Shown: piece after piece, positions 1 through 64,000 of the stretch | Layout: every line of letters starts with the position of its first letter | How positions within the stretch are numbered: the first letter of the stretch is position 1 | Translations under genes and position numbers: made by a program | Notes under the pieces: model-generated | The model's input: only the letters and a program-made list of their open reading frames with translations | Told to the model about the DNA's origin: nothing | Databases searched by the model: none | Origin: a virus | Taxonomy: Duplodnaviria; Caudoviricetes | Length of the DNA: 64,000 nucleotides | Virus record (IMG/VR): IMGVR_UViG_3300028591_000014 | Location: 1-64,000 of that record | Direction: 5' to 3' (one strand)

Positions 1-65
1 CCCCCCCGTTCACTGTCGCGCTTTTGCGTTTTTTGGGGGGTGTCTTACTTAATACTTTTTGCTTT

Positions 66-668
66 ATGGATAAGTCACAGATGATTCAGTTAGTCACAGC
101 TAAAACAGGCAAAGCTCGCGTGCTTCGCTTGGAGATTCCTGCTGCATTGCAGAAGTTCAACACCGACAACAACACTCTTAGGGTGAGAATTGTCGCGTGT
201 TGGGCGTCTGATGACAAAGACGGCGGAGTGCAGTCGTTGCTTCGTTCAGTTGTTGGCAATAATGAGTTTTCACAGATTGCCAACCTTGACGGATATGTTG
301 TACCTGATAACCCGAATGCCGACGCGCAAACGAAAGTAAACGCGTTTAAGGCTGCTGTGGTAGGTGGCGAATTTTTCGCTACAAAGTATTCGGTTACCAT
401 CTCCAATTTGGCCAAAAACCTTGGAGAAAAGTATGCTACCTTGGAACGTGTACACGACCCAATTAGAAAGCGCACATACACTTCACTGACAGACTGCACA
501 CTCGACAATGTTAGCGACGACGACAAGGCCGTTATGTACGAACGGTTATCGAACCGACTCGCTAAACGTCTTGCAGACGGTCGGCTGAAAGTGGGAACGT
601 TCGTCGAACCAGCTACCTCAACACCGCCCAATTTGGGCGCGTCGACAGGTGCAGACATCAAACTGTAA
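66..668 (+). CDS. Hypothetical early protein
   Basis: ORF 24..668, first ATG at 66, followed by a terminator; no family recognised. Confidence 0.7.
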   Translation: MDKSQMIQLVTAKTGKARVLRLEIPAALQKFNTDNNTLRVRIVACWASDDKDGGVQSLLRSVVGNNEFSQIANLDGYVVPDNPNADAQTKVNAFKAAVVGGEFFATKYSVTISNLAKNLGEKYATLERVHDPIRKRTYTSLTDCTLDNVSDDDKAVMYERLSNRLAKRLADGRLKVGTFVEPATSTPPNLGASTGADIKL

Positions 669-675
669 TCTTAAT

Positions 676-714
676 AAATAGCCTTTCGCACTTTGCGGGA
701 GGCTATTTGTTTTT
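676..714 (+). terminator. Rho-independent terminator
   Basis: AAATAGCCTTTCGCA/TGCGGGAGGCTATTT hairpin followed by a T-tract. Confidence 0.75.
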
Positions 715-793
715 ATAGTTACACATGTCCCCGCTCACATAGGCAAGTTTAAGTAGACAATGGTAGAAATCAATTCACCAAAACAATATAAAA

Positions 794-1258
794 ATGGCAA
801 ACAAGTCAATGGTCAACATCAGTGCAACGACCTTAAATGCACTGAAGCAGATGTTGTTCTCCGACGAGAATGGTGTAAACCTCACAACTGTTATCAACGA
901 TCTCTCTTCTGGTCTTAATCAGAATGCAGATCTGGTAGCGATCAACGTGGGATTGTCTTATAAAGGTATTACTCCGGAAATAGATAAAACCACTCGCTAT
1001 GATGATTTCAGTGAATATTGGAGACAATTCCGCAGGTTTGAGTTTATCTCATACAGCCTCATTCTGAACATGGTAAAGGTAAAGCCGATTGAAGTGACCA
1101 GGCAGAAAGATGCAGACGAATGGGAGGAGAGAGAACTTGAGCCAATGGTATTCACGCTCGAACACTGGATGGATATGACAACATCTCCAGATGAGTACGT
1201 GAAGAAGATCAATGAGAAGTATCCGCTTCCCGAACCCCCACAGGAGGCAGCTATTTAA
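794..1258 (+). CDS. Hypothetical protein
   Basis: 154-aa ORF with an A-rich Bacteroidota-type leader. Confidence 0.75.
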   Translation: MANKSMVNISATTLNALKQMLFSDENGVNLTTVINDLSSGLNQNADLVAINVGLSYKGITPEIDKTTRYDDFSEYWRQFRRFEFISYSLILNMVKVKPIEVTRQKDADEWEERELEPMVFTLEHWMDMTTSPDEYVKKINEKYPLPEPPQEAAI

Positions 1259-1316
1259 GCTGTCTCCTTTCTTATCTAAGCGTGGTTCACACTCCTGAAA
1301 GTGTGGACTGCGCTTC

Positions 1317-1375
1317 AAACTGTCGTGCCCACCAAAGCACCTGATGAGTCTTTGAGAATTAAGACGAAACAGTTT
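1317..1375 (+). ncRNA. Type III hammerhead ribozyme
   Basis: Stem III AAACTGT/ACAGTTT, GTC cleavage triplet (1322-1324), stem I GTGC/GCAC, core CTGATGA, stem II GTCTT/AAGAC, GAAA. Confidence 0.92.
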
Positions 1376-2358
1376 TCGCGCTCTCCGTGTACAACTCGCA
1401 TATTGCGAAGCAACACGATAATATAAAACTAGTGCTCATACTGCCGCGAGGCAAGAGAGTAAGTGTCAAGCCGCAGCGAGTCTGCTGCATGCGTTTTTTA
1501 ACGTCGCCGCTAAGACAAATGAGCACACATGTAAATCTATTCGCAGGCAGCGTGCGCCATAAGTCACGTATTCATGAACGGGGTATTGTGGAATATCTTT
1601 AGCCCGTTTCAATCAAATTTCACAGTTCATGTACTATTCAACGTAAAGTACCCTGTGAGTTTGACCGCTTGCAGGGGAAAAGATTTACGAGCAAATTGGC
1701 AGAATTCTGGGTACGCCCAGAGTTCAGGCTAAAAGAGGTCAGGTCAACACAAGGCTATTTGTGTGTACCTCTTGATGCCTGCTGCCTGGTTCACTGACTA
1801 CAGTGTGAGGGAAGGATGCGTGATCCCAAAATCAATTGAGTTATTCAGTTTCGCACAACTGTAACAACGTTGAGATAAACACACGCTAGACTTGAACAGT
1901 GATAGTCCACTATGATAGTTGAATCATTAGCCAAGTGATAACTCACCTAGGTGAGATTGGTCAGCTGTATACTCATTTATGCAGCGGGGAGCAGGTGACT
2001 CTATTACTCGACCTGTATGCAAATCCCTTTAGAGCAATAACCCTATCCCTATGAAAACTCCCACGGGAGTTTTCATATTGTTATTAGTATGTTGCGAAGC
2101 TAATAGCAAGACATCGAACTAAACTAGTAAGTTACAAGATGTTGGGAAATAGGAGAGGGTGAGAATGAGCTCATCTGAATCCCATACTGAGTACATCAAC
2201 CCAAGTGGAGGATGGAAAGCGCAACAGTATGTTAATTTAAAAGGGGCGGTGTCTGTGTATTCGAAAGAATCGTGATCAGTGGATTAAACTGACATACAGG
2301 CCGCCCCTATTTTTATTGACATGCACCAAAACGGAAATCAATTCTAAAACAAAATAAA

Positions 2359-2559
2359 ATGGCTAACAAGAGAAGATTTAGAAGGGATGCTGTCGCTAGT
2401 AGCGATGGTGTTCACATCCGTATAGCTCACGATAGGAGGGCTGGAACAACAGGTCGGACTACAAAGCGTATATTCGTAAAATGTGGTTCGATAAAAGTGC
2501 AAGTTACGGAGGTACAAGCAAAAATGTTGGCTCCGTGCCAACTTATATTCGCCTTATAA
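2359..2559 (+). CDS. Small basic hypothetical protein
   Basis: 66-aa ORF after the GAAATCAATTCTAAAACAAA leader, which recurs at ~3593. Confidence 0.6.
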   Translation: MANKRRFRRDAVASSDGVHIRIAHDRRAGTTGRTTKRIFVKCGSIKVQVTEVQAKMLAPCQLIFAL

Positions 2560-2698
2560 CCATATCTTTGCATAACAACATCGTCTAATACGCTGTGAAG
2601 CGGATAAGGATCTTTCTGAAAAGCTATAATTTGATTTACCTCACTTTGTTGTGAAACACGGTGAGGTTTTATTGAATATTCACCAATAATCAATATAT

Positions 2699-2977
2699 AT
2701 GAGACAAGCAATAATAATCGTACCTTCTGTAAAAGTTAAAGGAAACGAGATTCTAAAAATTAAAAGTGAAATCGTCGAATTCGTTGGAACAAGAATGATT
2801 GAAAAATCTGAACCAGATGCTCCAATAATATTGTTAAACAACGAGCTGGACGAGCAAGACATGAAACGTCTTGCAGATATGTTTTCTACTGATAATGTAG
2901 GAAACGAGATAGTCCTCATCTTCCTTGACATAGAAGATGATAGCGTGAATGAATCATACATACACGCAGGCATCTAA
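2699..2977 (+). CDS. Hypothetical protein
   Basis: 92-aa ORF with the repeated leader TGAATAT...AATAATCAATATATATG. Confidence 0.65.
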   Translation: MRQAIIIVPSVKVKGNEILKIKSEIVEFVGTRMIEKSEPDAPIILLNNELDEQDMKRLADMFSTDNVGNEIVLIFLDIEDDSVNESYIHAGI

Positions 2978-3835
2978 ACATAACCTTGTTGTGCTTTTAT
3001 AACACAACAAGGTTTTTGTTGAATATCCACTAATAATCAATATATATATGAGACAATTCAACAACTCCCTCCATAAGGCCATAATAGCAGGGATCACTGT
3101 CGTATATATGTTGTGCCTATTGGCATGACATACGACAAATTCGCTACATTTGTAGCAAATCGTACATATGTACGAGAAGTGACCAAATGGCCTGGTCACA
3201 AAAGCGTGAAGAACATTCCTGTAGAATATCACTAATTCAAAAATATATGGACGAAATGATTAATTATGCAGGAGCAGATGGATGGGCATCTATGCTTCGA
3301 CACGAATGGCAATTGCCACAATTCCCATTTATACGTAATCAGAAATTGGGTAAAACCGACTGATATTTTAACGCCTAGCTTGGGCGTAATAATACAAGCA
3401 CCCCAACGGTATCATTCTGCAACCTCTACGTGGTGATACTATAAGTACTTATAAAAGCTATAAGGAAACCAATGCAGAGAATAAGCGTGTGGAGCACAAA
3501 ATCAGCCAATTGTAAACCTCCATATCAGCACCACACGAAAGCTCACACTCCGGTGAGTCGGCCTGTTGACCCGTAGGCAGGCATTTTGAAAAGAAATCAA
3601 TTCTAAAACAAAGCATATGAGTAACAAAGAGTATTTTCAAGCTATAATCCTGCTAGTAGGGTTATGGTTAGTTGTCGCAGTAATTCTATTATTGTATGAA
3701 ACTGCGTAAACTTATTGTGATTGCAGTAGTCTTTATATGGCTGCTTATGTTCTTTACCTATTGTAGGTCTTCTCACATGGCTCATCGAGCCATAAATCAT
3801 CGCCCAGATTCAATCATATCAACAATCAAACAACA

Positions 3836-4315
3836 ATGAAACAAAAAACAAAAGTCTTATGTGGCCATAATGACATCATCTTTGAGAAAGATGTCACTAT
3901 CACAACAAAAGAGAAAGAAAAATTCAATCGCCTTGTAGCTGCCAATACAACTAGGTTGGCAAATGCCGAACAAGATTTAGGGATACATGTGTCCATTGTA
4001 CAAAAAACTAAGACGGACACAGACGTCTTCAAATTCACAAGAAGATCTACTTATCCCGTATACAAAGACGATTTTGATAGCTTTGAAGAGGCTGTAAAAA
4101 AGTTTATGAGCTGGTTTGCTCAAAAACGGCTTCCTGAAGAACTATCTGCCGAGAAAGAGCAGCTAAAGAAATCATTCGAAGACTGTAAAATGCGTTCCGT
4201 CGTTACTCTATTGCAGCTGGCTTCTTTGTTGGAAGAGTTACACACATTGAACACAAGGATTTTTGGATATGAAAAAAGTAAATCAGGAGTTCCCACCGAC
4301 GCCCAAAAAGCGTAG
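3836..4315 (+). CDS. Hypothetical protein (TAG stop)
   Basis: 159-aa ORF ending in TAG. Confidence 0.7.
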   Translation: MKQKTKVLCGHNDIIFEKDVTITTKEKEKFNRLVAANTTRLANAEQDLGIHVSIVQKTKTDTDVFKFTRRSTYPVYKDDFDSFEEAVKKFMSWFAQKRLPEELSAEKEQLKKSFEDCKMRSVVTLLQLASLLEELHTLNTRIFGYEKSKSGVPTDAQKA

Positions 4316-4490
4316 GATAGATAAAGTAGGGAACGATCGTCGTAAGTTGTACCTCAAACAAGGGGGTACAACTATGACGTTTGTTAAAAGCCTGACTGAA
4401 GGCCAAGCAAAGGTTGTAGAGAACGTTATATACAATGTTCTTGAAGACCTTGGGCTAAAGTCTGAGGTAACAATGTTGTGGAAGCCATAA
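4263..4490 (+). CDS. Hypothetical protein
   Basis: ORF overlapping the previous gene; likely ATG start at 4269. Confidence 0.55.
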   Translation: MDMKKVNQEFPPTPKKRRIDKVGNDRRKLYLKQGGTTMTFVKSLTEGQAKVVENVIYNVLEDLGLKSEVTMLWKP

Positions 4491-4547
4491 AACCCGATTA
4501 CGACCGGGAAGTAGTGTCGTAAAGTAAATAAATAAAAAAAGCAAAAG

Positions 4548-4913
4548 ATGAGAAAACCGAATCAATCGAGGCTAGACCCAGGGTTCTGGGTCGGGATCAT
4601 TCTCCTGCTAGGATTGCTGTACATAAGTCCTGTAAAATGCACAGCAAAAGCGCAGTATGACACAATATACTGCGATCCTGCGTGTATCCAAAAATTCATT
4701 GACGTGCCTAATGAAAAAGGTATCGTCAAGACGTATGCGGTGTACGTCGATGAAAAACATCGCATATTGGACATCATATATGTACCGAAAGAAACATATC
4801 GGTATATACGTGTATGTAAAGACAACAAGATAACGCCGTCCTTGGGTATAAAACTCAGGGGAGACAATGTCGTATCACTCATTAGAAGAAAGACAAAATG
4901 GCAAAGAAGGTAA
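4548..4913 (+). CDS. Hypothetical membrane-anchored or exported protein
   Basis: N-terminal hydrophobic segment FWVGIILLLGLLYI. Confidence 0.65.
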   Translation: MRKPNQSRLDPGFWVGIILLLGLLYISPVKCTAKAQYDTIYCDPACIQKFIDVPNEKGIVKTYAVYVDEKHRILDIIYVPKETYRYIRVCKDNKITPSLGIKLRGDNVVSLIRRKTKWQRR

Positions 4914-5323
4914 AGAAGTCGTGTAGAAGAGGAATGCTGTGCCGTAGGGCAGTAAATGACATCCCCATCGGTCCATGGCTGATGATAGCATCTGCCGATG
5001 CCAAATGGGTATACGTGCATACCGTAGAAGGGTACAAAGAGTCAGTTAACATGCTATTGCGGAAAAACGTATGGGTACCGACCGTAAAAAGCCTCTGTAT
5101 ATCTCATGAGAAGATTGAAAATATACGAAGGAAGGGAGAGATAGTGGTATCACACGACGCCACAGACAAGTGGGTTGATGTGTATTACAATAGGCCTGAT
5201 GTTATACGCTTCTATAGCTGTACTCGTTCAACAGCAGTACATTGCACTCTAGATGGAGTGCGATACGACTGTAACTACGGAAAACGAAGAATAACAATTA
5301 TTATTGACAGAGTAATCCTATGA
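4898..5323 (+). CDS. Hypothetical protein
   Basis: 141-aa ORF overlapping both neighbours. Confidence 0.65.
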   Translation: MAKKVKKSCRRGMLCRRAVNDIPIGPWLMIASADAKWVYVHTVEGYKESVNMLLRKNVWVPTVKSLCISHEKIENIRRKGEIVVSHDATDKWVDVYYNRPDVIRFYSCTRSTAVHCTLDGVRYDCNYGKRRITIIIDRVIL

Positions 5324-5496
5324 GACCTGGACAACTATTAACGATAGATAATGTCGTATACCAAGCTAAAAAAAGAACAGCTGGATGCGACGGGTGTTAT
5401 TTTGAAGACACCCCGTTAATGTGTCCGGCTGTAATAATCAAAGGAGTGCAAAGAATAAATTGTATCCTTGATGGAATAACTCTTAAAAAACTATAA
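5320..5496 (+). CDS. Small Cys-rich protein (58 aa, CxxC)
   Basis: MRPGQLLTIDNVVYQAKKRTAGCDGCYF...; ATGA overlap with upstream gene; below the ORF-track cutoff. Confidence 0.6.
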   Translation: MRPGQLLTIDNVVYQAKKRTAGCDGCYFEDTPLMCPAVIIKGVQRINCILDGITLKKL

Positions 5497-5497
5497 T

Positions 5498-5529
5498 ATG
5501 TGGGGGGAGATCAACTCTCCCCACATTTT
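5498..5529 (+). terminator. Rho-independent terminator
   Basis: ATGTGGGGGGAG/CTCTCCCCACAT hairpin followed by T residues. Confidence 0.65.
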
Positions 5530-5765
5530 GCATAGAAATCTGCTATATCAGGAAACCTCAAGCCCTGAGACCAATATGGGAAGATGAGAGGGTGCAATAA
5601 TTAAGATACAAGAAACTGATAGATCAGGATAACATATTGTTACTTTTCTTTCAGGTGGTATGGGGGCTTGCGAAAGTCCTCATACTTTTAAACATAGGCT
5701 TAGCGCTGTGCCCGAAGATTGGTATACCTATATCGTCCATCCCGGTACCATGAGAACAGCGCACT

Positions 5766-5839
5766 GGACTTGTAGCTCAGTTGGTTAGAGCAACAGACTC
5801 ATAATCTGGAGGTCCCAGGTTCAAGCCCTGGCTGGTCCA
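5766..5839 (+). tRNA. tRNA with CAT anticodon (Met or Ile2)
   Basis: Cloverleaf with anticodon loop CTCATAA and T-arm CCAGG-TTCAAGC-CCTGG; CCA not encoded. Confidence 0.9.
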
Positions 5840-5987
5840 CGCTATACTTTCCATAGTGTAGTAAATGGCATTTTTTTTTGTTATCACGGAGCACATTGTC
5901 TGTGAAGATAGTGTGCTTTTTAGTAGAATGTCTTTTGGGTTTAACCCTATAAATAACCGAGTTATTAACAATTAAAATCTATCAAAG

Positions 5988-6521
5988 ATGAAACATTTCC
6001 TTTATGCCTTAGCAGGCATTGTTATGTCCTGCTTACTAGTAGTAGGAGCGGCGTACCTACTTAAACCGAACGCGTTAAAAAACGTGGTACCACAGGAACA
6101 AGAAACTGTGGTTATTTTCGATAGCCTCGTCGCACAGGCTATAGCGAATCATATGAATCCTGAGTTTAGTGAAGCCCAGGGTGTGCTCGATTTACGATCT
6201 GATATCCTACAGGATAGAAAGATCGACTCTATCTTGGTAACACTGCCGGAGCAAACAGTGTATAACATCGCAAGCGTCTGTAAAAAGAAACATAAACAAT
6301 TTACGTTAGCGGACTTCTACGACGAATACAATGACAATAAGAATGTATACGACGCGCTGCCCGTCCGACCAGTCGATGTGACTGTAAAAGAACAACAGCC
6401 GGCTATGGAGGAGCCACGTGTTACAAAGGATGAAACCTTAGTGTCTGCAACATATAAAGACACTATGATAGGGGGAGCGAAACATGTTATCGAAACTAAA
6501 CTCTTGAAACAAAATGAGTGA
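5988..6521 (+). CDS. Hypothetical membrane-anchored protein
   Basis: 177 aa with an N-terminal TM or signal segment. Confidence 0.7.
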   Translation: MKHFLYALAGIVMSCLLVVGAAYLLKPNALKNVVPQEQETVVIFDSLVAQAIANHMNPEFSEAQGVLDLRSDILQDRKIDSILVTLPEQTVYNIASVCKKKHKQFTLADFYDEYNDNKNVYDALPVRPVDVTVKEQQPAMEEPRVTKDETLVSATYKDTMIGGAKHVIETKLLKQNE

Positions 6522-6987
6522 CCTCAGATGCATCGCTATCCTTTATCAAGGGGATGAGCTCAGAACACTGGATATGAACGATATCATCAAACTTATTGAG
6601 AATCGTGGTAATATCCAAAAAGGCACCAAGCCTTACGGAATTCAGATGACTGGCGATGAAATAGTCGCCAGATGTGTGCAACCTATCATTCCTCATTCGG
6701 TTGTAAATCCCAAATCGGAACTAACACCGGAAGAAAATGCAATCATTTACATTGGGACACTGTTTAAATCAGATTTGAGCGATGGGGACGACCTTCATCT
6801 GAATTTTATTCAGAACTTCTCAGTGAAATACGCATTCGCGAAAACTAACGGAACCGATCCAGAGTTGGTAAAAGCTGTAGATATCATTGCAAACACCCAT
6901 CCATTACGGATAAGTAACTCTGTGATGGTAAAATACAGAATAACGAAGGAAGTTATAAATGTAATAGTAAGAGTAGGTAATGTGTAG
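6514..6987 (+). CDS. Hypothetical protein (TAG stop)
   Basis: 157-aa ORF. Confidence 0.7.
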   Translation: MSDLRCIAILYQGDELRTLDMNDIIKLIENRGNIQKGTKPYGIQMTGDEIVARCVQPIIPHSVVNPKSELTPEENAIIYIGTLFKSDLSDGDDLHLNFIQNFSVKYAFAKTNGTDPELVKAVDIIANTHPLRISNSVMVKYRITKEVINVIVRVGNV

Positions 6988-7142
6988 GACGAAAAGGGCT
7001 GTTGTAACAAACAAGCCCAGGCACAAGAATGCTATTCCGTACAAAAGAGAGAAAACGCATGATCTTATTTCGATGTTTACATCGGATGAAGACTATGAAC
7101 AACGCCGAAAGGCAAGTATTAACAATTAAAACCGTTATCAAA

Positions 7143-7619
7143 ATGGCAAAAGACAAGAAAAACAAGACAGCTGAAGAGCGTGTGTCATCAACCGCTCAAG
7201 TACAGAACGAAGATCTGACCGTCGAGGAGGAAATCCGAAAGGGTAACCTCATCGATGAGGATATTGCCGCTCTTGGCGACCTCAAGGACGAAGAGGAGGA
7301 AAAAGAGCGGAAAATCCGTGAATACCGCCGTTGCAAGAACATGGCGAAGTATATCAACTTGAAGAAGAAGGCGCTGTTCAATAAGAACCGCCGTGAGGAG
7401 CATGCCATGAAGGCATCCCTCGACGCTTCGAAGGAACTCCTTGAGAAGCTTACAAGTTCCAAGATTACTCCAAACGAGTATGAAGAGGAATGGAAGAAGA
7501 TCTGCAAGGATGAGCGCGATGCCATCGCTAAGAGTAACCAGAAGTACGACAAGCAGCTCCGCGAGCTGAAAGACTGCTTCCCCGGCTATTACTCTTACGA
7601 GTGGGATTCTCGCTGGTAG
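7143..7619 (+). CDS. Charged coiled-coil hypothetical protein (TAG stop)
   Basis: Start MAKDKKNK after an ACCGTTATCAAA leader; strongly biased codon use. Confidence 0.75.
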   Translation: MAKDKKNKTAEERVSSTAQVQNEDLTVEEEIRKGNLIDEDIAALGDLKDEEEEKERKIREYRRCKNMAKYINLKKKALFNKNRREEHAMKASLDASKELLEKLTSSKITPNEYEEEWKKICKDERDAIAKSNQKYDKQLRELKDCFPGYYSYEWDSRW

Positions 7620-7648
7620 TCCGTACAACAATCAACATCCAACTCTAA

Positions 7649-7930
7649 GAGCCTATTAGAGCCAGTGAGTAAAACAACCATAAGTCCTCAAAGGTGACCA
7701 TTGTGAGTCGAACTGTTGGCAGGTTTGGTACATGAATTAACATGTCGAACAAGAGCCTATTAGAGCCAGTTCGGGTGTTGAGCTTCGAGTTCACGAAGTA
7801 AACTATGAACACATTCAGATCAAATTGTTATATCTGAGCCTACTAGAGCCGATTCGAAAGGAGGAGTACCATAGAATCATATAATATATCAAGAATGTTG
7901 ATAACATACTTACAAGAGCCTATTAGAGCC
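7649..7930 (+). repeat. Array of four GAGCCTA(T/C)TAGAGCC direct repeats
   Basis: Copies at 7649, 7753, 7836 and 7916 separated by unrelated 65-89-nt spacers. Confidence 0.85.
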
Positions 7931-8186
7931 AGTAAGACACTGTTATGTTGAAGACTAAAATAAGGCTTTCTGAGACGTTTTTAGAGCTTAAGTGGATCAG
8001 CTACCCACTAGAGTAAAGAAAACGCGTCAGAGAGCCTGTAAATAGCCTTAAATCGAATGTTTTGACTGATCATCACTACATTCACTACTGGATACCTATA
8101 GTCGTATATTTATTCGATGAAATGTCAAAGGTATCCATCTCTCATTGAAATCTTAGCGGTCTGAGTTAATCTGTTCGGACGGCGGT

Positions 8187-9026
8187 TGATATACGAGCCG
8201 CATTATAATTGGGTGAATTCAAGGAAGACTAAACATAATAAAGGCTCAAAGCCAACATTGTGCATGTTAACCCTGAGCCAAGCATAGAGTACACTCTATG
8301 AAGGTGCAACGACTACTGGAGGAGTATAGTCTCCTTAATTACCAGCTTGAGCGCCCAACATCTCATTTTGAGATGAAGAGATAGTCTCATCTTCACAGAA
8401 ATGTGAAGTGTAGGAAGAAATTAATTTAAGATATTGTTTAGTCTCTAAATCAGACATTGTAGATTTCATAAAGTTTATTGGGGTAGAAACAAACTGTACA
8501 TTTCCTACAACATATCCTTTTGAAGAATCTATTCTGTCTAATGATGCACGACACCATAATTGTTCACAATTTCCTTTCTTATTCCAAGTAGGAAGATACA
8601 GTTTTAAACCTGTGTATGGACAAATACCGTTTTGTTGCTCCCAAATCTGTTTGAGATCTTTAAGAGTGAGATTAAATTCTTTAAAACGCTTTTTGGCGTT
8701 TCTAAAAGAATATCTAAAAGGTGTCCACTCATCTTTATGATTCTGACAATAATTCTTAATATTTTGTTGTGCTTTTAATTGTGCTTCTGTAGGGATGTCT
8801 TTATATAAGTTACACCTATATGTAGCAGAACAAGCTCTACAACAAAAATTCTTTCTACCTAATTTAATGTTCCGATTATATTCGGAAAGAGGCTTTTGAG
8901 CTTCTTTACCACAATTATCGCAAATAAACGTTACCAAACGTCTATTCTGCATATACTTCTTTTGTTCTTCCATACATATATAACGTGGAGGCAGAAGGAA
9001 TGGTTGCGTTAAACTAGAAGATTTTG
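8187..9026 (+). mobile_element. Group I intron (840 nt) in the tmRNA T-loop
   Basis: P1 GCGGT/GCCGC with U.G at the 5' splice site; P/Q/R/S-like elements AATTCAAGGAA, AACCCTGAGCCAAG, GTGCAACGACTA, AAGAGATAGTCT; terminal G at 9026. Confidence 0.9.
8335..8973 (-). CDS. Intron-encoded His-Me finger (HNH-like) homing endonuclease, antisense to the intron
   Basis: Zn ribbon CDNCGK...FCCRAC plus CPYTG...SLDRIDSSKGYVVGNVQFV...INFMK; likely start at Met31 of the listed ORF. Confidence 0.8.
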   Translation of the reverse strand: MEEQKKYMQNRRLVTFICDNCGKEAQKPLSEYNRNIKLGRKNFCCRACSATYRCNLYKDIPTEAQLKAQQNIKNYCQNHKDEWTPFRYSFRNAKKRFKEFNLTLKDLKQIWEQQNGICPYTGLKLYLPTWNKKGNCEQLWCRASLDRIDSSKGYVVGNVQFVSTPINFMKSTMSDLETKQYLKLISSYTSHFCEDETISSSQNEMLGAQAGN

Positions 9027-9131
9027 TCGATTCCGCCCAGGTCCACTTTGACAGATACCGCAATCTGACAATTCTGCGATGGTAAACAAACGGCTATGTT
9101 CACCACGTACGCCCTCATAAGAGGGCATTTT

Positions 9132-9269
9132 GGGCCTGACTGGATTAGACGGGCAGAGGAAGTAAAGGCATTAACGCTTTGATAATAATAACTGGCAATA
9201 TTAACATTGCAGACTATACGGGCCTCAAGGAGGCAGCGTAAAGTCCGTGCAGGCTACGAAAGTGCCTAA
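9132..9269 (+). ncRNA. ssrA: Permuted tmRNA, coding piece; tag (A)GNINIADYTGLKEAA
   Basis: 5' GGGCCTGACTGGATTAGACGGG pairs with CAGGTCC including G3.U70; ATAACT-GGC resume context; tag frame 9194-9241 ends AA-TAA. Confidence 0.9.
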
Positions 9270-9329
9270 GAGTGTAGAACAATGGATCTCCTTGCGAGTG
9301 CTGGTTCGACGCCAGCCTACACTCCACCA
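9270..9329 (+). ncRNA. Miniature tRNA-like RNA ending CCACCA
   Basis: GAGTGTAG/CTACACTC stem, T-arm GCTGG-TTCGACG-CCAGC, no D-stem, only a 3-bp middle stem. Confidence 0.7.
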
Positions 9330-9431
9330 ACCAATTACATACGCATAGAACAGCTATTAGGTAATTTTTTGTTTTAGTTGGTTAGTATTAAGTTTACAGC
9401 GGTAAACAACCCCCACAGCGGTGGGGGATTC

Positions 9432-9504
9432 GCTCCCATAGCTCAATGGATAGAGCAACAGATTTCTAATCTGTGGGTTATAGGTTCGAGTCCTATTGGG
9501 AGTA
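9432..9504 (+). tRNA. tRNA-Arg(TCT)
   Basis: Canonical cloverleaf; anticodon arm ACAGA-TTTCTAA-TCTGT. Confidence 0.92.
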
Positions 9505-9522
9505 CTAAATACCTTTATCAAA

Positions 9523-10008
9523 ATGAATACTGGATTTAGAGAAATGCTACGGGATAGATGTCCCGAAATAGTCTCCCTAGCCCTAAAATGGTGTAAGGCC
9601 AAAGAGAAATGGCTAGACTATGTGTACAAAGAACAGATTTGGATTCTCGCATCTAAGGAAGAGCGGTACAAACAAACCAAACTCATTCTTGGAATAAAGG
9701 ACGGGAAAAAGAATTTTGTTTTTCATGACACGATTGTGTGGGAAGGATTATCCGCCGACGAAGCCAAGTATTGGAAATTCGTCGAAGATTGGGTGAACTT
9801 CTTTGTGCGTAAGCATGCGTATATAGAAGATACGTATGTTTCCTCTAAAAAATCAGGTTGTTCAATAGAACAGTGTAAGTTAAATATAATGAACACTCAT
9901 CTAAAACAATTCTGCCCAACAACAACGGATACTCCGGAAGAAGCAGAAAAGAAATCTGATTTCGTGAATCGCCTTACAGACTATTTAATAGATTCTTTTG
10001 GCGTTTGA
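9523..10008 (+). CDS. Hypothetical protein
   Basis: ATG at 9523 after a TATCAAA leader. Confidence 0.7.
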   Translation: MNTGFREMLRDRCPEIVSLALKWCKAKEKWLDYVYKEQIWILASKEERYKQTKLILGIKDGKKNFVFHDTIVWEGLSADEAKYWKFVEDWVNFFVRKHAYIEDTYVSSKKSGCSIEQCKLNIMNTHLKQFCPTTTDTPEEAEKKSDFVNRLTDYLIDSFGV

Positions 10009-10447
10009 TAAGAATATGGTTAGTGTATTTTCCAATTATCTGCGTCCCCTGGTGGACGCGAATGTTATTACTCTCACGGGTGAAAAACCTAGTGAAGTAT
10101 TCGCTCAGTTACGTATCGCTTACAATCAAGGCGTAAAGGGGATTGAATATTGCACAAGGCTATTCTGCCCAAATTGCGAAGTTGACGATGAAGTATTTGA
10201 GTGTATACACAATAACGCAGAATTAATGACTGTTGTCAGATGGACTAATCGTAACATAACTGTACGATTGCATATGATATCATATAAAACTCTTGGTGTG
10301 AGCCTGAGAATTATTGACAGTATGCTTATAAAACTGAAGACAGCTGGCAAACTGCGTGAACGTGATTACTACGAGCTTCATCGCAATTTAACTACGAATG
10401 CGTCTTATCTTCACGGTCAAATAACACTCGAAGATTTGCCATTCTAG
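9998..10447 (+). CDS. Hypothetical protein (TAG stop)
   Basis: 149-aa ORF ending EDLPF. Confidence 0.65.
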   Translation: MAFDKNMVSVFSNYLRPLVDANVITLTGEKPSEVFAQLRIAYNQGVKGIEYCTRLFCPNCEVDDEVFECIHNNAELMTVVRWTNRNITVRLHMISYKTLGVSLRIIDSMLIKLKTAGKLRERDYYELHRNLTTNASYLHGQITLEDLPF

Positions 10448-10547
10448 CCCCGACAACCTAATCCGGATTGGTATTCCGGCGGGGCACTATGCAGCTGGTA
10501 TCTGTTACAGGAGTGACACCTTAATAACTACCTTAATTTGTTTGGTT

Positions 10548-11108
10548 ATGGAGAATCCTAGAATTACTGCTAAGGAAATCGCTTTAATCAAAGAAGCGCA
10601 AGCTGGCAATATGCTAGCTTTCAACAAGTTGTATTACCAATATCGTGATTTTGTATCACGCGTGCTAAATCAATACTTAAACGACGAAGATGAAGCCAAA
10701 GACTTAACAAATATAGTCTTTCTAAAGGTATACAACAAGCTCCATTTATTTGATTCTTATGAATCATTTGGTGGATGGATACGTATAATAGCAAATCGCA
10801 CAGCGTTGGATTATTTGCGTAAAGCGTCTAACCGACTTATGAAACCGGATGATGAAAGCATTAGACTGATGTCGGATTCTTCTGAGGGCGAAAACGAGTT
10901 TGATGTAGTCAATCGTGACTCGTATAAGCAAATACTTAAGGAGGTTGAAAACTTGCCAGATGCCGCTCGTAAGGCATTCAAGTTGTTTTATCTGAATAAT
11001 CTTACGACTGAGCAGATTAGCGAACGTCTCAAAATGCCAAAAGGCACCGTAAAGTCACATCTTTCACGCTCGAGACGTAAAATACAAAAAAAATTAATCA
11101 AAACTTAA
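10548..11108 (+). CDS. ECF-type sigma-70 factor
   Basis: Region 2 (AKDLTNIVFLKVY...GWIRIIANRTALDYLRK) and region 4 HTH (EQISERLKMPKGTVKSHLSRSRRKI). Confidence 0.92.
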   Translation: MENPRITAKEIALIKEAQAGNMLAFNKLYYQYRDFVSRVLNQYLNDEDEAKDLTNIVFLKVYNKLHLFDSYESFGGWIRIIANRTALDYLRKASNRLMKPDDESIRLMSDSSEGENEFDVVNRDSYKQILKEVENLPDAARKAFKLFYLNNLTTEQISERLKMPKGTVKSHLSRSRRKIQKKLIKT

Positions 11109-11111
11109 AAC

Positions 11112-11486
11112 ATGACTTTATTCTGGTTTCTACTAGGAATAGCTGTCATTATTGGTATCGCACGATACAATGAGAGTGATAAGCTGTTCTGGAGCCTCTT
11201 CGTCTCTCTTATTGGGACGTTTCTGGCAGTGTCTGTTGTATGCGCATACGTCAACAGCAAGAAGCAGAACAAAGTTGAGTACATCACATCAAATCCCACA
11301 CAGGTGCTGTATAGCGGGTCGCATATCTATGCATTGGCAGACCCGACTGTAACAGCCAATAACGGAGTCGCAGCTCCAGTCCCTGTGAGTAAGGATGACA
11401 TTATGATGTGTGTAATCGACAATGTTCTGAGTAAGGTCGTAGTGTCTGCACGCGACCAACCAACAATTATGTTCGACACGTCATGA
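11112..11486 (+). CDS. Membrane protein with two TM helices
   Basis: Two hydrophobic helices; starts 3 nt after the sigma gene. Confidence 0.7.
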   Translation: MTLFWFLLGIAVIIGIARYNESDKLFWSLFVSLIGTFLAVSVVCAYVNSKKQNKVEYITSNPTQVLYSGSHIYALADPTVTANNGVAAPVPVSKDDIMMCVIDNVLSKVVVSARDQPTIMFDTS

Positions 11487-11556
11487 AGGTTATAAACCTC
11501 CAATACCCAAAAGACAAACAATTAACACAGTAATTAACATTTAAACCGTTATCAAA

Positions 11557-12996
11557 ATGGGAAAAGATAAGAAAAACAAGCCTGCAGTTCAGGCACCCGT
11601 GCAGGAGGCTCCTGCAACAGAGGAGAAGACTAACGTAGTTAACGCCGGTTTTGTCCTCAAGTCCGTATCAGGTATGTCACCTGATGCGAAAGTGACGTAT
11701 TTTGCTACGTTGCACGATCGGTACGGAAAGGCTGAGAACCTTTCTGAGGACCTCAAGAACAATCCGCAGCTCGTTCATGGAATGAACACAATCGCCGACA
11801 TGGTTGGTGTAGCTATCGCTGTGGAAGAGTGTGTAACCAAGGGAACAATCCTTCAGGAGATTGTGAGCAAGAACGAGAAGGGTTACAATGCCCTGCGTCT
11901 TGTCGCTGATGGATTTGGAGTAGAACTCCCTGCCCCCAACTTGCTGCCGGCTCCTACAAAGGAGCAGAGTGCCCAGGCTGGACTTCCTGCTGGAACATCC
12001 GACGCTGGTGTGCTCAACATTGACCCCCAGAAGGTAGATGATGCTACCAAGAAGCAGATTCTTGCTGAGAAGAAGGTGGTCGACTCGAAGCCCGCGGAAT
12101 CTCCCGCTGATGTGAAGGATGAGAAGCAGCTCCAGGCATCTCTTCTGAACATCTTCATCAAGGGTGACCGTCCCGTTGCTCGTGCCAAGAAGGCCATCAA
12201 CTTCTACCGTGCTTATCTGAAGCTTCAGAACAAGGACAAGCAGGAAGAGCTGGACAAGATCGAGGCTATGTCCGACGCTAAGCTCCTGGGCGATGTGAAG
12301 GATATCGTCGGCGCGTGTCCTTACAAGGACAAGGGGATTAGCCAGCATCTTCGTAAGCTGGTCGCAACCACCGGTAGCCCCATTACGGCCTACAACCTTC
12401 TTCTTAGAAGCGCTCGCAATCGCAAGACTGGCGAGGTGGAGGCCACCAATGAACTTATTGCAGCCATATGCCGCGTATACGTCATCTGGTCTGCAGAGGC
12501 CACGATTGACGTTGCTAACGAGATTATTCACAGTGAAGAGCGTCAGCTGAAGAAGCTCGACGAGAAGAAGAACGCCGAAGCCATTGAGACCATCAACAAG
12601 AACATCGAAGCCAAGAAGGCTGACATCGAGTGGGCAAACGGCGTCATCGAGGCTGTTGTATCTCCCAACTCTGACCTGGTCGACAACCTGATCGACATGT
12701 ACAACGATGAGAACAACGAGTCTCACAACATTGCTGTCGTCGTGGTTGACGATATCCTCAAGACTTACTATCCTAACCAGGATATGACACAGTTTGAGGC
12801 CGAGTGTGTTGAGAACAATGCCAAGCAGTATGCTGGTATTATTACCAACATGTTCCGTGATCCCGCTTCTCAGCTCGCCAACTATTCCGAGGCCAACCTT
12901 GTTGAGCTCGTGAAGGTAGAGGCTGCCGAAGAGAAGACTGACGGTGATGCTGACAAGAAAGCACCCGAAGCCTCCGAGGAAGAGTCAAAAAAATAA
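11557..12996 (+). CDS. Large acidic hypothetical protein, probably highly expressed
   Basis: 479 aa, strong codon bias, leader shared with the 7143 gene. Confidence 0.8.
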   Translation: MGKDKKNKPAVQAPVQEAPATEEKTNVVNAGFVLKSVSGMSPDAKVTYFATLHDRYGKAENLSEDLKNNPQLVHGMNTIADMVGVAIAVEECVTKGTILQEIVSKNEKGYNALRLVADGFGVELPAPNLLPAPTKEQSAQAGLPAGTSDAGVLNIDPQKVDDATKKQILAEKKVVDSKPAESPADVKDEKQLQASLLNIFIKGDRPVARAKKAINFYRAYLKLQNKDKQEELDKIEAMSDAKLLGDVKDIVGACPYKDKGISQHLRKLVATTGSPITAYNLLLRSARNRKTGEVEATNELIAAICRVYVIWSAEATIDVANEIIHSEERQLKKLDEKKNAEAIETINKNIEAKKADIEWANGVIEAVVSPNSDLVDNLIDMYNDENNESHNIAVVVVDDILKTYYPNQDMTQFEAECVENNAKQYAGIITNMFRDPASQLANYSEANLVELVKVEAAEEKTDGDADKKAPEASEEESKK

Positions 12997-13091
12997 TGCT
13001 CTTGATTAACAAATGTTCGCAGTTAGTTAAGAGTATTAAAGACAGATGTTCACGGTGGCTATTTGGCGAACAAACTTAATGCTATCAAAGT

Positions 13092-13556
13092 ATGAAAGGA
13101 TTAACCACCATGTTCTGCTGTTTTGCATTTATGATATTTGGAGCCGGTCTTGCTTTGCAAGAACTATCTACTCCGAATACGCAGACAGCAATGGCATCGC
13201 CACCTGTATTTAATTACACTGGCAAATTGCCACTTGACCTCCAGTTGGATCTGGAGAAGAGACAAAAGACCGATACCGTTCATGTAATGGATACGGTCGT
13301 GAGAGAGAAAATAGTTAGTAAAATAAAGTACGTGAAAGTTCCGCAGCGGAAGCGTACGACCGACAGCATTATGGTAATGCCCATACCTGGGCCGATACCT
13401 GATGCGTCTGTTAACAACAGTATTGCGGGGGATCGTGAGGAGCATACCCCAGATGAGCTGCAAAGTTCTAAGCAGAGCAGCATAACCTTGACTGTCGACG
13501 GTCAGATTGTTTACTCATCTGAAAACGATATTCACTCCACGGAGGACCGGCAGTGA
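13092..13556 (+). CDS. Exported or membrane-anchored hypothetical protein
   Basis: Signal-like N-terminus; DTVHVMDTVVRE motif. Confidence 0.65.
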   Translation: MKGLTTMFCCFAFMIFGAGLALQELSTPNTQTAMASPPVFNYTGKLPLDLQLDLEKRQKTDTVHVMDTVVREKIVSKIKYVKVPQRKRTTDSIMVMPIPGPIPDASVNNSIAGDREEHTPDELQSSKQSSITLTVDGQIVYSSENDIHSTEDRQ

Positions 13557-15600
13557 GGATTCACTGCTGGTCCAGCCTAGGGCAATCCGCTTAGTTCCAC
13601 GTCAACAGTCTCATTAGCTGGGAACGAAATCATTTACTTGATCCGAGAATATGTATACCTGTCTCCGCAGGTTGAGATATCAAAAGGTAGGATGGAAGAC
13701 ATATAAGTGTGAAAAGCTTACGTGTATTAGGGAGAGCGTTTATTCAACCCTATTCTGGTCCCTGAGAACCGTCTGGTGAGGGCAGTCAAGAGAAGACGCA
13801 CACAAGTTGTAAACGAATACGTATCGGACATGCAGCCTTTCGAGAGAAACATAGAGGTTCTGTATAACGTAACACGAGTTGAACAGTATAGTACGCCAAA
13901 AACTATGCTGATGTTTCATTTGCTTAGCCTAGTGTCACTGGTCTCCAAAACCAGCATTGAGGGGTGAAAACTATCTGAGCATAATACCAAGTAGATGGGT
14001 TATAATATCTACGCCGTACCGTAACTACGGTCCTTGAAGAAATCCTTTCAGTTTCGATTACTGAATGACCATCTTTGAGGCTACGGTCCCACTGGGTCAC
14101 CGGGGATGGGGTACTGAGGAAAATGTGATGAAGATGACCGCCAGGCTTTGGTCGTTTATGCGGTATATAAAAGTAAAATGACTAGCAGCTCGATGCAGGA
14201 GCTGAAGGGTTAAAAGCCCGCCATACCACTAAGGATGGTCGCGATGCGAGTCCGCGTTCAAAGACTGACATAACTTTAGTAGAGCCCTTTAGCAAGGTAA
14301 TCGCTATAGAATTGCAACTACGTAAAGAAGAAATGCTGCGTAGTAGATGGTTCCTTGACAGCCAAACAATTGCAGGAAAAAAGGTGGTCGATTCGAAGAC
14401 TATACATCCAGTATAGAGGGAGATCGCTGCCTAGTTAAGGTAAAAAATAATATGGTGTTCACCTATGTTACTTTAAGTATCAACCCTGGGGAGTAGTAAA
14501 CCTAAAGGAGATAATGATGTATCGTACTCTGAACTAGATAGCCATATGAAGATATACTGATAACTAAACAACAAAAAAGAGTTAATTAACATGTATAATA
14601 AAATTGATGTCCCTTGGCTGGGAGAAAATAATGTTGTATATCAACGAAAGACTCCGTTTGTAATGTATGTGAGTGCTTTCACGCCAAGAAGTCGAGTGCC
14701 AACCGTTCCTGAGAAGCAAATTGACAAGATGAATCCAGTTTGAATATGTGACGGCAAATCCATATGATCGGCTGAGACCATGAAGTCATATACATTTAAT
14801 CGATGGGCAGCCATATCGTAGCCACAAGTTTTACAGTTACACACTGAAATATCAGTGTAGGTACATCACTATCTCCTGTCTCGAGATGTGTGATAAGCAA
14901 GATATGGTGGGTGACAAGAAGCGATGTATGAGGTGGAATTCCTCCAGTATTCGCGCACTATAAACAGAAGACAGCAGTAAAGCTGAATGCACAACAAAAA
15001 ACCGTAGGGTCTGAGAAGAGTTATGGAGCTCTGAGACTGTCCGATAAAGAAACGTACTCCTTACGTAGAAACACGCAATTGTCGAAAACAGGAAACAAGC
15101 ACGTTCACGATGCTGTTAGGCTTGAGAAATAATCAGAATCGTTGTGAGTATTCTTAGTGTACTTGGAAAATGCATTAACAAGGATATTTCACTAAAACTT
15201 TTGCGGAAAACCCTATGAACATTAGTCGTTGAAATTCTGTCTTGAACACTAGTCAACGAAATTTTGTCAACGGGCAATTAAGATGTCGGCTTAACTGTCG
15301 ATAAATGTTTAACGAATAATTAACATATGCTTAGTATAAGTTTGGTATTTGGATATACCCATTCAGCGTTTAAAGTTTTAGGAACCATTGATGATGATGA
15401 GCATGGATGATCTTACCGTTAGATCCTCGTTATACGAGTTGAGCTTCATTTAAAGGAATATAGAAGTATAACTAATCGTCAATGAAAACGTGCTTCCCGT
15501 AAGCACAGCAACTGAAGAGAGAACTTTATAGGCAACATAACGATACCGAGAGCCTACTAGAGCCAGTGTATTTTCAATTTACATGGCAACGCCCGAGCCG
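13557..15600 (+). ncRNA. Candidate large structured ncRNA region (~2 kb)
   Basis: No convincing ORF; many hairpins, T-loop-like stems and an embedded tRNA-Trp-like arm; strand inferred from flanking genes. Confidence 0.5.
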
Positions 15601-15664
15601 AGAGGGCATAGTAACAATCGAAGTCGTTGGTTTATCAAAAACGATTTCAAAAAGGATTTCGAAA

Positions 15665-16288
15665 ATGAAAGAAACAAATGTAGAGAGCATGAATCAGTGC
15701 CGTGGAAGCGTAATTGCACTGAGTAAAATGATTCCCGTAGGTGCCCAGTTCTACACTGTAGGCATCGATAACCCCAAGGACTCTGTAGAGGATTGGAAGC
15801 AGCGCAAGAACATCGTATCTGCTAACCCAAAGAGCCCTGAGTTGTTCATCAACCGCCCACCGCAGGTGGTCAAGCTCCGTACTGAGAACGTCATCAGTCA
15901 GGAGTTTGCCGTAGACCAGTTTGGCAACAATTGTGTTGTGTTCAACCGCGGCACAAAGAGCGAGGCGACTGCTGCTATCGTAGCTGGTGAGACTGACTTC
16001 GGTCAGGCTACCGATGAGGCCATCAATGATGTAATTCATGGTGGACAGAACCGTATCTTTGCCGACGGCGTGAAGACGCTGACAATGGCAAACTCTGCCA
16101 ACAATGCCGAGCTTACTCGTTGGACCCAGATCCGCGATATGGCTCAGCGCTATATCGACTCTATCAAGAGCACCATTCAGGAGAATGTTGCCAAGGTAGA
16201 GCAGTACAACAAGAACGTAGAGGATACCACTCCAAAGGTGACCATCACCACTGGAGGCGGCCCCGTGGCTGTAACCGTAGGCGCATAG
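15665..16288 (+). CDS. Hypothetical protein (TAG-TAA tandem stop)
   Basis: ATG at 15665; biased codon use. Confidence 0.75.
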   Translation: MKETNVESMNQCRGSVIALSKMIPVGAQFYTVGIDNPKDSVEDWKQRKNIVSANPKSPELFINRPPQVVKLRTENVISQEFAVDQFGNNCVVFNRGTKSEATAAIVAGETDFGQATDEAINDVIHGGQNRIFADGVKTLTMANSANNAELTRWTQIRDMAQRYIDSIKSTIQENVAKVEQYNKNVEDTTPKVTITTGGGPVAVTVGA

Positions 16289-16291
16289 TAA

Positions 16292-16909
16292 ATGGAAAAC
16301 CGTGACCTTGAACAGGAAAACAAGGTTCCAGATTACATCGCACTACTTTGGAAAGAGCCAAAAATCCGTGAGAAAATTAGATCGCACCTCAAGCCTGAGG
16401 CGCGTTCCTATACAAAATGGGAGTTCGATGAGCGCCTTAACCGCATCTATATTGGAAAACATTCCTGGGGTGGTTTTGGTGGCTTTTGGAACCGATTGAT
16501 CAAGTGCTGTGACCATATCACACTGGATGATTTCTTCATCCAAGTATGGGACGCCTTGGTGGAAATGACGGCCGGAATGCCTGCGCATGAGGCTGTACTT
16601 GAAGGTCTTTCTCGTGAAGTACTCATAGAGGGTATTCGTAAGAAGGATACTGCTATACTACGACGTTTTATGGATGTTTGTGAGCATCTAACAAAGGATG
16701 GTTATTGGTCTGACCCAAAGCAACGTGTAAACAAGCGTTTGCAAGGTGAGGATTCTCATCAGGTCAACTATAAGTGTCCCTATGCCGATCGTGACGGCGT
16801 AGAGGTCGTAGTCGAACCGCGACGTAAGCCGCGCAAAGAAACACTTCGAGTCGTAGACTCAGTTGGTGATACATTTGAAGTAATTGATGTTCATTGGGTA
16901 GGTCGATAG
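16292..16909 (+). CDS. Hypothetical protein (TAG-TAA tandem stop)
   Basis: 205-aa ORF. Confidence 0.75.
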   Translation: MENRDLEQENKVPDYIALLWKEPKIREKIRSHLKPEARSYTKWEFDERLNRIYIGKHSWGGFGGFWNRLIKCCDHITLDDFFIQVWDALVEMTAGMPAHEAVLEGLSREVLIEGIRKKDTAILRRFMDVCEHLTKDGYWSDPKQRVNKRLQGEDSHQVNYKCPYADRDGVEVVVEPRRKPRKETLRVVDSVGDTFEVIDVHWVGR

Positions 16910-17184
16910 TAAACGATCAAGTCAATCCTCTGAGGGGGATATTATGGAGGTCGGAAGGCTGAAGTTATTTGTTGATTGTGTTACTTAGACAAATCTAATA
17001 ACATTGACGAAACGTTTGTATCCAAGAAACTTAATGAAGAGAGAGTTTTGCACTCTGCGGGGGGCTTTACGCTCTCTCTTCATTTCTATTAAATCTGTGA
17101 GGGTGTGATTCCGTCATGGATTACAGGTAGGTGATTACTCGAATTCAACTTTAATAACATGTCTAACTTAAATCAATAACGTAT

Positions 17185-17730
17185 ATGACGAAGAAATCAA
17201 TAAAGTTGAACGCTAGTAATATCATTAATATTAATAAGAATCTGGATCAGGAGATTACAAAGAACTGTCATATTATCCGTGTCGAGAACGTGATGTCCAA
17301 TAAGGCTATTAAGGCTGGTCAGGGTTCTGGTAAGGATTTGAAGGCTTTGTATAACTACATCCAGCAGCTGCGAGAGAAGCGAATCAAGATTAAGGGTATA
17401 AAGCAGTACCTCAATATGGGTATTACTACTTTTGATTATGAGGCCTTTAAGAAGACTAATTATTATGCTATCTTTGCAGCATGTGAGGCTAAGGAGACCA
17501 TTGCACAGTTGAAGATGATTCCTACACTTAATCCTACAACTAAGGCTCAGAAGGGCCTTAAGAATATGGCTAAGAAGGAGACATTCACCAGTGCTAAGAT
17601 TGCTCAGCTTATTCACGAGCAGCAGCTGCTTGCTAACAAGTACGATAAGATGTTGGAGGATTTCAACAACAACACGTCGATTGATATCACATCTGTTTCG
17701 GACGACTACGAGTTTGAGCTCGCTGCATAA
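17185..17730 (+). CDS. Hypothetical protein ending -FELAA
   Basis: 181-aa ORF. Confidence 0.75.
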   Translation: MTKKSIKLNASNIININKNLDQEITKNCHIIRVENVMSNKAIKAGQGSGKDLKALYNYIQQLREKRIKIKGIKQYLNMGITTFDYEAFKKTNYYAIFAACEAKETIAQLKMIPTLNPTTKAQKGLKNMAKKETFTSAKIAQLIHEQQLLANKYDKMLEDFNNNTSIDITSVSDDYEFELAA

Positions 17731-17840
17731 AATAATATTGATTAGAGTGTACTATGGACTTTTAGATGGGATCGATGCCTGTCCTAATCACAATGCCTAT
17801 ATGGCTAAGTTAACATGTATAACCTAAAAACATTATCAAA

Positions 17841-18611
17841 ATGAGTAGAAACAAATTTAAGGTGGAAACTGCTAATAATGGCCAGACCCCTAAGAACGAG
17901 ATAAAGCATCCTTTTATTTATAAGGAGCTGAACACAGTAGAGAAGACAAACGTGCCTACCGGCAAAGTGAAAACCGCAGAAGACGCAAAGAAGCGCCGTC
18001 AGGAACGGGAGAACAAGTATAAGAACTTCCGTATCAATGCTCTACTGAGACGAGCTGCACGACTGAACCTTCCTGAGGAGAACGTGCAGGAGTTAGTTGA
18101 AAAGTTGCGCGAGCAGCTTGATGCACCAAAATTGTACACCATACTCATAATGTACAACAAGAACAATGCCAAGATGATTGAGGAGATTATGCTCAATAAC
18201 AATATTGGCTGGCTCATGAGGTCCAATGAGCACATGTATGTGGAGGGAGACAAGGAGTTCCTCGACAAGATACGAGAACTGATGCCAGAAGGCACCAAAA
18301 TCCATCCATATACGAAAAAACTACCGCCTATTTTAAAGCCCACAGAGCCGCCGAAATGTCGTACGAAGACACTTACTAAGGCGGCCAAGAAAAAGGCCGC
18401 CAGTGAGGCTAAAAAGGCCCGAAAACAGGCTCTTGTAGAGCAGCATCTCAACCATAAGGAGCATGCTAAGATTCGCAAGGCCGAACACAACAAGAAGAAG
18501 CGTACTGAAGAGAAGCATAAGAAGCTTTTCGAGAAGAAGTTGACTAAGAAGGCAGAGACCGTCTCTATGAAGACTTCTAAAGACAGTAAGGTTCTTAAGA
18601 AAGCCGCATAA
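17841..18611 (+). CDS. Basic Lys-rich protein ending -LKKAA
   Basis: 256 aa with a K/A-rich C-terminus. Confidence 0.75.
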   Translation: MSRNKFKVETANNGQTPKNEIKHPFIYKELNTVEKTNVPTGKVKTAEDAKKRRQERENKYKNFRINALLRRAARLNLPEENVQELVEKLREQLDAPKLYTILIMYNKNNAKMIEEIMLNNNIGWLMRSNEHMYVEGDKEFLDKIRELMPEGTKIHPYTKKLPPILKPTEPPKCRTKTLTKAAKKKAASEAKKARKQALVEQHLNHKEHAKIRKAEHNKKKRTEEKHKKLFEKKLTKKAETVSMKTSKDSKVLKKAA

Positions 18612-18640
18612 CGTATGTTGAACGTAATACATAGAATAAT

Positions 18641-19501
18641 ATGGGACATAGCAACGTACGTATTAAGGCTCGTAGAAGAAAAGTAGCGAACCTTGCAGCT
18701 CAAAGTAGGAAGCATACGACACAAAATGTCTGTGTGCCTCCTGCTAACAAGAAGTATTATACGGTTCCATTCGATACCATCCTGGATAAGATGCCACGTT
18801 TTGCATATCCAAAGGTAGGAGGAAAGACGTTTGTTATTGACAAAGACGGTCATTTCCACGTAAAGAATGATAGCTGGAAGTACGAGCGCCACAAGCAGAC
18901 ACCTAGTCTGATTACGTGTAAGAAGCGTAAGTATAGTAATATCAAGTCTTACTCTCCTGATCCAAACATAGAAGGATTTAAGGAGGTTAAGCGAGAGCAA
19001 CGTAACGATTTCGTTAAGTTCTTCTCCAACTATCCGTATACGCTTCCTAAGATGAACCATGTGGAATACATGGAGAAGCTAGTGCAGCATAAGCTTGCTA
19101 AATGGGAACGAAAGAACCCTAAGCCAATCAATGACAGCAATAAGCAAGCAGATTTGTTTGAAAAGGAGTTTATGATTCCTTGGCAAAACGAACGTGAAGC
19201 CGCAACCGAACGTATAAGGGATTTCGTTATCTCTATATATGACAAACTGCCACTAACAGGCCGATTTGAAGTTAGAAAAAATGATACAACAACATACCAA
19301 GAAGAACTGTTGGCAGAACTCAAGGACATCAATGGAGACGGTCACCATATAAATGACCTTGACATAAAGAAGTCCAAATTGATTAAGAAAGCACAGAAGA
19401 TTACGAACAAAGTCCACGCTAAAAGGAGCAATCTGATATGTTCTAATCTGAAAGACCATAAAAGAACAAGAGGCAGGATAATCTTGCCACAGGCGGCATA
19501 A
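18641..19501 (+). CDS. Basic hypothetical protein ending -LPQAA
   Basis: 286-aa ORF. Confidence 0.75.
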   Translation: MGHSNVRIKARRRKVANLAAQSRKHTTQNVCVPPANKKYYTVPFDTILDKMPRFAYPKVGGKTFVIDKDGHFHVKNDSWKYERHKQTPSLITCKKRKYSNIKSYSPDPNIEGFKEVKREQRNDFVKFFSNYPYTLPKMNHVEYMEKLVQHKLAKWERKNPKPINDSNKQADLFEKEFMIPWQNEREAATERIRDFVISIYDKLPLTGRFEVRKNDTTTYQEELLAELKDINGDGHHINDLDIKKSKLIKKAQKITNKVHAKRSNLICSNLKDHKRTRGRIILPQAA

Positions 19502-19509
19502 TGTCGTTA

Positions 19510-19601
19510 GAGAGGAATACGCTACTTGGGGGTAGTGTCTAAAGGCTAACAAAGCTTTGAGGGGTGGAGTTAGTTAGGTGGTTTGAGTCCACCTCCTCTC
19601 A
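19510..19601 (+). ncRNA. Non-canonical tRNA-like element
   Basis: GAGAGGA/TCCTCTC-A acceptor, GGTGG-TTTGAGT-CCACC T-arm, two 7-bp internal stems, no standard anticodon loop. Confidence 0.55.
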
Positions 19602-19620
19602 CTAACAAAAAGGTAGAAGC

Positions 19621-21501
19621 ATGATTATAAAAGGATTGGCTGTAAATGTCTATGACATAGAGGTATTTCCTAATTGCTTCCACTGCTGTGTTAAGGACAC
19701 AGAATCCGGAGAGATTTATAAGTTTGAAATATCAGAAAGAAGGAATCAGCTAGACGATCTAGTTGATTTCTTTTGTTATGATAGTAATGATGCCAGCAGA
19801 CATACAAGAATGTTCTGCGGATATAACAATCATCATTATGATGATGTCATTATAAACTATATTATAGACTTCGAATGGAAAATGGCAAACTTACCCTGGC
19901 ATAGGGTTTGTTCGTCACTGTTCAACTTATCACAGTCAATTGTAAATTCTGAAGACGGACCCGATGTACCGTGGAAGAAGTGGAAGTATGCGAAGTACTT
20001 CTATTCAATGGATTTACTAACTATGCAGTTCAGTCGAAAGTTACGCGTAGGTTTGAAAACTATGCAAGTAACTATGCATTATAAGAACGTACAAGAGTAC
20101 GATGGCGATTTTGAGGCGCCACTTCCGGTGTCTGAAATAGATTCCATGATAGCTTACAATGTAAATGACGTTGAATCCACCACAGAACTATTGTATCTGC
20201 TGCAAGGCCAAATAGAACTGCGCTTGTTTATTGAACAAGAACACGGAATAGATTGCTTGTCAATGGATTCTGTGAAAATGGCAGAAACCTTTCTATTAGA
20301 AGAATATTCTAAGCGGTCAGGTATCCCAAAAAATGTTATAAAGGAAATGCGTTCTCCAATGGATTATATACCACTGAAGGATGTTATTCTGCCATTTATA
20401 AAATACAAAAATCCAAAGTTACAAGACGTTCTTGAGGATATGAAGAAACAGATCGTATACTCTAAGGAACGCAAAGGCTATGAGAAGAAGTTTGTTCTCT
20501 CAAATGTGGTATATTCTATAGGTGTTGGAGGTATCCATTCTATCCATAAACCTAAAATATTCCTCCCAGCAAGCGATGAACATATTGGACATGCTGATGT
20601 TACATCGATGTACCCTTCCTTTCTGATTAAGTATCAGTTTGGTCCGAGGCACCTGGGGAAACTATTTTGCGATATATTCGAACAGCTTTACCATGAAAGA
20701 GTAGAAGCAAAACGTACTGGTCAAAAGATTAAGAACCTGTTTCTAAAGATCGTGCTTAATTCTCCTACCGGCAAGATGCAACAGGAGGTAAGTTGGATGT
20801 ATGATCCTTTCAATGTTTTTAGGATTAGAATAAACGGTCAATTAGTCCTTTTAATGCTCGTAGACAGACTTTTGGAGCTCGGATGTGAAATTATACAAGT
20901 AAACACCGACGGCGTTGTCTACAGGGCTAAAAACAGCCTTAAAGAAGGAATTCAGGAAGCCATCTCAGAGGTTGAGAAGATCACCCAACTTGGTTTTGAA
21001 ATAAATGAGTACGAAGCATTCTATCAATACGCAATTAATGACTACTTTGGGGTCTTAAAAGGCGGTGAGATAGAAGAAAAAGGTATGTTTATCACTAAAA
21101 CTAACCTCGGCAAAGGTTTAGCTCCGGTAGTAATACCGAAAGCTGTGATAGCGTACTTCACCCAAAAAATACCCGTGGCAGAATTTGTTAAGAAGGATAC
21201 AGATATCCGGGATTTCTTAATGTCACAAGCAGTAGATAAGAAATTCAAAGTTGTATACGGAGATGATCCTGTACAACGTATTAACAGATTTTACGCAAGT
21301 ACAAACGGTAAATACCTCTTCAAGGACAACCCTGAAGACGATAGAGACCGTACAAATATGTTGACGAAGTCAGGAGTAACAATCCTGAATAAGTTTGAGG
21401 ATCGACCGATAGAAGATTACAAAATCAACTATCGTTACTATATCAGCGAAGCTAACAAGATAATTGCTGACTTTACTGAACAACAACTCGAATTATTCTA
21501 A
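19621..21501 (+). CDS. polB: DNA polymerase family B
   Basis: Exonuclease YDIE and GYNNHHYD motifs; polymerase motifs DVTSMYPS, KIVLNSPTGK, QVNTDG. Confidence 0.93.
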   Translation: MIIKGLAVNVYDIEVFPNCFHCCVKDTESGEIYKFEISERRNQLDDLVDFFCYDSNDASRHTRMFCGYNNHHYDDVIINYIIDFEWKMANLPWHRVCSSLFNLSQSIVNSEDGPDVPWKKWKYAKYFYSMDLLTMQFSRKLRVGLKTMQVTMHYKNVQEYDGDFEAPLPVSEIDSMIAYNVNDVESTTELLYLLQGQIELRLFIEQEHGIDCLSMDSVKMAETFLLEEYSKRSGIPKNVIKEMRSPMDYIPLKDVILPFIKYKNPKLQDVLEDMKKQIVYSKERKGYEKKFVLSNVVYSIGVGGIHSIHKPKIFLPASDEHIGHADVTSMYPSFLIKYQFGPRHLGKLFCDIFEQLYHERVEAKRTGQKIKNLFLKIVLNSPTGKMQQEVSWMYDPFNVFRIRINGQLVLLMLVDRLLELGCEIIQVNTDGVVYRAKNSLKEGIQEAISEVEKITQLGFEINEYEAFYQYAINDYFGVLKGGEIEEKGMFITKTNLGKGLAPVVIPKAVIAYFTQKIPVAEFVKKDTDIRDFLMSQAVDKKFKVVYGDDPVQRINRFYASTNGKYLFKDNPEDDRDRTNMLTKSGVTILNKFEDRPIEDYKINYRYYISEANKIIADFTEQQLELF

Positions 21502-21515
21502 GAGCCTAGAGAGCC

Positions 21516-22079
21516 ATGATTATCGAAGTAAACACTAAAATCCTGGATTTCCCAGGTATCAATATGAATCAATTAGTCTTCCTAAGTATGGTATTGGGTA
21601 AGAATCAACCAAAATATCAAGACGTCCACAAAATTGTCAGCCTTATTAGTGACGATGAGATATCATACTTAGTTAATCAGGGACTTATAACCTCGATCGA
21701 GAGAGGGACTTCAATTACATATCAGCCTACAGATGTGCTTAAGAATCTTGTAGCGCCTAAGAAAGACTATTTCGATGTCTTCTATGATATGTACCCAGTG
21801 TATGTCGTACGACCAGATGGCACTAAATCATATTTGCGTGCAAATGTGAATAAGTGTCGTCACCTTTTTAACACGTATATTGGTAATAGTGAAGCTATGG
21901 CAGAACATTTTATAAAATGCCTAGAGCACGAAACCAGTAAGAAAATGCGTGAAGGAAAGCTTGGCTACATGAAAACCATGTGGCGATGGTTAGTAGATCA
22001 TCAGTGGGAAGAAACTGAGGAAGAAATGCAAGACACGACAAAACAAGCTGTGAATTCTTATGGAACAGAACTTATCTAA
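21516..22079 (+). CDS. Replication-module protein (possible initiator or helicase loader)
   Basis: Lies between PolB and helicase; FDVFYDMYP motif; function inferred from context. Confidence 0.55.
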   Translation: MIIEVNTKILDFPGINMNQLVFLSMVLGKNQPKYQDVHKIVSLISDDEISYLVNQGLITSIERGTSITYQPTDVLKNLVAPKKDYFDVFYDMYPVYVVRPDGTKSYLRANVNKCRHLFNTYIGNSEAMAEHFIKCLEHETSKKMREGKLGYMKTMWRWLVDHQWEETEEEMQDTTKQAVNSYGTELI

Positions 22080-22986
22080 CTTTATACGCCCGATGTCAGT
22101 TGTAGCTCAAGAAGCTATTAATTACATTGAAGGCAGACGAAACAAAACTGTAGTTTCGTTAAAGACTAGGTGGGCTAAGTTCAATAAGCAGTGTATGGGA
22201 GGTATTGAACCAAATACCGTTTATACCATAGCTGGTATTTCTGGAAGCGGCAAAAGCTCATGGAGTAATCTTTTGCAAATTGATTTATTTGATTATAATC
22301 CCAATGAAGAAATAGTTGTATTGACTTTCTCATTAGAGATGGTTGGATTTAGGCAGGTTGGAAGGACGCTTTCTACAAAGCTCAGGAAAACGACTTCTAC
22401 TCTGTATAGCTCGGAAACGAGCCTTGACGACGAAACGTTCAGAAAAGTCGTAAATGTATCTAATCAGCTAAAGGAGTATAATATCTACTTCGTAGATAAT
22501 CCTACAACTCCCATGCAAGTTCAAGAGATTATATTTAGTTTCTATGATCAGTACGTAAAAGGTACTGGTAAACATTTTGTTGTTATCTATGACCATACTC
22601 TGTTGACGAAACCAATAGGTTCTACAATAGAGACTATGAGCGAATTGGAGCGCGTATTCATCCAGGTCAAAAAGTTGCCACTAACTTCTGTGGTACAGAT
22701 AGCACAAATGAATAGAAATATTGAAGCTTCAGAAAGGATTAATAACCCGCTTAGTCATTACCCAATGAGAAGCGATTTGTCGTCATCTGATGCAATATTT
22801 CAAGCCAGTGATTACGTACTGGTGTTGCATCGACCAGAGATTCTTAATATACAGGAATATGGTCCGAATCATCTACCTACTTCTAACAAGGTATATCTGC
22901 ACATCCTAAAGAATAGAGATGCTGGTAAACCTTGTATACTTGAATTCGAGAACGACCTGATGTATAATAATCTCATCGAATGTTAA
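22060..22986 (+). CDS. dnaB: DnaB-like replicative helicase (C-terminal ATPase domain)
   Basis: AGISGSGKS, FSLEM, IYDH, AQMNR, SDL..SDAIFQASD, ILKNRD. Confidence 0.9.
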   Translation: MEQNLSNFIRPMSVVAQEAINYIEGRRNKTVVSLKTRWAKFNKQCMGGIEPNTVYTIAGISGSGKSSWSNLLQIDLFDYNPNEEIVVLTFSLEMVGFRQVGRTLSTKLRKTTSTLYSSETSLDDETFRKVVNVSNQLKEYNIYFVDNPTTPMQVQEIIFSFYDQYVKGTGKHFVVIYDHTLLTKPIGSTIETMSELERVFIQVKKLPLTSVVQIAQMNRNIEASERINNPLSHYPMRSDLSSSDAIFQASDYVLVLHRPEILNIQEYGPNHLPTSNKVYLHILKNRDAGKPCILEFENDLMYNNLIEC

Positions 22987-23030
22987 GCATTGGATGATAA
23001 TTATTAACGCATTAAAAGAAAGGCTGAATT

Positions 23031-23510
23031 ATGAAGAAGTATACATTTAATCTGAACAACGATAATACCACCGGTTTTAACACTACGTTTTGCAACTCGT
23101 TTTACACCAAGTCTACAGACTATTCTAAGATTCTTGATGATCTTATATTTGACGATTTGATGGACAAGAACCCGTGGTTGAGTCAGTATACTAAGAACAA
23201 TATAGACGCTATTAATATCATCAATACGCAGCAGATTGCGAATACCGACGATGATTTCATTAAGGCGTTTACTTTCCTGAAGAACTACAATACCAATAAC
23301 ATTGGTAAGTACTTCATCAAGGATAAGTATTATGAGCTTTCTGATGGTACGCTCTTCTGTATTTCTGATAACTACATTTACATGAACGGTAAGTTCCACT
23401 GGTTTGACGATATGAAGAAGAAGAACTTCTATACTCTGTTTACACCGGCGGAGAAGAAGACTATTTGTACCATCTATACCGATAGTCTTAAGATTACCAT
23501 TAAAGCATAA
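23031..23510 (+). CDS. Hypothetical protein
   Basis: 159-aa ORF. Confidence 0.7.
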   Translation: MKKYTFNLNNDNTTGFNTTFCNSFYTKSTDYSKILDDLIFDDLMDKNPWLSQYTKNNIDAINIINTQQIANTDDDFIKAFTFLKNYNTNNIGKYFIKDKYYELSDGTLFCISDNYIYMNGKFHWFDDMKKKNFYTLFTPAEKKTICTIYTDSLKITIKA

Positions 23511-23512
23511 TT

Positions 23513-24256
23513 ATGGAAGGATTAACACTACCGGTAAAACCGGTGCCCGCTGTTTCAACTAATCCAACTTATTTGATTCTATACGGATTGCCAAAGTCTG
23601 GTAAGACTAGTTGTTTGGCTCAGCTAGACAACAATCTTATCATAGACTTAGAGGGAGGTTCTCTCTTCCTTGATGCAATGGCTGTACAGGCTCGAACAAT
23701 AAACGACCTTGGCGCTATTGCACAGGCTATTCGTGAGAAGAACAAAGAAGCTGGAAAGAATTTTTATAAACGTATAACAATAGACAATGCTACTCGTTTG
23801 GAAGACATTTGTATGAGCTATGCTTGTACATTGTATAGAAAGACGGAGCTTGGCAAAAACTGGACAGGAGATGACATTACAACATTAGCTCGTGGAGCAG
23901 GGTATAAATACCTTCGTGACGCAGTGAAGAAAGTTATCGATATGTTTAAGGATTTGTGTGACGAATTTATTCTTGTAGGACATGTCAAAGATAGTATCAC
24001 CGATAAAGATGGCCAAGAAATCAACGCAAAAGAAATCGACCTCGTCGGTAAACTGGGAAAAATCGTTTGTGGAATGGCTGACGCAGTCGGATACGTATAC
24101 CGCAAAGATAATGAAACGCACATTAGTTTTAAATCTGGAGGTGACGGAACAATCATGGAAGCGCGTGCAAGACACATCGCTGGTAAAGATATTGTCATTG
24201 CTACAGGAAATGAAGACGGAAGCATAACAACATATTGGAATCGTATATATAAATAA
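23513..24256 (+). CDS. Sak4/AAA_24-like ATPase (recombination)
   Basis: LYGLPKSGKT, IIDLEGG, ITIDN, ILVGH. Confidence 0.85.
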   Translation: MEGLTLPVKPVPAVSTNPTYLILYGLPKSGKTSCLAQLDNNLIIDLEGGSLFLDAMAVQARTINDLGAIAQAIREKNKEAGKNFYKRITIDNATRLEDICMSYACTLYRKTELGKNWTGDDITTLARGAGYKYLRDAVKKVIDMFKDLCDEFILVGHVKDSITDKDGQEINAKEIDLVGKLGKIVCGMADAVGYVYRKDNETHISFKSGGDGTIMEARARHIAGKDIVIATGNEDGSITTYWNRIYK

Positions 24257-24275
24257 TTAAGAGCCTAATAGAGCC

Positions 24276-24887
24276 ATGTATAGTACAAAAACAGCAACAA
24301 CAAACAATCAGGAGTTTACAAGCTCCTATATGCCCGTAGGTATTAACGAAAACGTAAAACTTAAGGAAGTTAACGTAAACAAAACAGCTCAAGGTCGTGA
24401 TTTCCTTGAGATTGTATTTGTTAACGCAGATGGTCAGACGGCAACTATGACTGAGTGGAAGAACGAGAAAAACATGTGGATTAAGACTGATGAAGAACTT
24501 CAGCAGCGTGATAATCAGCAGTTTGGTCGTATTTTACAAGTTATAGATGCTATTAATGGAAAGCACGATGAGTTTGAAGGAAACTCGTTTACAGAAATGA
24601 TAAACTGGGTTAAGAACGAGCTTGAGGTTATCCAGCTGGCAACTCCGTTGCGCCTTAAGGTTGTTTACGACAAGAAGGGTTATACGAAAGTTAGCTCTCT
24701 TGGTATATTTGTTGAACCTATGAGTGTAGAACAGTCTCAGATTAAGCTTTGGAAGAACGATCTTCTGGAGCGTCCTATTGTAGCCGATAAAGAACCTGCT
24801 ACAGATCCGCTTGCTGGTCAGGCAATGTCTGACTTTAGTACTCCGGTAACTGAGACTAATAAAGGTGCTGACGACCTGCCCTTTTAA
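24276..24887 (+). CDS. Putative single-stranded DNA-binding protein
   Basis: Follows the Sak4-like gene; acidic tail ending DDLPF. Confidence 0.7.
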   Translation: MYSTKTATTNNQEFTSSYMPVGINENVKLKEVNVNKTAQGRDFLEIVFVNADGQTATMTEWKNEKNMWIKTDEELQQRDNQQFGRILQVIDAINGKHDEFEGNSFTEMINWVKNELEVIQLATPLRLKVVYDKKGYTKVSSLGIFVEPMSVEQSQIKLWKNDLLERPIVADKEPATDPLAGQAMSDFSTPVTETNKGADDLPF

Positions 24888-25273
24888 TTTATTAAATATG
24901 GAACAACTACGTAAACGTTTTCCAGGTATATGGTTTAACGGAATGTGGTTAATATAATGGTCAGTGGTGGAGGACTGACTGGTTAATCTAGTCAGCCCCT
25001 AACAATTTTGTCGTTGTTTTCATAAAATGTGGTGCTGACAACCAATAAATCAGATAATCGTTCCGTGTAAGTCTAATAAACTGCGGGTACATGGAAATTG
25101 TACGAACAAGCTAGATTTTGTCTAGAAGGGGTAACGTGAAAGCTAATAAAAGGTCAGTGGTAATGGTAGCTCTCCAGACTAACGGAGTTTGTGGGCAAGG
25201 GATATGGGTGAGATTCCCATACAGCCTCGCGGGTTCGAGTCCCGCCGCCATTCAAATAGTAGAGAGAATTTCT

Positions 25274-25432
25274 ATGATACAGAAAAGATATCAATACTGG
25301 TCCAGAGATGGCATTGTATGGACATCCTGGATAAACTATTGTGAAGATGATTCGCAATTAGAGGAATTAAAAGAAACATACAAATGGCAACTCAAAAACA
25401 AACTTAAGAACGAGTTTAGATTAATAACTTAA
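25274..25432 (+). CDS. Small hypothetical protein
   Basis: MIQKRYQYW...; the upstream part of the listed ORF overlaps structured RNA. Confidence 0.55.
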   Translation: MIQKRYQYWSRDGIVWTSWINYCEDDSQLEELKETYKWQLKNKLKNEFRLIT

Positions 25433-25443
25433 ACATAATCAAT

Positions 25444-25743
25444 ATGAAACATGTATTTAAACAATTAGCCGTTTATCAACCAAAGACAAAGGTTGGAGAA
25501 AGTTACAAACCGAGCCGATTTGAAATAGGTACTGCGATTATAGATTTGGAATACATTTCTGCAGTTTACGAATGTGTAATTTTCGAAAACGAAAATAAAC
25601 AAGACGATGAAGTATTAAATTGGTTAAAAGAGAAACAATTGATATTAGCAAGAATTATATTGAAAGACGGTACAAAATTCAGCAACATAATTGTTCCTAA
25701 TATGAACTATTTCGGTATAATACTCGGCGATGTGACGTTTTGA
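25444..25743 (+). CDS. Hypothetical protein
   Basis: 99-aa ORF. Confidence 0.65.
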   Translation: MKHVFKQLAVYQPKTKVGESYKPSRFEIGTAIIDLEYISAVYECVIFENENKQDDEVLNWLKEKQLILARIILKDGTKFSNIIVPNMNYFGIILGDVTF

Positions 25744-25751
25744 AACATTGG

Positions 25752-25831
25752 AGATCAGTAGTCTAGAGGTTATGACGGTCACCCTAAAAGGTAGTTGACG
25801 GATTGTGGGGTTCGAATCCCCACCTGATTAC
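25752..25831 (+). tRNA. Atypical tRNA-like gene with an enlarged, CTA-containing anticodon loop
   Basis: GATCAG/CTGATT acceptor, GTC/GAC D-arm, TGGGG-TTCGAAT-CCCCA T-arm, 14-nt loop CCCTAAAAGGTAGT. Confidence 0.55.
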
Positions 25832-25846
25832 ACAAAGCTTAAGCTT

Positions 25847-26821
25847 ATGTATAGTACAAAAACAGCAATAACAATGAGTCTTAGAGACTTGTTGGATAAA
25901 CTGGATGACTATGACATCTATGCTTATTATCTTGGTTCATTTAAACCAGGAAAACTTATGAATAGTCCTTTGAGACCAGACGATAAGATACCTAGTTTTG
26001 CTATATTTCCTGGCAAAACAGGTGGATTATTGTTTAAAGATCATGGGACTGGAGAGGCAGGTAACGCCTTGAAATTCATAAAACTATACAAAGGTATAGA
26101 CACGAGAGATGAATTAGAACGAGAGTTGTTACGCATCGTCCGAAAAATGAACCCAATGCTCGGTGAGGTAAAACCAACACACGTGAAAACGGTGGGATCA
26201 GGGCTAACAAAAATAGGGATAGTTCGTCAACCATTTACAGAAACAGATAAGAAGTATTGGAAGCAATTTCATATTTCTATCGATACACTTAAGCGTTTTG
26301 ATGTATTTAGTATAAAGTATTTCTTATGCAATGATGTTGTACGAGGAGTATACAAAGAGGATAATCCTATGTATGCTTACAAAGTAGATGATAGATTTAA
26401 GATTTATCGTCCGCTTGCAAGTAAGTATACAAAATGGAGAACTGATTTGACAAATGATAATATTCAGGGTCTTAAGCAACTGCCAGACTCTGGTAATCTT
26501 TTGTTTATTACTAAATCGCTTAAAGATGTAATGTGTCTGTATGAAATGGGATTCAATGCGATATCACCTTCGAGTGAAACTACTTTCATACCTGATAATG
26601 TTTTACAGCATCTTCGCTCTAAATGGAAACATATCATCATTCTATTCGACAGAGACGAAGCAGGTGTGAAAAACGCTAGAAAGTATAGTAAGCAATATAA
26701 GCTAGATGCTATGTTTGTTCATAAAAAGTTTAAGGCAAAGGACATATCCGATGCTGTTAAGGCTAATGGATTCTTTGCCGTAAAGGATTGGTTAACTAAA
26801 ACAGTAGAAAGATATGATTAA
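25847..26821 (+). CDS. dnaG: DnaG-like primase (TOPRIM)
   Basis: SPLRPDDKIPSF...FKDHGTG, ITKSLKD, LFDRDEAG, KDISD. Confidence 0.85.
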   Translation: MYSTKTAITMSLRDLLDKLDDYDIYAYYLGSFKPGKLMNSPLRPDDKIPSFAIFPGKTGGLLFKDHGTGEAGNALKFIKLYKGIDTRDELERELLRIVRKMNPMLGEVKPTHVKTVGSGLTKIGIVRQPFTETDKKYWKQFHISIDTLKRFDVFSIKYFLCNDVVRGVYKEDNPMYAYKVDDRFKIYRPLASKYTKWRTDLTNDNIQGLKQLPDSGNLLFITKSLKDVMCLYEMGFNAISPSSETTFIPDNVLQHLRSKWKHIIILFDRDEAGVKNARKYSKQYKLDAMFVHKKFKAKDISDAVKANGFFAVKDWLTKTVERYD

Positions 26822-27107
26822 TTTTATAATCGGATTAAGTGTATTTCTTCTTGGTGGAATTTTAGGCTTTATCGCTGGTGGTACCAAGGTATTATTCACG
26901 TTACTCGCTATATTGGGTATTCCTGAAGAGTATTTCATGGCGCTCAAAGACGAAATTAAGGATTTAGCAAAGCGTGTAAAAACAGCCAAGCCGGAAACTG
27001 AAGAGGAAAAAGAGAAATTTCGTGAAGAAGCATTCGATATATTTACGAAATACTCCAAATATACACTTAAAGGTACTGTGTGTGTAAATATTGCACATGA
27101 AGACTAA
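26814..27107 (+). CDS. Small membrane protein
   Basis: Hydrophobic N-terminus. Confidence 0.6.
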   Translation: MINFIIGLSVFLLGGILGFIAGGTKVLFTLLAILGIPEEYFMALKDEIKDLAKRVKTAKPETEEEKEKFREEAFDIFTKYSKYTLKGTVCVNIAHED

Positions 27108-27486
27108 AGGAAGGGTTAAGAATGCGACAGCAGTCGATGCGTATGGGCTACATTTCCGTAGCAAACTCGAACTCTATACGTATGAAGCTTTTATGAGGGC
27201 TGGTATTCCAGTCAAATATGAGCCAAAGCATTTTACTCTTCTACCAAAGTTCGAATACTTAGGCGAGAAAATTCGTCCTATTACATATCTTCCAGATTTT
27301 ATAGGAAGAGGATTTGTAGTAGAATGTAAAGGGTTAATGGGAGATTCGTTCCCGTTAAGATTTAAGCTCTTTAAATATTACCTGAAACGCCATCACTCCA
27401 AAATGAAGTGTTATCTTGTGAGAAATCACAAGCAGGTAGACGAAATGATTGAAGAACTTTTAAAAGCAAAAAATAATGGAAAATAA
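27097..27486 (+). CDS. PD-(D/E)XK endonuclease, resolvase-like (T7 endonuclease I/DUF1064 type)
   Basis: FRSKLE...YEP...YLPDF...VVECKG. Confidence 0.8.
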   Translation: MKTKGRVKNATAVDAYGLHFRSKLELYTYEAFMRAGIPVKYEPKHFTLLPKFEYLGEKIRPITYLPDFIGRGFVVECKGLMGDSFPLRFKLFKYYLKRHHSKMKCYLVRNHKQVDEMIEELLKAKNNGK

Positions 27487-28252
27487 TTCACACTTCGTAA
27501 AGAATGGAAATGTAATTACTCCTAAACCCGTAGGTAGTGACTATAACCTTAAAGCCGGTGATGTATATCGATTAGTAGAAGATAAATACTCTGATATGTT
27601 GTACATTACAGAAGATAAAGCATTTGAATTCCCTAAACGCTATTATAGCACTAAGGAAGATGATTCATTTGCAAATAAGGTTATAAACACATTCAATAAG
27701 ACTGAAAAGCTTACTACAGGTGTGTTGCTTTCCGGTATGAAAGGAAGTGGTAAGACTCTTATGGCAAAGAAGATAGCTGAAAAGTCTAATTTGCCTATTA
27801 TTGTCGTAGACAAAGAGGTTCGTTCTACTGATATAGAGAACTTCTTTGCTCAGATGTCAGTAAACGTATGTATTATATTTGATGAGATAGATAAGTATTG
27901 GAATTCTCGTTATTTGCTTGGTTTCTTAGATGGTGTTAAGCCGTCTTGTAAGAAGCTTGTGCTTTGTACAGCAAACAATGAGAATGAGATCGATGAGTAT
28001 TTGAACGATCGCTGTAGTCGTATACGATATAAGCGTACATTTAGTACTCTCAGCAAGCCGATTGTATCTGGTGTACTTAATGATATTATTAAGGACAAGA
28101 AGAAGGCAGAAGCTGCTACAGAGTTTATCATCAATAACATAAACGTAGTGTCTTACGATAATGTTATAATCTTCGGTGAGGAAGTCAAGAATAATCCTGA
28201 CGAATCATTTGAAAGTATTATAGCAGACCTTAATGTCGAAAAGAAGGATTAA
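27476..28252 (+). CDS. AAA+ ATPase
   Basis: GMKGSGKT, IIFDEIDK, LDG, CTAN, RCSRI. Confidence 0.85.
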   Translation: MENNSHFVKNGNVITPKPVGSDYNLKAGDVYRLVEDKYSDMLYITEDKAFEFPKRYYSTKEDDSFANKVINTFNKTEKLTTGVLLSGMKGSGKTLMAKKIAEKSNLPIIVVDKEVRSTDIENFFAQMSVNVCIIFDEIDKYWNSRYLLGFLDGVKPSCKKLVLCTANNENEIDEYLNDRCSRIRYKRTFSTLSKPIVSGVLNDIIKDKKKAEAATEFIINNINVVSYDNVIIFGEEVKNNPDESFESIIADLNVEKKD

Positions 28253-28434
28253 TGGACATTTCAACTCCCTATTACGAGGATAGAACCCGCAAAATAACGA
28301 TTGAATTAAGAGAATGTTGGAGTTATGGATGTTGCGGATGTGATCCATTATACATATGGATTAAAAAAGAAGTAACACCCGAACAACTCGTTCAATTAAT
28401 TGATCGTTGTGAAACAATGAAAATAATATATTGA
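28252..28434 (+). CDS. Small ORF duplicating the nuclease N-terminus (MDISTPYY)
   Basis: First 8 aa are identical to the protein starting at 28532. Confidence 0.5.
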   Translation: MDISTPYYEDRTRKITIELRECWSYGCCGCDPLYIWIKKEVTPEQLVQLIDRCETMKIIY

Positions 28435-28532
28435 TGCAACCTTATTATGACATTGCTATAGGAAATATGGTTAAATGTTGTAAAGGAGAGCGCATACATT
28501 GTGCAGGATTTAAATGGAGGTATTACGAATGA
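28434..28532 (+). pseudogene. NUMOD1-like remnant of a homing endonuclease
   Basis: 32-aa ORF ...IGNMVKCCKGERIHCAGFKWRYYE resembling the NUMOD1 CCKGxRxxAGGFKW pattern. Confidence 0.65.
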
Positions 28533-29530
28533 TGGATATTTCAACCCCCTATTACTCAGATTTTTCGCGCATCAGTAACTCGAATATAGGCTGGTTTCTG
28601 CAGAAGGGACCAGCCTATCTTCATAAGATGCTAACAGATCCACCACCAGAGGAAAAGAATCCGGTGTTGGAACGTGGAACTATGATCCACGAATATATTC
28701 TGCAGCCCGAAGAGTTCCAAAAAGACTATGTAGTCTGGGACAAAAGTAGACCTTCCTCTGCACAGCAGGAGAAGTTCTGTCAGGCATTAGCATCTTCATT
28801 AGAAATAGAGCCTAATAGAGCCATTCTAAGCGCTTTTAAAGAAGCCTATAGTACAGCAGGAAAGTCCGAGGACAAAATGCTGTCAGAAGGCCTTAAAATA
28901 GCCTCTACGTTGAAGGATTACATAGACTTCCTGAAAGCAAATGACAGGAGAAGTATGATTAGTCCTTATGAGTATCGTATGCTTGAGAAAATTAAGCAGA
29001 ACATACAGTCTCACAAACTTGCTAATCGTATTGTATATCTTAATGATGTTAATGCGAGCGGTAAAGAAAATCATCACGAATTTCATATTAACTGGACATA
29101 CTATGTAAAGATGGCAGCTGGAGTTAAGTGTAAATCATTGTTAGATGGTCTTACACTTGATTTTAAGAATAAAAAGGCTACTATCTATGACTTAAAGACT
29201 ACACAGAAGTTGTGGCACTTTGAAGATAGTATTGATCAGTACGATTACTGCAGACAGCTCTGTTTTTATTATCAGGCTGTTGTTTGGTACCTTAAGTATG
29301 AACTAAAAGAAGATCCTAACAGTTGGACTTATGATTGGTATATTATAGGTATTGATACTACAGGTAGTTATGAAATACGTGTATTCAAAATTGATTATTA
29401 TATGATAGATTCTCGCAAACCAGTAATAATGAATGCGATGAAGGAAATCATGTGGCATCAAGATACAGGCAAGTGGGACCATAGTAGAGAATATTATGAA
29501 GGCGATGGCTCAGAATCTTTAAAATTATAA
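28532..29530 (+). CDS. RecE/exonuclease VIII-like PD-(D/E)XK nuclease
   Basis: ISNS, GTMIHEYILQPEEF, CKSLLD, IYDLKTT, YCRQLCFY. Confidence 0.85.
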   Translation: MDISTPYYSDFSRISNSNIGWFLQKGPAYLHKMLTDPPPEEKNPVLERGTMIHEYILQPEEFQKDYVVWDKSRPSSAQQEKFCQALASSLEIEPNRAILSAFKEAYSTAGKSEDKMLSEGLKIASTLKDYIDFLKANDRRSMISPYEYRMLEKIKQNIQSHKLANRIVYLNDVNASGKENHHEFHINWTYYVKMAAGVKCKSLLDGLTLDFKNKKATIYDLKTTQKLWHFEDSIDQYDYCRQLCFYYQAVVWYLKYELKEDPNSWTYDWYIIGIDTTGSYEIRVFKIDYYMIDSRKPVIMNAMKEIMWHQDTGKWDHSREYYEGDGSESLKL

Positions 29531-29535
29531 AAAAT

Positions 29536-29739
29536 ATGAACAATACTAATACTACAAAAGATTATACAGAAAATATAGTAGACCAGGTAGAAGAGTCTGC
29601 AAAAAAGAACAACACTTCTATTGTAGACAATTCTGAGGAATTGCAGTTGTTAGATGTAGATGACATAGAGGAGGAGTTGCAAGTCGAAGATTATACCGAC
29701 GCAATTGATGCCAATGTATTCTTGTCTAAGTTGCTGTGA
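29536..29739 (+). CDS. Small acidic protein
   Basis: 67 aa, D/E-rich. Confidence 0.6.
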   Translation: MNNTNTTKDYTENIVDQVEESAKKNNTSIVDNSEELQLLDVDDIEEELQVEDYTDAIDANVFLSKLL

Positions 29740-30212
29740 TTTTTAAAAATAATTCTGAGTACATAATTCCTTTTGTAATAAAGGATTACAATATATTCAA
29801 AATAGGGTATACTATTTCTTATGTCGATACTGGCATATTGTACAATTATCTGTATGTAGACATACTATTAAAAAATGAAACCGTTTTAAAGACTATTCAT
29901 AGTATAATAAAAAACGAGCCGAATTTTAATTTTATCAAAATATCACAAAACAAAATACAACTTAGATTTTTGATAGATAAAAGTTTGGATTTCATCGTAT
30001 TGCCTATTATAAATAATGGATATGATGCATTAAGCAAAGACGATTTGAGAGATTGTGTATTCTTTTGGAAAGAGAAGAGTTTAGAAGTATTAAGTAAGCA
30101 AAAAACCCCGACCGCTCGTGAGAGTAGTCGGGGTTTATTTTTTTTATTTATTCATAATTTGATTTTCGTAATACTTTCGTTTATCTTTAGAACCATACCA
30201 TTGTTCATATAG
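29736..30212 (+). CDS. Hypothetical protein whose frame runs through the terminator
   Basis: GTGA-coupled start; AT-rich. Confidence 0.45.
   Translation: MIFKNNSEYIIPFVIKDYNIFKIGYTISYVDTGILYNYLYVDILLKNETVLKTIHSIIKNEPNFNFIKISQNKIQLRFLIDKSLDFIVLPIINNGYDALSKDDLRDCVFFWKEKSLEVLSKQKTPTARESSRGLFFLFIHNLIFVILSFIFRTIPLFI
30100..30146. terminator. Bidirectional terminator between the convergent arms
   Basis: A-tract, CCCCGAC...GTCGGGG stem, T-tract. Confidence 0.85.
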
Positions 30213-33200
30213 ATTGTGAATTGGAAACATTTGAAAAAATGCTTTATCTAATCTAGTCCAATCTTTATAAACACCTCTGGTTATAATATTATCGTCAACA
30301 TTCTTCTGAGAACTAGAACCAATGAAAGTATCGTATAGGCTTGCTTGCGGAGTAACATATTTAAACAACTGCGTACCGAGCGCACCTATTTTATCCATAG
30401 TACCCGTTTGTGCAGATACCGTTTTAATGTTGTTGAACAAATCGCTGTATCGGTAAGGAGTATATGTTTCCCATTGAGTTCTTCTAGCTATGTATGCAGC
30501 AAGCTATAAAGAAAGAACATCTTTATTGTCATCATCGTCTGCCAAAGCTGCTAAAAGTCCTACAATTGGTGTAATAAAACCCCAGAAAACAATTTGCTCT
30601 GCTATTATTTGACGCAATTGTTGTTTACGTGCGTTTGATATTGCTGCGTCTTCTATTGTCGCCGTATTGTTAAAATATGCGTCATAGTTTGTTTTATAGT
30701 TGTTAATACTTTTTTCTATAGAAAATGAAGTAATTAAATCTTTAACAAACATTCCAAGTATGTTGAACAGATAGTGGAATCCGGTTCTATTTATACCGCC
30801 AGTATACTGTTGTGTATCCATATCCCATACCATTTCTCCAAAACGCTCCGTTAACATAAGTGGGAGATATTGTCTGTGTGTCAATACAGCAGCACCTAAA
30901 AAGTTAGTAGTGATTGCTGCTTTTTGCGTTTCAGTAGCCATACCGTCAGCAGATTCAGAATATTTTTGTATTCTGTTGTGTAACACATTTTCTACTTCTG
31001 CGTAAGCTTTCTTATACTTATTTTCAATTTCAATATGATTACCATCAACATACATCACAGAATATACAGAATCAGCATCTTCCCATTCCGCAAGAGCTTT
31101 TGTATAATCTTCTACGCTGGCGTTATACATATTATTTAATAGGTCTTCTCTTGTTATAAAATGACCATTATAATAATGGAACGACATAAGCGTAGATACC
31201 ATTATTTGACTTTTTATTATAAAATCCTAAGAAGTCAACATACCAAAACACCAGTTTTCCCATAATGCATTTACAGCACGATTTCTATTTGAATGCTCAT
31301 ATTTTCTTACACCTTGGTTTGATAAGTTATACAACTCAGCCAGAAGCATAAGTTTATCTCTTGTTGTTTTATCTCCTATGTATTTAGCACCCATACCATT
31401 CTGCAAAAGATGATACATCACCTCCATACCAGCTTGATGTGATTCTTTAACACCATATTTAGTACCGACAATGGCGTTTATAATGTGTGCATATGAAGCA
31501 GTAAAGAAACCAGTAGCAGCGACAGCAGCATTCATACCAAGGTTTAAAGCTACAGTAAACGTCCTAAACAAAGAAGCAGCTTTACCAAGATTAATATCGT
31601 AGCCGAATATGTTATATTCGTATCGCTAATTTCTTATGTTATACAGATTCATATCCAGAAATTTTCTGGCAACTTTTGCTGTATTTGAATCAGTACCGTC
31701 AGTAAATGTAGATTTTTTTGATTTCTTCTTTACAGAAAATCTGTTTGTGGTTTGATATGTTCTGTCTTCCATCATATCAACAATAGCTTCGCAAGAATCT
31801 TTTATTTTCTGTTTTTCGGAGTATCTATACGCTTGTCGGTAATATTCACATACAATACCAATAAGGTCTGCAGAAATCTATGACGGATCTTCCAGTTTCT
31901 TTACATAATACTAAGGTATCATATTTAACTGTCTACCGTTAGGTCTTCTTGCTGATACATTAGATCCTCCAGAATATTCTTGAGACATTATGACTTCGCC
32001 GAGCTCGTCTACATTATTTAACGCATTCTACAAAGACATTCCGAATTCTGTATTTTGCTGCTCTAATATACCAAACGTATCTTTGAGATATTCCCACGAT
32101 GCGTGAGCTTTTGATTCTTGATTTTTAAGTCGTTTATAGAACGAACCAGTCATTTGAGGAAGAAGATAATCATCATGCCACGATTTATTTTCAAACTGTT
32201 CATTTGATTCTTTCATCGTATCATGCACAGCTTCATATAAAGCGTTAAGAGTTTCTGAATTCTTTATTTTGTTATACGCTTTTGAATTATCATATCTGCC
32301 GTTATCATAATCTAATCTTGGAACCATTGACATGTTTTCAGATTCATCAAAATTAGTATTCAGTAGTGATTGGCTGTCTTCATTTATTATATATTGATCT
32401 CCAGGAAGAGATTCAACAAACATGTCTTCATATTCAGGTAACGGTTTTATCGCATTAAACCATCTATAACGTTGTGTTATAGTAGATCCGTCCTCCCAAA
32501 ATGCGGTTACGTATTCTGTAGCTTCTACAAAAGGATCGGTTAAATCATCAAAGTCATCCATAAAGAAATCATCCTCTTCGACCTACTGTGCGAACGTGGC
32601 ATATTTGGCAGCATCGTATTCCTATTTCATTCGTATATACGCTTGAGTTGGGGCAGATGTTGCGTATTTCTAGAATATCTCTTGGTATATAAGATTATAT
32701 TTTGCTATGATAGGATTTGAAGCGGCAGCTTTTTTTATGTTTCTATTTTCAAGTTCCAATTCTTTAACACGTTCTTGTATTGCAGCTGGAACCATATCAG
32801 AAGAATACTCGCCTAAGTTTGTATCGAAATACGGAGACAGAAGGGATTGTATCTCTTCTTTATTTTTTTGATATTGGCCGTTTTGATCGTATCGAATAGC
32901 GTCTCTGTCTATACCAGTACGTTCTTTGAATTCTCTGTTTATAGTTTCAAACAATAACGACTTTCCTTCAGAATTCTTTTTGAGTCGGCGTCTAGAAGCC
33001 CTTGCGTCAAACATTCGTTTGGCGTCGTCTTCAGTCATACCTTCTGCTACTTTTTTAGCAATAAATGCGTTTCTGTCAGCATTCCAACGAGCTTCATCGT
33101 ACTTAAAATCGGCATTCTTATCGCCGTATAAATCCTCATTTAGTTGCTATAGTTCTTTAGCTATTTTCCATGCAATAGAACCTCTATCTTTCTTATGTCC

Positions 33201-36200
33201 GTTTATATCGTAATCGCTAGTCAAAATTCTACGCTCCTGTATATACTGTTTATACTTACGATAATCATCTGGAGTCATATCTTCCATATGGAAATTTCCA
33301 TTTTCGTCAGTAACGTTTGCTCTAAGAATGCGAATCTTACTCTGAATCGCTTCTCTTTTTTCAGCAGTAACATAAGACAATTTAGAATAAGCTTCATAAT
33401 ACTTAGGAAGGTATTTTCTATCTGCACGTTTAGATAACCATTGAATTTTTGCCAAATTCCATATTATACGGTCCTATTCATCATCTGGAGCAATTCTGTT
33501 CTTGGGGTCAAGAACATGTTTTATATACCTTGTAACTCCTTTTTCGTCAACAAAACCAGTCTTACCAAGATTTAAGTTTGCTAAAAATTCGTTATAATCT
33601 TTATAAAACAATCCATAATTACGAAGACGTACCATATAACCAGTAGTAAGTCCTTTATCGTCAAGCTCGTATAAATCTTGAACAGACTCTCCAGACTTTA
33701 ACTTATCTAATAAAACAAGCAGTTTTATAGACTTCGCATTAGATTTTCTATCTGCGGTATCTAACGCTTTGTTTACCATATATGCAAGAGCCCTAAGACC
33801 ATCATCTTTCGCTTTATCTGCACTACCGGCATATAAGAACCACGCTGAAGTATCGTACCCGATTTTTTCGAGTTCTCCTAAATACTTACCCATAGTAGGA
33901 GAATGTGTTTCTTGTCCTATTTTCTTAAGGAGATCTCGAACGATCATACCTTTTATACTTTTCATATAGGTTTCGCCTTCATGTGTGATACTTATACAGT
34001 CTGCGATATTCGTTTTTAACCTGTTTATAATTTCTACAGCCTAAGTCTGTTGACCATTATTATTTAGATCGTCTATCAGTAGCGATACAATTCCTGGTTC
34101 AATCAAAAGCTCCTGTATATCTTGTAGAATCTTCTAATATGTTCCAAAGTTATCATGCCGTTGATACATGTATACAGTAGGTGAAATCCTTGAATTATCT
34201 CTATAAACAGCTTTTATTGCATTCAAATCATCTTTTATTTGCGGTTTAACCTAAGACAATAAACTAGATATTACAGCAAACGAAGACATTTGATCAGACC
34301 TAAATTGCTAAATCTATGCTTCTATTATTTCTTGTTGTCTTACTTTATACTCTTGCGGTAGGTCAGAGACCTTTACAGATAGCAACCTGCTAGTAAGAGC
34401 GTCGGCTATATCGGAAAACTTTTGTCTAACTTTGCCCTATGATGTAGAAGTGTACGAAGAGGCATTAATGTTTACGTTTAACATTGGATTATATTCCAAA
34501 ACTTCTATTTGTGCGTCTATTAAACGTTCCTATAATACCAGCTGTTCATTGGCTAAAGTATCTTCATCTATACTGTCATATATTACCTATAACGCCTTAT
34601 CTAGTTTTATGTTACCTCTATCAATAGTTGGCATAGATACAAGATAATCATTTACAACATCCTCATATTCTTGTAATTTTTTTACATTTGTTTTAAAAAC
34701 TTCTTTATTTACAAGAAATTTAGTAAACGTGTTTATGAATTTTCTAATAGCCTTTACTATCTTCGGACGATCGTTATCAGCTTCCATAGCCTTCTGAAGC
34801 ATCATAAGTCGCGCATTTCTATCAGTAAGGTATACAGCAGCAAATTCTTTTTCGTTCTTCAATATGTAATAACCACCGTCTATATCATTACGGCTATATT
34901 GATCTTTTGGAAACGCCTTATCGAGCAATTTAAATACTTCTCGATTACTTCTAGCAAACTATCTTTCTATATCAGTTACCGGAGTATTTATAGCTTTTAC
35001 GGTACATGCGTGTATTATTTCATGCAATATAGTATCTGCTAGAAATTGGTTAGACACTGCAGCAGCATTTGCCTAATCTATTACGATAACGGTACCACCA
35101 TTTTTAAGTTCTATGGCTCTAGCAACCTCTCTTCCGGGAAGGTTATCGAATCTAACAGGTATATCATGCCTAGCGAGTATATCTGCCAAACGCATATTTC
35201 TTGGAGAGAATAACCGCTTAGATACAAGATCTGACATTATTCTTACACTGCTTACAACTTTTCCTTGATTTAATTCTGTAGTGCTATTACCAAGTGTATT
35301 TGTAGTTGAAAACCTACCAAATCTAGAAGACTCTTTTTGTTGACGTAAAACATTGTCTAGAAGAGGTTCCCCGTTTATATCCAAATTAGCCTAAGAACTG
35401 CTATATTCTATAAAACCACGAGTTCCTACAAACTTATTTGAATAATTAAGCCCTTCAAATAACAGATTATACATATCCGGGGCCAATTGATAATACAGAC
35501 TTGTCTTTAAGAAATCTGAAAGCTTTTCGTCTTGCGATGCATTCTCTTTTTCTATAATGCCTAGTTTTCTTAATACATATAAAAGCCAACTGGCTATTTG
35601 ATGAAATAGCGTTTTGAAATTACCGACGTTTTTAATCGAAGAAACCTGCATTAAATCGTAACCGAAACTACTATTCGCAAAAAATTCTGCAACAAATTCG
35701 TACGGATCTTTAAGACCATATGCACTTTTTATTGGTTCATACTCCGATTGTTGTTTTATATAATTTATCACACGCCAAATATCGTTTTGTAACGATTTGT
35801 TTCTGGACAATGCGTACATTGTTAACGCGTGTACTATTTCATGAACGACGGAAGTAATAATCCAGTTATCTGAGCTGTCCAATGATATTTTTATTTGACC
35901 ATTAGAATAATCATATTGTCCACCAGCAAGTCCTGATTTTGTATTGCGAGCATATAAAACATTGAAAAACTTTATAGATATTTCTTCAAGCTAACCTGTT
36001 AAATTAGATGAAGTTATTATATCGTCAAATAAAAAGTTGACAAGTTCTGCATATCTATAGTCGGAATACATGTCTCCTTGATTTACTGCAGTGTGTAATT
36101 TTTTTAAAACCTCTAATGCATTATATTCATCTGCGCCTCTATCAAATATAATATTCAAAAGAGCTCCGTTATAATCAGAAGAATCACCAATTTTTCTACC

Positions 36201-36527
36201 ATCTTGTATTTCTTTAGATGCAAACTAACCCGTGTTCGTATAAGCAGTTGTTTTTAAACGAATAGCCTCTTTTCTACCAAAACGCTCTTCCAATTGCTAA
36301 AACAATATAGACTTATTACCGTTAGGTGCGCAATCTACAGGATAACCATTGTTTAAATCAAACATTTTATAAGCCATCGCCGCAGCTGACTTATCAAGTC
36401 CGCTTCGTTGCATGCGCAATTCTGCGGACCTGAATTCATCGTCAGTTAAGGGTCTTCCTCCAAAAGCCTATATAATGGAATTAAAATCGTCTGTTACAGA
36501 CTTTAAATGTATATTTGGACAAACCAT
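30144..36527 (-). CDS. Large virion/ejected protein (~2127 aa, TAG read through) with two zincin-like HExxH motifs
   Basis: Ten ORF fragments in one frame, with TAG at each break checked; starts MVCPN; motifs VHEIVH and LHEIIH. Confidence 0.8.
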
Positions 36528-36544
36528 AATTATTTATTATTAAT

Positions 36545-39500
36545 TTAACACCCGCCTAATAAATCATCTTCATCATCCATTAAAGCTTTTATACTCTCCA
36601 AATCATCCTATTTGGTCTAAGATCCCAAAATAGAACTAATGCCGGATTTACCTCCGGAACTCTGTTTAGAATCCTCTGCAGCTTTCTTTATAGCAGCAGT
36701 CTATTTTGCCTTAGCTTGTTCTGCCTATTCCGATAGATTAGTGAACTGCGTATAAAGTTCTGTAAGTTGTGATGATATATTTGCGAATATTTGTTGTTGT
36801 TCAGGACTTATTGTTTTGGATAAAGCTTCTCCAGAGTACATGTTTTTAAGATTACTATAATCAGATATATCTTTATAATCGTCTTTTTTATAAACAACAT
36901 GTAGTCCGTCTACAGTTCCATTTACAATAGTATTTCCATTGGCACTTCTTACAAAATCATCAAACATATACGGTTTTAATGCTTTTACTGCAGAGCCTAA
37001 CGCCAATGAGAACTTTCCGTCATGTACTGTATAAAACTATTTTATTCTGTATCCCTCTAATATAAGTCTCGAGAATAAATCCTACAACATATCTGCAGTT
37101 TTTATGTACTACAATTGAGCATACATGTTTGCAGACTATGTAGCAACAAATACATCAAGCTTTTGCTAGATATCTTTTTCGTTTGCATTTTCACCATACG
37201 CAGCAATAAGTCGTTCTTTCTCGAGTTGTGTTTGTAGATTCTTATATTCGTTAAATTCTGCGTCTGATATATTGGATACAAGACTTCCACTAACCCCGAT
37301 CTAGATACCTCGCTCTTTAAACTCGTCGCCAATATTAGATTTTAATTCGGAATATAGCTAATCAAACGATTTCGTTGGATCTATTTTTATTTGTATATCT
37401 GTCGATCGTTGTATATACGACTCTTCTGATGTACCTCTGAATACACCATCAAACCTAACAACACCGTCGTCAGAACGCATCAGCTGAGACAAATTACTAC
37501 CCAAATTAGACGCACTCTATGTCCACGTAATAGGAGTGTTTACAACCTAATCTGGCTTAAAATATAAATAACACACCTCTCCTTGATCTGTTGTATACTT
37601 CTGCTAATCTAACCATATAGCGAATTGTCTAGCATCGATAGACTGTTTATTTTCAGATGCAAATGCTGCGTCCAGTCTATTCTCTTCGAATACAGATCCG
37701 TATTCAGAACCAGAGAAAAATTCATAATAGTGGTTAGATCCTTTGTGTATTCCAAGTTTTGGAATAAGTTTATATACACAAAGAGGTGTTTGTTTATCTT
37801 GTATACCAGATTTAAATCCTATATAACCAACGCGTTTATAAAGATAAAACTAACCGCCTTCTTCGACTTTTACATACTTATCAACAAAGCTATCAGTAAC
37901 TATTACTCCATGAATAAATCTATTACCAACTACATTTGTGTTGAACGAAACTTGTCCACGAAAATCGCTTTTTGCTCCACTAAGAACTTCAGAAACAGAA
38001 GGAATTGTACGAGAATTATAATAGACTTTTTTAACAACGTTATCGTCGTACCAATAATTTCTACATATTATCTCCAAGAATTCTTCTGCAGTTCCACTGT
38101 CGTCACTCCTAAAATCTGAGAAGAAGTCTGTAGTTTTTGGAGATATCACATGCCCTAGTTGAGCGTCAGATAGATTATTTAACGCCTTAGACAAAGCTTC
38201 GTCATACTGAGTACGTCTTGGCGGAGGTACCAAATCAAAAAACGAGTTGACTGTGTTAGAATCAAATGTAGAATAATACGCAAACAACGCAAGGTCTTCT
38301 GCTAACATTCTAATTCTTAATGAAGGAGATCTGAACAGCTGATCAAACGCGGAACGCAACACACTCTTTTGTTGAACATCGACTTGCATCTGATTTCTTG
38401 CAAGAATTATTCTACCAACAGGAAATTCTTGAGATGGGGCTTGCGGGAATATAAAAGATAGAAATTCATTAGTTATTTCTCCATATCCGTTTACAAGGCC
38501 AGCCAATAGAGGATTGTTTGGATTTTTTTGCACAAAATCTTTGATCAGAGACAAATTCTAAAATATAGAATTTCTATAATGTTCCCTATACACAAGTTTG
38601 TCGTGATCTGTAAGACTTTTATTTTCTTCCAATTCTTTATCAAGATCTTTCATATCTTGTTCTGAGTATCCGTATAAAAGTCGTTTATAGTTTTTATAGA
38701 TTTTGCCAAGATCCTAACCCATATTGAAATCTACACCACCTTTCTTTGTTTTGGTGTGCAAAAGAACTTTAAAACGCATTATATTATCTATAGCCTGGGC
38801 CATAGAATCTACACGATCTTGTTTTAATACTGGTTCATATCCAGGAACGGGATATTTTTTACCAGGAACATTCCAATCAACAGGGCCGCTCAGTATTCTG
38901 AACATAGTTGTCATTATCGTACGGAAATGATCTGTAGCAGTAAAAGTCTGTGATCTGAGGATATCTCTTGTTAAATCTGTTGCGGTATATAACTTATCGT
39001 CTAAGAATGAATCGTGAAAATACTTTCTAAGAGCATATGTATTCCCTTTTTCTTTAAGAACCGAGTTTATTTCGGTCAACTGTTCTTTAGTGTAAGAATT
39101 GTTAGGAGAACTATTCTTATTAGTAATATCACTACTAATATACCAAGTTACTTTACGAGTTTTGTTTTTAAACTGCTCGTATCTATTTATAAAGTTTATG
39201 TGACTTGGAACGTCGTTTCCAAACTTCTTAGTATCTACCTATGATAATTGTACAAGGTTTGACATCTCTTCTGCATAAGTATTTATTTTGTCAAACGCAA
39301 GCATTGTTACATACTGGAAATATAAAGACTACAACGAGTCTTTATATTTTAATGATTTCATACCCTCTTCTACATCCATAACATACTCCCAGGGAGTTTT
39401 AAACTTATCTGGATTCGGAGATACAGCCTCACTTGGTTTTGTCAGTATGGAATTTATTGCATTATTCCAATTGTTAAGATCCTCTTCGTTTTCAAAAATA

Positions 39501-42500
39501 GTAAGCTGTAAAGCAGCTTTCATTTTTTCAACAAGATTATTTTTTATTTTGCGCTTTGCATTACTCTTAACATATACATTCTACGAGTCATCTATATCTC
39601 CCTTGATATTACTTCCGTAAATACCCCCTGCTGTAGTTACAATCTGTGCGTATTCCTTCAAACACGGTTGAGCAATGAATGTGAATGTAGACATTCCCAT
39701 ACCAGCTCTAAGTAAGAAGTTTACATGGTTGTACGTAGCTTTATTTACGTTTATGGCAAATATATATGGGTCTTTAGCAACGTCCACATGTGCATTCACC
39801 ATAGCAGATAACCATGCAGATATACGCTCTCCATCTTTTCCTAGAACGCTATCCAAATCAAGGAATCCGAATTGGTTGTTGTTAGAATATCGCATAACTA
39901 GGTGCATGGCCTGTGTTAACGCCATATTTGTAACATTTAATGCAAACGGACCGATACCTTGTTTTCCGATATAAAACTCCATTTTAGTTCTAGCCTAGAA
40001 TGACGGTAACAAATCATACATTGCAGGCTGGTATCCCCTTTGTGTTTCTCTCACATAAGGAAGAAGTTCTTTCTATATCTTTTTAGTGATAGTATCGATA
40101 GATGCGCGGGCATCTGCATACGTTTTCTAATCAGATATTATTTGCATATATCTAAGCAACAATCTGTTTGATATAGCTGCAGAAATATAGTCGTCATCAA
40201 GAATTTGTTTATCGTTCCACATTTCGATAAGCTTGATCGGGTCTACATCTTGATCAGCTATACCCTAATTAGCCATCGCTACTTCAGAATATTCTAAAGC
40301 TTCTTCAGGACGTCTCCTTACTGGAATTCCCTTGAGATATGCATCTATTTGAGAACTAGATATTTTTGCAAGCTGTCCATCTATATATGCCATTGTAGAC
40401 AAGAAGATCTTATCTACGTCAAAGTCCGAACCTGTTTGTGCAGTAAATTCACGCGGAACAACAACAACATCGCCAACCTGCTCTTGAAGGATGTCAGCAA
40501 CAGTAAATGCAAATATGGATGACATTCCCTGTGTAGGAATACGATAACCTACACCAAACGGAGTTGTTTTAGCGGCCGTACCATCTGTTTTTGTTCCTTT
40601 TATTATATCGTGATCAATAAGCCATTGACGCCTAACAGTATACCCTTTATTCCATACATTTGTTGGGATTACAGATCTAAAGAAGTTTTCTGATAACAAG
40701 ACTTCCATAGAACCGTCTGGCAAGTTCCAATTAAGCTCCTCTCCGTTATTATATGCGTGGTATTTATTACCGCTTACGGTATTTCCTTCATCATCTACAT
40801 CAAACTGAGAGTCAATATTCTCTTTGTCATACCCAGTAAAACCGAACAAACTCTACTGAATAGCACTGCCACCTCTCGTATTTATATTAATCACTTCTTT
40901 ATTAACAAGCGCTGACACACCGTGTTCAAACAATTTTCTAGAAGCAAGTGACGCAACACTGCCGTATGTATGAAGAATTTCTTCAGCCTACAAACCAACA
41001 TCATTGTTTTGGGCAATCCTAATCATCAGATTGCGAACTTTCTGTTTGTCAACTGTTCCATCTACGTCATTATATAATTCAGACATTACTCCGTTTGCAC
41101 CAAGCTTAGTCAAAGCTTTTATACAACGCATGATGTCTGATTTTATATCAGCTCCGTTCATGGTTTTTACCCAAGGTTTGTTTTCTCCATACGACAATTT
41201 ATCAAATACATTTGAGAAAGCAAGTTTGAACATCTACGTACCAATCGAACGCTCGAAATCCAAGTGTGCTTCAGTATTTAACTGCATTCTAAGACTCGTA
41301 AGCTCCTGCTGTATTACTCCAAGCTCTTCTGATGACGATTCTATTCCATCCTGCAGTTTCGATAAATCTACAGCATTTTTCTCGTACGGAGAGTACTTCT
41401 TTTTATTTGATCCCACTTTTACTGCGGATGAAAACAACACCATATCTATTTCCTCTCCACTCCTATTCATTCTTTCATACAACTGAGAACCAGAAGTAGC
41501 AGATGCTTGGAATTTAAACAGCGGGAATATTGCCATTTTGTTATAAATAGGCCTGTTTATGACATTGTCAGAGGATATTGAATATGGACTATTCTAAAAG
41601 TACGACATCTTCAATGGGAATAACTGCAGTCCGTGTACTTTTTTTGACAACTCGGGATCGTTCATCCAGTCTGGAGAAGTCTCCAATATCCAATAAGCCG
41701 TTTCATCGTCATCTGTCCATTGTCCGAGAGAAATTCGTATTTTTCTATAAAGAGACGGTCTTATTACAACCTGTGCGTCAGATACTGTAATACCATCATC
41801 TTTTTCAAGATCTTCTATGTTATATGGATTAATTTGGCTAGCAACGCGATTATTGATTGCTTTTACAGCCGCAGGATCTATTTTTTTAAACTTATCCCAC
41901 TCTTTACCAAAAAATTTATCTCGATAAAGATTGTTTATATAATCCATAGACACATCTGGCTTATGCGTCATTATATGGTCAATAAACGCTTGTCGCAAAA
42001 ACATATGACGTATAAACGGAACGTGTTGTGAAGACGTATTAATATCGTTTACAGTAAGAGTTGTGTATTTAGTATTTCTAAGATCAGCGTCTTTATACTT
42101 CTCTGCAGCCTCTTTTGAATAATCGGTTCTAAGGTTCTGACCTGGGGATAATACTCCACCAAGACGCTTGATTTTGTCTGCGTGAGCGTCTCTTATATCA
42201 TGAACTGCAATAGTATACGGCTTATCTTCAATATTAAACTGAACAAGTGTATTTTCTTTTTGGTTTTTCCATTTATAAAAAGCAGGATCTCCAGAAAATA
42301 TCTTCTCGAACTCTATGATGGACGTCATCGTATTTATTGTATTATTTGCCATAGCAGATAATACAAAATTTTCAGCAGAATATCGATCTTGATATACATC
42401 AACCATAGTCGACATGACTCCTCCTTTTTGGAACATATCTTTGTACGAGTTGAGAACGTCTGCAGGAATTGCTATAGATTCATAAAAGGTTTGCCCATTT

Positions 42501-45500
42501 ACCTCGTATTTATCCAATATTTTCAACGCACCGTCTTTAGACATCTCTTCCATATCAGCGAATGTCATGCGTATCAAATTTTCGTTGATCGATTCGTATA
42601 ACAGTTCTGGGTTTTCAATAGAGTATTCTATAGTCTTTAAATACTCTCGAACCGCTTCAAATCCATCACGATTGTCGCCGTACTTAGAAGCTTCGCCTGT
42701 AGCTTCTTCTATCTTCTGTTTTTCATATAGATATTCCAGATACTAATTTAGATTTAATTTGTTTTTACCAACAGCTGTTTGTAAAACATCATACATGTAT
42801 CTAAATTTTCCACCATTTCCAGAAAAATCCATACGCTTCTGTCCAGAATCCGTAGTATAAATATTTCCGTGATAATTATCTATTGCGTTAGCTTCTCCGT
42901 TCACAATGGCCGCAATATTATCTTTATTGTAATACTACAGCAAAGAATTATATTCATCGATGAAATAGTTAAAGAATCTCTTCAGAGTAGCATCAGAAAA
43001 TCTTAGGCCTCTGTGTTTTACTTGACCCTCGCTGTCTAATACGTCACCATACGTAATAAGATCATGACTTAACTTAAGACGCTTCATTCTAAGCGTATAG
43101 TATGTTTTCTTATCTGCCATAGTAGGAAGAACCAACATATCACGCATAGTCATATTCATCTTTATTATGAAGTCTTCTAACGGAGTTATGCCAAAATAAT
43201 CCTTTCCTACACGCTTCTTGCTATCTTTAAGTCCGACAAGAGAAACAAGTTCAATATTATCATCGTTGGTATATTCTCCGGTTTCGTGCAGTTCGCTAAG
43301 CAGGTTTAGCACTATACTGTTGGCAGCATAAGGAGACTCCATCATTCTATCGACGAGATTATCTTCGTTTATAGATAATCTAAGAGCAAGATCTGATACA
43401 GTATTGTTCTGACAAATAGGATATATTCTAGAACCATCAGGGGCCGTCATACTAAATTCAGACGACGCTGGGTGTGTTTGATGATGCGCTACAGCCAAAT
43501 CAGAAATCTGAGGAAGAGCCGCATTATTTTTTTCATACCCAGTATATATACTACTAAGGGGTTTTGTTTTACCACTATTTCCAATAGGCAATTCGGATTT
43601 ACCAACATTTTGGTTTATATAGTTCACAAAACCACCAATAGAGCCCTCTCCTGCAACTAAAACTGCATTCTTAAGGTTCTTGTATTTACTTTCATAATCT
43701 TGAGCATACTCAGACATATTTGATATATATTGCTCTATCACATCCATGTCTGCAGGTATTGCCATTTTGTTAAGCAGTCTTACCCACTCTCTAGAAAGTT
43801 TTATATATGCCTATTTGTATTCATTTGTAGATGGAGTTTGGTTGGCCAACAATTTAATAGAATCATAATCGTTTTTTATAGACAGAGCAAAATTAGAATC
43901 TATTACACCATTTTTAACAAACCCAGAAGTAACTAACACCTAACCCCATGTCCTAGGAAGATTTCGTCTAGCTCTAATAGTTGTATCGTGTTGTAATATC
44001 CAATTTCGTACACGGTCAGCGACTATATCATTCTATTCGATACCAAGATCTTCAAGTTGGTCATTTATCATATCTTCCATTTCGTCGTCCATCCATGACT
44101 ACACAACAGGATCTCTTAATTCAAAAAACGCTATCTTAGATTTTTGACTAGCAATTGTTCCGAATATCTACGTTTGCAATTCTACGTCATCTTCTTCGAT
44201 AGACTGGAGTTTAGTTAAAAGTGAATAAAAGAATGGATCTGTTTCAGCTTCTTTTTGTACTCTGCCGAGAATAGAATCTTTATCATAACCACTCTCACCT
44301 GTTTTGTCGTATGAGCGAACGTCATGAAGTTTATCTACGATTTTATACCAGGCTTCATCGAATGATACATATTTAGGACAGTTTAATATATCAAATCCAT
44401 CCTACACAATAGTACGTTCACCGTTGTCGTCGTATTCGAATCTTGTCTTAACTAACTAACTTAGGAATAGTTTCGCTTTGTATCCAACATTATCTTTTTT
44501 AGAAACCTTTAGATCTTCTATTTCATATGCGGCTATTTCGTCAATTCGTTCTTTTTGATCCGGATTATTCGCAATCTCTTCTTTAGTAAGTCTATATTTT
44601 TTATTCTTTCTAAATCCAAGTTCAATACCGTATCTTCCGAATACATCTTTTATTATAGCATTGAATATACCGACATTATCAATAATATCCTACAAAACCA
44701 ACGCCTGTTTCCCAGTAGCCTCGTCACGCATTTCTTTCAAGTTGTATAATAAAGCTTTATACTTTTCAGACGTAAGTTTCTTATTTATATTACCAGTTCG
44801 TAAGAATCCAAACTGATCCAACATCATATGTGCAAGAGCTTCTCCAACTTCATAAAACTCTTGATACGAACTAATACCTTGTAACTTATCCAACTTATCT
44901 TGACGAACTCCATCAACATACCACTCGGCCTTGTTAATTCCTTTTGGGAATCTTTTTACAAATTCATAATAAGACTTCGTATCTATCTTCATTTTAGCAT
45001 ATTCTCCATTCATTATGGAGTCAAAGACCATTCTTAATAAGTCTTTTTTATTTCCAATTCCAATAAATTGCAATATACTATTAAAGAATCTCTTTATCTT
45101 ATTATGCAATCCCAAGCCTGCACGCATTTCTGCGTATTTTCGGAAATCCTCAGCCATTTCTTCTTCTATTTCCTTAAATGAAGTAGTTGGCTTGTTTAAT
45201 TTCGGATGTTTCTCTAAATACAGCTTGTACAAAGCCTCGCGTTCTTCTTCGGTATGAATTAAAAGGTTTATGAAGTGCCATGCCTCGTGAAAGTGTATAC
45301 CTCTACCAGATCCTCTAGCAGACGACAATGTAAAGTTACCAGTAACTTTTCCAAGGGCGTCTATACTAGCATTCATTGCGCCATAAACAATCTCATCATT
45401 ACATCCTCTAAGAATTCCATTTGTTACATATACGTTATTTGGATCTATGCCGAGAGTCTGATGAAGCCATTCTCTTGCTCGCTTAACATCAAGCTTACCT

Positions 45501-48500
45501 TTATTTTTAAAAGTTGAGAATACTCCAGTAATAGGTAAAAACTGACTAGGATTTGTAATAAATTCAGTTTTTATTGGTGTTACACTCCAATTTATATTAC
45601 CATTATCGTCCCATACTCTCAATTGTATAACGGCTTCGCCGTCTATAACCTGACGCAATAAATCCAACGGGCTTTTTTCAACATAATTACGAAGCTTTGC
45701 ATCCAATTCGGAATCGCTAGGTCGAATATTCACTCTAGACAATGCGTCTTTTACTCTAGCTCTAATGTTTTTTTCTGCAAGTTGTTTTTTATTTCCGGTA
45801 AAATCTTTAAACTCAGACGTATCTATTAGAAATATCTCTTTAAATGGCTTATCTTCTCGATTAAGTTTTTTGTTCAGATTATCAAGAGTTTCTTTCTTTT
45901 TGTCGACGCTGGCAAATATATTTCTAGCCTCTTCTATAATCTAGTTTATAGAATTTTTACGAGACGCTGCCGCAGTATTACCTGCTTTAAGTGATGCAGC
46001 CCTTTTTGACATCGCGTTCAACCTCTCGTTTATCTGAGATTTTAACGTGTCGTCTGCCGCAACAGCTTCTGCAAGATCAACAACACCATCTTTAACAGGT
46101 TTGTTTGTAACAATCTCCGCTGAATGTTCAACCTGTGCCATAGGTTTCTTCGCTTTGTTGTCCGCTTTAACTCCACTTGCAAATACATATGGAGCAACAA
46201 ACATCTGCTTTGATAAATCAGTCTACAGCTTTCCGGTTTTCATCATCCATGCAGCTACAGATACTGCTTTTCCTACAAGACGTTTACCTTTAGTCTTAAA
46301 GAAGTCGTCTTTAGAAAATGTAAGTTCATCGAGCCCTGCAATTTTTACTTCTGTCTCGTTAGGATGCAACGTAAAGTAATCCTTAAGGGCTTCTATAAAC
46401 GTTCTAAACCTAAAATCTTCTTTATCATCAAGGAAAGTCATGCGCATGTATTTCTTGTCTGTATTCCAGTGGAAGTTTCTAGACAACAGATACACAACAT
46501 GTCTTAATGCTACAGGATCGTTTCTAAGCTCTGTTTCCTTTCTATTGAAAAAGCCTCCTTGAACGCTGACATCTCCGATTCCAAAATCAATTCCATCAAA
46601 GTCTAATTGCTTTAAAATATAGTACGGTATGTTGCGAGCTTTGTTTTTATCAGACAATAACGTATCTTGTCCGTTATTTACGATAAGATTTGCTATTGTT
46701 CTTTGTAACTAGTGAGTACCAAACGGCATATGTTTAGCGTTCAATCTACCAGTCATAAGATAATATATAACCTCCGCGATACACGGAGTCATGCCCTCTC
46801 TAATCGTTCCAGTAGTAGGATCTATCGCAAGCTATACATCCTCTTCCTTTTCAATAGTTCTAATACTGCCGTCTGGAGCTTTATAGCGTTTAAAATTTAA
46901 TTCGGACAACATTATAGGAATCCTACCACCAGACGGAGCTTCTACGTTTAGATATAATTTACCAGCATAACCTTTTCCGGACAGTCGTTCGTTTTTATTT
47001 TGTTCCGTTTCAAATATAGGGGCTATTTTATATTTCTCATCTTCACTTGATGCAAATTGTCCACGACCAACACCAAGTATTACCGGATTTTTAGACTTGC
47101 CATTAAGCTGTTTTGTAAGCTCTTCAACATCATCACTCAATCCGAAGCCGGCGTCCTGACCAATAACAGGTCTAAAGATTGGATTTCCGTTTTTGTTGCG
47201 AGCGTTTTCAATAGTTCCGTTACTTATTCTCGGATTTATTGGCATTACAGACTTATTGACAACGCGGCTAGATGAATCAGGTATTATATAGGTTCCATCA
47301 TTACCTTCTATACAATAAGCTTCTATTATTTGTTGCCTAAATGCATTTAAATCGTTTACCTGTCTGCGAATATCATCGTTTGTTATTATTGGCTTTGACG
47401 TATTATTTCTATAGTCAAAGCGTACTCGTTCTTCCATCTAATCAAACATGGACTAACCAAACTTTGATATATACAACTCGCGCAAATAATTTATATCTTT
47501 GACTTTGGATTTATCAAACGGTATAGCAGCCGCTATTAATGCGTTTTCTAATGCACCTCGAACCCTATTGCTATATTGCTGTTTACCTATAGCATTTATG
47601 TTCCAGAAACGCAATTCGCCACCCGCAGTCTTTCCCATATCCGAATTAGAATACGATTCAGTATTTCGGAGTGTGGTAATATATATATCGTTGCCATCTT
47701 CAAGAATCAAACTTATTGTATACGCGTTTACATTAAATCCGCAATAAGCAGGTGCTGATTGATCAGTTTGATTTCCAGTAACAATATAATATTTTTTTAC
47801 TTTGGCGAACCACCCACGCTGTGACAATTTGTCAGCAAGTTGTGCAGCCGTTTTTATTGTTTTATTTCTGCCAAAGTTTACAGATTTTCCATTAACTTTT
47901 AATTCTAATGGTGTATTTTGTTCTTTCGTACCGTACGCATAAAAGAAGGTACTTTTTATATAGTCGCGTTTTACATTTCCGTGATTTGTACGCTGTTCTT
48001 TTTCCTCTGAAGTAGTAGTTCCGTAATCAAAATCAGTAACTTGAAGTGTACCTATTTGCTCATCTTCAAGTTGCATCATATCCTAACTATCCATCAGTGC
48101 CTACTATTCATCAAAGTCATCGTATAAATCTTCTACCGGATCCGGTTGATATTCTTCGTCATCTTGGTTATCTGGAGGTGTTTGCGGCATTTGTTCTCCG
48201 CCACCAGTATCTTCCCCATCTTGCGGTTCTGGCTTTTGTTCTCCAGTATCTCCATCTGTGTTATCATCTAATTCTTCTGGATCTATAGGATCTGGAGTGG
48301 TCTTAGGAGGCATAGTATTGCCGCTTGGTATTTGCTACCCCTGTGCAGGCTGCTGAACCTCTTTTTGTTCGGTAGGAACATCTTTTCCATCAGGAGCTCC
48401 TAAAGTTACACCCAAACTAGATAACGGAACCGGCTGATTTTCTGGTTTAACTGGGGCAGGCGTTTCGTCTGATTTCGGCTTCTCCGATGTATCTTGCTTA

Positions 48501-51500
48501 TTAGCATCGTCCTGACTCTTTTTATCGTCGTCATTCTGGATATCAGAACGTTTCTCGTCTTCTGTTTTAGCTCCTGACGGCGAAATTGTTATCACAGGCT
48601 TTCCATTTACCTCTAGTCCACCAAGTCCTGTAGCAGACTAACCTAATCCTGCGTTTTCATCCCACTCGTCATCGTCTGGCTCTACAGTAACACCAAGATC
48701 CTGGATTCGCTATGCTTGTATTTGTTCGTCTACCTTCTACTAAGCCTGTTTATCGCCATTTTGCGCCCTATTGATATCATCTTCGGTCAAAGGCCTATCG
48801 TGATTCCATTCGCGGTGAGCTACCTTTTTTCTATCTTCTACGTCTTCGAATTCCAACATAGCGTATCTTTGGGCAGCTTCTTTTTGTATTTCATGAATAG
48901 CATCCATGTCTTCGAGTGTTTTTTCTTGACCTAAGGATTTTATTCTACGCGATTCTTTTCTTTGTTTCTTTACAAGATCATCAAATGGATTTTTGTTTTT
49001 ACTAAGAGTATTCTCAGCATTATATATACCCTCTATTACGCTTTCTGGAATCTGTTCTGAATTAGTAAACTCACTGAGTTGACTGTTATATTTACGAACA
49101 TATGTAGTACGCTCTTCTTTAGACAGATCTTTCCAGTCCTTACGTCGACCCTCATAATGTATAGATTCTGGATCGACTCTACCGATAGTATAAACTTGAT
49201 ACGCAGGAAGCAAAGCATTCTGTATTGCATCGTTTAAAATCGTCTTGATAAACGCGTTACGTATATCTTGTTGATTTTTAAATTTAAACGATTGCATTTT
49301 TTTTACGTCTTTATCGTCTTTATATTTATCTAGACGTGCGCGTTCTTTTTTATACTCATCGTCAACAGAATCGATCATTCCAGAAAGCCTATCCAATCTG
49401 GCATCGTTTCCAGTAACTTCATCATTCAGCTTCTAAAGATCTTCTTTTCTTCCGTTTAACAATGTGCGTACATAATCCAGAGCGTTTATATATTCTGTGC
49501 TCAAAACAGCTTTTACATGATCTTCTATAAAATCAAGTTCCTAATCGCGTGTTGAAATTCTTTGTTTGAGTTTTGAATCTTCCTAAGAAAGTTGTTTTTC
49601 AAACTCTTCGTCCACTCTTTTATCTATGGCAGAATTGACAGATTTTTCGTCTAATTCGTCCATATTTACACCTTCTGCTTCGAACTGTTGGCGCAATTCT
49701 TTTTCAATACGGATTCTGTTTATTTTTTTCCAGATTGATTCTTCTTTCTGTTGTTCAGATTTAGCCTTTTCTAATTCCGATAATATATAATCTTTTAGAT
49801 TTTGTATATTCTATTTTCCAAATGTCTAATCTGCAAGTTTTGAATCTACATCTAACTCTGACAACATATCAACCATTGCGTTGAGCTCACGTTTGGCGTC
49901 ATTAGAATCGTTTTCTGCATTTTCATAATCCATTAGGTGATGCACTGCTGTCTATATAAGCTGTTTATGTTTATCGCTGTTACGCTCTATATGAAGCGCA
50001 TCCATCATCGCATCTAAATATGGATTATTATATTCGCTTGCCGTTTTGTGCATCAAATCAATGTCACGGTCAACCCATTCTGGTTTAACATTTTCATCAA
50101 GAACAGATTTTAATTGATTTAAAGAATTTTCCATTCTAGAAGGAGTTATACCGTATTTACTAAGGGCGTCAAAGTACATCGATATATGCTGGTCATCTTC
50201 AAATTTACCGTAATTGCGACCTACTATTTCATTTATAACACGATCGTTTTTAGCTTGTGCGATGAAGTCTCTTAAATTTCCACGACCCTCGGAAGGAAGT
50301 AGATTAGTCAGTGCACTAGTACCATGAAACATTGCTCCAGTAACAGCACCGATACGCATTGCTCGCTTAAGTTCTTCATCTCCGTTGTTTGGATCGCCAG
50401 GAAGTATACCAAGATAAGCAAAAGCAGCCTGCGCACTTATACCAAGGTCATCAAACAATGATGGAATGTCGAACATACTTTCTTGCTGAGTGTAGTCATC
50501 ATATTCTCCCCTAGAATATCTCTGTTGAGTTAAATACTGCACACCCTCTTCTTCACCTTCCATAAAAGATACATATCCGGCTTTGGCAGCATTATTTTTC
50601 AAATATTTTGCACTCCTTGCAAAAGCCATTCTTTTTCCAAGATCCGAAGATATTTTTGTTGCTATTCTATCTATGTGATTATCAAGAATAGCTCTTCCGT
50701 TTCTTTCTGCAACAGTTCCTGCGGTTGTATTTCTTAGCCTATTCTGAAATTCCTTTTTCGCATTTTTAACAGCCCTTTCGTAAGACGGTCTTCCTATAGA
50801 TAAACTAATATCTTTTAAGAAAGATCTGGTATAATTCATGTAAGGTATGGTCTCTAGATAATCTTTCGCAGCAAGAGCATTGTTGTGATTTATAAGTTGA
50901 GCAAGACCTTTTCTTGATTCTTTTACCTACTCATCAAATGTGTCGTCTCCTGTTTTTATGCCGTATGCCAGAGCCATCTAAACCTTTTCTATATCAGAAA
51001 ACTTGCTAGGATCATACCCGCCAGCAGTCATTCTGCTAGAAATTTCAGATAGAACTTTTTCCATATCTGCCCCAGCGTCCATAGATTTTGACAAAACTCG
51101 TTGAGACTGTCCATCCATTGCCTCTGAAGATGTTTCATGGTCTCTCATAGCGGCAGTCCACCCTATCTAAGATGCTACAGTGCCTAAACCTAAAGCAAAT
51201 CTTACATAAGGATTTGCGCCATATCCAGCTCTAACAAGACCTTTGGCAATCCACTTTGAAGCTTGATCTGTAGCCATAAGTCCCATAAACGATTGCCAAT
51301 CACTCCAAGATGTACCCATTTCTGGGAAATTATATGCCCATCTAGTTGGATCTATAAACATTCCAATTAATCCGGAATTGGCGTTTTCTTCCTGAAGCTT
51401 CCTATACTCAGGACTTATTTTGTTAGGGTCAAAAAGCCAGTTTCCTTCCTTATACTGTCTCGCAACATCCTTTACACGGGCTTCCTTTTCCTTCTGTAAT

Positions 51501-52474
51501 CTGCCGTAGTATTCGCGGTGTTTATCTATCTTAGACTTTAACGCATACGGGTTCTATGAATAATCGTTTATGAGATCATCAAAAGAGTCATCGTCTGGAA
51601 GACTTTGTTTTATTGCCCTTCTTGTAAATGATCCTGATTTTTCAATCTGATCTGGCAATAGTTTACCAATAGCATTTGCACCAGATTGTAACACATTTCC
51701 AACCAAAGAAGCAAACTGTTCTAAACCTGTCAACGGAAAATTATACCACTGCCCATTTATATTCGGATCTACCCAAAGATTTTGTCTAACGGCTCCCAAC
51801 ATCGCCTTCTCACTATTCCAAAGCTTATCGGTGTCGTAAAACATATCGACAAGTATCTCAGACTTCTTTCCGTCTGTTTTTACTCTATGCAAGAAGTCGT
51901 CAATTTTGTATTGAAGGTCTTGCATCTTTTCAAGCATGGGAACTAGTTGTTCTTGCGGAGTTCCTAAGCTGAGTTCTTGATTATACCTATTTTGTAACTC
52001 TTTATACTGTTTTATGTTTGTTACATAATCATCGGCATCATCTAGATCCTGTAATAAGTTTGTAACTTCTTCTAACTTTGTTTGTGCAGATGACAAATCG
52101 GCTTGCAGTCTTTTTTCATGAAACATTCTCCACGCATCTGCAGGATTTGCATTCTTTAGTCTTTCTGAAAAACTGCCATCACCAAACAATGAATTCGATA
52201 TGTTTGAAAAAGCATTACTTATCCATGATTTGTCGTCAGAACTACCTGTAGTGATAATATTTCCCTCATCGTCTGCACGAGGAATTGCCCATTCTGGATT
52301 AACCGTACCGAATTCTGTATAATTATCTTCAACCGCATTAACAAGACCCTGTTGATACGGGGCAGAAATGGATTCTGCACTGCGTAGTGTACTACTACGC
52401 AATGCATCCAGCATCATTGCCCCGTCATTGTATCTGGGGTTGTAAATAAACTAGGTTTTATTCTTTTTATTCAT
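36545..52474 (-). CDS. Giant virion RNA polymerase (~5309 aa, TAG read through)
   Basis: 21 fragments in one frame; catalytic GSDFDVDK and YRIPTQG motifs; zincin FHEAWH; ends ...LLGGC-TAA. Confidence 0.85.
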
Positions 52475-52478
52475 GTTA

Positions 52479-54656
52479 TTATGGTATTAATGTCGACTAC
52501 ATTCCTGCGGCGTATGAATTTCTTTCTGCTGACGTCGCGTTTGCCTATCCATGTCTGGCTTTTCTGAATTCTACATTCCTATCTCCCTGAATAACACCAC
52601 TATCGTATGTCTTGGTTATTGGAACAGAATAATACGTTGTCCATTTATAATCAACGTCGTCCTTTGATTCTGGAACAGTCGTTTGTTTTTCATATCTAAT
52701 TATACCAAGAGCGTCTAATATTTTCTCTTGAGCCTACTTAGATTTGATATTCAACCCATTTTCTCCGAACATTCTATCTATATACTTCTTATCTACCAGT
52801 GCTTCACCAAATAAGTCATTACTCATTCTAGTACCGCTTGCGTTAGGAATAAATGCGTCGTTTACAGATTCGTCATCAACATAAGCTTCCACCTTGTTTG
52901 TTCTAAGCCATTGTTGTGCTCGTTTAACGTCAGAATCTTTATCATATACATTTGCACCAGTAATATCTCCTCTTCTTATAGTAGAAATTGCATAATGATT
53001 TAAATTAACTTTACGCATTTCGTTCGGTAACCCTGGTACTTTTACCTTATTATTTCCTGCAAAGTCAGCAACAAGTCTTTCGTGAGCTTCTGTACCCGGA
53101 GATGGGGTATCTCCTGCATATAGCATATATGTTTCATCAGCACGCTTTCTTCTCTGATCTTCTGGCAACAAAGATGCAGCTTTGTTGAGTTTATTCAGTT
53201 CTCTCATGAAGTATACAGTAGGAGATCCATCAGAATTTAAATATCCTGCACGAACAAGTTTGTCGTAATCCACAGACCCATCGGAATTAAAGTATTTTCT
53301 ATAGATTCCAATTTTCTGCTTAGCTTCTCTTGCAGCAGTTCTTAATCTGCCCATTTCTTCTTCAGAGTGTTTTGATACTTTTGTAGTAGGTGTGTATGTA
53401 TATGTAGCGTACTTATTGAATCCAGGAGTTATACCAATTGGACGTATAGCTGTTGCAGGCTGCCCTTCTCTAACACCCGTTCTATTTTCTTTCAAGTACT
53501 TATTATATAGATCTACGTGTGCCTGCTCTGCCTATATCATTTGACGTATGTAATCGCCAGCGTTCTCCATTATTCTACGATTCCTATTAAGCGTAGAAGT
53601 CATCTGGCGATAATCAGTAAATTCTATAGATTGTCCATTCGGAGACACCATAGTTCCGGTAGACGGATCGTATGTATATCCACCAGCGTTTGCATTTTTA
53701 GTAGCTGCGTAATAACTTAATTCTTGTTTAGAAATATCACCATCCCCATCCAAGTCTGCGCCGTTTTCACGGAGTTTATAATAAAAATCCAAAGCTTTGC
53801 CTTGTCTCTATGTAGTGAGACTATTTTGTAACTGCTGCTTAAGAACTTCAAATTCATCAGCACTTCCTCTTACAGGACCAACCAACCATTCTTGCTGTGC
53901 ATCTGCTATATTTCTCTATAACTAAGCTTCTATCTTATCTTGAGTTGCCTTCTCACCTCTAGCCTCTATTTGTCTTTTAGCTAAATCTCTGTAATATGCC
54001 GCTACTGGAGTTCCTTGCCAACCTGGAGTATTGTTCTTTGCGATGTTCATTAAATCGTTATCAAAAAATACAGTATATTTATACCTTGGATCAAGACCTA
54101 ACCGTTTTTTCTCATCGGGAGTAGCATCCCTTGGAGTTCTGTTGTTATACCAATCTGCAGTAGCGTCTTTGAGGGTTTGAAATGCAGTTGGAGACCCATA
54201 CCCCATAGAATCGGCAGCCCACTAATCAGGAGTTTCTTTTAAAAATCTAGAAAAGTCTTCGTTATACAACCCCTTCTATCTTAACTATCCCATCGCTTTA
54301 TACCAATCAATAGCATTGTTTGCTCTAGTCTTAAGTCTTGCTACATCTGCATTGTTTATTCTATTTCTAAGCTATGATAATATCATTGCCCCTTCTTGAC
54401 TTCTAAGCGGATCTATACCCTACTTATACATATCGTTAATTACATTTGTAGTAGGGCCGACTATATTATTAGCCCAATACTCTTGATCTGCAGCAATAGG
54501 AGTCACAAAATCGCCATACTTACTGTAGAAATCCTTAAGATCGTCTCTTCTGTCCTTATACAAGTCTCTTGCTGCTTGTATAGACGCTAGCATTATCTAA
54601 CTGTCATACAAATCCTTTACTGGGAGTTGTATCCACTAATCATTTGCGTATATCAT
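52479..54656 (-). CDS. Putative virion cargo protein (~725 aa, TAG read through)
   Basis: Fragments 52734, 53532 and 53922 share a frame; starts MIYANDQWIQLP. Confidence 0.7.
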
Positions 54657-54666
54657 ATCTACAACA

Positions 54667-56385
54667 TTATCTTATTTTTATTGGTGCGTTCGGAATAACG
54701 GGCGCTTGTGGTCCTGGTACAAGCGATGTCATAGCTGGTATTGTAGGCATGTAAAACAACGTATTTTTACCTACACCACTACTCTTCTCCCAGTTTAATC
54801 TTTCTCTATCTAACGCACCTCTCTGTCGATACAGGTCAAGCATATAATTACCTTGCTGTCTCTTGAACTCATTAGCAGCATACTGATTAAACACATCAAG
54901 CATATTACGTATACCCATTTGCATACCCTGTTGTCTAGCTGCATGAGATCTTGTATAATACTCAAGATCATACTGATTTGCTTGCTGTCTACGCTGAGCT
55001 TCACTCTATCCATACTGTAATGCGGCATTGGCATAAGCAGCTTTATATTGGTTATTTTGAGCCTGTATTTGCTGTAGAGCGTTTGCAATGTTCTGCTGGG
55101 TAGTAGATAAGCCAGACTGTCTAAACAGCTGTTTCTGAGCCGTATTAAGGCCTCCAGAAGCATTTACAGCATAGTTTGTTCTGGCTTCTGCGTTCCTAAG
55201 TTGCTGTATAGTATTATATGGGTTGATACGCAGGCCTGCCAACGTATTAAGACCTCTGTTCTGATACGGGTTTGCTACATAAGTATCTGGTTTATATGGA
55301 GTGTCATTTAATGCTTGTAGATATTGACTCAATCCAGCAGCTCCACCCAGTATACCGCTCGCCATATTATAATACGGATCGATATAACCATCTTTAAATC
55401 CTGGAAGTCCGTTTGCACCACGTTTAACATTTTTAGCAATATAATCGCGCTCAAACGCATCTCCAACCTTATCGACTTCGGCCTACGTTCTCTTTCTTAG
55501 CTCTGAATATACTTTATCATTTGCTTTAGATTTGCCCATGTGCTGATCAATCTCCGCTTGAAGTCTTGCCCACGGCATAGCAAGTTTTGCGTATTCTTCT
55601 GGAATAACTCTCGTACTGTCTTTTACATACGACTTCGCATTATCGTTTGGGCCTCTATCTACAGGAGCAGAAGAAACACCTGGTTCATTAATAATCTCTC
55701 CTTTCTGCGTGTTAGCATTTGGAATACCAAACTCAAGACCTCTAGAAGTGTTTATCAATTGAGTACCAAAACTCGGTTTTCCTTTCTTATAAGAGAACAA
55801 CGTTTGCCCTTCTTGGTTACCATACTTCAACGCTTGATCTTGCTGCAAAGATGCTGTCATTGCATAGCTTCTGTTCATATCAGATAGTCTGTTTACCTTA
55901 TCCTGTGCAGCAGCTAACTCTCTTTCGGCAGCATGCTTTCTACTATTACCGCCTATCAGACCCGCAGCAAGTCCTCCAAGAAGTCCTACACCAGCACCAA
56001 TGGCGGCTCCTATAGGACCAGCACTTTCACCAATTATCATACCTGTAGTAGCTCCAGCACTAAGACCAGTACCAATTCCAGTAAGCGTAGTGTTTATAGT
56101 GTTGCGAGTATTCTCAGCTTTGACAAGATCCATCTCTCTTGAAACGTTAATGTCATTATACTTCGTATAACCGATATCATTAACATTCATCTGAGTTGTG
56201 CCATATTTCTATATATAATCGTCTGTAGTAGTATTAAACGATTTTGCATTAGATATTCCTGCCGCAAGATTACCAGCAGCCTATAATGTGGCTGCTGATC
56301 CTGCCATAATATCTCCTAGTTTTCCTTCTTCATATGAAGGAAGACCGTTGTTTATCTATTTTCTTTCTTTTAAACTTAAGCCCAT
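54667..56385 (-). CDS. Putative ejected protein with Gly/Ala-rich hydrophobic segments (~572 aa, TAG read through)
   Basis: Fragments share a frame; glycine-zipper-like GAAIGAGVGLLGGLAAGLIGG. Confidence 0.7.
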
Positions 56386-59300
56386 GATATTCTATATTTG
56401 GTCGTAATGTATTGTATAGAGAAATCAGTATTGTTACTAGTAGACCACAATATAGATTGCATGGTCTTACCTTTAAGTCTTCCACCATATTGGTTAGAAG
56501 ATCTGGTATCTCTTGGTATATTTAATCTGAAGTCATACTCTCTGTTAGTAATTCCCTCGCCGTTCTTTAATTCTCCTTTTTGTTTAAGCGGAGTCTTATA
56601 TTCTGCATGTATTGGTTTCAGATCCTTTTCGTCTCCTCCATAGAATCTTCCACCTATCATTTGTATATCGAACGTCTTATTTATCGAATTTCTACTGTTA
56701 ACCACGTATTCTAACTTTGGGAATACGTTCGTATCAAACAGCGTAGAAGTATTGCTACTTACATTATTCTTATACACGCTGGTAGAACTTAATATGTACT
56801 GTTCATTATCAAACAACATTGTCCACATCGGCATAAACTTGTATACTGATGTAAACTTCTGTATATCTTCATTGAATACCAACGTTTCATTGTTTACACA
56901 CTGACACAAAACCTCATTGTACTTCTAATCAAACAGTAGCTTTGGATTATCATTTACAGCAGACTTGTTCATGTAGTTCTTACACAAGTGAGTGGTATTC
57001 AATGGCGTAGCTGAATATTTATCTGTATACTGTAATATTTCTTTATTATATTCATCCCACCAGTATAATGATCTGTTTGACTGTGTATCAGCAAACTGGT
57101 TTGCCTTCATTCCGTATGTTGTAGAGAAGTAATCAGACCTTTCAAGTACTCCACCAGTACCGAGTGTTACTTGTGTATCAGAAGAATCTTGTAATACAAT
57201 ACGCTCGTTTACTGCCAGCAATCCTGTAGCATGCTCTTGCCAGAATATAAGCTTATCTTTAAACAGCCTCATGTCTGTTATAGCACCGTGTCTAGAATCA
57301 ACGTCTAAGAAATTAGCCGCTTTAAATTGTAGCCAGTTATCAAACTTCTCTCCGTTTGTCTTCTGTTCTGAGAAATGCACACGAACATCATACTCTTCCG
57401 TCTGCTTTTCATATACACCAGAAGTAGTAAAACCTAATACATCTGGGTTAGCATTATACGATGTATCATATAGATAAGCCCCTTTATCTTGAGTATATCC
57501 TCTAAATGATACAGGTTCGTCTTGCACATTCCAACTTATACCTCCTGGAACAAATCTATGTCCATATTGTGCCTTTATATCTATATCTGAGAACAAAGGT
57601 ACTGCATATACAGTACACTGTTGATTTACATGCGTATACGTTGTATCATACCATGTATGTGCCGAATTAAATACAAACAAGCTAATGTAGCAGTCTCCAC
57701 ACTGCATGTCATGTTCTGCGCTATCATTAGCATCAAATACCTATCCAAAGGAGTAATATACACTATTCTCTCTGGCTTCTTGACTATCTCCTCCGTATGG
57801 GTTTGCTACTTTTCGTATATCCGCAACGTCAATGGATGGAAACCCATATCCCTCTGATCCAGTTTCGTTGTCTATATCAAAATATGTGCCCTGTTCTGTT
57901 TTAAACAATACAGATTTTCCAGATGTACCTGTAAAGTATGTCGCCAAAACAGCTTCTCCAGCACCTCTTACATTTGCCGGCAATAAGTCAAAATCATCTA
58001 TATTTCCCAGATTTGTTTTTATAGTGTCTTTTCTACCCTATGAAACTGCTATGGCCAATCCACATGCAGTCCACCCTATATAAGTTTTATTGGCGATTCT
58101 TGTTACATCGTCTATAATTCTAATGTTATCGTTTATAGAAAATGTATTATATTCAGGCACTTTTGGAAACGCACATTCTTCTATAGTCGCTTCTCTAATC
58201 CGATTCTATATATCCTTTTGTATACTAGGAAACATATAATTTAAAACGACCCTTCCAGAGTTTCTTCCTCCGAGAGCAGATAATCTTGGACCCATTCCGC
58301 TATAATCAGAGACGTCTTCAAGATCTACCGTGTTCTCAGTATATTCATTAGTACCAAGTAGTGTAGCCCATTCTCCATCACTCAATATGAACTATCCAAA
58401 ATCAAATCTATATGTATACTAATCGGCCTCTTTTTGCAGTATAACAGATTTTGTATTAACGTTGCTCTAATCTCGTAATATATATCCTGCCGGATACTTC
58501 TCTGCATCAAATATTTGCGTGTTGCATTTGTATTTAGCAACAGGGTATATTTTCATTGAACCTGAATATTGTTCATACAAATCCTACATGTCATCTGACT
58601 GATATACATACTCTGGAGATGCAAACATCATTATATCGCTACTCGACTCACATCTAACACGCCCTTCAGGGGTGATATAATTTATTTGTAAATTTTCTAA
58701 TGATATAAAACCAGTAGAACATAAGTAATCTCCGTATTCAGGATATCCACTGAGGGGATAATGATTGCTGATTTTGGTAGCACGGCCAATAAGACCCTGG
58801 CTTATTGTCTTTTTATCATTTAATCCGCGTAAACATCTGACGACCTCGTATTTAGAACAACCGGCAATATTTGCTTTTTGTCTAACTTTTACAACAATTG
58901 GATACGCTGTATAATCTGGAACATTATCGGTTATTGTTCTTTGATTAATCGATAGCCAATTATACTAACTATAGTCATCCAATATAAGATCTTGTACCCA
59001 TATTACAGATGAAGCATTACCTTTAGTGTCATATAATATTACACCAAATCTATACGTCTCTCCTGGCCTAAATGATGTCACTTGAATTTTATACGCATCT
59101 CCACCCTGATTTCCGTCCATATTTAACTCGTATCCAGTATCACTTGTATGAGCAGTGAGCTCAAAGTAATCTTCTGGATGTGCTTTTACAGCTTCAAACT
59201 TCTTGTCTACATCAGACTAAGCATAACGTATATTACCAGCAAATAAGTAGTCATTCTTTGATTCGATAACCTTAGGTATAATACCTAACGATAAGTATGA

Positions 59301-60185
59301 TACAAACTCTGGTACAGCTATATCGGCAATATCATTTGTACCAGTATCTACATAAGTACTATTTGGTGTATACTTCTGATCATATATGAGTTTTACTTCG
59401 GGTACTTGTCCATTTACTCTATATGTAATTCTGAACAATTGTATATGATCAAGATATTGTTTTACTTCCGGTAGTATTATATCAACAGCTCTACCGGTTT
59501 TGTTTACTTGAGGGTATCCTTCGTTCTTATTTTTATACAAACTCAATACGTTTGTAAGAGGAGATAACTTTGTAGCACTACCGTTATTAGAATACAACCT
59601 GTATGCATATTGTACTTTAGCGGGATTCAACTATCCTACGTTGTTAGATATTTCTACATGCAAAGGAAGCAGCATCACATCTGTATACGATGTGAGATAT
59701 TGTATCTCAGTAGGAATATCTGCTTCATTGGTGTAGGAAGTCTTTATGTTCAACGCCATTATCTGATGTTCTCCGTCTGCTATATACAATCTAAAGACAT
59801 CTGGAGATTCCCAACGAGTTAGTAAGCATGGGTTTTCTATCATATCTGAACATGGACCAAATATTCTTTCGGAGCTATTGTTTTCTTTTGTAAACTTATA
59901 TATGCTCCACCCGCCAGATACTTGCGCTACAATTATACCATACTGGCGTATACTAGTAGCTGCCAAGATTTTTACTATCTCGTTCTTATGTTCATCTTTT
60001 ATACAATTCGTACTACCTGTACCCTCTATCAAATGAAGTTCCCCTGTATTGCTGTCTGTATTTGTTATAAGCCTTAAATTCTCAGCAAATCTATATTGCT
60101 CAGGCTTTATCATAGAATCCGAGGTGTCTGTATTCATACCACCTAAGAAACTATTTATCTACATAAGGTTTTCATTAATATCCAT
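56376..60185 (-). CDS. Tail stabilisation/muzzle protein (~1269 aa, TAG read through)
   Basis: N-terminal Q(TAG)INSFLGGMNTD...YRFAENLRL typical of crAss-like stabilisation proteins; five fragments share a frame. Confidence 0.8.
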
Positions 60186-61053
60186 GATAGTAGTCGTTGT
60201 ATGTTATTTCTTCTTTTCCTATATGTTCAAAGAACGTATCGTCACCATCCCACTCTGGAATAAGTTTGTTCCAATCGTTCTTTATATTCTGCATATCGTC
60301 TGCTGTAGGCATTATAGCTTCTGCGTATGCTTGGTTCCTATAGAAGTTCCATTGTTGCTGTGTATAGAAGTAGCTATTAGCTGCGTACTTCTGTGCATAC
60401 TTAGAATCACCTCCAAGCTTTCCTGAAATCCATTTGGGGAACGTAAGCTTCATTACAACATACCAATATACAGCTTCTTGGTATGAAGACAGGTCTGGGA
60501 TTAGCGGGTAGCCACGTTCATCTGTAGCGATTGCCTTGTATGCAATCTTTATAAATCCATTCTTTTTGTTTGTTACAATCCAGCCTGGCTTTATAAAGTA
60601 TTCAGCTTTCTTATCAACCTGATCAGCGTACATCTTATCTACATACTTGGTTGTATTTATAGTATAGAACTAAGACTGTGATGTTATCTTCTTAAACCCA
60701 GGAGGTTGATGGAACATATCTCCGTGTTGGAGTGGATTCTTCTTTGGTCCTTTAAACACTGATGTAGATGTGCTCATAGGAGTCCAAGGACCGGTTGGCT
60801 TATGCGAGTAAGCAACTCCATCTAATACCGCAAGATCTGCAGGTATCGGCACTTGATAATCGCATATTTCATACACAGGTACACCATCTACGCCCGATTC
60901 TTTATGTATATATTGCGTCGGGGCGCCTATCTTGTCGATGGCTTCAAATATCCATTCGCGTATGTCGGTAATGCGCTACCGTACTTCAGAAGCATCTAAA
61001 TCTGCCATAATCTTTGCTATGACAGATTCACACTTTATATAATTGTATATCAT
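60175..61053 (-). CDS. Tail ring/tubular protein (~292 aa, TAG read through)
   Basis: MIYNYIKCESVIAKIMADLD...EWIFEA...TDERGYPLIPD; resembles crAss-like ring proteins. Confidence 0.7.
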
Positions 61054-61474
61054 TTATATCTATATAATCTTGTTTATTAAATATGAGCTGCGCTAGCTTG
61101 CGCTTATTCTATCTAACTAAACTTAGCTAGTATTTATATCTGTCTGGGAATGTGCGAGGTATCTTTGACCAAAAAAGTCTATATTTATATCCGTCAGAAT
61201 GTTCATTCAGGTGATATATCCGTTTATCGTATAGTTTACTTGCTTTGTAATCTACAGATAAAGAGTCTGCTGATAAAGTCTTAGGTAGGTATTTGCCCAC
61301 CTAAATAAAACCTAGCCCATATGGCATTTTAAAGCCTTCTGAGCCGTTTAATACGTGTTCTAGTATAACTTTACACATCTCGTCCAAAACGCGCTTGTAG
61401 AGGCTGTAATTGGCCTCTATTGGCAACTCTTTATACATATCCCTGAATGTAATAGACTACTTACTCTTCCTCAT
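61028..61474 (-). CDS. IHF/HU-like protein (148 aa, visible only with TAG read-through)
   Basis: MRKSKQ...FKMPYGLGFIQVGKY...YHLNEHSDGYKYRLFWSK; absent from the ORF track. Confidence 0.7.
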
Positions 61475-62192
61475 CCTGTGGACCATGTGGTTTTACGCTA
61501 GCAAGAGTAGCATTGTTGCTATCATCGCTAGGACGGTTGAGCATAAACGCCAATTCATTTTTTATGATTCTTTCTTTTATACCCGGGACCATCCATGCCG
61601 GAATCTCTACGGAATCCTCATCGTCTGGTGTATCTTCGCTGCCATCAGCTGTGTCATCTTTAACTTCTTGTAAGAACAACACGTATATATACTTAAGCTC
61701 TCCTTTATCATTCAAGCCTTGTATATACACGTGTCTATCGTCGCTATAATATCCTGTTAGCTCTCCAAATGTATATCTGCGCCAATAGTTATAGTGTCTA
61801 CGTATATGGTCCATATACTGTATATTCTCACCTTCCTGATCATGTATAGCAAGTATACTCTGCGGACTATTATCCAGTACGTTCTGCAGTTCTGCTACTG
61901 TACGCTTGGTGTAGATAGGTTTATCAGATTTAGATTTAACCTCCTCTAATGCTAACGGACCAACTTCGACTCGCTTAATAAACTCATCATCGTCTGTAAG
62001 CTCAGAATCAAAACCATACTGCTTTGCAATAAGCTTACGTCTTTCACGCTCCTCTTTCCATATCTGGTTTTTATAAGCCTTTATCCAGGAGTGTATCTGA
62101 GCTCTAGACAAGTCTTCGCTCTCGCTTATGTTGTTGTTTCTTACAAGTAGAAGTATATCGTCTGTTAGTGTTTTTAAAGAAATCTTAGCCAT
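61461..62192 (-). CDS. Tail ring-like structural protein
   Basis: 243 aa without an internal TAG; LKTLTDDILL...SESEDLSRAQIHSWI; function from context. Confidence 0.65.
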   Translation of the reverse strand: MAKISLKTLTDDILLLVRNNNISESEDLSRAQIHSWIKAYKNQIWKEERERRKLIAKQYGFDSELTDDDEFIKRVEVGPLALEEVKSKSDKPIYTKRTVAELQNVLDNSPQSILAIHDQEGENIQYMDHIRRHYNYWRRYTFGELTGYYSDDRHVYIQGLNDKGELKYIYVLFLQEVKDDTADGSEDTPDDEDSVEIPAWMVPGIKERIIKNELAFMLNRPSDDSNNATLASVKPHGPQDEEE

Positions 62193-62193
62193 G

Positions 62194-62850
62194 TTATTTT
62201 TTTACTTCTACTATTTTTACATCTTCTAACTTAACAAGGTCGTTGGTATTTACTATTTCATACTTATACTTATTAACCTTCTTAAAGTCAAAAGTAAAGA
62301 GCCTCTTTATAAAACTCTTTTTATTCCTATACTCTCTATTAGTATAGATATATAAATATTCAGTATTACGTATATCTAAGTTTATATTTACAGTATCTTT
62401 ACCAATAGTATATTTCACTAATGTGAGGTCATTACATCTTACACTATCAGAGTATATACTATCCTTCAATATAGTGATTAAATCTTCTTTGACCTCGTTA
62501 CTAATATTAACGTTTATCAACTATGTTTGAGTTGCAGCGGTTGTAACCTGTTTGGGTTTAATCTTAAGCTACTCACGAACACTATCTATCTCTTGTACAA
62601 GTTTATCATTGTACGTCTGTAATTCATCTACTGTTAGCTTTAAAACATTATTGGCCTACTAGGACCCCTATAAGGAGCCCTAATAGGCCTCAATGTTATT
62701 CTAAGCCATTTCTAGGCTTTCTGACAGCTTTTTATTTTGTCTGCTTAGAGTTATCCCCCAAGCCACTAAAAACGCAACAGAGAGGCCTACAATGGCCTTT
62801 ATGACGTTATTTCGATGAACTACTAACCACGTTAGTATTTCCCCTATCAT
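62194..62850 (-). CDS. Spanin-like protein (TM plus coiled coil, 218 aa, seven TAG codons)
   Basis: N-terminal TM and coiled coil; adjacent to the holin. Confidence 0.6.
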
Positions 62851-63100
62851 TTACCATCTATTTTAATTCGTCGTATTTCCTGTTCCATATGTTTGTACTT
62901 TCCTGGTACTTACCATTCCAGTACATAGTAACTCCAAAGATACTTGCAGCGTAAACAAGCGTCTGAGCGACGTATCCTAATATTCCGTTTGTAAGGTCTC
63001 CTGAATCAAAATACTGGAAATAGGCAAGTACAATACCGCTGGTCAATGATGCGACAGCAGTTGTGTACTGTACAATGTCTTTCCATCCTTTCATATTCAA
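62807..63100 (-). CDS. Putative holin (two TM helices; TAG at 62858 read through to TAA at 62807)
   Basis: Small two-TM protein with a charged C-terminal tail, next to the spanin-like gene. Confidence 0.65.
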
Positions 63101-64000
63101 TCCCTTTCATCGTTATACCACCCGCTCTGTTCACTAAGATCCAGAGGTATTGTAGTATAACCGTCATTAAGTCCAAATGTGATGACGTTATCATCCCCCA
63201 ACACAGCACTATCAAGATGCTTGTCCTCATACTCATATGCATCGGAATCCTCCCCAGAAGGAAGACCGTCGATGATTTGAGATACATTCATAAGAACTCC
63301 GGTATCGACACCTTCTTGTGTAGAACCTACGAGTTCGAATACGTTAGGAACATCTACTGTGATAGTCTTAAGGTTCTAAAGATTGTAGCCAGGTGCGTAT
63401 ACCTGAGCAATAATAACAATTTTATATACACCTGTATATCTCTATGCTGATGCAGGGAAGCTCAACTCAACAACATTCTGCTTGTTTGTAGCATAAACCT
63501 GCGCTCTATAACGCAGATCGTTGTTCTTTGGAAACTTCTTATAAATACCCTCCCAACAAGGATGTACTCCGAATCCAGCATAGGGAACAATTCTATGAGG
63601 ATACGGATGACAATGATACGTTGGGTGGCCACAGCATATATCGTAAGCAGTAGAATCAAACGCATTCACGTAGGGTTCTATCGGGTATCTACTAACGAAC
63701 TGCGGCTTCTTACAGCGCTGCATACGCTCTTCAATCTTGGACGTGTTGATAACGTATGCCTTTACTGAACGAATACATATAGGATTTCCAGTAGGCTGAA
63801 AATCTATAGACTTATCCGATGAGCTTGTGGATCCGTAGCCGTTGTTTGGATAATAAACTTCGTACTGCTTATTCACAAACTCATTGGAGTCTATATTTTC
63901 AAAATCCTGCTGAGGTCCTGTATATACTTCGCGTTCTGCAAGGTATTGTCCAGGATTAATATACTGACGAAGATCGATGGCGAAACGCAAATCATTGCCT
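63097..64000 (-). CDS. Late-region protein, 5'-truncated by the window (TAG read through)
   Basis: Fragments 63097 and 63442 share a frame and are joined through TAG. Confidence 0.6.

Follow-up and report, generated by a model that had tools for sequence, protein, structure and literature searches.

The stretch of DNA considered here (the window) covers 64 kb from the start of a virus record that is complete at 102,956 bp and bears direct terminal repeats. The question it raises is whether positions 8150 to 9269 hold a gene for tmRNA, which rescues stalled ribosomes, in a form that standard annotation passes over. A preliminary description had proposed a circularly permuted gene in which a group I intron interrupts the T loop and has to be removed before the tRNA-like domain can form. 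In the raw window, ARAGORN calls tRNA-Met and tRNA-Arg only, with zero tmRNA, and a permissive Rfam scan of the unspliced sequence gives the tmRNA_permuted model (RF04321) 15.4 bits at 9005-9241, against a cut-off of 47. On the + strand, just two short ORFs of at least 40 aa lie wholly within 7620-9377, both inside the region of an antisense gene. The comparisons with related sequences set out below support the proposed structure, and we regard the locus as most probably a tmRNA gene, circularly permuted and carried by a Suoliviridae-like crAss phage, with a mobile group I intron and an antisense gene for an HNH-like homing endonuclease inserted after the first T-loop base.

The placement of the phage is drawn from the DNA polymerase protein encoded in the window, which is 75% identical to the polymerases of the crAss-like phages cr272_1 and cr273_1 (Suoliviridae); a megablast comparison of 24 kb of the window found nothing similar in a phage collection. 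No gene for SmpB occurs in the complete 102,956-bp genome. When TAG is read as a sense codon, coverage by long ORFs rises from 0.46-0.70 to 0.80-1.0 over 30-103 kb, and ORFs of 5309 aa (63 in-frame TAGs) and 2127 aa (26 TAG codons) appear. From this coverage and these TAG-rich giant ORFs, it is very probable that the phage recodes TAG in its late genes.

Anatomy and conservation of the two-piece gene

The tRNA-like domain is encoded in permuted order, its 3' half (8170-9045) lying upstream of its 5' half (9132-9157) (Table 1). The halves, which the preliminary description placed about 85 nt apart, are separated by 86 nt, and every motif named there is found in place; the resume context ATAACT-GGC and the tag GNINIADYTGLKEAA are both present, with the resume codon at 9194. 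GGGCCTG and CAGGTCC form a 7-bp acceptor stem with G3.U70, the identity pair for alanine, and A9045 as discriminator. The T arm GGCGG-TTCGATT-CCGCC, with a 7-nt loop, forms only once 8187-9026 is removed. When this segment is deleted in silico, as had been suggested beforehand, ARAGORN calls a permuted tmRNA with exactly the expected tag and domain limits: the 3' half reads TCTGTTCG-GAC-GGCGG-TTCGATT-CCGCC-CAGGTCC-A, the 5' half GGGCCTG...CGGGCAGA and the resume site AATAACT-GGC. None of 300 shuffles of the spliced region yields a tmRNA call.

Table 1. Features of the tmRNA locus, by position in the window
Feature	Positions	Strand	Evidence or remarks
Acceptor piece, 5' exon	8150..8186	+	ARAGORN domain limits; covariation of P2a, P2b, P2c; RNAcofold
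Helix-2 strand P2d, ATC (5' exon)	8150-8152	+	
Helix-2 strand P2c, AGCG (5' exon)	8155-8158	+	
Helix-2 strand P2b, GTCT (5' exon)	8159-8162	+	
Helix-2 strand P2a, TCTGTTCG (5' exon)	8170-8177	+	
T-stem 5' strand, GGCGG	8181-8185	+	
First T-loop base, T	8186	+	The intron's -1 U
Group I intron, 840 nt	8187..9026	+	Rfam RF00028; P1 covariation; intron-less empty site in L013
Homing-endonuclease-like gene, 212 aa	8335..8973	-	ATG 8973-8971; stop 8337-8335
Acceptor piece, 3' exon	9027..9045	+	Begins with T-loop bases 2-7, TCGATT
T-stem 3' strand, CCGCC	9033-9037	+	
Acceptor 3' strand, CAGGTCC	9038-9044	+	
Discriminator, A	9045	+	
Intervening sequence between pieces, 86 nt	9046..9131	+	20 to 200 nt long in homologues
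Coding piece	9132..9269	+	ARAGORN; alignments and RNAalifold; pair counts; RNAcofold
Acceptor 5' strand, GGGCCTG	9132-9138	+	
D-loop analogue	9139-9149	+	
Helix-2 strand P2a, CGGGCAGA	9150-9157	+	
Helix-2 strand P2b, AGGC	9166-9169	+	
Helix-2 strand P2c, CGCT	9175-9178	+	
Helix-2 strand P2d, GAT	9181-9183	+	
Resume codon, GGC	9194	+	Preceded by A/U-rich single strand
Tag ORF, GNINIADYTGLKEAA and stop	9194-9241	+	Stop at 9239-9241
Post-stop hairpin	9251-9267	+	
tRNA-like minihelix	9270..9329	+	Directly 3' of coding piece

The predicted mature RNA would consist of pieces of about 59 and 138 nt, about 200 nt in all. RNAcofold of the two predicted pieces recovers all four helices of helix 2 (P2a-d), with an energy of -70.5 kcal/mol vs -53.8 +/- 4.2 kcal/mol for shuffles. 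In the tag ORF, the first five codons form a covarying hairpin (GCAAT/ATTGC; GCAAU/AUUGC in the RNA) and a second hairpin encloses the stop codon. The intervening sequence ends in the hairpin GCCCTC-ATAA-GAGGGC followed by ATTTT, immediately 5' of the coding piece. Neither a covariation scan of the alignment nor RNAalifold detects a pseudoknot, and the conserved loop of the post-stop hairpin covaries with no candidate partner in the alignment. A pairing of the post-stop loop CCUAAG with CUUAG in the acceptor piece was rejected, as cr273_1 alters the CUUAG strand with the loop unchanged; its covarying partner is instead CGCU, which precedes the resume codon.

The minihelix that follows the coding piece has an 8-bp acceptor-like stem (GAGTGTAG/CTACACTC), a T arm (GCTGG-TTCGACG-CCAGC) and, at its end, CACCA encoded in the DNA. 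Most homologues have a minihelix at the same place, with its stem covarying, and in locus L003 a genuine tRNA-Gln(UUG) stands there instead. The minihelix probably serves as an RNase P signal defining the 3' terminus of the coding piece. Its T arm (9300-9316) was also weighed as a partner for GGGCCTG and discarded, because the associated acceptor strand, CTACACTC, pairs with GAGTGTAG instead.

By blastn against the phage collection, the tag region matches features of cr272_1 and cr273_1 that are annotated 'transfer-messenger RNA, SsrA'; ARAGORN calls both permuted, with the tag GNINVVDYTGLQEAA and a stop. Two pattern scans of IMG/VR give 13 loci bearing the conserved tag end. The search for intron-less Crassvirales homologues that the preliminary description had recommended finds ten, namely cr272_1, cr273_1 and eight IMG/VR loci, and the intron is absent in 10 of the 16 related tmRNA genes. 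Three intron-less loci reach the tmRNA_permuted cut-off of 47 bits (L010, 58.2; L009, 51.7; L003, 49.4). The closest tmRNA relative, L013, is 76% identical over the spliced gene and has no intron, its T arm GGGGG-TTCGACT-CCCCC being unbroken.

The preliminary description had staked its reading on covariation of the acceptor stem and helix 2 and on a conserved tag frame. Covariation is present in the homologues. When the ten intron-less genes are aligned and a 55-pair structure is scored, 89.2% of the cells are paired, vs 80.3% in shuffles (0/500 reach the observed value), and the covariation score is 0.301 vs 0.138 shuffled (0/500) and 0.03-0.115 with partners slid by 1-3 columns. In these ten genes pairing is complete (100%) in the T arm, where two pairs covary, and reaches 98.6% in the acceptor stem, where three pairs covary and G3.U70 is invariant. 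P2a has 14 extra pair types over 6 bp in a 14-gene alignment that includes spliced intron-bearing genes. P2b, as read from the alignment, occurs as AGGC/GUCU, AGAC/GUCU, AUAC/GUAU, GACA/UGUC, GUCG/UGAC and CACA/UGUG; most genes have CGCU/AGCG as P2c, whose form in cr273_1 is GCGUA/UACGC, and P2d reads GAU/AUC. RNAalifold recovers P2a, P2c and P2d.

The tag frame is kept as well, through synonymous changes. Across 15 alleles the tag ends in ...[D/N][Y/H]TGL[K/Q][E/Q]AA and a stop. Loci L014 and L015 differ by four synonymous changes over the DYTG codons (GAT TAC ACT GGT vs GAC TAT ACG GGC), which points to selection on the peptide. Proteolysis tags typically end in LAA; the tag here ends in EAA and may meet another fate than standard degradation tags do.

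The intron, its junction and its spread

At Rfam gathering thresholds, the group I intron model RF00028 matches 8153-8408 with 83.6 bits (cut-off 50) over model positions 1-253, its full length. Beyond the catalytic core P3-P9, which extends to 8408, come a peripheral insert of 618 nt and, at 9026, the terminal G. Since ARAGORN accepts junctions shifted by up to 3 nt, the exact junction must rest on other evidence. It is placed at GGCGGT-TCGATT, after the first T-loop base, because this join obeys the rule of a U at -1 and a terminal G, restores a 7-nt T loop and is accompanied by a P1 that covaries in homologues; no other join gives the 7-nt loop together with a U ahead of the intron and a G at the intron's end. 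In P1, exon bases 8182-8186 pair with the guide 8197-8201 (GCGGU/GCCGC), with U8186 opposite G8197. This P1 rests on comparison of homologues and not on the model, because the Rfam alignment picks another hairpin (8157-8181). We discarded the Rfam hairpin, which would put the 5' splice site near 8162: the exons could not then be joined sensibly, in L005 this model begins at the T stem, and it is GCGGU/GCCGC that covaries with the exon. G8408, which lies immediately beyond P9, was likewise discarded as the 3' splice site, since a join at this base restores no T loop. The site at 9026 does restore it, and is conserved in five alleles (AGATTTTG-TCGA, the hyphen marking the splice site). P10 is weak, with 2-3 bp.

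The endonuclease gene is antisense to both tmRNA and intron, with a 3' end that overlaps P8-P9 of the latter. Its product matches PHROG 3322 (endonuclease, 2.3e-23) and 3118 (HNH endonuclease, 4.9e-16); no Pfam family exceeds its cut-off over this ORF, and there is no significant PDB match. The ORF is intact in all five intron alleles, at 209-212 aa and 89-92% identity.

These five alleles, in which the same intron of 823-840 nt follows T-loop base 1, are those of the window, L005, L018 (from the genome of L011), L028 and L029. In the three alleles compared pairwise, the introns are 88-91% identical and the spliced tmRNA genes 54-58%; an intron so much more similar than its host gene fits recent lateral spread. 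The first 25 nt or so of the intron vary by allele, each matching its own T stem: the pairing is GCGGU/GCCGC in the window, GAGGGU/GCUCUC in L005, UGGGU/GCCCA in L018 and GGGU/GCCC in L028 and L029. This match of guide to local T stem argues for mobility and for continuing selection on the P1 pairing, and hence would imply selection on splicing. The intron of L004 is distinct, being 741 nt long, 57% identical and inserted after loop base 7, with CGAAU/GUUCG as P1.

The same intron or endonuclease was sought in bacterial (host) tmRNA genes and none was found, and no relatives emerged from a protein scan. Four small MAG contigs contain a 20-mer taken from the intron core, but only one of them, L033, has a group I intron. 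The L033 intron adjoins two tRNA genes, as in the crAss phage cr128_1, and the contig may be phage DNA.

Predicted maturation and alternative readings

RNase P, CCA addition and alanyl-tRNA synthetase (AlaRS) all act on the unit formed by the acceptor stem and T arm. In the pathway that we propose, the region would be transcribed on the + strand, and the intron would fold with GCGGU/GCCGC as P1 and splice itself out using guanosine, joining GGCGGT to TCGATT. Until that join, neither the T arm nor the 7-bp acceptor stem with its G3.U70 pair could form; splicing would have to come first, because RNase P, trimming and CCA addition, and AlaRS need a T-arm unit that is absent before intron loss. 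RNase P would cut before G9132, with loss of the 86-nt intervening sequence, and the 3' end would be trimmed after A9045. CCA is not encoded at the acceptor 3' end, where the gene reads A-C-T-T, so that CCA would be added after trimming. The acceptor piece of about 59 nt and the coding piece of about 138 nt would be held together by the acceptor stem and the composite helix 2 (P2a-d). The host AlaRS would charge the RNA and the host SmpB would deliver it, the latter being required because the phage encodes none. Translation on a stalled ribosome would restart at GGC and append GNINIADYTGLKEAA.

Rather than a regulator, the intron is probably a selfish passenger that splicing keeps harmless. 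Splicing could be hindered by the 618-nt insert that separates P9 from the 3' splice site and is transcribed antisense to a gene. This large, antisense-transcribed insert, the weak P10 and the failure of ARAGORN and the Rfam tmRNA models on the native sequence would speak for a decaying gene, one that was inactivated by invasion of the intron and endonuclease gene and has lost splicing to a working RNA. Such decay appears improbable when set against an intron core that fits the full Rfam model at 83.6 bits, a guide altered to suit different T stems in five alleles, exons that retain every helix, G3.U70 and the tag frame in intron-bearing alleles, and an arrangement that persists in five divergent phages. 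It is very unlikely, too, that the intron serves as a regulatory gate whose splicing rate, through guanosine supply, folding and antisense transcription of the endonuclease gene, times ribosome rescue run by the phage, perhaps together with the switch to TAG-containing late genes. The intron is missing in most of the related genes and in the nearest relative, and is therefore dispensable and looks recently spread, which makes a regulatory role unlikely even though the acceptor/T-arm unit used by RNase P, CCA addition and AlaRS exists only after splicing and the phage appears to recode TAG (as in the 5309-aa ORF with 63 in-frame TAGs). Moreover, tmRNA targets ribosomes whose mRNA channel is empty, an in-frame stop codon being no target in itself, and a literature search found no paper tying tmRNA to recoded phages. 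A role for the tmRNA at TAG codons, as raised in the preliminary description, is speculation.

The product itself might instead be a mimic, either a decoy or competitor of host tmRNA-SmpB or a tagger whose peptide does not lead to degradation. Bacteroidota tags have about 9 aa and end in ALAA. The tag here is longer, with 15 aa, and ends in LKEAA or LQEAA; pseudoknots are not detected, and the phage, lacking SmpB, must draw on that of its host. There is also a precedent in phage DS6A, whose tmRNA without a tag CDS inhibits the host tmRNA (PMC11915505). We nevertheless consider a mimic unlikely, since the tag frame and the resume and stop codons are strictly kept through synonymous changes, arguing that the ORF is translated.

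Comparison with known tmRNA forms

Two-piece tmRNAs (Rfam RF04321) occur in Alphaproteobacteria, some Betaproteobacteria and Cyanobacteria. They have also been reported in phages, mostly marine ones such as Melnitz, in 2022 (PMC9004378). The gene in the window resembles RF04321 and the Melnitz gene in its permuted order and in having pieces joined by the acceptor stem and helix 2, and intron-less crAss homologues pass the RF04321 cut-off. It differs from these two-piece tmRNAs in that its predicted RNA is only about 200 nt long and pseudoknots are not detected in it. The nearest annotated relatives are the genes of cr273_1 (NC_055904.1, 35492-35861) and cr272_1 (NC_055903.1), which belong to the same gene family and share its gene order, G3.U70, helix 2, a homologous tag (GNINVVDYTGLQEAA), and downstream tRNA genes and sigma factor. 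In these two the T loop is uninterrupted, whereas that of the window holds an 840-nt intron and an antisense endonuclease gene, and it is because of this intron that standard annotation misses the gene.

The 2025 tmRNA database, with 97,179 sequences, recognizes standard, permuted and intron forms and forms without a tag CDS, and has no class that is permuted and intron-bearing (PMC11915505). Its intron form comprises 883 sequences with a group I intron at T-psi-C loop positions 2, 3, 7 and 8, those at position 2 being confined to Anaerolineae and one Myxococcota; the endonucleases are LAGLIDADG proteins and no intron exceeds 700 bp (PMC11915505). In the table by phylum, Bacteroidota genomes account for 48 permuted instances and zero position-2 introns (PMC11915505), the correspondence between our intron positions and that numbering being drawn from the wording of the paper's text. 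The gene in the window shares with the bacterial intron form a T-loop intron, a U at -1 paired to G in P1, a terminal G and an endonuclease gene after P9, one of the two sites reported (PMC11915505). It differs in being permuted, in its HNH-like antisense endonuclease and 840-nt intron, and in its carrier, a phage of Bacteroidota. Since the gene is permuted and not in one-piece order, it belongs to neither catalogued form alone. Searches of the literature on tmRNA and crAss-like phages, and on permuted tmRNA and phages, found no description of the combined form. The novelty claimed in the preliminary description thus stands for the combination, which is absent from the largest tmRNA catalogue examined; it does not extend to a two-piece gene in a phage as such, because sister crAss-like genes carry RefSeq annotation and two-piece tmRNAs of marine phages are known.

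The current catalogue offers no class for a permuted gene with an intron, and since ARAGORN and Rfam miss this form, phage tmRNAs of such kind are under-counted. The locus is also a clear case of a mobile intron that spreads among divergent phage RNA genes, its guide adapting to each target. A compact natural tmRNA of about 200 nt in which pseudoknots were not found would be a test bed for the parts that trans-translation needs. Its carrier belongs to an abundant gut phage group that recodes TAG, so that the putative role of a ribosome-rescue RNA supplied by the phage in such infections, speculative as it is, becomes a concrete question.

A crAss gene in cr128_1, read as one-piece by manual pairing only, resembles that of the window in its GGC resume codon and tRNA-like domain, and this resemblance hints at a separate origin of the permutation. 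After splicing of cr128_1 in silico ARAGORN found nothing, and an Rfam scan of cr128_1 gave no tmRNA match. We tentatively suggest, with somewhat less than even confidence, that crAss-like phages may be a fourth independent two-piece lineage, derived from a one-piece gene of Bacteroidota type and reduced to about 200 nt without pseudoknots, that their T loop may be a homing site with at least three insertions (after bases 1, 2 and 7), and that 'permuted plus intron' may be a fourth form of tmRNA gene. As it stands, the gene in the window unites two known tmRNA forms, the permuted and the intron-bearing, within a family that is already annotated but unstudied.

A one-piece tmRNA candidate and the spread of the intron family

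The Steigviridae crAss phage cr128_1 appears to carry a one-piece tmRNA gene. The putative tmRNA has its 5′ half, GGGGCAT, at position 2034 of the cr128_1 locus (L002) and the tag GNTYRAAA*. Since neither ARAGORN nor Rfam gives a call for it, in-silico splicing included, this reading is one of manual pairing. The intron that splits its T loop is homologous to that of the window tmRNA gene, with 68.5% nucleotide identity over 680 nt, and the antisense ORFs of the two introns are also homologous, sharing 58% amino acid identity.

Within the window intron, the 85 nt at 8276-8360 have 88% identity to an uncultured phage record of 735 kb (LR756501/LR756503), and stretches at other sites in cr6_1, cr55_1, cr1_1, cr4_1 and cr118_1 match the intron with 69-78% identity. 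These matches show that the intron family is widespread among gut phages. The homologous locus L004, whose tmRNA has a different intron, contains a further group I intron, which scores 63.3 bits, interrupts the anticodon loop of a tRNA-Leu(UAA)-like gene between U34 and A35 and has an endonuclease-like ORF on its sense strand. Seven sub-threshold group I intron matches were found in the related phage G003; those of the window phage are listed in the table.

Features of the window, its phage genome (G000) and related loci
Feature	Sequence	Position	Strand	Remarks
Hairpin region, AAATCGAATGTTTTGAC...ACATTCAC	window	8040-8100		5′ of acceptor piece
Terminator-like hairpin, GCCCTC-ATAA-GAGGGC, then ATTTT	window	9111-9131		ends 1 nt short of first base of coding piece
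tRNA-like minihelix, 60 nt	window	9270-9329		immediately 3′ of tmRNA coding piece
Sub-threshold group I intron match, 42.4 bits	G000	70973-71203	minus	outside window, same phage genome
Sub-threshold group I intron match, 25.3 bits	G000	71515-71773	minus	outside window, same phage genome
Putative tmRNA, standard one-piece order	L002 (cr128_1, NC_055885.1)	2034-3350		unannotated; manual pairing
Intron, 869 nt	L002 (cr128_1)	2464-3332		splits T loop after loop base 2
tRNA-Leu(UAA)-like gene, intron-split	L004	5200-6110	minus (of locus)	just 3′ of intron-bearing tmRNA

Sequences around and between the two tmRNA pieces

The minihelix that follows the coding piece consists of an 8-bp acceptor-like stem and a perfect T arm, with an encoded CACCA end. 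Most homologues have a counterpart 3′ of the coding piece, with a covarying stem that is mostly GAGTGAG/CTCACTC, and in L003 this position is occupied by a genuine tRNA-Gln(UUG).

The terminator-like hairpin, which is kept in the closest, intron-less relative (L013), could be a sign that the two tmRNA pieces come from separate transcripts, or it could help RNase P cleavage. The upstream hairpin region is conserved, being common to the window and six homologous loci (L003, L005, L014, L018, L028 and L029), and could serve as a promoter, as an operator or in processing. Within the tmRNA family, the pieces are separated by an intervening sequence of 20 to 200 nt; in two homologues, L005 (4445-4625) and L029, it contains an ORF of about 60 codons, and these two ORFs are unrelated to one another.

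Probable TAG recoding in the phage, and permuted tmRNAs in Bacteroidota genomes

TAG is very probably a sense codon in the late genes, on the minus strand of the window at 30144-60185, where translation with TAG as Gln gives ORFs of 5309 aa (63 TAG), 2127 aa (26 TAG) and 1269 aa (12 TAG). Across the entire 102,956-bp genome, ARAGORN detected tRNA-Met and tRNA-Arg only, and no CTA suppressor tRNA.

The tmRNA of Bacteroidota themselves is one-piece. The tmRNA database lists 48 permuted instances in Bacteroidota genomes (PMC11915505, Supplementary Table 2), some of which could represent contigs of crAss-like phages that were binned into MAGs.

Follow-up and report, generated by a model that had tools for sequence, protein, structure and literature searches.

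A group I intron with an antisense gene for a predicted PacI-like nuclease in the permuted tmRNA gene of a crAss-like gut phage

Among the bacterial RNAs that rescue stalled ribosomes, tmRNA is the main one. Group I introns in its T-psi-C loop have Clostridium botulinum as their founding case, and a 2025 catalogue of 883 sequences places them at subsites 2, 3, 7 and 8 of the loop, the subsite-2 cases coming from Anaerolineae and one Myxococcota (PMC11915505). All the endonuclease genes recorded there (36/883) are of the LAGLIDADG type, no intron exceeds 700 bp, and the gene forms are standard, permuted and intron, with no class that is both permuted and intron-bearing (PMC11915505). Nuclear rDNA group I introns, for instance the one at position L2066, are known to carry endonuclease genes that run antisense to their host intron (PMC9548176). 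Because such a gene lies on the opposite strand of a gene for an untranslated RNA, it needs its own promoter. These genes encode eukaryotic His-Cys box enzymes, are transcribed by RNA polymerase II and in some cases contain spliceosomal introns. In the literature on tmRNA and rDNA introns that we compared, we found no described case of an antisense endonuclease in a bacterial or phage group I intron. With regard to the enzyme, the closest described system is the PacI group of His-Me finger nucleases, in which the His is absent and a Tyr of the omega loop is used instead (PMC5714182).

Here we analyzed a locus in the window, which is the whole stretch of 64,000 nucleotides (nts) taken from IMG/VR record IMGVR_UViG_3300028591_000014. 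The virus record is complete (102,956 bases with terminal repeats) and belongs to a crAss-like phage with approximately 75% identity over the replication genes to cr272_1 and cr273_1 (Suoliviridae, Oafivirinae). DNA of this phage is present in sheep, goat and cattle gut runs, which were compared as assembled contigs, where strand is absent and depth cannot rank the parts of the locus. We consider it probable that the locus holds a mobile IA-type group I intron in a permuted tmRNA of a crAss-like phage, with an antisense PacI-like homing nuclease gene that has its own promoter and ends in a read-through tail. The locus resembles the catalogued intron-form tmRNA genes in that a group I intron with P7.1 lies in the T-loop at subsite 2, follows the U-1 and terminal-G rules and rebuilds the loop on removal, and differs from them in its permuted phage host gene, its length of 840 nts and its antisense PacI-like His-Me finger (PMC11915505). 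With the permuted tmRNAs of Alpha- and Betaproteobacteria, Cyanobacteria and the phages cr272_1 and cr273_1 it shares the order of acceptor piece, spacer and coding piece as well as G3·U70, except that its acceptor piece is split by the intron. As in the nuclear rDNA cases, an endonuclease is encoded on the opposite strand in an intron of an untranslated structural-RNA gene, but the present one is from a phage and of another nuclease type, which would make it a prokaryotic counterpart of those genes. Relative to the catalogue, it is new that three features occur together: the tmRNA gene of the phage is permuted, its intron is 840 nts long, and a PacI-like nuclease is encoded antisense; each part is of a known kind.

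A sequence-only reading of this DNA had placed a group I intron in the tmRNA T-loop and named Rfam Intron_gpI as a check. This model (RF00028, gathering score 50) matched positions 8153-8408 of the plus strand with 83.6 bits (E = 9e-21), covering the full model (1-253), and the excision of 8187-9026 rebuilds the T-loop, confirming the proposal. The intron lies at subsite 2 (T|TCGATT), and a standard T-arm, GGCGG-TTCGATT-CCGCC, forms when 8186 is joined to 9027. The intron and the parts of its host gene are as follows, with positions counted from the first letter of the window.

8187..9026, plus strand: group I intron, 840 nts, without P2, with the open reading frame (ORF) downstream of P9 and terminal G9026; from Rfam, the exon junction and ARAGORN
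8182..8201, plus strand: P1 hairpin, exon G8182-U8186 paired with guide G8197-C8201, with U8186·G8197 at the 5′ splice site
8116..8186, plus strand: exon 1, the 5′ part of the acceptor piece, with GGAC, T-stem GGCGG (8181-8185) and U8186 of the T-loop; the 5′ boundary is the ARAGORN estimate
9027..9045, plus strand: exon 2, with UCGAUU, T-stem CCGCC, acceptor strand CAGGUCC (9038-9044) and discriminator A9045; CCA is not encoded
9132..9269, plus strand: tmRNA coding piece, whose 5′ acceptor strand GGGCCUG (9132-9138) pairs with CAGGUCC, including G3·U70
9194-9241, plus strand: tag frame, GNINIADYTGLKEAA, then stop

The U·G pair in P1 at 8186/8197 and the terminal G, both claimed from the sequence alone, were found where that reading had put them, and both are also present in 10 relatives. 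G9026 is the final base of the intron, and UCGAUUCCGCC comes next. The intron boundaries are identical in the related contigs L006-L013 and L031. The CGA that had been described as compatible with P10 is at C8194-G8195-A8196 and could pair with U9027-C9028-G9029, a candidate P10 of 3 bp only; this CGA is conserved in only part of the relatives (the window, L009 and L011-L013). Comparison of P1 had to be done by eye, since MAFFT misaligned this helix, which was for that reason excluded from the covariation count described below. In the relatives the guide tracks the T-stem of the host (GGCGGU/GCCGC, GAGGGU/GCUCUC and UGGGU/GCCCA). One insertion point is occupied in five distinct T-stems, with the P1 guide altered to fit each, and a guide sequence that follows each T-stem is the pattern required of a working 5′ splice site.

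The catalytic core could be drawn as a complete set of helices, all on the plus strand, as given by the helix map.

8209..8408, plus strand: ribozyme core P3-P9 (helix map, covariation count and Rfam alignment)
8209-15/8352-58, plus strand: P3
8219-24/8271-76, plus strand: P4
8227-29/8266-68, plus strand: P5
8234-39/8257-62, plus strand: P5a
8243-46/8250-53, plus strand: P5b
8277-79/8303-05, plus strand: P6
8283-89/8294-8300, plus strand: P6a
8311-15/8382-86, plus strand: P7
8316-24/8331-45, plus strand: P7.1
8360-65/8369-74, plus strand: P8
8391-97/8402-08, plus strand: P9, with a GAAA loop

These helices were written from the window sequence and counted in an alignment of 15 related introns, taken from crAss-like phages in RefSeq and from contigs of IMG/VR. 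Standard pairs occupied 95.6% of the pair cells in the 15 introns, versus 33-44% when the partner strands were slid, and 24 of the 63 pairs showed changes on both sides; none of the 500 shuffles reached the observed values. The compensatory changes are mostly in P3, P5a, P6a, P8 and P9, and P7 is invariant across the 15 introns and is hence uninformative for covariation. Covariation therefore supports the predicted P3-P9 core. The helix at 8316-8345, located between the 5′ strand of P7 and P3′, corresponds to P7.1, and by this predicted helix the intron is assigned to the IA type.

For the host gene, ARAGORN called a permuted (two-piece) tmRNA only once 8187-9026 had been removed, and neither ARAGORN nor Rfam found a tmRNA in the unmodified sequence of the intact window. 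Removal of the introns from 9 other distinct viral contigs likewise gave permuted tmRNA calls by ARAGORN. The introns at position 2 are all in permuted tmRNA genes, and those at position 3 of related contigs are in one-piece tmRNA genes. The acceptor pair covaries, reading GGGCGUG/CACGUCC in cr273_1 and in L013, and in both cr272_1 and cr273_1 a permuted tmRNA without an intron is annotated, whose tag is nearly identical (GNINVVDYTGLQEAA in cr273_1). The Rfam model tmRNA_permuted (RF04321) gives 46.2 bits on the intron-less cr273_1 against a cut-off of 47, and does not match the window because of the intron. By this anatomy the host gene is assigned to the permuted form of tmRNA, with the intron in the acceptor piece.

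Transcript data were available as assemblies. One contig of the sheep-gut metatranscriptome library X3 has ...GGACGGCGGT (...GGACGGCGGU) fused straight to 9027, which is the predicted ligated junction. This exon-joined contig is assembled, has 17 letters on the 5′ side with a variant first base, belongs to a slightly different strain, and could stem from a relative whose DNA allele lacks the intron instead of from spliced RNA. The RNA libraries also contain contigs in which the intron is unspliced, and no contig in the assemblies bridges 8186/9027 with 31 letters on each side. Two further joints, 8073>9027 and 9046>9189, were rejected as splicing, as they occur in a DNA run too and stem from contigs of related phages. 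Viral contigs scanned with 16-mers yielded 49 loci, most of which were matches by chance within phage genes that are unrelated and in many cases rich in GC, and the T-loop contexts of L034 and L040 were false ones produced by the pattern match.

From the anatomy and the relatives, we infer the following course on the plus strand. The tmRNA precursor would be transcribed and the ribozyme would excise 8187-9026: guanosine would attack at U8186·G8197 of P1, and the second step would release G9026 and restore the T-loop. Processing of the tRNA type would part the acceptor piece, which would end at A9045 and receive CCA later, from the coding piece, which would begin at G9132, and the two pieces would then pair to form an alanine-accepting tRNA-like domain. 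A phage tmRNA of this kind would need two maturation routes, ribozyme splicing followed by two-piece assembly.

On the minus strand, the features of the intron are the following.

8335..8973, minus strand: endonuclease ORF, 212 aa from ATG 8973
8975..8982, minus strand: candidate -7 element TATATATG, 5/6 of TAnnTTTG, upstream of Met8; from comparison of upstream regions
8243..8279, minus strand: terminator-like hairpin and T-run, approximately 56 nts past the ORF stop, in the complement of P4-P5b

The antisense ORF from 8973 to 8335 had been read as an endonuclease gene. The frame is open for 212 aa, and its body (codons 8-186) shows dN/dS of 0.13-0.38 versus six relatives; judged from these substitutions, it is a real gene under purifying selection. 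Many homologues begin at Met8 (ATG 8952-8950), which is likely the true start and would give a protein of approximately 205 aa. Among PHROG profiles it matches endonuclease (2e-23), HNH (5e-16) and endonuclease VII (9e-16), and 642 homologues of the endonuclease were found, many on contigs of approximately 100 kb.

This ORF is the sole minus-strand gene in a plus-strand block. Because all the neighbouring genes are on the plus strand, we infer that it needs its own promoter, and such an antisense promoter for the nuclease gene is plausible from the upstream sequence. The consensus of the Bacteroidota-type -7 element is TAnnTTTG, according to the Bacteroides promoter literature. In addition to the candidate in the window, exact TAnnTTTG is present in L002 (TAACTTTG) and L059 (TAATTTTG). 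A sigma-70 promoter scan gave 8 sites versus 6.0 ± 2.7 in shuffles, using a model that is not one of Bacteroidota or phage promoters. The promoter is most likely inside the 3′ end of the intron, and expression of the nuclease would be uncoupled from the untranslated tmRNA precursor. The hairpin at 8279-8243 could end the antisense mRNA.

The ORF and the ribozyme share a stretch of DNA.

8335..8408, both strands concerned: ORF/ribozyme overlap of 74 nts, comprising the last 24 codons plus stop (residues 189-212) and running from the 3′ side of P7.1 to P9

The sequence-only reading had described an overlap of the 3′ end of the ORF with the S/P9 part of the core. The overlap itself is real, but it extends beyond S/P9 to P8, P7′, P3′ and the 3′ side of P7.1, so that it spans the 3′ end of the inner P7.1 stem (U8335), the internal loop and outer 3′ strand of P7.1, P3′, P8, P7′ and P9. 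The stop is read as TTA at 8335-8337 on the plus strand; of these bases, U8335 is the closing one of the inner P7.1 stem, and 8336-8337 belong to the invariant internal loop of this helix. Translation of the ORF would run on through the ribozyme complement and end at the invariant UAA near P7.1. Several observations indicate that this tail is shaped by the RNA and not by the protein. In the predicted structure the pLDDT drops to 52-30 past residue 190. Synonymous divergence in the tail is low among the position-2 relatives (dS of 0-0.06) and higher for L002 and L060, whose introns are at position 3 (0.36-0.44); the dN/dS of the tail is 0.7-9. The canonical HNH enzyme of cr55_1, with a different catalytic domain, shares the same ...TISSPSNEGLGALAGN tail, and the proteins of the position-3 introns are approximately 20 codons shorter at this end, owing to a stop in J7/9. 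The overlap is thus a C-terminal read-through tail that is constrained by the ribozyme, mostly disordered, and no functional segment of the protein, although the first overlapped codons may belong to the last helix, within the predicted dimer interface.

The overlap also bears on a regulatory explanation of the antisense orientation, in which the minus-strand transcript would pair with the intron-bearing precursor and lower splicing and tmRNA maturation, as the sequence-only reading had suggested, or transcription of the tmRNA would silence the nuclease. ORF and ribozyme are fully complementary over 8335-8408, the mRNA is complementary to more than 600 nts of the precursor, and the orientation is antisense in all the relatives, with two nuclease types. 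Nevertheless, the orientation may persist because a gene in an untranslated, structured RNA needs its own promoter and start, and a free-standing, intron-less homologue has the same orientation, which may simply be inherited. We therefore regard regulation as an unlikely reason for this arrangement.

Next to a mobile intron with an active nuclease, one has to consider that the antisense protein may no longer cut DNA. In this case it would bind DNA or RNA sequence-specifically, for example to regulate, to assist splicing or to act in host takeover like Srd, and the intron would have lost its mobility. The protein also matches the PHROG profiles 'Srd anti-sigma factor' (4e-14) and 'decoy of host sigma70' (1e-6), and the Pfam and NCBIfam search gave no nuclease family for the ORF, LAGLIDADG included. 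A PDB search by sequence, run with the single protein as well as with a profile, returned only weak zinc-finger and Cas9-HNH rows with E > 0.01. At the end of the first strand, moreover, the position of the canonical catalytic His of HNH is occupied by Arg147 in 17/17 aligned members.

Against this, the predicted structure points to a nuclease. The protein has an N-terminal CxxC...CxxC zinc finger, which is FCS/MYM-like, and an invariant motif in the His-Me finger, ASLDRIDSSKGY..GNVQF..PIN.MK. D146-R147, Y154 and two Asn residues of the metal site, N158 and N167, do not vary among the 17 aligned members. The AlphaFold2 model, with a mean pLDDT of 78.6, contains a zinc-ribbon N-terminus and a beta-beta-alpha unit, and the predicted beta-beta-alpha-metal fold has its strands at 142-147 and 159-163 and its helix at 164-172. 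The closest fold is PacI (3ldy), with a Foldseek E of 0.011 and probability 1.0, and with a VIA Z of 7.1 (rmsd 4.0, 109/142 aligned), Z values that are in the range that common arrangements can give. The next matches after PacI are many HNH domains (Cas9, Gme, McrA and Cap5). The assignment as PacI-like/HNH is therefore based on the Foldseek probability, the run of HNH matches and the PHROG matches together, and by this modelling the protein falls among the PacI-like His-Me fingers that lack the catalytic His, outside the classical homing-endonuclease families. The loss of His is compatible with activity, because PacI-group enzymes are active without it (PMC5714182), and the invariant Tyr154 lies in the corresponding loop between the two strands, where it would be equivalent to the omega-loop Tyr of PacI.

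The homodimer model gave an ipSAE of 0.66, versus 0.02 for the best control, a value that is reached by 20 of 30 solved homo-pairs and by 1 of 23 single chains; at least 57% of the contacts agree between runs, and the partner pLDDT is at least 76. The nuclease is therefore probably a homodimer, and the pass may reflect its likeness to PacI, itself a solved dimer. Compared with PacI and the other group 20 His-Me fingers (3ldy, PMC5714182), the fold matches over the whole of PacI and the protein shares the absence of His, the loop Tyr and the predicted dimer. Unlike PacI, however, it has only 16-23% identity and no match at the sequence level, has an extra N-terminal zinc finger, is intron-borne and is not a restriction enzyme. 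It would belong to an uncharacterised branch of His-less PacI-like nucleases, probably recognising tRNA-like T-arm sequence, and such enzymes are possible rare cutters.

The comparison of relatives is the other line of evidence for a nuclease. Intron-less T-loop alleles are found in cr272_1 and cr273_1, and full introns at the same T-loop site, in five T-stems, in the window, L006-L011 and L031. The ORF is shortened or broken in the introns of L012 and L032, and L013 has an ORF-less intron of 273 nts which retains a remnant of the 3′ end of the ORF. Such a presence, absence and decay of intron and ORF at one site is the pattern of a homing cycle and supports homing into the T-loop. In addition, the enzymes of sister introns match the canonical Pfam HNH (PF01844, 2e-13) in the same place and orientation. 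Given the invariant metal site, the Tyr in the loop and this pattern, we judge a protein that has lost its nuclease activity to be more improbable still than regulation by the antisense transcript.

The intron-less tmRNA T-loop, proposed earlier as the homing target, is upheld as the likely homing site by these alleles together with the ORF-less L013 and the five T-stems with tracking guides. The nuclease would most likely cut the near-palindromic T-arm DNA of intron-less alleles in co-infecting relatives, and repair from the intron-bearing copy would spread the intron. That the whole element is a dead relic, with an inactive ribozyme in a tmRNA pseudogene, is very improbable in spite of the weak P10 and the unspliced contigs in RNA libraries, because the core helices are all intact and covarying, the P1 guide fits its own T-stem, U-1 and the terminal G are retained, the acceptor G3·U70 and the tag frame, which ends in AA, are intact, and the genome, which is complete, is found in several gut samples that are independent of each other.

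A further state is seen in cr56_1, where the spacer of a permuted tmRNA contains a free-standing antisense homologue (53% identity, tblastn) and the ribozyme is absent. The T-loop of cr56_1 has one extra base exactly at the insertion point, giving an 8-nt loop (TATCGTAT). ARAGORN gave no tmRNA call in the unmodified sequences of cr6_1 and cr56_1, and these two loci were read by eye only. Cyanophage S-PM2 is reported to have a comparable arrangement, a psbA intron with the free-standing endonuclease F-CphI beside its target, termed 'collaborative homing'. Similarly, the cr56_1 nuclease stands beside the T-arm, whereas the gene of the window is inside the intron. The state of cr56_1 suggests that nuclease and ribozyme were joined secondarily. 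With the series from intron-less allele through free-standing nuclease, full intron and decayed ORF to ORF-less intron, the birth and decay of a mobile intron would be traceable in uncultured gut phages.

It is possible, although we hold it only tentatively and think it somewhat doubtful, that one ribozyme lineage has moved among four T-loop subsites of crAss-like phage tmRNAs, both one-piece and two-piece, always with a backwards nuclease of one of two catalytic types that share the zinc finger and the ribozyme-encoded tail. If true, the subsites would not be independent invasions, and mobile introns would have been built from a free-standing antisense nuclease beside the T-arm, as in cr56_1. 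A dimeric nuclease would also read the T-arm DNA as a palindrome, which would explain why subsites 2/7 and 1/8 form pairs of mirror images. Part of this picture could be an antisense control acting between nuclease mRNA and tmRNA precursor. Related cores (68-78% identity, BLASTN) are found at subsite 3 (cr128_1 and cr6_1), subsite 7 (cr55_1) and subsite 8 (cr4_1), and the subsite-3 hosts cr128_1, L059 and L060 have one-piece tmRNA. All the examined introns that contain the ORF have it in antisense orientation, and a matching P1 pairing can be written for the introns of cr128_1, cr6_1, cr55_1 and cr4_1.

Ribozyme cores related to that of the window, whose intron occupies subsite 2 of the tmRNA T-loop, were found at other T-loop positions in crAss-like phages, and a gene homologous to its antisense nuclease was found standing free in another of these phages:

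cr55_1 (L063), about 1814-2560: related ribozyme core at T-loop subsite 7, permuted tmRNA
cr4_1 (L064), about 1751-2520: related ribozyme core at T-loop subsite 8 of the tmRNA
cr56_1 (L005), 1919-2494 and about 1937-2600, antisense: free-standing nuclease gene homologous to that of the window, in the spacer of a permuted tmRNA

The introns of cr55_1 and cr4_1 each carry one canonical Pfam HNH gene in antisense orientation, and the encoded proteins share with the window's protein both the zinc finger and the C-terminal tail encoded by the ribozyme. The cr56_1 nuclease gene is flanked by the two tmRNA pieces (acceptor and coding), the ribozyme is absent, and the 3' end of the gene extends through the T-arm of the tmRNA. 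The T-loop of this tmRNA has 8 nt (TATCGTAT), the extra base being located at the insertion point of the window's intron. Beyond the window, two weak matches to the Intron_gpI model were obtained in the complete genome of the same phage (G000:C1), both below the cut-off:

70973-71203, minus strand: 42.4 bits
71515-71773, minus strand: 25.3 bits

Orphan RNA motifs were also located near the tmRNA genes of two relatives:

cr6_1 (L004) 1793-1914; cr56_1 (L005) 778-935, 1582-1679: RAGATH-7-assoc, RAGATH-9 and RAGATH-20 RNAs (Rfam)

Their Rfam scores were far over the cut-offs and the sites lie closely 5' of the T-arms. In crAss-like phages these motifs may belong to the tmRNA genes or adjoin them.

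The window itself contains the following elements:

9270-9329: tRNA-like mini-helix, immediately 3' of the tmRNA coding piece
9111-9131: hairpin GCCCUC-AUAA-GAGGGC, then AUUUU, in the spacer of the permuted gene
7994-8096: stretch 5' of the acceptor piece, conserved in relatives
7647-7936, plus 15549, 24260 and 28807, + strand: motif AGAGCCTAnTAGAGCC

The mini-helix has an acceptor-like stem of 8 bp (GAGUGUAG/CUACACUC), a T-arm (GCUGG-UUCGACG-CCAGC) and a DNA-encoded 3' terminus (...CCACCA). At the equivalent position of cr273_1, which has an intron-less permuted tmRNA, an element was scored as tRNA at 53.6 bits (Rfam). The mini-helix may serve as a processing signal for the 3' end of the coding piece. 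The spacer hairpin, whose AUUUU abuts the first G (9132) of the coding piece, could act in processing or resemble a terminator. The conserved stretch showed very deep contig coverage in RNA and DNA runs alike, with a maximum of approximately 1250 in a sheep-gut metatranscriptome (X2). It may belong to the tmRNA precursor or encode a small RNA of its own.

Seven copies of AGAGCCTAnTAGAGCC are present in the window against an expectation of 0.06, all on the + strand, and four of the seven copies lie closely 5' of the tmRNA gene at a spacing of 80-104 nt. Contigs of related strains lack units of approximately 100 nt within this repeat region. One copy stops 1 base short of the ORF start at 24276.

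Follow-up and report, generated by a model that had tools for sequence, protein, structure and literature searches.

A tRNA-like element conserved downstream of the permuted tmRNA gene of crAss-like phages is probably an RNA-processing signal

In this work we describe a mini tRNA-like element that directly follows a two-piece tmRNA gene in the genome of a crAss-like phage from the gut, and that recurs at the same place in related phages. Comparison of these loci suggests that the element probably serves as a punctuation signal, a tRNA-shaped mark for processing within a co-transcribed cluster of RNA genes. The window (the whole 64,000-nucleotide stretch analysed here) covers the initial 64 kb of a virus record that is complete, has terminal repeats and measures 102,956 bp. 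Among named phages, its closest relatives are cr272_1 and cr273_1, two crAss-like phages (Buhlduvirus, Suoliviridae) from pig faeces. Literature searches on crAss-like phages with tmRNA or tRNA-like structures, and on the two-piece tmRNA of phages, returned no account of the element. The features of the window are listed in Table 1.

Table 1. Coordinates of the tmRNA gene, the tRNA-like element and the tRNA genes in the window
Feature	Positions	Strand	Remarks
tRNA-Met	5766-5840		one of the window's two real tRNAs; CCA not encoded
tmRNA acceptor piece	8148-9045	+	split in the T loop; exon 1 ~8148-8186, exon 2 9027-9045
Group I intron	8187-9026	+	840 nt; Rfam Intron_gpI, 83.6 bits
Intervening segment of the permuted tmRNA gene	9046-9131	+	between discriminator A9045 and the coding-piece 5' end at 9132
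tmRNA coding piece	9132-9269	+	acceptor 5' strand 9132-9138
Tag frame	9194-9238	+	GNINIADYTGLKEAA; stop codon 9239-9241
Terminal hairpin of the coding piece	~9251-9267	+	followed by a 2-nt tail, 9268-9269
Element, acceptor-stem 5' strand	9270-9277	+	8 nt, pairs perfectly with 9317-9324
Element, linker	9278-9299	+	22 nt in place of D arm, anticodon arm and variable region; GG at 9284-9285
Element, T arm	9300-9316	+	5-bp stem 9300-9304/9312-9316; 7-nt loop 9305-9311 fitting the T-loop consensus
Element, acceptor-stem 3' strand	9317-9324	+	abuts the T stem, so that 13 pairs (8+5) are stacked
Unpaired C after the stem	9325	+	conserved in the family; discriminator or C74
ACCA tail	9326-9329	+	specific to the window
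tRNA-Arg(UCU)	9432-9505	+	next same-strand gene after the element; found by ARAGORN and Rfam; CCA not encoded

The element (9270-9324) lacks both a D stem and an anticodon loop and is composed of an 8-bp acceptor stem set on a canonical T arm. The initial annotation, made from the letters of the window, had already recognized the 8-bp acceptor-like stem, the perfect T arm and the lack of a D stem; all three were confirmed, the two helices by reading of the sequence and by folding, and the missing D stem by the linker, in which only a weak local hairpin forms. The 3-bp middle stem of the same annotation is not conserved in relatives and was abandoned. The minimum free energy (MFE) structure of the element is identical whether it is folded alone or within 9133-9345. 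Its energy stands out only modestly from that of shuffled sequences (z = -2.4; 5 of 200 shuffles do equally well) and a structural scan finds about one chance acceptor-plus-T-arm match per shuffled genome, so that the significance of the element rests on its conservation among relatives. Over 9270-9329 ARAGORN makes no call, and the Rfam tRNA family (RF00005) gives no match at E up to 10.

As in a canonical tRNA, the acceptor stem is stacked on a T arm with a consensus loop, but it has 8 bp and not 7, and the 22-nt linker holds neither a D arm nor a 7-nt anticodon loop on a 5-bp stem. The G3-U70 pair is absent in both possible registers, the third pair being G-C or, in the alternative register, A-U. 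The two acceptor strands pair together and not with the tmRNA, as tmRNA-type terminal pairing would have it; the idea that the element is a second tmRNA acceptor piece was rejected, its 3' strand not being complementary to the coding-piece 5' strand. The eighth G-C pair has the form of the extra acceptor pair of tRNA-His (G-1:C73), a resemblance only, and the element has no anticodon, hence no GUG. In the loop of the terminal hairpin that precedes the element, triplets resembling the anticodons CUA, UUA, CAA or GAA can be picked out. A permuted tRNA was nevertheless dismissed, since a hairpin on the 5' end of the acceptor stem cannot take the position of an anticodon arm. A pairing of this loop with the start of the acceptor piece (5 bp in relatives) was also discarded: the loop differs in the window and its partner is the same, so that covariation lends it no support.

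The initial annotation placed the element directly after a tmRNA coding piece, and this proved right: the tmRNA gene is permuted and its coding piece lies just upstream, with the element beginning 2 nt past the terminal hairpin. The tmRNA acceptor stem is formed by 9132-9138 with 9038-9044, contains a G3-U70 pair and differs from that of cr273_1 by a compensatory change. When 8186 is joined to 9027, the resulting acceptor piece is identical in every base to that of two relatives that lack the intron (L093 and L094). Neither ARAGORN nor Rfam, the latter at gathering thresholds, detected the tmRNA of the window or the element; they miss the tmRNA because the 840-nt intron splits the acceptor piece in the T loop. 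At permissive thresholds the coding piece gives a weak alignment to Rfam tmRNA_permuted, scoring only 15.4 bits since the 5' strand of the T stem is lost to the intron. In intron-less relatives ARAGORN calls permuted tmRNAs with near-identical tags, and tmRNA_permuted scores 46-58 bits. The intervening segment is removed during tmRNA maturation.

The tmRNA gene (8148-9269) is both circularly permuted and interrupted by an intron, an arrangement that one other locus (L003) appears to share. In the tmRNA database (2025), standard, intron-containing and permuted forms are separate classes, and no intron above 700 bp is reported (PMC11915505). A 216-aa ORF (8335-8985) lies on the minus strand opposite the intron and overlaps the intron core; a Pfam search assigned it to no family. 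The tags of the window and its relatives all end in EAA, versus the LAA or VAA typical of bacterial degradation tags, and we may speculate that a tag with such an end might not direct proteolysis by ClpXP.

Exact-pattern scans of viral and metagenome contigs, anchored on the tag end, recovered 42 distinct versions of the tmRNA locus. Every locus with enough downstream sequence (~38 of ~38) carries a tRNA or a tRNA-like element after the coding piece, and three further contigs that end early show the start of one. The co-occurrence with permuted tmRNAs in related phages, which had been put forward as a check on the element, thus holds throughout. The element starts 28-41 nt past the tag stop codon, that is, 2-8 nt past the terminal hairpin, in 28 of the 33 loci that were parsed; the stop codon and the element are 58-120 nt apart in a few relatives. 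A single anticodon-less family of 46-85 nt, sharing the acceptor top and the unpaired C of the window, occupies the site in ~31 of the ~38 loci. A D arm is retained in its larger members, together with a closed anticodon stem whose loop has 3-5 nt; its smaller members, including that of the window, have only a 12-27-nt linker, which nearly always contains a GG, a possible mimic of G18-G19. Across relatives the linker ranges from 12 to ~60 nt and cannot be aligned, and the D and anticodon arms have been lost in differing ways; larger relatives have loops of 3-5 nt or aberrant regions of 14-22 nt instead of a normal anticodon arm. Genuine tRNAs are found at the very same site: five lineages have a tRNA-Gln(UUG) there and one has a tRNA-Arg(GCG)-like gene. 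In cr272_1 and cr273_1 the site holds a full cloverleaf in which a 4-nt loop replaces the anticodon loop (Rfam tRNA, 53.6 bits), and three loci (L038, L060 and L079) carry further variants.

Several side observations were made at these loci. The RefSeq tmRNA features of cr273_1 (NC_055904.1, 35492-35861, corresponding to L001:2808-3177) and cr272_1 (NC_055903.1) are identical to the ARAGORN calls and span most of the tRNA-like cloverleaf (L001, 3113-3181), so that the annotation hides the element. Six loci (L007, L018, L077, L081, L085 and L090) have a conserved motif within the 60-80 nt that follow the element, before the next tRNA, for which an H-type pseudoknot is possible; one of its stems shows an exchange of A-U for G-C between loci, and the motif is missing from the window. 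In five others (L008, L057, L062, L070 and L086), a conserved hairpin flanked on both sides by the 9-nt repeat AATAGTAGC lies within the 60-100 nt that follow the element, again before the next tRNA. A hairpin of the window (9410-9427) is loosely analogous, with an 8-nt word repeated at 9399-9406 and 9415-9422. Finally, L078 and L051 share a related spacer module of ~60 nt that separates the tmRNA hairpin from the element.

A covariance model built from 12 short members recovered the family with scores of 27-64 bits and found the element in 30 further sequences, which gave an alignment of 31 sequences. Over the 13 stem pairs, 96.5% of the cells form standard pairs and 10 of the 13 pairs show compensatory changes in which both sides have changed; none of 500 shuffles matches the observed covariation, and sliding the 3' partners by 1-3 columns lowers pairing to 36-53%. 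The alignment was fitted to the model, and an independent script based on exact complementarity gave the same picture. Of the acceptor pairs, the outermost is found as G-C in 29 sequences and as A-U in one, and in no sequence is it open. Hardly any change occurs in the first five pairs of this stem; free covariation is seen in its pairs 6-8, and four of the five T-stem pairs show compensatory changes with retention of the loop consensus. The alignment indicates that the element is real and conserved, that visible selection is limited to the acceptor/T minihelix, and that the interior varies freely.

These properties bear on the proposal that the element is a decaying tRNA pseudogene, a functionless remnant in a phage tRNA cluster. 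Such clusters turn over quickly, and the D and anticodon arms are indeed degenerate or lost differently from one lineage to the next. Decay would, however, be expected neither to maintain this level of pairing and of compensatory change in 31 diverged copies, nor to leave the remnant at a fixed position in every related locus, and the variation of the T stem and linker argues against very recent duplicates. We therefore regard a pseudogene as quite improbable.

The initial annotation had stressed that the element ends in an encoded CCACCA. Of the ~31 family members, only that of the window has this end, and the emphasis on it was not upheld. The tail 9325-9329 reads CACCA, and the first CC of CCACCA is made of the last C of the stem and the conserved unpaired C. 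Family members invariably have C next to the stem, then A or T about equally often, and unrelated sequence beyond; the second CCA belongs to the window alone. In a family of ~31, it is nothing unusual for a CCA to arise once by chance at a particular place, and the ACCA tail of the window (9326-9329) is probably due to chance. The annotation was correct in stating that the two real tRNAs of the window (Met and Arg) do not encode CCA, but this lack does not make the CCACCA of the element meaningful. Other readings of the 3' end were rejected as well. An encoded CCA made of the final C of the stem, the conserved C and the base that follows was discarded, because the third base is T in about half of the family; nor can an ACCA following a nine-layer stem with an A-C mismatch be retained, because the second CCA is unique to the window. 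CCACCA marks tRNAs that have a destabilized acceptor stem and a 5' GG, to which it is added after transcription. Here the motif is encoded in the genome, follows a stem of eight perfect pairs with 5' GA and is missing in all relatives, which does not fit a marked unstable tRNA. The tRNA-His of an unrelated phage (L087) shares the 3' motif by chance only, in a different register.

Conservation covers exactly what RNase P, RNase Z and the CCA-adding enzyme need as a minimal substrate, and outside it the sequence can decay; the position does not change, and some lineages have real tRNAs at the site. Together these features favour a punctuation element. The precursor would comprise, in this order, the acceptor piece, the intervening segment, the coding piece, the tRNA-like element and tRNA-Arg. 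Co-transcription is suggested by the spacing and the shared strand, and no terminator-like site is visible between the element and tRNA-Arg(UCU); the tRNA-like fold would then lie within a longer transcript and adjoin the end of another RNA. Host RNase P would recognize the acceptor/T minihelix and cut at the 5' edge of the element, at 9269/9270, or one base further in (5' of 9271). The coding piece would be left with a 3' end made of the hairpin and ~2 nt, which exonucleases could trim to the hairpin. The element would be released as an RNA of ~56 nt; RNase Z or exonucleases would probably trim it on the 3' side of C9325, and CCA would be added. Bacterial RNase P cleaves acceptor/T minihelix substrates, and it leaves 8-bp stems in tRNA-His and tRNA-Sec. 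In addition, tRNA-processing enzymes cut permuted tmRNA transcripts (PMC11915505), and in plant mitochondria 3' ends of mRNAs are set via RNase P at t-elements (PMC1920247). That RNase P creates the 3' end of the coding piece in the manner of mascRNA, as the initial annotation proposed, is on comparative grounds the best-supported reading; the cleavages, their positions and end formation as the selected function are what we infer from the comparison of the loci.

Three points count against this reading. The near-invariance of the first five acceptor pairs and of the following C, as seen in the alignment, is not explained by a pure RNase P handle. The tmRNA sits in a tRNA cluster, so that some adjacency to a tRNA is expected without any special function. 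Lastly, the spacing between stop codon and element is larger in a few relatives (58-120 nt) than in most (28-41 nt).

The first of these points is what one would expect if the released tRNA-like RNA were itself selected, as a CCA-bearing and perhaps aminoacylated molecule whose acceptor end is recognized in a sequence-specific manner, whether by a synthetase, by a transferase or by some factor of host or phage origin that the RNA titrates. Its location next to the tmRNA would then provide co-expression, and cleavage by RNase P would be a by-product. In the 31 sequences it is precisely the five first acceptor pairs and the next C that hardly change while the other pairs covary, and the 8-bp stem, with its paired first G and 3' C, resembles the G-1:C73 end of tRNA-His; minihelices with this feature can be charged. 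The larger members also keep an L-shape layout with a D arm and a closed anticodon stem. However, other lineages carry unrelated sequences at the site (tRNA-Gln, the cr273-type cloverleaf, the L038 type), which means that no single acceptor sequence is required there. Moreover, G3-U70 and an anticodon are both absent, the interior is not conserved, and no evidence identifies a partner. Selection of the released RNA seems to us doubtful. It is still less probable that the element stays uncut, as a 3'-terminal tRNA-like structure on the coding piece comparable to those of plant viruses, where it would protect the end or recruit the CCA-adding enzyme or EF-Tu. The element does abut the coding piece and folds in context as an independent 3' domain, and both the public annotation and the ARAGORN tmRNA calls in relatives extend into it. 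These ARAGORN boundaries are nevertheless algorithmic, not experimental; the normal tRNA-Gln of five lineages must be released in order to function; and a free acceptor/T minihelix behind a single-stranded 5' leader is a standard RNase P substrate, whose escape from cleavage would need a special reason.

The initial annotation had offered, as an alternative, a decoy for anticodon nucleases or tRNA-sensing defences. Phage-carried tRNAs are known to offset defences that target tRNAs, but this is a general precedent and we found nothing specific to it here. The window element has no anticodon stem-loop, and the larger members have loops of 3-5 nt or closed stems, so that anticodon nucleases would be without a target; a normal 7-nt anticodon loop exists in no member of the family. 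A decoy for such nucleases or for other tRNA-cleaving defences is barely credible, and what may survive of the idea is an RNA that binds, as decoy or ligand, factors recognizing the acceptor end. Weighing these proposals, we retain the punctuation signal as the probable function of the element.

Similar structures occur away from the tmRNA; they were identified by eye and with the structural scanner, on a single-sequence basis. An element-based search of the viral collection returned nine true members, eight of which adjoin a tmRNA. One locus has a second terminal hairpin and tRNA-like element (L040:3030-3131) ~870 nt downstream of the first, behind an ORF of ~250 aa, so that this ORF is bracketed by two tRNA-like elements. 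In another (L092), a family member lies directly after an ORF; no tmRNA is present in the 330 nt read upstream, and ARAGORN calls none on the 12.4-kb locus. The genome studied here itself contains, outside the window and on the minus strand, a 44-nt mini tRNA-like element between two ORFs (G000:C1:87271-87314, L100), with a 7-bp acceptor stem, a 13-nt linker containing GG and a consensus T arm, ~35 nt past a stop codon. Within the window, a 91-nt tRNA-like element (19510-19600) lies just before the start of polB; it has a T arm, an acceptor stem of 7 perfect pairs and an interior that departs from the canonical form. Three other observations were made in the window. The 3' trailer of the 19510-19600 element matches that of tRNA-Arg. 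A near-tRNA at 25752-25830 (Rfam tRNA, 23 bits, below threshold) has 14 nt including CTA in place of the nine central positions of the anticodon arm, and could be an amber suppressor of an atypical kind. At 25228-25252, a lone perfect T arm with an acceptor-like strand after it ends a structured intergenic region of ~300 nt.

One may go further and propose either that the family is a new class of anticodon-less phage small RNA, or that hairpin and mini-tRNA form portable cassettes used as a general end-forming device, although we hold this extension to be unlikely. Members of such a class would offer an 8-bp acceptor end with CCA and perhaps an amino acid; they may, for example, be a partner or regulator of phage trans-translation, or a ligand titrating a host factor that binds tRNA acceptor ends. 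Under the cassette proposal, crAss-like phages may form the ends of mRNAs and of non-coding RNAs alike.

How the outer ends of two-piece tmRNAs form is poorly defined, and here the coding-piece 3' end appears to be set by a dedicated tRNA-shaped signal. The family represents a natural minimization of tRNA to ~46 nt (acceptor stem, linker and T arm) under continued selection. If similar elements act beside protein genes, abundant gut phages would join organelles and eukaryotic long non-coding RNAs as settings of tRNA punctuation. There is also a practical consequence: current annotation (ARAGORN; RefSeq entries of cr272_1 and cr273_1) merges the element into the tmRNA, and it misses tmRNAs split by an intron, as in the window. 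In conclusion, the element is best described as a probable tRNA-like processing element, in a conserved phage family tied to a two-piece tmRNA. Several known systems can be compared with it, of which plant mitochondrial t-elements and mascRNA/MALAT1 come nearest.

In mascRNA/MALAT1 and MEN-beta, RNase P cuts at a tRNA-like structure, which generates the 3' end of the upstream non-coding RNA and a ~60-nt RNA that is given CCA. The arrangement proposed here is the same as that of mascRNA/MALAT1 in that the tRNA-like structure lies directly downstream of a non-coding RNA whose new end would be protected by structure. The eukaryotic systems are nuclear, however, and a triple helix protects their end, whereas the phage coding piece has a simple hairpin; and the CCACCA of MEN-beta is added after transcription on an unstable stem, whereas that of the phage is encoded, in one genome, after a stable stem. 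With canonical and armless mitochondrial tRNAs the element shares an acceptor stem stacked on a T arm with a consensus loop, and the short forms (46-60 nt) are close in size to the smallest tRNAs. It differs from a canonical tRNA by its eight acceptor pairs and by the lack of an anticodon loop and a D stem, and it cannot decode.

The t-elements of plant mitochondria resemble the phage element in being tRNA-like but non-canonical, with a T arm and an acceptor stem that are conserved, and they lie inside longer transcripts, as is proposed for the phage element (Forner et al. 2007, PMC1920247). One edge of a t-element, 5' or 3', falls on the end of an adjacent RNA; a cut by RNase P at the 5' edge creates the 3' end of the upstream RNA, followed in some cases by exonuclease trimming of a few nucleotides, and genuine tRNAs do the same job at other loci (PMC1920247), just as the phage site holds real tRNAs in some lineages. 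The t-elements are organellar, flank mRNAs and have ends that were mapped experimentally (PMC1920247); the phage element, in contrast, flanks a non-coding tmRNA piece, has an 8-bp acceptor stem and is part of a sequence family whose acceptor top is near-invariant. As to the gene upstream, it belongs to the permuted tmRNA genes, with an acceptor piece that precedes the coding piece, a G3-U70 pair and cutting by tRNA-processing enzymes (PMC11915505). The tmRNA database paper describes one intact tRNA inside an intervening segment and no tRNA-like element after a coding piece (PMC11915505). The phage tRNA-like element stands outside the tmRNA architecture described so far, next to a tmRNA gene that is at once permuted and intron-containing.
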